From a virus (Duplodnaviria > Caudoviricetes), in IMG/VR virus record IMGVR_UViG_3300042994_000016, positions 1 to 26,447 of that record: DNA of 26,447 nucleotides, one strand, 5' to 3'. Position numbers and translations under genes: made by a program. Every line of letters starts with the position of its first letter. The first letter of the stretch is position 1. Positions 1 to 26,447 of this stretch are shown here, in pieces. The notes below the pieces were generated by a model, which saw nothing but the letters and a program-made list of their open reading frames with translations, was not told where the DNA came from and ran no database searches.

Positions 1-426
1 GGCGAGCTTCTTGCCGGTGAACCAGCCTTCGGTCATGCCGACAAACATGATCTTGGCCGCAATGTCAGGCCGCATGGCGAGGTCGAAGTTGCGCAGCAGT
101 GCACCCTTCAGTCCAAGCTCCTTGTCGGCGCGCTCGTAATTGACGTCCCACGTCAGTTGGACGTAGCCACGCCCATAGGGTGCTTGGCCGTGCTTGCCCG
201 AGACGCCGTACTTGCGCCCCTTCCCTCGCCCATATTCGGCGATCGGCTGCATCGTGTGAGCGGTTTCGTGGTAGGCCGTCGCCAGCATGTAGGCGAGATG
301 AGCAAGCGGCGTGCCGCGCCTCTCCGCCTCGTCGAGAATGGCGTCAGTGCCGCTAACTTGGGTGCCGGCAAGCTTGCCAGCAAACAGAGGTGCGCGCACC
401 GCCGCGAAGAACTTCGCGCGATCCAT
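1..426 (-). CDS. Endolysin, glycoside hydrolase family 19-like; 3' end runs off the window
   Basis: Not in the ORF track; my translation from ATG 426 is MDRAKFFAAVRAPLF...AYMLATAYHETAHTMQPIAEYG...YGRGYVQLTWDVNY...GMTEGWFTGKKLA. HET and YGRGYVQLTW..NY are GH19 motifs; AAGGA RBS upstream. Confidence 0.85.
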   Translation of the reverse strand, partial: MDRAKFFAAVRAPLFAGKLAGTQVSGTDAILDEAERRGTPLAHLAYMLATAYHETAHTMQPIAEYGRGKGRKYGVSGKHGQAPYGRGYVQLTWDVNYERADKELGLKGALLRNFDLAMRPDIAAKIMFVGMTEGWFTGKKLA

Positions 427-449
427 GTCTTGTTTCCTTGTGGTGGTAG

Positions 450-698
450 TTATTTCAGGCGCTGTGCGCCGTGGCGTATGGCCAGATCGATAATCTCGCG
501 AGCCTCAAGCTCGTCGAGGCAGTGTGACGGGTCGCGCAGGGCGCGTTCGACGACGCGGCAGAACACGCAATTCCAGCCCCACCGCAGCGCGATGCGGCTG
601 CACAGCGTCCTGCTAGGATGACCGCCGGTTGCGCGATTCAGCAGCCGCGACAGACCGGCGGCAGCACGCCACGCGCGGGATGTGGTCGTGGTGATCAT
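450..698 (-). CDS. Small phage hypothetical protein (82 aa) upstream of the endolysin
   Basis: Co-oriented ORF with GGGA RBS and several Cys/His; no clear transmembrane segment. Confidence 0.6.
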   Translation of the reverse strand: MITTTTSRAWRAAAGLSRLLNRATGGHPSRTLCSRIALRWGWNCVFCRVVERALRDPSHCLDELEAREIIDLAIRHGAQRLK

Positions 699-721
699 TG
701 TTGGTTCCCGTGGTGGTGAGT

Positions 722-756
722 AACGAAAACAACGCCCCCGCTTGCACGGTGGCGTT
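722..756 (-). terminator. Probable intrinsic terminator between the tailspike and the lysis genes
   Basis: Minus strand AACGCCACCG-tgcaag-CGGGGGCGTT followed by GTTTTCGTT. Confidence 0.6.
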
Positions 757-874
757 CATGATCTTGTCAGGTGTTTGACTGAATTGTCCGTTGGTAGTAG
801 GCGAGAGCCGAGAGACGCCTAATCGGGTTGCCTCCGCAGCCGGTCTTGCGGTACGCTATCTAAAGAGAGTGAAG

Positions 875-3211
875 CTATGCTTTCCGCCACCATACAGTGA
901 ACATCGTTGTCGCTAGATCGACATCTGCGCCGGTCTGGTTTTCAAGCCTTACCTTAATTGTGTCGGCGGCGCTAATCCGTGGGGTAATTTCCAGCCCCTC
1001 GGAGTCTCTCGAAACTGCAATGTCGCAGATGACATCCCCAAGAGCGACACCAGTTGCGGTGATGGTAATATCAACCTGACCGCCTGCCGCAACGAGCACG
1101 CCAGGGTCCGTCGTCGCGGAAGATTTCTGCATTGCACCGATGAACACTGAGCCTGTGCCAAGCATGGAATGCGACAACGCAGTACCGGTGGTCGGCGCGG
1201 TCGTGGGGTTATCAACCCAGCGGTTGTTTGTACTACCCGCTGCCTCCAACATGGTGCGGTGCACTTTGTAGATGCTGTTTCCTCGGACGACGTTAGCGTC
1301 GCTCCCAGTGCCATCGAGGCTTGACTGGATTTGTATGCCGACTGGCTCACGGTTTGCGGCCGCCGTGCCACCCTGCCACGCATCCATGCGGATTTGATTT
1401 CCCGACACGATAGCGAACGAAACGCCTCTCAGGTCAATCCCCCCAATGCGGTTACCCGCCGCAGCGGTAGTGAAGGTGGCCCCATCGGAGACGTGCTTGC
1501 CGAAGTCCACAATGATGTTGCTCTGAACGATATAATCCTTGCCGGTCTCAAGGTAGATCGGGCGACCCTGCATCTTCTTGAAACGGTTACCTATGATGAC
1601 AGCGGTTTCACCCTGGTTCGTCAGGCTGCTGTCGGCCGGAGAGGCGAGAATCCCATTCACGCACTCATAGAAATAGTTATCCTTGGCATGGCTCCCGAGA
1701 TGATCCCGCTTCATGTTGATGCCGTTGACACAACGGAGGAAACGGCTGTTCTGGACAACCTCAGCCTCGCCAATCAAATCGTAGGCGCCTCCGTCGTTAT
1801 TGCCCGAGAGGTAGACGCCCTGATCTACAAAACCGACAAAGTCGCAATTGTCGATCACGCCGCCAAAGCAATTGTGCGTAACGATGGCAGCATCACAGCG
1901 CCCGTACCCTATGTTGTCGCCAGATGGGGTGCTGATGCCAGCGTAGAATGAGACATCGCGGATCGAGTATCCGCTGTATTTGTAGATATCCAAGAGCGTC
2001 AGGCCAGTCGCAGTCTGCTGCGACACTCCAGAAACATCAAAGCCCCCGCCTCTCCAAGAGAACGGAGTTCGGGACGTCATTGATGGAGAAGACGACGCTT
2101 GCAAGCTGAACAGACCACCGACAAGGCCATCCAGTTCCGTAGAAATCACGATCCGAGCACCGACCGCGAATTCGATGTCTACAGGAGCGTCAACGGTTAC
2201 AGGAATGACCCGATCGGAGGCGGAATAAGACCGCACTGGAAGATCCCACTTGGGAGCGCGAACCTTCTCTCCGGTCGAAAGAGCCGTTTCGAATACCTGT
2301 CGGAAGTCATCCGTGTTGGTGCCGGATTTCGATCGCTCTGTTTCCCCGCCGTTGAAGGCGAAGATTGACCACTCATAACCGTTCGCCTTGATGATCGGCG
2401 GCGCTTGTACGGACCCGGTCAGATTCGGCGGGACATAGACTGCTAAGTCGGCATTTGTGATCCAAGCCGAGCCGTTCCAGGTGAAAATCGTGCCGCTGGC
2501 GGTGTTAAAATACTGCGCACCTGCCTGAAGTGGATTGCCTTCGAGATCCGTGGTGGGCGCAACTGCGAAAGCGCCGAGGTAGATCGTGCGAAACTCATCG
2601 AGCACCGCCTGAGCCTGCGCGATCAGCGCGGCAGAGGCCTGATCACTGAGCAGGCGGAAGGTTGATCCGGACACAATACCCAGAACAATCATGCCGGATT
2701 GCAGGCCGCCGGCAGAGATATCCGTGCCGGTGTTGTTCTTGATGGCGAGCGGGGAGCCACCGTTGAAGCTGACAAATACAGGCGAGCCGGTATTGGTGTC
2801 GGCAACATTCATCCAGATCAGCGCCGAGCCGGAAACGGGAATGCTCGTCGTCGCCTGAATGGCGTTCGGAGTGCCAGCGCCAACATCAGACGCGATGATG
2901 AAGCTGAACGGCAGATCTCCGCGGCGGGTCCACGATCCAGCGTTCGCAGCGCCGACTTTGCCATAGATCCCGTTGTTCGCGGCCACGGGATCGCCCAGCA
3001 CCCATGCCATCGAGTTGGCCGCCTTGGTGAGATCGGCATCCAGAGTGGCTTTGCTGGGATAGATTATCCCGCCGCCCGATACGAAAAGCGAGACAAGCCG
3101 CTCGAGCTCAGTGCCCCAAACTCCTACCTCCTGTTCGGAGATCGCGCGCGCATTGCCGTTCTCGTCAGCAGACGCAAAGATCTGCTGAGCAAGCTTCGAA
3201 AAGATGCCCAT
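875..3211 (-). CDS. Tail fibre/tailspike with a right-handed parallel beta-helix (pectin-lyase-like) domain; putative polysaccharide depolymerase
   Basis: 778 aa, last tail gene; N-terminal anchor region, YFNT..WNGSAW junction motif, then repeated beta-helix rungs (IDNCDF, VQNSRF, IIGNRF, VQSNII, VSGNQI, VRGNSI). Confidence 0.8.
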   Translation of the reverse strand: MGIFSKLAQQIFASADENGNARAISEQEVGVWGTELERLVSLFVSGGGIIYPSKATLDADLTKAANSMAWVLGDPVAANNGIYGKVGAANAGSWTRRGDLPFSFIIASDVGAGTPNAIQATTSIPVSGSALIWMNVADTNTGSPVFVSFNGGSPLAIKNNTGTDISAGGLQSGMIVLGIVSGSTFRLLSDQASAALIAQAQAVLDEFRTIYLGAFAVAPTTDLEGNPLQAGAQYFNTASGTIFTWNGSAWITNADLAVYVPPNLTGSVQAPPIIKANGYEWSIFAFNGGETERSKSGTNTDDFRQVFETALSTGEKVRAPKWDLPVRSYSASDRVIPVTVDAPVDIEFAVGARIVISTELDGLVGGLFSLQASSSPSMTSRTPFSWRGGGFDVSGVSQQTATGLTLLDIYKYSGYSIRDVSFYAGISTPSGDNIGYGRCDAAIVTHNCFGGVIDNCDFVGFVDQGVYLSGNNDGGAYDLIGEAEVVQNSRFLRCVNGINMKRDHLGSHAKDNYFYECVNGILASPADSSLTNQGETAVIIGNRFKKMQGRPIYLETGKDYIVQSNIIVDFGKHVSDGATFTTAAAGNRIGGIDLRGVSFAIVSGNQIRMDAWQGGTAAANREPVGIQIQSSLDGTGSDANVVRGNSIYKVHRTMLEAAGSTNNRWVDNPTTAPTTGTALSHSMLGTGSVFIGAMQKSSATTDPGVLVAAGGQVDITITATGVALGDVICDIAVSRDSEGLEITPRISAADTIKVRLENQTGADVDLATTMFTVWWRKA

Positions 3212-3233
3212 GGAAAGCTTCCTAATGTGAGGA

Positions 3234-5375
3234 TTAACCGCTGCCTTCGGGCGCAGTGACTACGTAAGTGAATGCCGCTCCAGCGGTGCCGTTGCTGGTG
3301 AGGCAGCGCGCCCTGTATTCTGCAGCGCCCATGGCGTTGAGCGTTGCCGCTTGGCCCGGTCGAACGTTTGATGAGTCTACGGTTTCCCAATTGAATTCTG
3401 GGAATCCGCTGTTCCTTTGCAACTGAATTGATGCGACCTGAACGTTGTTGGTGGTTAGAACAAACTCCAGATCGAGGCCTTCGGTCGTTGCTGATATTTC
3501 TATCGGTGCCCCCGGCACATCATTGTTCTCGACCACTGACCCGGCGAATAGATCGGAGAAGTAGCTCCCGTCGTCGCCGTTGAAGACCCGGACACGGGCG
3601 TCGATCATTTGCCCGAGAAAGTCTCCTGACACGTAAGCGCCCGACGCGGAATACGTCGGATCACCACCTGGTACCTGACTTGGAACATTACCTGGAAATT
3701 CCGTCATCGCCTGCCACGGTTGAGGCAATCCGCCGCTGTAGGTTCTATAATTAGTTTCAGCGACGTCATATTCTTGCACTGGCAGCGTGAAGCCAATCCG
3801 CAGCTCCCTGCCCCCACCGGGGTAGGTGATCTGGATCGCTGTGGTCGGTGGACTAGGCTTGATCAGGTTTGTTTCAAAACCGAGATCCGGAATCGGATCC
3901 GGCGCGACAGCCTCGTCTGTCGCTGGATTCCACGCCGGCAGATCCGGCCAGACCGTGAACGGTATCTCAACCGAACCCTGCGCATCATCGACGCGCATCG
4001 GCTCCATCCGAACAGGTAGCACGTCTCCCAGGTCCGGAAGTTCGACCGAACCCTGCAGCAAGCCCCACGCTGCAAAGCCGACCATACCAGTCTGCAACGT
4101 GCCCGTGTCTCCGCGTGCTTGCAGGAACTTCCTGCGGCCAATGCGTTGTGCTTGGCTGGCGGATGGGCAGAACGGAAGCTCAAGGTCGAAATACTTCGGC
4201 CCGTAGCGTTCGATCTCGTCCTCGACATGAGCCCAGGCAATGCCGGTTAAATCAATCTCCGCGATGTCGTAGTTCCGCTCCGATGAATAGTAACTCAGGC
4301 GGCAGACGTTTGGCCGCTCAACCGCATCGGGCCCGCTCTTCCAAGTAACTTCGATTTCGTCGGCAGGCGTGAAGTCTATGTCGGAAGAATGTGCGTCATC
4401 AACGAGTTGGAACCAGATCTTGCCTTGGTCCGTGATCCGCATTTCAGCGCCGATCGAGTCTAGCAACTGCTTCAGCACGTCGAGGCGGGATGATTCCCAA
4501 GCCCAAATGCCGCCAGCGCGCGCTCGCTTCTCAGTGCCAGTCTTCGTTGCAACGAGGACATCTGCCCTGTTGGCTTCGGCGGCAATCAGATCCCAGTCGA
4601 ACATGTCGAACGTAAAGGCCGGATCGCGACGCAACACGTGCGGGCAAGCGAGGATGCCGTTGTCGGACCACGCCGTCAGGCCAGTGCGAGGATCATAAAG
4701 CTTCGCCGCCCGAACAAGCTGCTCCGTGACCGGGATGCCGTTCTGGTAGAGCGTGAAATACTTCTCTTCCTTGAGGCCTGGATTATACCAGATCGTCAGG
4801 GATTGAGCAATGCCACGGACGCGGTGGGCCGTCGTCCACAACGACGGAAACAGCGAGATAAGCTGCGTCCATGCGGTCTCGGTGCCGTCGCCATTCTTGT
4901 CCTGCCAGTTTGCCCAGGATCCGCCCGGCCGTGCCCACGGCGGAGAACTAACATCTCCGTTGGAGTCCACAGTGACCTCGCGGCCACCGATGTAGTACTC
5001 CTCGACACGGTCGATCGGGCCTTGCAAGCGACAGGTAAGACGGGCGCGGGTTGATCCGTCGGAGTTGCCGAAAGCAGTCAGCCCGCCAACGCGTACCCTC
5101 CCAATGCCCTCCATGACGGAGGATTCGCCGGTCTCGAAGTTCGCCTTGGCGTCGGAAGGCTTGACGGCGCCGGGGATTTTCGGGCGCATCAGAAGCGAGG
5201 CCGCAGCAAGGCCAGCCGGAATGGCGATAAGCGAGATGGCGTTGGCGATGGCACCAGGAATGCCGATTGTGTAGAGCGCCGAGAAGATCGCGAAGCTCAC
5301 CGGCTCCGCGTGGGCGTGCGCCGTCATTGCCGCGTAAGAGGTGGCAGACAGCATCAGCAATTTCAGGAGTTTCAC
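3234..5375 (-). CDS. Tail tip / central tail protein (lambda gpJ-like)
   Basis: Likely GTG start at 5375 overlapping the upstream TGA (GTGA), giving 713 aa; KLYDPRTG..AWSDN and LELPFCPSASQAQRIGR motifs; fibronectin-like C-terminus; position after the tape measure gene. Confidence 0.75.
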   Translation of the reverse strand: MKLLKLLMLSATSYAAMTAHAHAEPVSFAIFSALYTIGIPGAIANAISLIAIPAGLAAASLLMRPKIPGAVKPSDAKANFETGESSVMEGIGRVRVGGLTAFGNSDGSTRARLTCRLQGPIDRVEEYYIGGREVTVDSNGDVSSPPWARPGGSWANWQDKNGDGTETAWTQLISLFPSLWTTAHRVRGIAQSLTIWYNPGLKEEKYFTLYQNGIPVTEQLVRAAKLYDPRTGLTAWSDNGILACPHVLRRDPAFTFDMFDWDLIAAEANRADVLVATKTGTEKRARAGGIWAWESSRLDVLKQLLDSIGAEMRITDQGKIWFQLVDDAHSSDIDFTPADEIEVTWKSGPDAVERPNVCRLSYYSSERNYDIAEIDLTGIAWAHVEDEIERYGPKYFDLELPFCPSASQAQRIGRRKFLQARGDTGTLQTGMVGFAAWGLLQGSVELPDLGDVLPVRMEPMRVDDAQGSVEIPFTVWPDLPAWNPATDEAVAPDPIPDLGFETNLIKPSPPTTAIQITYPGGGRELRIGFTLPVQEYDVAETNYRTYSGGLPQPWQAMTEFPGNVPSQVPGGDPTYSASGAYVSGDFLGQMIDARVRVFNGDDGSYFSDLFAGSVVENNDVPGAPIEISATTEGLDLEFVLTTNNVQVASIQLQRNSGFPEFNWETVDSSNVRPGQAATLNAMGAAEYRARCLTSNGTAGAAFTYVVTAPEGSG

Positions 5376-5779
5376 TGCAGAGCCCAGACCTTGACGATAG
5401 TCTTTACACGCGGCAGCAGCACTCGAACCCCGGAGGGCGTGGCGCGCCAAGCGAAAAGACCGTGATTAAGGAAGATGCCGCCGATCTGGCCGGCAACATG
5501 CGTATGGATGATGCCGACGTCGCCAGGCTCCGGCGCATAGAACTGCTCTCGCATTCCGTATTCATCGAGCGCCGGCGACCAGAGCTCCTCAAGTGAGCCT
5601 GCCTTTTCGATGAAGGCGACGGCATCCTCACGGCTTGACCAATGCGGCAGGCGCATACGGCGACCGTGGAACTGCTCCACCCAACGGCGAGGCCATGCGG
5701 TGCAGTCGCTATCGCCCCACACCATAGGCTCTTCTTTGGCAGCCTCGACGTAGGCGTTGACGCGATCCAACAGGTTCAT
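5372..5779 (-). CDS. NlpC/P60-like tail assembly protein (DUF6950-like)
   Basis: Likely start MNLLDRV at 5779 (ATGA overlap); WGDSDC and PGDVG motifs. Confidence 0.7.
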   Translation of the reverse strand: MNLLDRVNAYVEAAKEEPMVWGDSDCTAWPRRWVEQFHGRRMRLPHWSSREDAVAFIEKAGSLEELWSPALDEYGMREQFYAPEPGDVGIIHTHVAGQIGGIFLNHGLFAWRATPSGVRVLLPRVKTIVKVWALQ

Positions 5780-6357
5780 GCGCGGATGAGCTCCTGAACT
5801 TTGACGCCGACGAAATCGAGACCCTTGTCGCCAGGGTAGCGGCGTCGCTGGTCTGCGGGATTCCATTTGCCGCCGAAGGGGTAGTTCTGGCTTTGGAACG
5901 GGCCTTCGATCGAGAAGGCGACCGTGCGCTCGCCCTTGCCGGACCACCGCATCAGAGGAGCGGAAAGCTTGCCGGGGAACACCTTCTTGAGGCCTGCCGG
6001 CCAAGGCTCGGCCGTCTCTTGATCAAAGAGGCAGAAGAAGACGTCAGCCCGCCTGCCCTCGATCTCGCGCGCCGTGTCTTTGACCGACCGCAGAAACTCG
6101 ATGTTCACGCCGGAGATGACGATGTCGATTTTGGCGGCCTGCCCGAATCGGGGCTCCTCCACCATCCCGATCGAGACAAGCTGCTGTCCGCCGGGGTCGG
6201 TGATGCCGCGCCACTCATAGCCGCCCACATCGATGCGCCCTGCCCCGCCATGCATCCGAGCAGGGCCGGAAGGTAGATCGAGTTCAGCAAACCAGACACG
6301 CGAAATGTGCGGCCGGCGCAACCATGTGCGGTCGTCAGCAGAAAACAACGATGGCAT
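5776..6357 (-). CDS. Minor tail / tail-tip hub protein
   Basis: 193 aa; C-terminal DQRRRYPGDKGLDFV motif typical of siphovirus minor tail proteins; synteny. Confidence 0.7.
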   Translation of the reverse strand: MPSLFSADDRTWLRRPHISRVWFAELDLPSGPARMHGGAGRIDVGGYEWRGITDPGGQQLVSIGMVEEPRFGQAAKIDIVISGVNIEFLRSVKDTAREIEGRRADVFFCLFDQETAEPWPAGLKKVFPGKLSAPLMRWSGKGERTVAFSIEGPFQSQNYPFGGKWNPADQRRRYPGDKGLDFVGVKVQELIRA

Positions 6358-6363
6358 ATAAAC

Positions 6364-6543
6364 CTACTTGTTTGCAGCAACCCAGGCTGCGAGTTCTCGC
6401 ATGTGCTGGCTGCGCAGTTGAGCGACGGCTGCGGGCATGCCCTCGGCGGGCAAGCGCAGGGCCGCGCTCATCTCATCGGCGTGCAGCGTCGCAAGCTCGC
6501 TGCGCTTGAGTGCCGCGGCTTCTTCAAGGGTGCGCTCTGTCAT
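6364..6543 (-). CDS. Small hypothetical protein (59 aa)
   Basis: Below the ORF-track cut-off; MTERTLEEAAALKRSEL...AAWVAANK fills the gap between two tail genes almost exactly. Confidence 0.55.
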   Translation of the reverse strand: MTERTLEEAAALKRSELATLHADEMSAALRLPAEGMPAAVAQLRSQHMRELAAWVAANK

Positions 6544-6546
6544 CGG

Positions 6547-7269
6547 CTAGTCCGTGAAGTAGTCGCGGGCGTCGTAGTCGAACACCTCGAACAGCGAGAT
6601 CGTCAGTCCCTCAAGGAAGGCGGGTCCGCGATCGGCGTCTGGTAGGTTGTTCGCCAGAAGGCGCATAGCCATGACCGGGTATTGCGTCGCGAAGTCGTCT
6701 GTGGTGATGGCCTTTCGCAACGGTGGCCAGATGCGGTACTGCCCCGAATCCAGAACCTCCGTCACCTCGTAGTGACCAAAGTGCATCGGAAAGAACCCGA
6801 TCCAGTCGCCCATCCCGAGGCTGTGGCCCCAGGTCGTATTAGCGAGGGAAACAATTGTCGCTCCGCGCGCTGCACTTGCTGCAACTGCGACGTTCGGCTT
6901 GGTGATCTTCCAGTTCTTGCCATTGCTCCACGGCATCCCATTCGACCACGTCATGCCGTTCTGCTTCTGCGTCTTGCTGGCCTGCACGCCTGCGTTCGCA
7001 AGCGACATGCCGTCCCAGTCGCAGAGGCTCACACGCACCGCGTTTGCGCCCTTGTGTAGGCTAGTGACGAGACCTCGAGCGCGGCGCGTAAGCTGCCCGC
7101 GCATCGGCGGAAACGACAACTGGACATGCCTTGCGCCAGTCGGCGCGGCTATCGTCTGCGTAAAGTCGCCGATGGTTGTGTTGCTGCTGGCCCCGACACT
7201 GTCAGGACCAGAAAGCCATTTCCATCGGTTCCAACGCAAGCCGTTCGGCCAGGAAAGTAGTCTTGCCAT
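6547..7269 (-). CDS. Putative distal tail protein
   Basis: 240 aa immediately after the tape measure gene (TAATG overlap); IWPPLR motif. Confidence 0.6.
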   Translation of the reverse strand: MARLLSWPNGLRWNRWKWLSGPDSVGASSNTTIGDFTQTIAAPTGARHVQLSFPPMRGQLTRRARGLVTSLHKGANAVRVSLCDWDGMSLANAGVQASKTQKQNGMTWSNGMPWSNGKNWKITKPNVAVAASAARGATIVSLANTTWGHSLGMGDWIGFFPMHFGHYEVTEVLDSGQYRIWPPLRKAITTDDFATQYPVMAMRLLANNLPDADRGPAFLEGLTISLFEVFDYDARDYFTD

Positions 7270-9401
7270 TATGGTCTAACCTTCCTGACCTCGCTTTTCT
7301 GGCGGTAGCCAGCAGCGCGCTTGCTCTCTGTAGCATCCCGCTCCGCAAGGCCACGCTCAAGGCGAGCAACAGCCGCCTGATCGGCACCGCGGGCGTCGAT
7401 GTGATAGGTGGGTGCGTAGGTGGATGCGGCGCCACCAGAGGCGCGTTTCGGAACCGCGGGCGTCTGGAACTTCACCGGGATAGACCGGCCATCAGGCAGC
7501 GGAACTGCGGCCTCTGGTCCGGCCTCGCCGAAGATGGCGGCCCGGTTGGACACGCCACCGCGGGCGAACGTCTTCACCGGCTTGCCGTGCGCAGCGATAC
7601 CGCCCTTGGCAAAACCGAAGAGCGAGAACAGGCCGCCGAGGAAGCCGCCACCTCCAGCGCCGCCAGTTCCGAAAAGGGAGTTCAGGCCAATGTCGATGAC
7701 CTTGTCGAGAACCTTGTTCAGCGCGTTCGAGAGTGCATCGGCAGCCGATACGCCAGAACGCAGGTCGCTGATGAAGCCGGAGGCGATGTCCTTCGACATG
7801 TCCTTGAATTCGTTAGCCGTGTCGCGTGCGTGGTCTTGGCTCTCGGTAAGTTTCTCAGCCGCAACGCTCGCGTTGGCGTAGCCTGTCGCGAGTTGGTCAA
7901 TGCTCTCCTTAAGCGCCGGCGTGATCGCCATGCCTTCCTTCTGCGCAGCCGCAAGAAGGTCGCTTTCGGCGCGAGCCTTAGCCAAAGCGAAGCCGTAGTC
8001 GTTGACGAGCGGATTGACCTGCGACATTGCCGCGGTTTCCGCCTGAAGCGCGGCAGTGCGCTCCTTTATCTGCTCAATCTCGCGCTGATAGTCGTTGGCT
8101 CCGCCGCCGCTACCGCCTTTGCCCTTCTTGCTGCCGCTACCGGTGTCAGCAACTTTGTATTTAGGGTCAGTTAGGGTGATCTGCGTCGGCGCAGCGGGTA
8201 GACGCGCGCCTTTGTCAGTGGTCTGGACCGGGCCGGCTGCACCTTTGCCAAGAACGCTGTTCTTGATGGCTTCCGACGTTAGCTTGCCGGCCTGCTCAAT
8301 CTGACCTTCAAACGCTTGATTGATGCGGTCGGTGATACCCTTCGTCGAGGTGATGGTAAGCCCACCACCGAAGAAGCTTTTCTGCGCCCCGTCACCAGGG
8401 AGTAATTTGACGAGGCCGTTTCCGACCCGGTCGTACGTGAGGATCTCACCGAGCTTCTGTAGGAAGGTGGTGGCCCTGTTGATGCCGGCATCCATTTCCG
8501 CAGTGACTTGCTGCAGGCCAGAGATCAGGCTGTCGAAGTCGACGCTATTGACGATCTGAGCGATATCATCGATGGCGTTGCCAAAGGTCTCCCCAGCTTT
8601 AGCCGACTGATTGAACTCTCGCGCAGCATCAATGAGCGTCGTGCGCAGGTTGCTGATGCGCGAGTCAATGGTAAGGACGGAGCCAGCTACCTTCTGCTCA
8701 AGAAGTGGAACTCCGGCTTGAAAGCCGTCGAAAAACGCTCTCGATGAGAGGTTGCCGTCGAGCATGATCTGCCTGAGCTTGGCCACCGAGCCATCGGCTT
8801 CCTTGATGCCAGCAGCTGCGGCCTGAAGTATGGTAGGTGCGCCCTCTAGGATGGAGCTAAACTCTTCGGCACGCACGACACCTGCGCCCATCGCCTGGCT
8901 CAACTGTAGAAGAGCGCCACTGGCCTCGGTCGCCGACGTGCCTCCCACACGAAGTGCAAGCGATACGTTTCGGGCGAAACCTTCGATCTGCTGCGATGAA
9001 ACACCAAGTTCATTCTGCACCAGCGACAAGCGGCTGTAGAGGCCGACCAGTGTCTCGATAGGCGCGGCGTTTTCGATGGCAGCGTCATAGAGCGAGCGGT
9101 AAACGCGCTCCAGTTCCTGGCCAGAAAGGCCTGCAACCTTAAGCGCATTGTCTACGCTGGTGGCGGAGTCAGAGAGTGACTTCAGCCCTTGAGCGCCGCC
9201 GATGACGGCGAACGCCTTGCCCACACCAATGGCAGCAGCAGCTGCGCCATTGTTGATCGTCCTACCCATCTTAGCAAAACGGGTCTCAATCTGTCGGGCG
9301 CGCTGGTTTGTAACGCCCATTGCGCGGTTCAGTGAGTTTTCATATTTCTTGATGTCAGCCGAAAGCTGCACCACAAGGCGCTCAAGGTCGGTTGCGGCCA
9401 T
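7269..9401 (-). CDS. Tail tape measure protein
   Basis: 710 aa, Ala-rich and helical; ALLQLSQAMGAGVVRAEEFSSILE tape-measure domain; C-terminal FAKGG...GEAGPEAAVPL. Confidence 0.92.
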   Translation of the reverse strand: MAATDLERLVVQLSADIKKYENSLNRAMGVTNQRARQIETRFAKMGRTINNGAAAAAIGVGKAFAVIGGAQGLKSLSDSATSVDNALKVAGLSGQELERVYRSLYDAAIENAAPIETLVGLYSRLSLVQNELGVSSQQIEGFARNVSLALRVGGTSATEASGALLQLSQAMGAGVVRAEEFSSILEGAPTILQAAAAGIKEADGSVAKLRQIMLDGNLSSRAFFDGFQAGVPLLEQKVAGSVLTIDSRISNLRTTLIDAAREFNQSAKAGETFGNAIDDIAQIVNSVDFDSLISGLQQVTAEMDAGINRATTFLQKLGEILTYDRVGNGLVKLLPGDGAQKSFFGGGLTITSTKGITDRINQAFEGQIEQAGKLTSEAIKNSVLGKGAAGPVQTTDKGARLPAAPTQITLTDPKYKVADTGSGSKKGKGGSGGGANDYQREIEQIKERTAALQAETAAMSQVNPLVNDYGFALAKARAESDLLAAAQKEGMAITPALKESIDQLATGYANASVAAEKLTESQDHARDTANEFKDMSKDIASGFISDLRSGVSAADALSNALNKVLDKVIDIGLNSLFGTGGAGGGGFLGGLFSLFGFAKGGIAAHGKPVKTFARGGVSNRAAIFGEAGPEAAVPLPDGRSIPVKFQTPAVPKRASGGAASTYAPTYHIDARGADQAAVARLERGLAERDATESKRAAGYRQKSEVRKVRP

Positions 9402-9407
9402 TTAAGA

Positions 9408-9557
9408 TTATTCCTTAGACTGCAGCCAGTTGAAGAGCTCGTCTGCCTCGGCGTTCGACATCTTCTCCTCGCCACCCTGCGCCTTTACGTAGCCGTCGAC
9501 CGCAGCCAGAAACTGCCACATCGACATCTCGTTCACATGCTGCGGCGTAAAGCCCAT
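9408..9557 (-). CDS. Tail assembly chaperone, C-terminal (gpT-like) part; probably expressed as a -1 frameshift fusion
   Basis: MGFTPQHVNEMSMWQFLAAVDGY...QSKE (49 aa); the frame stays open upstream to the G-run at 9644-9650. Confidence 0.7.
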   Translation of the reverse strand: MGFTPQHVNEMSMWQFLAAVDGYVKAQGGEEKMSNAEADELFNWLQSKE

Positions 9558-9613
9558 GGCTGCGCCAACTCCATATATCGAAGCAAAGAGGATCTTGCCG
9601 TTTGGCAGATCAT

Positions 9614-9970
9614 CTACTCGGCTTCTGGAATTGGCGCTTCCTGCTCCCCCACAGGCTCCTCCGGAGCCCCAAGAAGGCCGGCGGTCAGAATAGCGAGCGC
9701 GAACTGGTGGTTCTCAAGCGGCGGGCGCATCTCGACGTGCATCCGCACCTTCTTCAGCGCGTCTTCAGACTTCATGCCGCCGCCAATAAGGCCGAGGCGG
9801 ATGACGTTGGTGATATCCTCAATCCGCCACTGGTGCGAATGGAGACGATGCAGGACCACGTATGGCCCGGCATCTGTTTTTTCCTGCAGTTCCGCCAGTT
9901 GGCCCCAGCCGAGACGGAAACTGTAGGTATCGTCGGCCCAGTCGAGCTCAATCTTGGCGTCGCGGCTCAT
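9614..9970 (-). CDS. Tail assembly chaperone (gpG-like; GTA-gp10-like family)
   Basis: 118 aa between tail tube and tape measure genes; FRLGWGQLAELQE and IRLGLIGGGM motifs. Confidence 0.8.
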   Translation of the reverse strand: MSRDAKIELDWADDTYSFRLGWGQLAELQEKTDAGPYVVLHRLHSHQWRIEDITNVIRLGLIGGGMKSEDALKKVRMHVEMRPPLENHQFALAILTAGLLGAPEEPVGEQEAPIPEAE

Positions 9971-10413
9971 CAGGCAAAGGTATCCGTGCGAACGAGAGCG
10001 CCGTCAGACTGCATCGATACGTTGAGCGTGACACGTCCGCCCTGTTCCGCGCCGATTTCCAAAGATTCAACGTGCATCTTGCCGGTCCAGGTAACTGTGC
10101 CGCCAGTGAATTCGACCTCGATCTTGACTGGAACAGCCTCGGTGCTTTCGTAAGCATCGAGCCATGTCACAACAGACGACGCGGCAAGCACGCCCTCGCC
10201 AGAGACGGAGGACGTGATGCTCTCGACATCGCGGCCAATCACGATCGGCGCGTCCGGGTCGGCGCAATCGGGCAAGCTAACCTCGCTCAGGCTCTTGCCA
10301 AGCGTCAGGCTCTTGCTGGTAAAGCCGCAAGGTGCGGCATAAACGATAGGGTCGGCATCATCGCCTAGAAGTACGCGGAACTTGCCGAAGCGCGCCGTTA
10401 CTGGTGCAGCCAT
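9970..10413 (-). CDS. Major tail tube protein
   Basis: Likely start MAAPVTARFG at 10413 with GGAG RBS; APCGFTSKSL, PDCADPD, SVSGEGV and MQSDG motifs. Confidence 0.85.
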   Translation of the reverse strand: MAAPVTARFGKFRVLLGDDADPIVYAAPCGFTSKSLTLGKSLSEVSLPDCADPDAPIVIGRDVESITSSVSGEGVLAASSVVTWLDAYESTEAVPVKIEVEFTGGTVTWTGKMHVESLEIGAEQGGRVTLNVSMQSDGALVRTDTFA

Positions 10414-10460
10414 CTTAGTGGTCTCCAAATCTGTGGTGGTTGTGGCGCGGTTGTGAGCCG

Positions 10461-10877
10461 CTAAGCGACCTCGACTAAGGCCGTAATGCTGACTATGGCG
10501 CGGTTGGTTGCGCCGTCGCTCTCGCGCTGGAAACGCGTAATGCGGTGACTAATCGTCGCTAAAGCGTTTTGCGCCAGCGGAAACTCGACCTCATGAAGCG
10601 CCGCCCTGACGGCGCCGGCCAGTTTGCGAACCTGCGCACTCCCGAAGGCTTCACCGGAGCCCCACGACCAGCAGTCGATTTGCATGGTGATCTCGAGGCC
10701 GTCGATGCATTCCGCGTCATCACTGACGGCGTCAGATGGCCCCATTGAAATATACGGAGGTATAATTGCACCGTCTGGCGGGCGGTCGTAGACGCGATTG
10801 CCAACGAAAGACGAAACTGCCGTTGTGGCCTTCAAGCGATTGATGATTGCGGCCGTTAGTTCATAGGTAGGATCCAT
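10461..10877 (-). CDS. Tail completion/terminator protein (DUF3168-like)
   Basis: RVYDRPP...PYISMG...QIDCWS...VRAALH; synteny. Confidence 0.8.
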   Translation of the reverse strand: MDPTYELTAAIINRLKATTAVSSFVGNRVYDRPPDGAIIPPYISMGPSDAVSDDAECIDGLEITMQIDCWSWGSGEAFGSAQVRKLAGAVRAALHEVEFPLAQNALATISHRITRFQRESDGATNRAIVSITALVEVA

Positions 10878-11344
10878 CAGCCGCCTCCTGCGGCGACCTC
10901 TTTGGCCGCCTTATTAATCGCGCGGGTGATGCGCCCTTTGGCTTTCTTTCGGGTGGCCCGGTACGAGACGAAAAAGTATGGGCGAGCGGGCTGCGCCGGG
11001 ATCTCGGCGCCTTCGAACTTTCCACCGGCCTTATGTGCCGACGTACCAAACTCGACCCATCGCGCCCAAAATGCGTCGCTGTTGCCGGCGTAGACGGTAA
11101 TCGTGAGGTCGCCACCGACGCCTTCGACCCTGCCGATAGCCATGGCACCTTTCGTCGCCCTACCCCACGTCCAGCCAATGCTTTCCTTCAATGCGCCCGT
11201 GTCAGTCGGGACGAGAGATTTGGCCAGCGTGACCATCTCTTCAGCACCCTCCTCCATCGCTTTCCTGATGCGCTCTTTCGCAACGTTCGGCAGGCGGTCA
11301 AGTTTGCGCTGGAGTTCTCTGAGACGAAGGATTCGAGCCGTCAT
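10877..11344 (-). CDS. HK97 gp10-like neck/tail component
   Basis: VPTDTGALKESI, WVEFGT and ARPYFF motifs. Confidence 0.85.
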   Translation of the reverse strand: MTARILRLRELQRKLDRLPNVAKERIRKAMEEGAEEMVTLAKSLVPTDTGALKESIGWTWGRATKGAMAIGRVEGVGGDLTITVYAGNSDAFWARWVEFGTSAHKAGGKFEGAEIPAQPARPYFFVSYRATRKKAKGRITRAINKAAKEVAAGGG

Positions 11345-11691
11345 GCGCTTGCCTGCGCGCCGATGGTGGCCAGCATCTCGATGAACCTGTTCTGTTGATC
11401 AGTATTCACCGGAGGCGATGTGATGGCGTAGACCTGGGAGGTGCGCTTGTCGACGGCGCGCCATGTTGAATCCAGTGAGCGCGTGGCGTCGTGCGACCGG
11501 ACACGGATTGTCACCGGCTGGAGACCCTGAAGCCTTGCACCCATGACGGCTTCCGTGCCCATGCGCGGAATGATTTCCGCGGCGTCTTCGAAGACCGTCG
11601 CGAAATCACCGGTCACTTCATTGCCATATCCGTCATCGCTGACGGCGCGCTTTTGAAACAACAGCAGAGAGCGAAGTTTTCCTGCCGGCAT
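11341..11691 (-). CDS. Head closure / head-tail joining protein
   Basis: MPAGKLR...DDGYGN N-terminus typical of SPP1 gp16-like proteins. Confidence 0.8.
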   Translation of the reverse strand: MPAGKLRSLLLFQKRAVSDDGYGNEVTGDFATVFEDAAEIIPRMGTEAVMGARLQGLQPVTIRVRSHDATRSLDSTWRAVDKRTSQVYAITSPPVNTDQQNRFIEMLATIGAQASA

Positions 11692-11845
11692 CTGCTGGCC
11701 TTTCCGTAGGGACTGCGCGACCTACCGATATGGCTGCGGCCGCACAGGATCGTGTGACGTATTCCGTCATGCTGGCGCGATAAGCGATGGTCACTGACGG
11801 CCGCGGTTTCCAGTCGAAGTCCGCGGTAAACCGCACCCAGGGCAT
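11633..11845 (-). CDS. Small phage hypothetical protein (70 aa)
   Basis: TGATG coupling to the upstream gene; fills the gap within the neck module. Confidence 0.6.
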   Translation of the reverse strand: MPWVRFTADFDWKPRPSVTIAYRASMTEYVTRSCAAAAISVGRAVPTERPADAGRKTSLSAVVSKARRQR

Positions 11846-12381
11846 CAGCCACGTCTATAGTTGCAGAGCAGCGCGTCGAAGGCGGTCCAGCCAGGGGCGG
11901 CGCCGTTCTCACGAATCTCATAGGCTTCGGCGATCCAGAGCAGCATCGCGTGCCGAATCGGCTTCGGCAGTTCGTCATAACCCGCAACAGCAGTTACCGT
12001 GATGCGCGAACCCATGCGGATCGGAGGCCACTGCTGGCCGTAGGCGGGAGCAACTGACACTTCCAAGCCATCGGCGCGCAGTTCATAAGCGGCCTCTGGC
12101 AGCGTCTGCACGACGCCTGCCGTATCGATGTATTCGATGTCGACGTCGGACACAGGCGCGAGCGGTAGCCGCGTGAAGTCGCAGAAGCTGTCGCATTTGA
12201 TTTCGACCGTGCGTTCCGCGAGCGGCGTGCCGGTGTAGTTTTCGACATGCTCCCGCGCGGCTGCGATCAAGCCTTCAAAAAGAACGTCGTCATCGTCATG
12301 CAGCACAACGCATTGGCGCTTGGCATCGGCGGCCGTTAGCGGCTCAGTCGGTGGCGTCAGAACCTTCGGTGGATACCACAT
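11845..12381 (-). CDS. Head-tail connector (gp6-like)
   Basis: Likely start MWYPPK at 12381; EPLT..AK, LIAAAREHVENYTG, AGY..LP..IRHAMLL motifs. Confidence 0.85.
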   Translation of the reverse strand: MWYPPKVLTPPTEPLTAADAKRQCVVLHDDDDVLFEGLIAAAREHVENYTGTPLAERTVEIKCDSFCDFTRLPLAPVSDVDIEYIDTAGVVQTLPEAAYELRADGLEVSVAPAYGQQWPPIRMGSRITVTAVAGYDELPKPIRHAMLLWIAEAYEIRENGAAPGWTAFDALLCNYRRG

Positions 12382-12574
12382 CAACCTTGCCCTTTTTGGT
12401 GCGTCGTTCAGGAGCGGGCTGCGCAACGGCGCGCTCAACGGCCTCCGCAACGACAGGGACTGCATAGCCCGCCTCAATCAGGCGAATGGCTTCTGCATCT
12501 GGAAATTCGTGTTCATCGCTGGGTGCCAACGAGTATTCATTGCCGGCCAAGCCGACGAGCATTCGGATATTCAT
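12344..12574 (-). CDS. Small hypothetical protein after the capsid gene (76 aa)
   Basis: Likely start MNIRML at 12574 with AAGGAG RBS; EAIRLIEAGYA motif. Confidence 0.65.
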   Translation of the reverse strand: MNIRMLVGLAGNEYSLAPSDEHEFPDAEAIRLIEAGYAVPVVAEAVERAVAQPAPERRTKKGKVDVVSTEGSDATD

Positions 12575-12585
12575 GTCATCTCCTT

Positions 12586-12610
12586 GAAAGGAGGCGGGCC
12601 GAAGCCCGCC
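12586..12610 (-). terminator. UUCG hairpin after the capsid gene (weak terminator or mRNA stabiliser)
   Basis: Minus strand GGCGGGC-TTCG-GCCCGCC then TCCTTTC. Confidence 0.55.
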
Positions 12611-12618
12611 GTCCAAGA

Positions 12619-13899
12619 TTACGATGCAGCCATTGCGAGGTGCTTGACCGCAGCAGTATCGCCAAGTTCGCCGTCGAAGCGGATAAGGCCAGCGATGCCG
12701 AGATCCGGCCAGAAGCGCTCACGCAGAACGCCGATGACGGGCGAACCGACCTTGCGTACAAAGTACTTCGAGAAGTCGCCGAAGATGATCGGCTTGGTGC
12801 CGGCAGCAATCTGCGGGACGTCATCGTTGATCTCGTAGCGGTAGCCGAGCAGCGTGCCGGGTTCGCCCTTCTGGATGTCGCCCATGGACCACAGGTAGTT
12901 GCCGTCGCCGTCCTTCAGCTTGCGGATAGCCGCCAGCGTGAGGTCTGCGAACATGAACCGCGCCTTCGGCGAACGGCGATAGGCCGCGTTCACCGAGTGC
13001 AGGAGGTCGATGATCTCGTCGCCCGTAATGGCCGCAGCGGCCGTCGCGGTCTTGCCAATCGAAGAAGCCGTCACAACACCGTTCGGGTCGCCGGTACCGT
13101 CGCCGATCGTCAGCTCACGGTTGGCGATGCGAGCAAGACGCTCGCCGAGGAGAGCACCAAGCAGCGTCTCGACATTGAAGATTGAGTCCTGCGCCAGTTC
13201 CATCGAGAACTTCACGAACTCGGTGTCGTAGACGTAGGCTGACAGCTCCTTATTGCCAAAGACCGCATCCTGCGAGCCGTCATCAGCAACAGCCGAGCCT
13301 TCCGTGTGCTTTGCACCCGTCTTAGCCGTGTCGTCGACGGTGGGGATGTTGATCACATTGCCTGCTGCAGTGTTCAACTCGGTAACGATGTCCTCGCGGT
13401 ACATCGGCCCCCAGTCCTTCATCGTCTTGACGATGAAGTCCGCGAGCTCAACCGGAACAGTATAGCCGCCGGCGGAATTGGTGCCGGTCGTCTGCATGCG
13501 GAATTCCTTGCCGGACTGTACGCCGGCCTTCAGAACCGCGCGCTCTTCCGAAGAAAGCTCACCGATGTCGGCGCCCGCCGCAAGGAACTTGTAGAATACC
13601 GAGCGGTATTCGAGCTGCTCGCCATTATCCTGACCGCGTGTTTCGCCGCCGGAAACGGGACGCTTGTTCTCACGATCCTTGCGGGCACGCTCCTCAAAGC
13701 GGGCTTCCAGAGCGGCCTGACGCTCTTCGCGTTCGATGTTCTTCTCGACGCGATCGAAGTCAGCCATGATGGCGTCGTGACGAGCTTCAAGCTCTGCGGA
13801 TCTGGCTTCGTCGGTGTTTGCAGTGATTTCGTTCAGGGCTTCGCGGGCCTGCGTCATCAGACGGCCGCGCTTCTCCTGCAGCTCAGTAAGAGTTGCCAT
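12619..13899 (-). CDS. Major capsid protein, HK97 fold, with N-terminal coiled-coil scaffold (delta) domain
   Basis: GGYTVP, SMELAQDS, GDGTGDPNG, KLKDGDGNYLW and IIFGDFS motifs; GGAG RBS. Confidence 0.95.
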   Translation of the reverse strand: MATLTELQEKRGRLMTQAREALNEITANTDEARSAELEARHDAIMADFDRVEKNIEREERQAALEARFEERARKDRENKRPVSGGETRGQDNGEQLEYRSVFYKFLAAGADIGELSSEERAVLKAGVQSGKEFRMQTTGTNSAGGYTVPVELADFIVKTMKDWGPMYREDIVTELNTAAGNVINIPTVDDTAKTGAKHTEGSAVADDGSQDAVFGNKELSAYVYDTEFVKFSMELAQDSIFNVETLLGALLGERLARIANRELTIGDGTGDPNGVVTASSIGKTATAAAAITGDEIIDLLHSVNAAYRRSPKARFMFADLTLAAIRKLKDGDGNYLWSMGDIQKGEPGTLLGYRYEINDDVPQIAAGTKPIIFGDFSKYFVRKVGSPVIGVLRERFWPDLGIAGLIRFDGELGDTAAVKHLAMAAS

Positions 13900-13966
13900 T
13901 TAGGTCTCCAGTGTGGTGGGTTGATTGGCAGGACTAGTCGTCCGGCCCTCCGCTGGTAGCGGGTGA

Positions 13967-14572
13967 CTACGAGGCGTCCTGCCGGATGCCCCGAAACTTT
14001 TGCTCTTGCAGAGCACGCTTCTCAGCCAGACGGCGAGCCGCGGCTACCTTGTTTCGCGCGTAACCTTCGGCGCGGGCCTCCTCAAGCGAGCGCTTGCCGA
14101 GGGTGGTGTCTTCGTAGGCCGGAATCGGCGTGGCCGTCACCTCGAAAAGGTCGGCCTCAAGGATGGTCCGCTTCGGCAGATCGCCGGTGTCGTCCCACTC
14201 TTGCTTGTTGGCTCGAAATCCGAAGCTCATGCCGCTGATATCGCCACGCTCGACGAGCTCCCAGAGGTCATTGCCGTCCGTAGTGTTCGGGACGTCAATT
14301 TCGACCTTCAGGCCGCGCTCGTCCTCGACGAGGCGAAGCGTCTTGCTCTTCGTGCGACCGATCACCCGGCCATGGTCGTGATTGACCAAAGCCAGAATGT
14401 CGTTGCGGATTGCCTTCGTGAAAGCGCCAGGGGCGATGCGCTCGATGAAATAGTCGCCGATCGTCGTGTCGCTGTTCCAGACAACGGCGTAGCCGGTGAG
14501 CGTCCGCTTCTCACTGTCGGCGCGGATCTCCACGCCAAGCGAGCCGCCGCGCTTCTCGATATCTTTGATCAT
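13967..14572 (-). CDS. HK97-family prohead protease
   Basis: GYAVVWN, ERIAPGAF, NHD, GDISGMSFGF, EVT...PAY motifs. Confidence 0.93.
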   Translation of the reverse strand: MIKDIEKRGGSLGVEIRADSEKRTLTGYAVVWNSDTTIGDYFIERIAPGAFTKAIRNDILALVNHDHGRVIGRTKSKTLRLVEDERGLKVEIDVPNTTDGNDLWELVERGDISGMSFGFRANKQEWDDTGDLPKRTILEADLFEVTATPIPAYEDTTLGKRSLEEARAEGYARNKVAAARRLAEKRALQEQKFRGIRQDAS

Positions 14573-15846
14573 GCGGCTTCCGCCTCGTCATTGTTGCTAT
14601 CATTGGACGAAGACGGCGGGTCGCCGCCTCGTCCTGTATCCATCGGCTGAGTTCCCAACGGAACCGTTGCGCCCTGCACAAGCAGATCGTCGCCCTTCGG
14701 CATAGCCGGCCTGTTCTCGAGCGCGCGAGCCTCATTTGGCGTCATCTGCGCCGTCTGAATCGCGCGTGCGATACCCTCGACGCGGCTCTTGAAATCGCCC
14801 CGCATCAGGCCGTCGAGATTGTGCTCCACATAGCGCGAAGCGCCGTCACGGCCGAAGAATTTGAGGTTGATTTCATCCTCAAGCGCCTTGGCCCACTGGC
14901 CGATCAGGTGCTTGACCAGATGCAAGTCCTGCTGCTCGGCGTTGCTGAAGGTCGCACGGCTCAAATCCTGCAGAAACACCGGCGGCAATTGCCACGCCCT
15001 GGCGATCTCCTCGACCTGGAAGCGGCGAGCCTCGATCATCTGGCCTTTTGCAGGGTCCAGACCGACCGGCGTCAGCTTGTAGCCAGGTGGAATTGCGAAC
15101 ACCGCCTCATTGGCGTTCTTCGCGCTATCGACTGACCGCTTGATGTCACCTTGTGCACGCTTCATCGCTTCGGCGTTGGCAGGCAACGGGCCTTCCAAGG
15201 ACAGCGGCGGGACACCGCCACCAGCGAAGAAGTTTGAGCCGTAGTCGTTCATGGCAATCGCAAGCTGGATTGCCTTCGTCGCCCTCTGGATAGGCCCGTA
15301 GTGTTTCAGGCCGTCGGAATGCAGCATGAATGGGACGTCGATGACGTCCTCCGCCGCGTAATCTCTGCCGTCGAACTGGTAGACGACGCGAAAGCCCGTC
15401 CGTTTGATGACGGTCTTGGCCGGGTCCATCGGCCACAGCGAGTCGATGCCCTGCGGCGTTCGCTCGATATAAGCCAGACCGCGGCCACCGGTGAAAACCT
15501 GCTGCCAGAACCACTGCCAGAACGCGAACGAGCCCATAGTCTCGTTTGGCGAGCGATTAACGACCGTCTCCAGCCGTCCGCCGACGCGCTTGGCGCCGTC
15601 CTTGCTGTTGCGGTACGCGTGCCTCGGCAGCGCGGCCAGTGTGCGGGACATAAACGCCACTGCAGCCAGCACGGCCGGCACTGTGAGAGCCGCATCGATC
15701 GTGACGCGCGGCAGGGTCGCCTGCTGCACGCCGAAGAATGCCATGAAGTTCTCAGAACTCACCGGCACCGTCGGGTTTTCGATGCTTGCTCGCGTTTCCG
15801 CCGCTTTTTCGACGTTTCGGCGGCCAAAGCCAAAGTTCCAAGCCAT
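14569..15846 (-). CDS. HK97-family portal protein
   Basis: Likely start MAWNFG at 15846 (TAATG overlap); EEIARAWQLPP, TFSNAEQQ, MTPNEARALEN motifs. Confidence 0.93.
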   Translation of the reverse strand: MAWNFGFGRRNVEKAAETRASIENPTVPVSSENFMAFFGVQQATLPRVTIDAALTVPAVLAAVAFMSRTLAALPRHAYRNSKDGAKRVGGRLETVVNRSPNETMGSFAFWQWFWQQVFTGGRGLAYIERTPQGIDSLWPMDPAKTVIKRTGFRVVYQFDGRDYAAEDVIDVPFMLHSDGLKHYGPIQRATKAIQLAIAMNDYGSNFFAGGGVPPLSLEGPLPANAEAMKRAQGDIKRSVDSAKNANEAVFAIPPGYKLTPVGLDPAKGQMIEARRFQVEEIARAWQLPPVFLQDLSRATFSNAEQQDLHLVKHLIGQWAKALEDEINLKFFGRDGASRYVEHNLDGLMRGDFKSRVEGIARAIQTAQMTPNEARALENRPAMPKGDDLLVQGATVPLGTQPMDTGRGGDPPSSSNDSNNDEAEAA

Positions 15847-17408
15847 TATGCCGCCTTTGTGAGTGCGAATTCCGGGTCGTCCCAAGGGGAACTGGCTGGC
15901 AATGCCGGCACATATTCCTCGGCAGCAGAAAGGGCCATGACCAAAGAAATCATGCCGTCAATGCGCCCTCGGCTGCCCGCCTTAGTGAGTTTACGGTTGC
16001 CGGCGTCATCTTTTTTTACGACTGCATTGCCGGCACACATCGTCAAGACAGGATGGTTGCCGTGGCGGACCTTGCCGTTTAGCAGCAGCGATTCCGTCGT
16101 CCTGAGTGCGGGCGACATGGAGACGAACCCCTGCCCGAATTCGACGAATTTCTCATCGATCTCCGCCTCGCCAAATCCTGCTCTCAGTAGGCAGGGTCGG
16201 AGGTGGCGGAAGTTGTAGCGGTCGAACGCGATCTTCTGAACATTGAAGTCGTCGCAGACGTCGCGAATGTGGCGGGCGATGTGGTCGTACTCGATACTCT
16301 TCGCGCCAGGAATTGCTTCGATGAAGCCGTCCTCCGCCCACACGTCGTATGCGACCCGATCCATACGCGCTTTCGATGCGAGACCTTCACCAGGCAACCA
16401 GAAGTGAGGCCGCACATCCCAAAGATCATCCTCAGGCGCAACCAGTACCAGGCTGGTCAAGTCGCTACATTCGCTGAGGTCGAGGCCTCCAAACACAGGC
16501 CTCCCAAGGAAATCCCGATTTGGCTCGGATGCGTTCTCCATCCACACCTTGCGCGATACGAACGGGTTGGTCGTCTCCACTCGGCGATTCAGGACCAGGT
16601 TCTCGAACTCGGCGGCGCGCGACGGCATATTCCGCGCGTCCTCCATCATGCCCAGGACCTCCTCCTGGTTCATGAAGATATCAAACGCTGGATTTGCCGC
16701 CCTCACCGCCTCTACCGTGAAGGTATCAAGTTCTGCGGGAGCCGTTTGAAAGCGTAAGACTGTCCGAGGGTCGCGAGCCTTCTTCGCATCGTCGATCAGC
16801 ACTGAGAGCAGATCGGCATCAGTGGGAGCTTGTGTGCTGATGATGATGGAAAGTGGCTCGCCTTGAGCTGCGGTTGCAGTTTCAAGCGCGTCATAAAGGG
16901 ATGACCGAGGCCCCTTCACCTGGCCGAGCTCGTCGTGGATCGTGAGCACAGGAGACAGACCGTAAGCAGTCGCAGCGTCAGCCGAAAGCGCGCGATAGAC
17001 TGTGCCGAGCTCGCGACAGACGATGCGTTTCCCGCTGTCTTTTGGCTCAGCATAAGCTGAAAGCACCGGCGACATCCGGATCATCTTCGCTGCGAGCTCA
17101 AACAAGATCGCGGCCTGGTCGCGCGATTGCGCGGCGCTGTAAAGCTGCCCGTTACGCTTCGCCTCAGGGCCGCACAAATGCAGCAAGAGGATCATCGCGC
17201 TTTCGGTCGTCTTTGCGTTCTTTCGACCGCGTGAGATGATTGCGCGCCTGGTGCCGTGCTCGTTGTCGTAGATTGCACGCAGGTCGTCCTTCATGAAGCC
17301 TGCAAGCTTTATCGGCTGGCCCACGAACCTGCCCTCAGGGATGCGAATGTGCTTCTCAAGCCAGCGGATGTTTCGCTCGGCTCGGCTAATCGTCGTCGCC
17401 ATCATCAT
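15846..17408 (-). CDS. terL: Terminase large subunit
   Basis: Walker A-like GRKNAKT, Walker B TIHDE, ISTQ coupling motif, nuclease GLDLS and RIDG; exact start among three ATGs uncertain. Confidence 0.95.
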   Translation of the reverse strand: MMMATTISRAERNIRWLEKHIRIPEGRFVGQPIKLAGFMKDDLRAIYDNEHGTRRAIISRGRKNAKTTESAMILLLHLCGPEAKRNGQLYSAAQSRDQAAILFELAAKMIRMSPVLSAYAEPKDSGKRIVCRELGTVYRALSADAATAYGLSPVLTIHDELGQVKGPRSSLYDALETATAAQGEPLSIIISTQAPTDADLLSVLIDDAKKARDPRTVLRFQTAPAELDTFTVEAVRAANPAFDIFMNQEEVLGMMEDARNMPSRAAEFENLVLNRRVETTNPFVSRKVWMENASEPNRDFLGRPVFGGLDLSECSDLTSLVLVAPEDDLWDVRPHFWLPGEGLASKARMDRVAYDVWAEDGFIEAIPGAKSIEYDHIARHIRDVCDDFNVQKIAFDRYNFRHLRPCLLRAGFGEAEIDEKFVEFGQGFVSMSPALRTTESLLLNGKVRHGNHPVLTMCAGNAVVKKDDAGNRKLTKAGSRGRIDGMISLVMALSAAEEYVPALPASSPWDDPEFALTKAA

Positions 17409-17814
17409 CCCATGGCGCCGTGATCTGCCCCGGCTTCTTTGCCGATTCAGCGCGCACCGTAGCCTGTTGGGTAATCCGCATGCGGGTAGCCAGCGACGAA
17501 ATCGCGCGACCTTCTCGCTCCTGCATCTTCAGGAGCTTGTCGTATGCGTCTAGATCAAACGTTTTCGCCTTCTCGGCGCGAACTATGAGCAGAGCAATGC
17601 GCCGCGACGCTGCCACGTGACGGCAGTACTGGACCAGCAGGGCGTGGGTCTCGCGTGGAAACCAGTCCGCTGGCATTCGATCGACTACAGCACGCCACTC
17701 TACAGCCTGCTCTAGTGGCATATCATCAGGCGGCTGCGGTCGATTTATCACCTCGACATTTGAGGCGATGATAATCTCAGTGCTTGCCGCCGACTTCCGT
17801 CCGCGCGCCGCCAT
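17386..17814 (-). CDS. terS: Terminase small subunit
   Basis: 142 aa between HNH and terL; basic MAARGRK N-terminus, LLVQYC, LATRMRIT; GGAG RBS. Confidence 0.8.
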   Translation of the reverse strand: MAARGRKSAASTEIIIASNVEVINRPQPPDDMPLEQAVEWRAVVDRMPADWFPRETHALLVQYCRHVAASRRIALLIVRAEKAKTFDLDAYDKLLKMQEREGRAISSLATRMRITQQATVRAESAKKPGQITAPWDDDGDDD

Positions 17815-17921
17815 TTCAATGCTCCAGAAACTTTTTCTCTACAGGTTTAGACTCGGATGCCCCCGACGCCGATACGGTGCCGGACGGCGAGAAACCGATG
17901 ACGCCCCCCTCCCGTCATCGG
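17815..17921. other. Candidate cos packaging region
   Basis: Non-coding gap between HNH and terS, where cos lies in HK97-like phages; contains G-runs on the minus strand and a perfect 9-bp inverted repeat (17895-17903/17913-17921). Confidence 0.5.
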
Positions 17922-18217
17922 CCATGGCGCCACTCCGGCCATCCTGACGCATCGAGACGAGTGTCTACGCCGCCACGCTCAAGGCGCTGCTTGGTCCCAT
18001 CATGGTGCGCCTTGCAAAGGCTCTGGAGATTGTGGGGATCGTGAAAGAGGTTGAGCTGCCCTTTGTGAGCAACAACGTGATCCACGACTTGAGCAGCCGT
18101 GACGTCCTCTACCTCAAGACAAAATTCGCACAACGGCTGCAGTGCTAGTTGGTGGTCTCGAAGACGCTTCCATGCTGCGGTCTGATAAAGGTGATGCCAG
18201 TCGCTCTTGTTGGCCAT
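17915..18217 (-). CDS. Terminase-associated HNH endonuclease (HK97 gp74-like)
   Basis: PLCEFC...VDHVVAHKG...NLQSLCKAHHD, directly upstream of terS. Confidence 0.92.
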   Translation of the reverse strand: MANKSDWHHLYQTAAWKRLRDHQLALQPLCEFCLEVEDVTAAQVVDHVVAHKGQLNLFHDPHNLQSLCKAHHDGTKQRLERGGVDTRLDASGWPEWRHGR

Positions 18218-18228
18218 ACCTCACCACC

Positions 18229-18392
18229 AAACGAAAGCGGCCGGCTCAACCATCTAAGGGAGCCGGCCGGGGATTACCTGTCGCCGGAGGAGGAGAAGCG
18301 CAGGCAATAGAATTAGCGGCGACGGGAGCCATCTGTAAGGACAGCGTCACCGTCGCGCACGCCGTCGCGTGTCGAGGGTCGCGCCGGGCGTC
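18229..18392 (-). ncRNA. Putative structured RNA or leader: four hairpins with C-rich loops ending in a terminator
   Basis: Stems at 18360-18390 (imperfect), 18319-18356, 18273-18308 (loop UCUCCUCCUCC) and 18238-18269 (10 bp, then CUUUCGUUU). Confidence 0.55.
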
Positions 18393-18449
18393 TTGATCTG
18401 TTATTGAGATAGTCACTAGGTGGTGACCACATCGCGTTCATTCAAGGCC

Positions 18450-18474
18450 GGAACAAGAGGCTGCCGCGCGCATT
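18450..18474 (+). promoter_or_regulatory. General-stress sigma (EcfG/RpoE2/SigT) promoter
   Basis: GGAAC-N16-CATT, 45 nt upstream of the small membrane peptide ORF. Confidence 0.6.
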
Positions 18475-18519
18475 TCTGCTTTGTCAGGAACCTGACGAAT
18501 GATCAGAAAGGGGTATCAG

Positions 18520-18594
18520 ATGAACAACATAGTGTGGCTCGTTGGCGCCGTAGTCATCGTACTCGCCATCCTCAGCTTCTTCGGCTTCCGCTAA
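18520..18594 (+). CDS. 24-aa single-pass membrane peptide MNNIVWLVGAVVIVLAILSFFGFR (moron)
   Basis: Not in the ORF track; AAAGGGG RBS, one hydrophobic helix, own promoter motif. Confidence 0.7.
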   Translation: MNNIVWLVGAVVIVLAILSFFGFR

Positions 18595-18670
18595 GGTTTG
18601 CATGGGTGCCCGACGCGGGGTCGGGTGGTCGCGCATCATTCGCCGGGTTGACCTGAGGCTCGTGCGGACC

Positions 18671-18698
18671 AAAGAAAAAGGCCGCCTGCGGCGACCTT
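18671..18698 (-). terminator. Intrinsic terminator downstream of the putative late regulator
   Basis: Minus strand AGGTCGCC-gca-GGCGGCCT followed by TTTTCTTT. Confidence 0.75.
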
Positions 18699-18746
18699 AG
18701 AAATCGTATCTATGAATACCGGTTCAACCGAAAAGTTGCTGTACAG

Positions 18747-19523
18747 CTAGGCTGCTCGACGCTTGACCTTTAACGCTTCTAACTCTTCCGCCACAACGCC
18801 AAGGCCCATCATTAGGATGGCGCCGCCGACTGACATGGCTGCGCGCTCGTTGGTGGCGAAGCAGTTCCAACCAACTTGCTCAAGCTTCTTGCCTTCCAGT
18901 ACGAGGCGCTCGAACGGCATCAGGAGCGGACCCAGGGCGGCCCGTATGCGAGCAAGCTGCGGACCCGCGTCGATGCGTGCGATAACCGCAGCATCTCCGC
19001 TCCACGGCTTGGGCACGGCAGCCGGCGCTTTCTTGACCTGCATCGGGTCGACTGTCGACTTGCCAGCGTGCTCTCGGCCACTGAATTCGATTCCGCGGAG
19101 CCGTCTCTCACCCTTATATTTCAAGTCACCTGTTGCCGGATCCAGCCACGTAGCTTGATCGACCTGAAGCATATCCGCAGGGGTGTAGGCTTCACCTGTC
19201 AACATTGCACCGCTGTTCGCCTCACGGTCGAGCCGCACATAGGCTAGCAGTGGCTTGAGCATCTCGTTGCGCTGCCCAGCGAGGAGCCACTTGATTGCCG
19301 GCGTCGTATTGTCATTGGCTGGCTTTCCATCCCAGTTGGCGCCCTGCGCTGCCCGTCTGTCAATGCGTGCTACCTCGATCTTCATCGCCCTTGCCTCCTC
19401 TTTGCGTCTGGTCTCAACTGCGGCCTTGCCATCGCGGATCATCTGCCCGATCTCGAGTGGTCTACCCGTCGTGCTGCTTCGCACCACGTTGTCGTTGGCT
19501 GCCTTCAATGTCGTCTGCTCCAT
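18747..19523 (-). CDS. Putative late-gene activator/antiterminator (C-terminus resembles DUF6456)
   Basis: 258 aa in the lambda-Q position before the packaging genes; C-terminal helical pattern LARIRAALGP..FERLVLEGKKLEQVG...ILMMGLGVVAE. Confidence 0.5.
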   Translation of the reverse strand: MEQTTLKAANDNVVRSSTTGRPLEIGQMIRDGKAAVETRRKEEARAMKIEVARIDRRAAQGANWDGKPANDNTTPAIKWLLAGQRNEMLKPLLAYVRLDREANSGAMLTGEAYTPADMLQVDQATWLDPATGDLKYKGERRLRGIEFSGREHAGKSTVDPMQVKKAPAAVPKPWSGDAAVIARIDAGPQLARIRAALGPLLMPFERLVLEGKKLEQVGWNCFATNERAAMSVGGAILMMGLGVVAEELEALKVKRRAA

Positions 19524-19846
19524 TTCGGCTTGGGGTCTGGTAGTCCTCGAATTGCTTCCGATGCGGCTGTGGGCTCATCGTCTGGGCCTTCCACCAAACA
19601 CGCAGCGCGTTCGCGCATCCCAGCGGCCGCCCTTCGTCGCTCTTCCTCAGCGACGGTCACTGTGACCGACCGCTGCAGCACATAGTCTCTGTCAGCCTTA
19701 GCGGTGGCTAGCTCGCGCTCTAGCCTCGTGATCTTCGCCTGGAGTTGGCCGACTGCGATTGAAGCGTCATTGCAACGGTCACGCCAGTAGGCACCCTGCC
19801 GACGCGGATCGCGCGGCGCCAGTTGGGCGGCGAGGTTCATGTCCAT
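19505..19846 (-). CDS. Hypothetical coiled-coil protein (113 aa)
   Basis: Co-oriented and overlapping the next gene; heptad segment LQAKITRLERELATAK. Confidence 0.65.
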   Translation of the reverse strand: MDMNLAAQLAPRDPRRQGAYWRDRCNDASIAVGQLQAKITRLERELATAKADRDYVLQRSVTVTVAEEERRRAAAGMRERAACLVEGPDDEPTAASEAIRGLPDPKPKWSRRH

Positions 19847-19902
19847 CAGAGGCTCTTAGAAGTTGGTTGATGGTCGGCGGTGAAACGCGGGCTATAAGAC
19901 CA

Positions 19903-19931
19903 ATATAGTAATCTGCTGGAAGAACGTCCGC
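19903..19931 (-). promoter_or_regulatory. Possible sigma70 promoter for the 19846-18747 operon
   Basis: GCGGAC-N17-CTATAT; the -10 matches the rhizobial consensus but the -35 is poor. Confidence 0.3.
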
Positions 19932-20071
19932 GCGATTTGATGCTTTATTGGACGTGGCCGCTAATTCGGCAAGTTCACTGGTTGAAAATAAACTGGCTCA
20001 GCCCCATATCATGGGCACGGCGACGCATGTCCGCTTCGGACGTTTCCGCCCTTCCTCAAGGAGAAAACAAG

Positions 20072-20224
20072 ATGACGAATACCAAAGGCGCCGTAGCGCC
20101 TCTTAGTGCTATCGCTGTTTCAAAAAAGTATCGAATCTCCTTGGAGGACGCTAAGGCGATCCTTGAGCAGCATGGCGAGGATGCGAAGGCGATACACAAA
20201 GCTGCTCGCCGTATCGCTGCCTGA
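20072..20224 (+). CDS. Small hypothetical protein (50 aa, loosely DUF3606-like; moron)
   Basis: Strong AAGGAG RBS before ATG 20072; KKYRISLEDAKAILEQHG pattern; degenerate GCGAC-N16-CGTT promoter at 20020-20044. Confidence 0.7.
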   Translation: MTNTKGAVAPLSAIAVSKKYRISLEDAKAILEQHGEDAKAIHKAARRIAA

Positions 20225-20231
20225 GCGTAGT

Positions 20232-20256
20232 GGAACTATCAGGAATCGCCATCGTT
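20232..20256 (+). promoter_or_regulatory. General-stress sigma (EcfG/RpoE2/SigT) promoter
   Basis: Exact consensus GGAAC-N16-CGTT, 31 nt upstream of ATG 20288. Confidence 0.75.
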
Positions 20257-20287
20257 GTGGTCGATCCGAACCCTCGAGGTGCTACCG

Positions 20288-20791
20288 ATGAAAATTCTAG
20301 CCGCCGCTACAGCCTTCACCCTTCTAACTGGCGTAGCTTTCGCGCAGGACGCTGCGACACCGCCGGCCCAAACTCCGGCGCCAGCAGCCGGCGGCATGCC
20401 TTCTGGCCCACTTCCACCGCCACCAGGTCTGACGCAAGGAACAGCAGCACCGGAAACGAAGGCAGCGACCGACTCTATTCAGCAGAGCCAACGCCGTGGT
20501 CGTCCTGCCCACTTCCGTGTTGACACAGGCAAAGTGAAGCTCAGCCTGCGGTGCGGCGACGACCAGTCCACACAGCAGTGCGCGGAGACGCTCACGAGGC
20601 TCCTGGACCGTCTACAAGAGGCCTCCAGTGACGACCGCACAGATAGTGACGGACGCAGCGCCCGACTGATGCGCGACCGGGATACGGACGGAGATCGCGG
20701 CAACCGCTTTCGCCATCGTGACCGTGACTGGGACGATGAAGATCATGACGACGACTCCGGCCGTGGCCGCGACCGCCGCTGGCGGGACTGA
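20288..20791 (+). CDS. Secreted/periplasmic low-complexity protein (167 aa; moron)
   Basis: GAGGT RBS; signal peptide MKILAAATAFTLLTGVAFA-QD; Pro-rich linker, Cys pair, Asp/Arg-rich tail. Confidence 0.75.
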   Translation: MKILAAATAFTLLTGVAFAQDAATPPAQTPAPAAGGMPSGPLPPPPGLTQGTAAPETKAATDSIQQSQRRGRPAHFRVDTGKVKLSLRCGDDQSTQQCAETLTRLLDRLQEASSDDRTDSDGRSARLMRDRDTDGDRGNRFRHRDRDWDDEDHDDDSGRGRDRRWRD

Positions 20792-20852
20792 GCCTGTCGC
20801 CGGAAACTGGTGACCACGGAGGTACTGGCGCCAAACCGAGGTGAGTACGGAG

Positions 20853-20882
20853 GGCCGGAGCGAGAAGTCGCCCGGCCTTTTT
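20853..20882 (+). terminator. Intrinsic terminator of the plus-strand moron
   Basis: GGCCGG-a-GCGA-gaag-TCGC-CCGGCC followed by TTTTT. Confidence 0.75.
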
Positions 20883-20918
20883 CGTTGGTCAGGCTCAAGA
20901 CCCTTTAAGCTAACGCTA

Positions 20919-21027
20919 GTGTCCGCGACCGGCCCTTGTACGCACGCGGATAAAGAAGTTTAGAAACTGGAAAAAGAGACTAACTTCTTATCGTGTTGCT
21001 GCGCGGGCAAGGGACGGTCGCGGCCAC
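20919..21027. repeat. Large imperfect inverted repeat with an A-rich centre; candidate replication origin
   Basis: GTGTCCGCGACCGGCCCTTGTACGCAC versus the reverse complement of 21001-21027 (22/27 identical), inner AAGAAGTT/AACTTCTT; directly downstream of the primase gene. Confidence 0.6.
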
Positions 21028-21031
21028 TTGG

Positions 21032-23551
21032 TTATGAAGCAGCAATCAGCTGGCGCACCCGCTCCCTCCTGGCCTTTTCTCGCTCCGCTCGGAGCGAAAA
21101 CTCAGTGTAGACCTCCGGATTCACGGTGTAGGTCACCGAATCCCTCCGAACGGCGGGAACAGGATCCACCCATGACATGGCGTCCAGCTTCCGAAGCACC
21201 TCCTCAGCCTGATCGACATCCATCTCCCGCATTGTTCGATCTCCACGCCGTACGTCACGCACCGTGATCTTCTCTGGCTGATGGGAAAGAATCCAGCCGG
21301 CCGTTGCCAAGACCGCGTCGTGCTTATCCGACAGGCCAAGCACGTTCTGGTAAAACGCCAGCGCGTGCGGAAAAAGGAAATCATGCAAGAAGTTTGCAGC
21401 CCGCTTGGCGGTTTCGTACGGTATCACTGCGGCTGGTCGCGGCGACGTGCTATCGATGCAGTGGAACACGATGCAGAGCCTGGCATAGAGACCGTCATAT
21501 TTGCCGACATGCGCAGCTAGCTTCTTATTGAGGATTTCCCAAGACGATTGCATCTCATGGTGTCGCTCAGAAAGTTGCTGCCGAAGATCTTGCCCCGCAG
21601 CATCAAACTTGAGCGGCACCTCCACCATCGCACCTTGCTTCGGCCGCTGCATCTCATGAAGACGCCTAACCACGCCTCCATATTCACCCACAGCCGCCGA
21701 AGGAGGCACGTCCAGACCCACACACGATGGACCAAGGCAGACGGGAAACAAACGCTGCAGAAGGCCGTCGTCAGCCGCGTCTGCTGCGATGCGCCGGATT
21801 GGGTCCGGCTGGATCCCGCCCAGCATTGATACCGAAAGGTTGTCGATTGCCACCACTCCACGACCGACGCGGTTTACGCTGTAGCCGCCGCCGTTAAACG
21901 ACTGGAGCCAGAAGCTCCGATCGGCTGCCGCGCCTTTGCCCGAACCGTACTTCTCCATCGAGCCGAACCAGCCAGAAAGCTCGTCACGGATCAACAGCAC
22001 CCCATCATGGCTGTCGCGAAGAACCTCCTGCGCCGCCTCTACCGTCACGTCCTCAATCCGCACCCGCACCTGACGTGGCGGTGATTTCTCCGCTTTCCCC
22101 GCCTTGTCGAGGCTGTCGTACTTACGCTTCTCCTCCAGATAGCGGCGAACAAGCTCGTCGTCGATCAATCGCAGTGGTCGAGTAGCGGCGTTGATGATCG
22201 GGTTTTTTTTAGCGCTCGGGTTTCCAATGAGGGCGACCCATAGCCTAGCCGACTCCTCCCAATCATCATGGCGTTTCACCTTCAGCGTAATGGCGTCTGG
22301 GATAGCGGCTGCGCAGACGGCCAGAGCGGCTACAGCAAGCCCGCCTGCATCAACACCCATGATCTCCGATTGGGACACAGCGAAATGCTCGATCGCTTCC
22401 GGAAGAAGCCCCAACGGCAGCGACGGGTGCTTGCGTATTTCCCAAGGATCGACAGGTCTATGCGCTTCAACTTGTGGCGCATTGTCATTTGCGGCCACTA
22501 GAGGCGATCGCCGGGCGACAAGTTTGGCAGCCATGGCCTCGCCCGCTGCACGATCGGCCTCGCGTTTCTCTGCGTGTGCTGCTCCGAATTTTCCCCACAA
22601 CCGCACGAAGTCCGCGCGTGCGTCTTTGCTCTCGTACCGCTGAAACCAGTCACCGGTGGCGGCCAAGAAGGCAGCGCACCCCTGCTCGGCGCTTAGTCCG
22701 TCGAAGGCAAGTTGCTCCACAACGGAAGCCGCCCACTCCGATCTGTCACCGACCTCATTAGCGGCAAGCATCTCGACCGCTATAGTAGACAACTCTAGCC
22801 CGTCCAAAGACGGCAAGTTGTCGAGTGTCACCTCCCGCGGATCTGCTGCGGACGACGCCCACGGATCGAGAGCCGCGCTGAATTCAGCGACCGCCACCAG
22901 CGTTCCGTCCCACGCCTCGGCAACGGTCACCAATGCTGGTTCAGCAGGTCGGCCACGGTCCAGCTTGGCCTTGTTCGGCCAGTTGAGCGTGCCTGGGATG
23001 CGCCACACATGGGCAACGTCGGCAGTGCCGTGGTCGGAACCAGTCGCGCGCTTCAGGGCACCTGCAAGCACCTTTGCTTCAGACGGTGGCAGCGGCGTGT
23101 CGAAAAGGATGAACGGCTGAAAATTTCCAGGCGAGGTTTCCAGCCTCAGGCTCTCCTCTACGGGCATCGTGCCTGTTCGACCTGTGTCTGCATCCAAGTC
23201 AGCCACGAGTCCCAGCACGGCCACGATATCAGCCTCGCCGCCGCGTGTGCCGCGCTTCAGCCCCTTGCGCATGACCTGTAGGCCGGTGAACACGTTCGCG
23301 TTCGGCGTCAAAGCGTGAACCATGACCGCATCGGTCATCCCCGCAACGTCGCCCACGGCATGGTGACTTACGACGCCTGGCGTATCTCGGTCGCCCGTAG
23401 GATTGGCATAGTACGTTGAAACGACGAGCAAGCCATCGATGCCGTCGGCGAGGCCGTGGAGCATCTCGATGTGGCTGCGGACGGACGCTTCGTCGAAAGT
23501 TGGAGTAGGCTCACGCTGAGCGGCGAATAATGTTGACGTGTTGCTGGTCAT
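21032..23551 (-). CDS. Replication protein: RepB-type (AEP) primase domain fused to a DUF3987/YfjI-like P-loop domain
   Basis: Likely start MTSNTS at 23551 (GAGGG RBS), 839 aa; ADLDAD, ETSPGNFQ, WRIPGTLNW primase motifs; GNPSAKKNP, RDELSGWFGSM, GGIQP, DGLLQR. Confidence 0.82.
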   Translation of the reverse strand: MTSNTSTLFAAQREPTPTFDEASVRSHIEMLHGLADGIDGLLVVSTYYANPTGDRDTPGVVSHHAVGDVAGMTDAVMVHALTPNANVFTGLQVMRKGLKRGTRGGEADIVAVLGLVADLDADTGRTGTMPVEESLRLETSPGNFQPFILFDTPLPPSEAKVLAGALKRATGSDHGTADVAHVWRIPGTLNWPNKAKLDRGRPAEPALVTVAEAWDGTLVAVAEFSAALDPWASSAADPREVTLDNLPSLDGLELSTIAVEMLAANEVGDRSEWAASVVEQLAFDGLSAEQGCAAFLAATGDWFQRYESKDARADFVRLWGKFGAAHAEKREADRAAGEAMAAKLVARRSPLVAANDNAPQVEAHRPVDPWEIRKHPSLPLGLLPEAIEHFAVSQSEIMGVDAGGLAVAALAVCAAAIPDAITLKVKRHDDWEESARLWVALIGNPSAKKNPIINAATRPLRLIDDELVRRYLEEKRKYDSLDKAGKAEKSPPRQVRVRIEDVTVEAAQEVLRDSHDGVLLIRDELSGWFGSMEKYGSGKGAAADRSFWLQSFNGGGYSVNRVGRGVVAIDNLSVSMLGGIQPDPIRRIAADAADDGLLQRLFPVCLGPSCVGLDVPPSAAVGEYGGVVRRLHEMQRPKQGAMVEVPLKFDAAGQDLRQQLSERHHEMQSSWEILNKKLAAHVGKYDGLYARLCIVFHCIDSTSPRPAAVIPYETAKRAANFLHDFLFPHALAFYQNVLGLSDKHDAVLATAGWILSHQPEKITVRDVRRGDRTMREMDVDQAEEVLRKLDAMSWVDPVPAVRRDSVTYTVNPEVYTEFSLRAEREKARRERVRQLIAAS

Positions 23552-23795
23552 GATTCCCCTCAAGATTTTCCTGTAGTTGCTTCGCAAGTTCAGCCCGCAG
23601 TTCGGGAGACAGGCTCGCCGCGCGGCTTCCATTCTTCGTGGGCGGCGGATAAATCTCGATCCCGCCGCTTGGCGTTTGCACCGCCTGATAATCGTACAGG
23701 ACGAGTCCAGGCATCACGTTGAGGTTGAACTTCGCGATTACGCGGAAGCCTCTAGGCGATGGCGGCATTTCGAGCCGAAGGATCTCCCTGATCAC
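23511..23795 (-). CDS. Hypothetical protein (94 aa), possibly a SpoVG-like nucleic-acid-binding fold
   Basis: GTG start overlapping the upstream TGA; beta-strand pattern followed by a C-terminal helix; fold guess is weak. Confidence 0.55.
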   Translation of the reverse strand: MIREILRLEMPPSPRGFRVIAKFNLNVMPGLVLYDYQAVQTPSGGIEIYPPPTKNGSRAASLSPELRAELAKQLQENLEGNHDQQHVNIIRRSA

Positions 23796-24337
23796 GCTGG
23801 CCACCTTTTGAAGTGGCGAACTCCTCCTTGCCACTCGAATGTTCCGGCATGGCCACGGAGTTGATCTGCGTCCTCCGGAAGAGAGATCCCCAGCGCATCT
23901 ACGAAGTTGCTGAACTCTTCCTGACCCTCTTGCGCAAGCGACTGAGTCGGCGCGTCCAGAGTGAACGCGACATTCTCGCGGTCACCGGTCTTCCGGTTCT
24001 GGAGAGCGACGTGCAGGAAGGTGAATTTGCCCCTCATGCTGAGCTTAGCATCTGCCACCCAGAAGGCGTTCGCCTCGTGTTGATCCCGCCGTAACTTCTG
24101 GTTCACAGCGACCCGTACGAGTATCGCTGTCTCGCCGTCAGCGCAGAAGATGTCACCGAGGGAGCGGAGTGGAATGGTACCTTCGGCAAACTCAATACGA
24201 CGACGGTCGGCATTTCGGACGGTACGCGTTGGCACCAGGACAGGTGACTGATCAAGAAACCCGCATACTTTAGCGCTGCCGTCATTGTAGATCGTGAGCC
24301 CATAACCGCGGACGCTGTTTCGACTGTTTTGAGACAA
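23792..24337 (-). CDS. Hypothetical protein (181 aa); C-terminal half resembles DUF669-type phage ssDNA-binding proteins
   Basis: AAGGAGGA RBS; AQEGQEEFSNFVDALG...DADQLRG pattern; located in the replication module. Confidence 0.55.
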   Translation of the reverse strand: MSQNSRNSVRGYGLTIYNDGSAKVCGFLDQSPVLVPTRTVRNADRRRIEFAEGTIPLRSLGDIFCADGETAILVRVAVNQKLRRDQHEANAFWVADAKLSMRGKFTFLHVALQNRKTGDRENVAFTLDAPTQSLAQEGQEEFSNFVDALGISLPEDADQLRGHAGTFEWQGGVRHFKRWPA

Positions 24338-24394
24338 TAATCCTCCTTCCGGCGCGACGGCCGGTTGTAAAATTGATGATGATGTTGGGTGTGG

Positions 24395-24634
24395 TTAGGC
24401 GGCGCGGCCCTGATAGGCTTCGGCTCGTGTGACCGCGCGTTGGTTATTGTTTGCTGCAGACCATGTATCGCGACATGCTCGCTCGTCCCGCCAAGCGTCG
24501 AGATCGGTTGTCGAGTAGATCACCGCACGACCAAGCTTGTAGTATTGCGGGCCGCCGCCGAAGTGGCGCAATTTGTCTAGCATTGATTTTGAAAGGCCGA
24601 GGTATTCGGCCGCTTGTTTTACCCGAAAGTTCAT
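24395..24634 (-). CDS. AlpA/Xis-like helix-turn-helix protein (excisionase or activator)
   Basis: QAAEYLGLSKSMLDKLRHFGGGPQYYKLGRAVIYSTTDLDAW; directly after the integrase; AAGGAG RBS. Confidence 0.9.
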   Translation of the reverse strand: MNFRVKQAAEYLGLSKSMLDKLRHFGGGPQYYKLGRAVIYSTTDLDAWRDERACRDTWSAANNNQRAVTRAEAYQGRAA

Positions 24635-24637
24635 CGC

Positions 24638-24689
24638 GTCTCCTTATGTTTCAGACATAGGAGACAACGGCGGTTACATTGGCCGCCGT
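24638..24689 (-). promoter_or_regulatory. Two hairpins in the int-alpA spacer; one sequesters the alpA RBS
   Basis: Minus strand ACGGCGG..CCGCCGT, then GTCTCCTATGT-ctgaa-ACATAAGGAGAC, 3 nt before the ATG. Confidence 0.65.
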
Positions 24690-25987
24690 CAACCGCTGTT
24701 GTCGATATTCTTCGACGTCATGGCATCGCTGATGTGCGCACCTATGGCGTCTGCAGCCCGCTTCAGTGGATCAGTATCTAGATGAGCGTACCGTGCCGTT
24801 GTTGCTGCCTGAGTATGCCCCAGCAGCTTTCCCACAATCGGAAGCCCCATGCTGTTTCCCACCCCGACACTCGCAAAGCTGTGACGCAGGTCGTGCAGCC
24901 GCACGTTTTCAAGCTTCGATCGCTTAAGGACCGCCCGCCATGGCTTATTCAAATCTGCTCTTGGCTTCTCTTCGGGGCTTCCCGCACTCTCACTTGCGAT
25001 TACGTATTTACCCACCCTCGGGATGGATTTCAAAACATCAATTGCCGGAGCCGAAAGAACTAAGGTCTTGGGGCCAGTTTTGCTGTCCCCGAGGAAAAGT
25101 ACGCCCCGCTCAAGATCAACCTCCGACCACTTCAGGTCAAGAATCTCGCGGCGCCGCGCACCGGTGAGAAGGTACAGCCGGATCGCTGCCACCGCATGAG
25201 GCCCGTACACCGTGCGTCGGCTCTTAAGCTTCGGCGCATGCTTCGCCCCCTTCTTACTCTCGTCAACGTCGTAAGGGATCCCTACGGTCTCGGCCTCTGT
25301 CAGCGCGGATCCAAGGGACGCCAGCTCTTCGGTGCTTAGGAACCTCTCCATTTTGCGCTCCTTGAAGCGTTCGATGACCGCGGCTGGATTATGTCCAGCC
25401 GGCACCAGACCATGTTTACTGGCCCATCCGAACATTGCTGAAAGGACCGCTAGCGTTCGGTTGGCCATGGTGCGGCCCCCATTGCCTGTCCCGTCTTTTC
25501 CTCGAGTGATATGGGCTTGAAGTCGCGCGACGTCGCTTGCGGTCACAAGCGATCCTCTCATGGAACCTAGCACCGGAATTACATAACGCTCGATTGCCGA
25601 CTTGTACTCCGTATAAGTTCTGGCCTTACGCTTTACTTGGACGTGATCGCGAAGGTATTTCATCGCTATCTCCGACACGGTGTCCGCGCGCCTCTCCTCG
25701 TGCCGGCTGGACGCAGGATCTGCTCCGAGCGTCACCCGCGCCAAGGTACGCGAAGCTTCATCTCGCGCCTCTTCGGGCGACATCATAGCCGGCACTCCAA
25801 GCTTGATGCGTTTCTTTGCAACTGCCCGACCGCCAGCTCCGGGCCGGTACTCCAGGATCCAAGACCGCGCCCCGGTCGGCGAAACCCTCAGGCCAAAGCC
25901 TTTGATGTCAGTGTCGAAATAGATTACTGGCTTGTCCGAAGGTGTAATCGCCTGCACGTTCTTACGTGTGAGTTTCAGCACCGGCAT
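24689..25987 (-). CDS. int: Tyrosine integrase with N-terminal arm-binding domain (P4-like)
   Basis: Likely start MPVLKLT at 25987 (GAGGAG RBS), 432 aa; GFGLRVSPTGARSW; catalytic TGARRREI, KT, HDLRH, LGH, TARY. Confidence 0.96.
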   Translation of the reverse strand: MPVLKLTRKNVQAITPSDKPVIYFDTDIKGFGLRVSPTGARSWILEYRPGAGGRAVAKKRIKLGVPAMMSPEEARDEASRTLARVTLGADPASSRHEERRADTVSEIAMKYLRDHVQVKRKARTYTEYKSAIERYVIPVLGSMRGSLVTASDVARLQAHITRGKDGTGNGGRTMANRTLAVLSAMFGWASKHGLVPAGHNPAAVIERFKERKMERFLSTEELASLGSALTEAETVGIPYDVDESKKGAKHAPKLKSRRTVYGPHAVAAIRLYLLTGARRREILDLKWSEVDLERGVLFLGDSKTGPKTLVLSAPAIDVLKSIPRVGKYVIASESAGSPEEKPRADLNKPWRAVLKRSKLENVRLHDLRHSFASVGVGNSMGLPIVGKLLGHTQAATTARYAHLDTDPLKRAADAIGAHISDAMTSKNIDNSG

Positions 25988-26000
25988 CTGGCTCTCCTCG

Positions 26001-26020
26001 TGTCGCCACCTGTCGCCACC
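26001..26020. repeat. Tandem 10-bp repeat TGTCGCCACC x2; probable integrase arm-type sites
   Basis: Exact direct repeat 115 bp from the att core, abutting the int RBS. Confidence 0.7.
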
Positions 26021-26135
26021 AGATGAGAAAGCCGGTGAAACAACATCTATCAACAGACGAACAAATAGGCCGTTTCTCGCTGTGAATAAAGGCTTTATGA
26101 AACTCAGTGAAACGTGCTACATCAAGTCAGCACAA

Positions 26136-26181
26136 ACTTTTAATCAGTAGGTCCAGGGTTCGAATCCCTGCGCTCTCACCA
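26136..26181 (+). tRNA. 3' half of tRNA-Lys(TTT) forming the attR core; not a complete tRNA
   Basis: ACTTTTAATCAGTAGGTCCAGGGTTCGAATCCCTGCGCTCTCACCA has the anticodon loop, T-arm and CCA; no D-arm or 5' acceptor strand upstream. Confidence 0.9.
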
Positions 26182-26201
26182 GTTTAACCCGGACATCGAA
26201 G

Positions 26202-26447
26202 ATGAATACGCCTTGGAACAAGCCTGTTGTGGTTAAACTTGGCGATCCTCCCGTTGAAATAAAGATAGACACGACTCAAGCGGCGGCCTGGGCAATGATC
26301 GAGGATTGGCCGACAGAGGATGGCACGCTTCTTGATCGGGCGCTGTCGGTTTGTGCGGCAGTCGACGCCGGTCGGCGTAAGCCGGAAGAGGCGCGCCAAG
26401 CTTTTGCGGACGCCGCATCGGAAGCCGGGATTCTCGTCAGCGCTTAA
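26202..26447 (+). CDS. DUF982-family protein, outside the prophage
   Basis: W..PV...A...M.EDWP..DG....A...C......ARQAF..AA.EAGIL pattern. Confidence 0.8.
   Translation: MNTPWNKPVVVKLGDPPVEIKIDTTQAAAWAMIEDWPTEDGTLLDRALSVCAAVDAGRRKPEEARQAFADAASEAGILVSA

Follow-up and report, generated by a model that had tools for sequence, protein, structure and literature searches.

ssrA-tag-like ANDN motifs in proteins of a rhizobial phage lineage and their predicted docking on host SspB

Many unrelated proteins of a rhizobial phage lineage carry the head of the tag encoded by the tmRNA of their hosts. Judged by its distribution across these phage genomes, ANDN is a genuine short linear motif that runs through the lineage. 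Copies preceded by Ala or Pro ([AP]ANDN) are predicted to tether their carriers to the host adaptor SspB and, together with a C-terminal degron, would lead to degradation of the carriers by ClpXP. We give this reading a probability of roughly 60%; binding is predicted from a structural model, and degradation is what we infer from the tag-like features. The motif is not itself a tmRNA-added tag. Its head, (A)ANDN, fits such a tag, whereas an origin in trans-translation fails, as the motifs lie in frame in phage ORFs; it most likely works like an SspB-dependent ssrA degron.

The phage and its motif copies

The stretch of DNA analysed here (the window, 26,447 nucleotides) is most of the genome of a temperate siphophage, coded on the minus strand, from a rhizobial prophage lineage. 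Pfam and PHROG assignments give the gene order integrase, HTH_17/Xis, two ORFs without assignment, RepB-type primase/DUF3987, and ORFs of 113 and 258 aa, followed by HNH, terminases, portal, protease, capsid and tail genes. Among the 32 window ORFs scanned, none was recognised as a repressor (Pfam, PHROG) and none matched the SspB family (Pfam); no tRNA or tmRNA gene was found in the window. Relatives of the primase occur in Rhizobium, Shinella, Ensifer, Devosia and an unclassified Rhizobiales genome. The features relevant to the motif are as follows.

14572..14610, minus strand: portal C-terminus, SSNDSNNDEAEAA, with a decayed head (SNDS), 8-residue spacing and an AA end (portal alignment)
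15849..15857, minus strand: TerL C-terminus KAA, an AA end without ANDN (TerL comparison)
18747..19523, minus strand: 258-aa ORF ending KRRAA, a homologue of phage 16-3 p107 (hhalign 99.7%)
19308..19322, minus strand: PANDN, internal copy before the first conserved helix of the 258-aa protein (six-frame translation; alignment)
19488..19502, minus strand: AANDN, N-terminal copy of the 258-aa protein (six-frame translation; alignment)
21032..23632, minus strand: RepB-type primase fused to a DUF3987 helicase-like domain (Pfam RepB_primase 164-224, DUF3987 508-761; PHROG 2373)
22481..22495, minus strand: AANDN in the variable inter-domain linker of the primase, residues 380-384 (six-frame translation; alignment)
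24395..24634, minus strand: Xis/AlpA-like HTH protein of 79 aa with a tag-like tail (Pfam HTH_17, 3e-8; PHROG 66 excisionase)
24443..24457, minus strand: AANNN, variant head motif of Xis, with a 15-residue tail to the C-terminal AA at 24398-24403
24689..26053, minus strand: tyrosine integrase, marking a temperate phage and without the motif (Pfam/PHROG)

Six-frame translation of the window shows AN[DN]N at four sites and nowhere else, each of them in frame on the minus (coding) strand: three exact ANDN copies and the variant AANNN. The original prediction had named the same four positions, and had noted that the codons differ between copies; the four 12-mers are indeed mutually different (GCCAATGACAAT, GCCAACGACAAC, GCAAATGACAAT and GCAAACAATAAC). 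Four of the 31 ORFs end in AA, namely Xis, the 258-aa protein, TerL and the portal. The distance to the terminal AA is 15 residues in Xis and 186 and 246 in the 258-aa protein, while the primase copy lies 482 residues from an end in AS (8-9 in host tags). A fifth copy, decayed, at the portal C-terminus and the KAA end of TerL had been overlooked.

A lineage-wide motif at the protein level

For ANDN as a pre-named motif, 0.067 copies are expected in the window (31 ORFs, 8,066 residues), with P(>=3)=5e-5. Yet 193 of 300 within-protein shuffles contained some equally unlikely tetrapeptide, so the window alone is no proof, and window-only statistics were rejected as evidence of enrichment because they are not significant after this look-elsewhere correction. 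Taken by itself, this would suit chance or structural convergence, in which a helix-capping or linker sequence has been inherited in a few families; a host PRPP synthetase, for example, has an internal PANDN.

The related loci argue against that explanation. Across 14 loci (222 kb), kept from 19 phage sequences (the window and L001-L018) after leaving out the near-duplicates L002, L005, L014, L016 and L017, all 48 occurrences of ANDN are on the coding strand. Eleven permutations of the motif occur 0-6 times in the same loci, the 6 (NDNA) mostly overlapping with ANDNA. The named phages 16-3 and RHph_X2_25 hold 18 and 20 copies of ANDN, respectively, with 0-2 for the permutations. A DNA pattern for [AP]ANDN gives 173 matches over some 169 Mb from 41 Rhizobiales-order genomes (~1 per Mb), compared with 3 in the 26-kb window, where the rate is thus about 100-fold higher. 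Five primase prophage loci contain 15 of the 43 matches from five host genomes; the other 28, sorted by eye, are largely off-frame or in short frames, in other mobile elements, or in unrelated internal sequence. A count against the host, proposed earlier as a check, shows enrichment, and the motif is conserved in homologues.

The carriers belong to many non-homologous families. The motif is found in the primase linker, at either end of Xis/AlpA-type proteins and, in relatives, in portal tails, ~610-aa frames at the TerL position, uncharacterised proteins of 330-420 aa, tiny ORFs and two methyltransferases of 16-3. The suggestion that the phage wires its lytic activators to host proteolysis was thus too narrow. 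With so many non-homologous families, and with the strand and permutation counts, chance is refuted across the lineage. Convergence is very improbable as a general account, and may hold only for the internal PANDN in the 258-aa protein, which is part of a conserved WDG-x-ANDN block ahead of a helix.

A repeat acting at the DNA level, such as an operator, a recombination site or a captured piece of ssrA that reads ANDN incidentally, would fit the frequency of the 12-mer GCCAACGACAAC (14 of 48 copies) and the few copies in very short frames. This idea is largely refuted and scarcely credible. Besides the strand bias of 48 to 0, the 48 copies use 20 different 12-mers that vary only at synonymous positions, and just three equal the ssrA 12-mer GCAAACGACAAC of hosts L019 and L020, which upholds the earlier claim that conservation is at the protein level. 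The residue before the motif points the same way. Among 82 unique motif contexts from 20 loci (homologues included, so that counts are not independent), 51 have Ala and 22 have Pro at position -1 (A or P in 73/82), while the corresponding codon of the host ssrA frames reads Val in 5/5. The first Ala of a tmRNA tag is supplied by the charged tmRNA. The phage Ala or Pro, set against the Val of ssrA, therefore means that the phage matches the finished tag and not the ssrA gene.

Conservation and position within the carriers

In Xis homologues, A-N-x-N is invariant (11/11) and the third position is D in 9 of 11. Including the window protein, which ends YQGRAA, eight end in AA, two in VA and one in AS. 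The ten others have 6-8 residues after the motif, ending in AA (7), VA (2) or AS (1). By this sequence comparison no other member of the family has as weak a copy as the window, with N for D and a 15-residue tail instead of 6-8.

The closest portals (45-82% identity) have ANDN at 8-13 residues from an AA end in all seven cases; in five distant portals (24-27% identity) an ANDN-to-AA tail was absent from each. The KAA end of TerL is found in five of six rhizobial-phage TerL proteins at >=47% identity, and in none of the three gammaproteobacterial TerL proteins compared.

The primase alignment shows NDN invariant (10/10) and ANDN in 9/10, in a linker that is otherwise variable around the motif. 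In a Devosia homologue, whose match spans residues 393-864 only, no copy was seen. The window primase ends LIAAS, without an AA end, and its relatives end in AS or SS. Translation of the primase probably starts at a later ATG, near 23551.

Both copies in the 258-aa protein recur in its 17 homologues. The N-terminal one is exact ANDN in eight, has one change in six and is lost in three; the internal one reads ANDN in 16 of 17 and also in 16-3 p107. The terminal AA is kept in 15/17. An alternative TTG start at 19508 would give 253 aa and overlaps the upstream stop. The structural model has a mean pLDDT of 66 and a pTM of 0.47, and both copies fall in low-confidence coil, the internal one within a segment of pLDDT<50 (residues 52-67). 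Sequence searches gave no match in Pfam, PHROG or the PDB; a protein-cluster atlas search led to unnamed clusters, with DUF6456 at 18% of members. The protein had been put forward as a late regulator. Its homology to p107, which is located before the HNH gene and cos of 16-3 and is annotated 'similar to putative RNA polymerase sigma factor', and its own position before HNH are in line with this, whereas Foldseek matches to Q21 and ECF sigma factors (E 2-8) are non-significant. On position, homology and these non-significant fold matches, it is probably a Q- or sigma4-like late regulator.

Host tags and predicted SspB binding

Hosts of the related prophages each have one alpha tmRNA, and sspB (PF04386) adjoins ssrA in 5/5. 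The tags confirmed by Rfam are ANDNYAEARLAA (three hosts), ANDNNAKEYALAA and ANDNHKAPVALAA; all start ANDN, followed by 8-9 residues to AA. The phage motif appears accessible: it lies in variable linkers or tails in the primase, portal and Xis alignments, and in low-pLDDT coil in the predicted 258-aa structure.

When primase residues 366-399 were co-folded with a dimer of Rhizobium SspB (residues 1-122), the complex scored 0.66, whereas the highest-scoring of three controls reached 0.01. Of 157 solved pairs 116 attain the mark applied, as do 2 of 215 mismatched pairs; these figures are only roughly valid for this job. The runs share at least 66% of their contacts, with a partner pLDDT of at least 55, and the primase copy alone was modelled. 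The predicted interface covers primase residues 378-387 and is centred on AANDN. SspB homologues have been solved (2QAS, 2QAZ, 2NYS) and a tag-bound structure exists, so that the co-fold may only echo a solved complex or show likeness to one. Together with the conservation of the motif, the host tags and neighbouring sspB, and the tag-like spacing to terminal Ala, it nonetheless leaves the proposal of ssrA-tag mimicry well supported.

Published work describes the Caulobacter tag, AANDNFAEEFAVAA, and SspB as an adaptor of ClpXP (PMC9393093), as well as a C-terminal AA degron in Caulobacter substrates (PMC8119881). In E. coli, a terminal AA by itself is often a poor degron (PMC10862746). Weak ends such as DAS+4 become SspB-dependent (PMC8138137). 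Another paper, PMC12707154, concerns a different SspB.

The co-fold covered SspB only, and ssrA tags are read by several proteases (PMC8138137). The motif may therefore have a different reader, such as ClpA, Lon, a further host protein that recognises the tag, or a phage-encoded factor, with AA ends acting on ClpX independently, as the AA end of TerL without ANDN might suggest. The residue after the motif also bears on this alternative: only 5 of the 82 phage copies have an aromatic residue at position +1, while host tags have Y in 3/5 and Caulobacter has F. An aromatic residue contributes to SspB binding. Other probable alphaproteobacterial tags, recognised by shape and not by Rfam, are likewise variable at +1, however, the co-fold places the motif on SspB while the controls score close to zero, and sspB adjoins ssrA in 5/5 hosts of related prophages. 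A different reader is quite unlikely.

Tethering, degradation and decoys

If SspB is the reader, it would bind [AP]ANDN in these many unrelated phage proteins, where the motif recurs in segments that are variable or modelled with low confidence, and would tether the carriers to ClpXP. A C-terminal Ala-Ala, or a weaker xA or AS end, would then likely be engaged and the carrier degraded. Near-terminal copies, as in Xis and the portal, look like the whole tag, while internal copies, as in the primase and the 258-aa protein, may be tethers paired with a distant C-terminal degron. The likely purpose would be that proteins for excision, replication, late activation and packaging which leak out in the lysogen are soon removed, and strong lytic expression would outrun the protease. 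It may alternatively serve the timing of phage development.

The C-termini of the carriers bear on whether degradation follows binding. In the 14 loci, 19 of 40 ANDN-bearing ORFs end in AA, compared with 28 of 254 others (homologues included, counts not independent). Among crude ORFs, AA ends number 5/121 among host-fragment ORFs, 12/119 in three gammaproteobacterial phages, and 22/125 and 27/165 in rhizobial phage sets. Of the 31 copies within 30 residues of the stop, 16 are 7-9 residues away (8-9 in host tags), and 16 of the 17 copies at <=12 residues end in Ala, 10 of them in AA.

The remaining 51 of 82 copies lie farther upstream than 30 residues, 23 in frames ending AA and 28 in frames that do not. 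These 28, and the AS/SS ends of the primases, would suit a decoy or shield, in which abundant phage proteins and tiny tag-like ORFs occupy SspB/ClpXP. This would slow the turnover of tagged or host substrates, or mask phage proteins from other proteases, with little degradation of the carriers. Tiny frames in relatives, little beyond a tag (L001:6136, L004:5665), fit such a role, and the SspB co-fold is equally compatible with it. A pure decoy would have no need, however, of the tag-like spacing and Ala ends that near-terminal copies keep, and Xis-type regulators are usually scarce. We regard a decoy function as unlikely, though worth keeping in mind, and favour tethering with degradation.

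Degrons on portal proteins need explanation if carriers are degraded. Counting against tethering with degradation are also the decayed portal copy and variant Xis copy of the window, the primase without AA, the rarity of an aromatic residue at +1, the poor performance of AA alone as a degron in E. coli, and the limited range and modest virome-wide excess described below.

The earlier suggestion that protease overload is the induction signal is neither supported nor contradicted by this analysis. A broader proposal has most functions of the phage, from excision over replication to packaging, depend on a single host adaptor, and treats the SspB/ClpXP load as a genome-wide post-translational switch. 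Saturation by stalled ribosomes, or by phage tag-like mini-peptides, would stabilise all tagged proteins and lead to lysis. This extension is speculative and we consider it unlikely. Should the motif work as predicted, phages such as the cultured 16-3 would have ~18 natural SspB sites, many of them internal. If true, they would allow tethering by an adaptor over long distances to be tested directly, add post-translational control to lysogeny as a new layer, and supply alphaproteobacterial engineering with degrons of naturally graded strength, and the motif would flag hypothetical phage proteins as probably short-lived.

Relation to known systems

The phage motif shares with the alphaproteobacterial ssrA tag the head AANDN including the first Ala, the Ala-Ala end, a 7-9-residue spacing in many copies and the predicted use of SspB. 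Unlike the tag, it is gene-encoded, often internal or N-terminal, often has Pro for the first Ala and seldom an aromatic residue at +1, and its middle is not tag-like.

The SspB site of RseA is not known to be a copy of the tag. RseA(1-108) is an E. coli SspB cargo with a C-terminal VAA (PMC8138137, PMC5587285), genome-encoded and delivered by SspB to ClpXP, as is predicted for the phage proteins. RseA is, however, one host protein exposed by cleavage, whereas the tag head itself is present in numerous phage proteins. tmRNA-tagged proteins and RseA are the only native SspB cargo named in the papers cited here.

Caulobacter AA degrons (PMC8119881), MuA RRKKAI and lambda O (PMC8138137) are likewise built-in ClpXP signals, and the phage KRRAA resembles both the ssrA and the MuA classes. 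Those substrates are described without an adaptor-binding tag head; here there are 18-20 sites per phage. The engineered DAS+4 (PMC8138137) joins an adaptor site to a weak end and may be a model for the primase AANDN ... IAAS. DAS+4 is synthetic with its elements adjacent, in contrast to the primase, whose copy and end are separated by 482 residues. Phage pf16 gp18 is a phage-encoded SspB homologue (PMC5587285) and another case of a phage engaging the SspB pathway, as predicted here; pf16 encodes the adaptor, whereas the lineage of the window encodes the cargo signal.

Among the matches listed in a search of titles and abstract starts, with subscription papers largely outside it, no description of the phage ANDN motif or of tag mimicry was found.

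Range across other phages and hosts

HK97, PAJU2 and KPP5665-2, whose TerL is 64% identical, have no ANDN and 0-3 ANDE/ANDD each. AND[NDEK] occurs 0-1 times each in mEp390, lambda, P22, D3 and the alphaproteobacterial RcapMu. The idea that phage motifs track the host tag across proteobacteria was dropped, with 0-3 AND[NDEK] in each of seven gammaproteobacterial phages. In the part of IMG/VR searched, fixed-codon AANDN is estimated in about 1,800 stretches and one permuted control in 1,000 (~1.8-fold), with AA ends in 5/121 and 0/106, respectively (p=0.06). These negatives and the modest virome-wide excess indicate a lineage trait and not a rule.

On the host side, whole-tag look-alikes in 151 Pseudomonadota genomes consist, among the matches listed, mostly of a single probable tmRNA frame in each genome, accompanied by many matches out of frame. 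DUF6101 was considered as a conserved host client and rejected as not general, since the motif is present in 1/20 loci.

The AANDE pattern is rarer in IMG/VR (about 590 stretches), with AA ends in 4/110 (p=0.12). Two enterobacterial-type plasmid methylases have AANDD/AANDE tails ending in AA, sequences that hint at independent cases of the gamma type.

Loss of the motif from the portal tail

Window 14572-14610, minus strand: C-terminal tail of the portal protein, with SNDS in place of ANDN and the spacing and Ala-Ala (AA) end retained

This tail is a natural loss control for ANDN, a motif that is gone here and present in the portals of all close relatives (7/7).

Other gene content of the window

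The early region (window 21032-26053, minus strand) consists of integrase, Xis, two unknown ORFs and primase, and nothing else. No CI-like repressor was recognised in it, in contrast to the mostly complete head and tail module.

Window 20255-20791, plus (opposite) strand: 178-aa ORF whose start resembles a signal peptide and whose tail is acidic/basic

This ORF, which has no match in Pfam or PHROG, is moron-like.

Tag look-alikes in related phages

L001:6136, plus strand: frame of 22 residues from the first Met, ending ELALA
L004:5665, plus strand: frame of 26 residues, likewise counted, ending RKIA

These frames contain hardly anything beyond the tag look-alike. Found also in the near-duplicate loci L005 and L017, they are possible decoy peptides.

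Tag-like ends in plasmid-type, host and mobile-element genes

L057:7233-7916, plus strand: N6/N4 methylase ending PAANDDYPEAA
L058:8377-9054, minus strand: N6/N4 methylase ending PAANDEFPEAA
L062:8633-9952, minus strand: host ClpX ending VANDDGEAKEEAA
L041:2959-3453, minus strand: host Rrf2-family regulator ending FAANDNGTEIVALRDAEVG
L064:7511-11701, plus strand: D5-type primase mobile element, distinct from the window type, with four ANDN copies
L068:4142-4204, minus strand; genome G105, four places: repeated element with a frame of ANDK plus 11 residues, ending RAA

The methylase tails resemble the gamma-type tag of their own genomes, and their neighbours are of plasmid leading-region type (ParA/B, polymerase, antirestriction and SSB genes). 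ClpX itself carries a tag-like tail, which could point to self-regulation. The L064 copies are spread over three adjoining genes, two of which end in AA. The repeated ANDK element is possibly an insertion sequence; at least three of its four occurrences in G105 lie close to contig ends.
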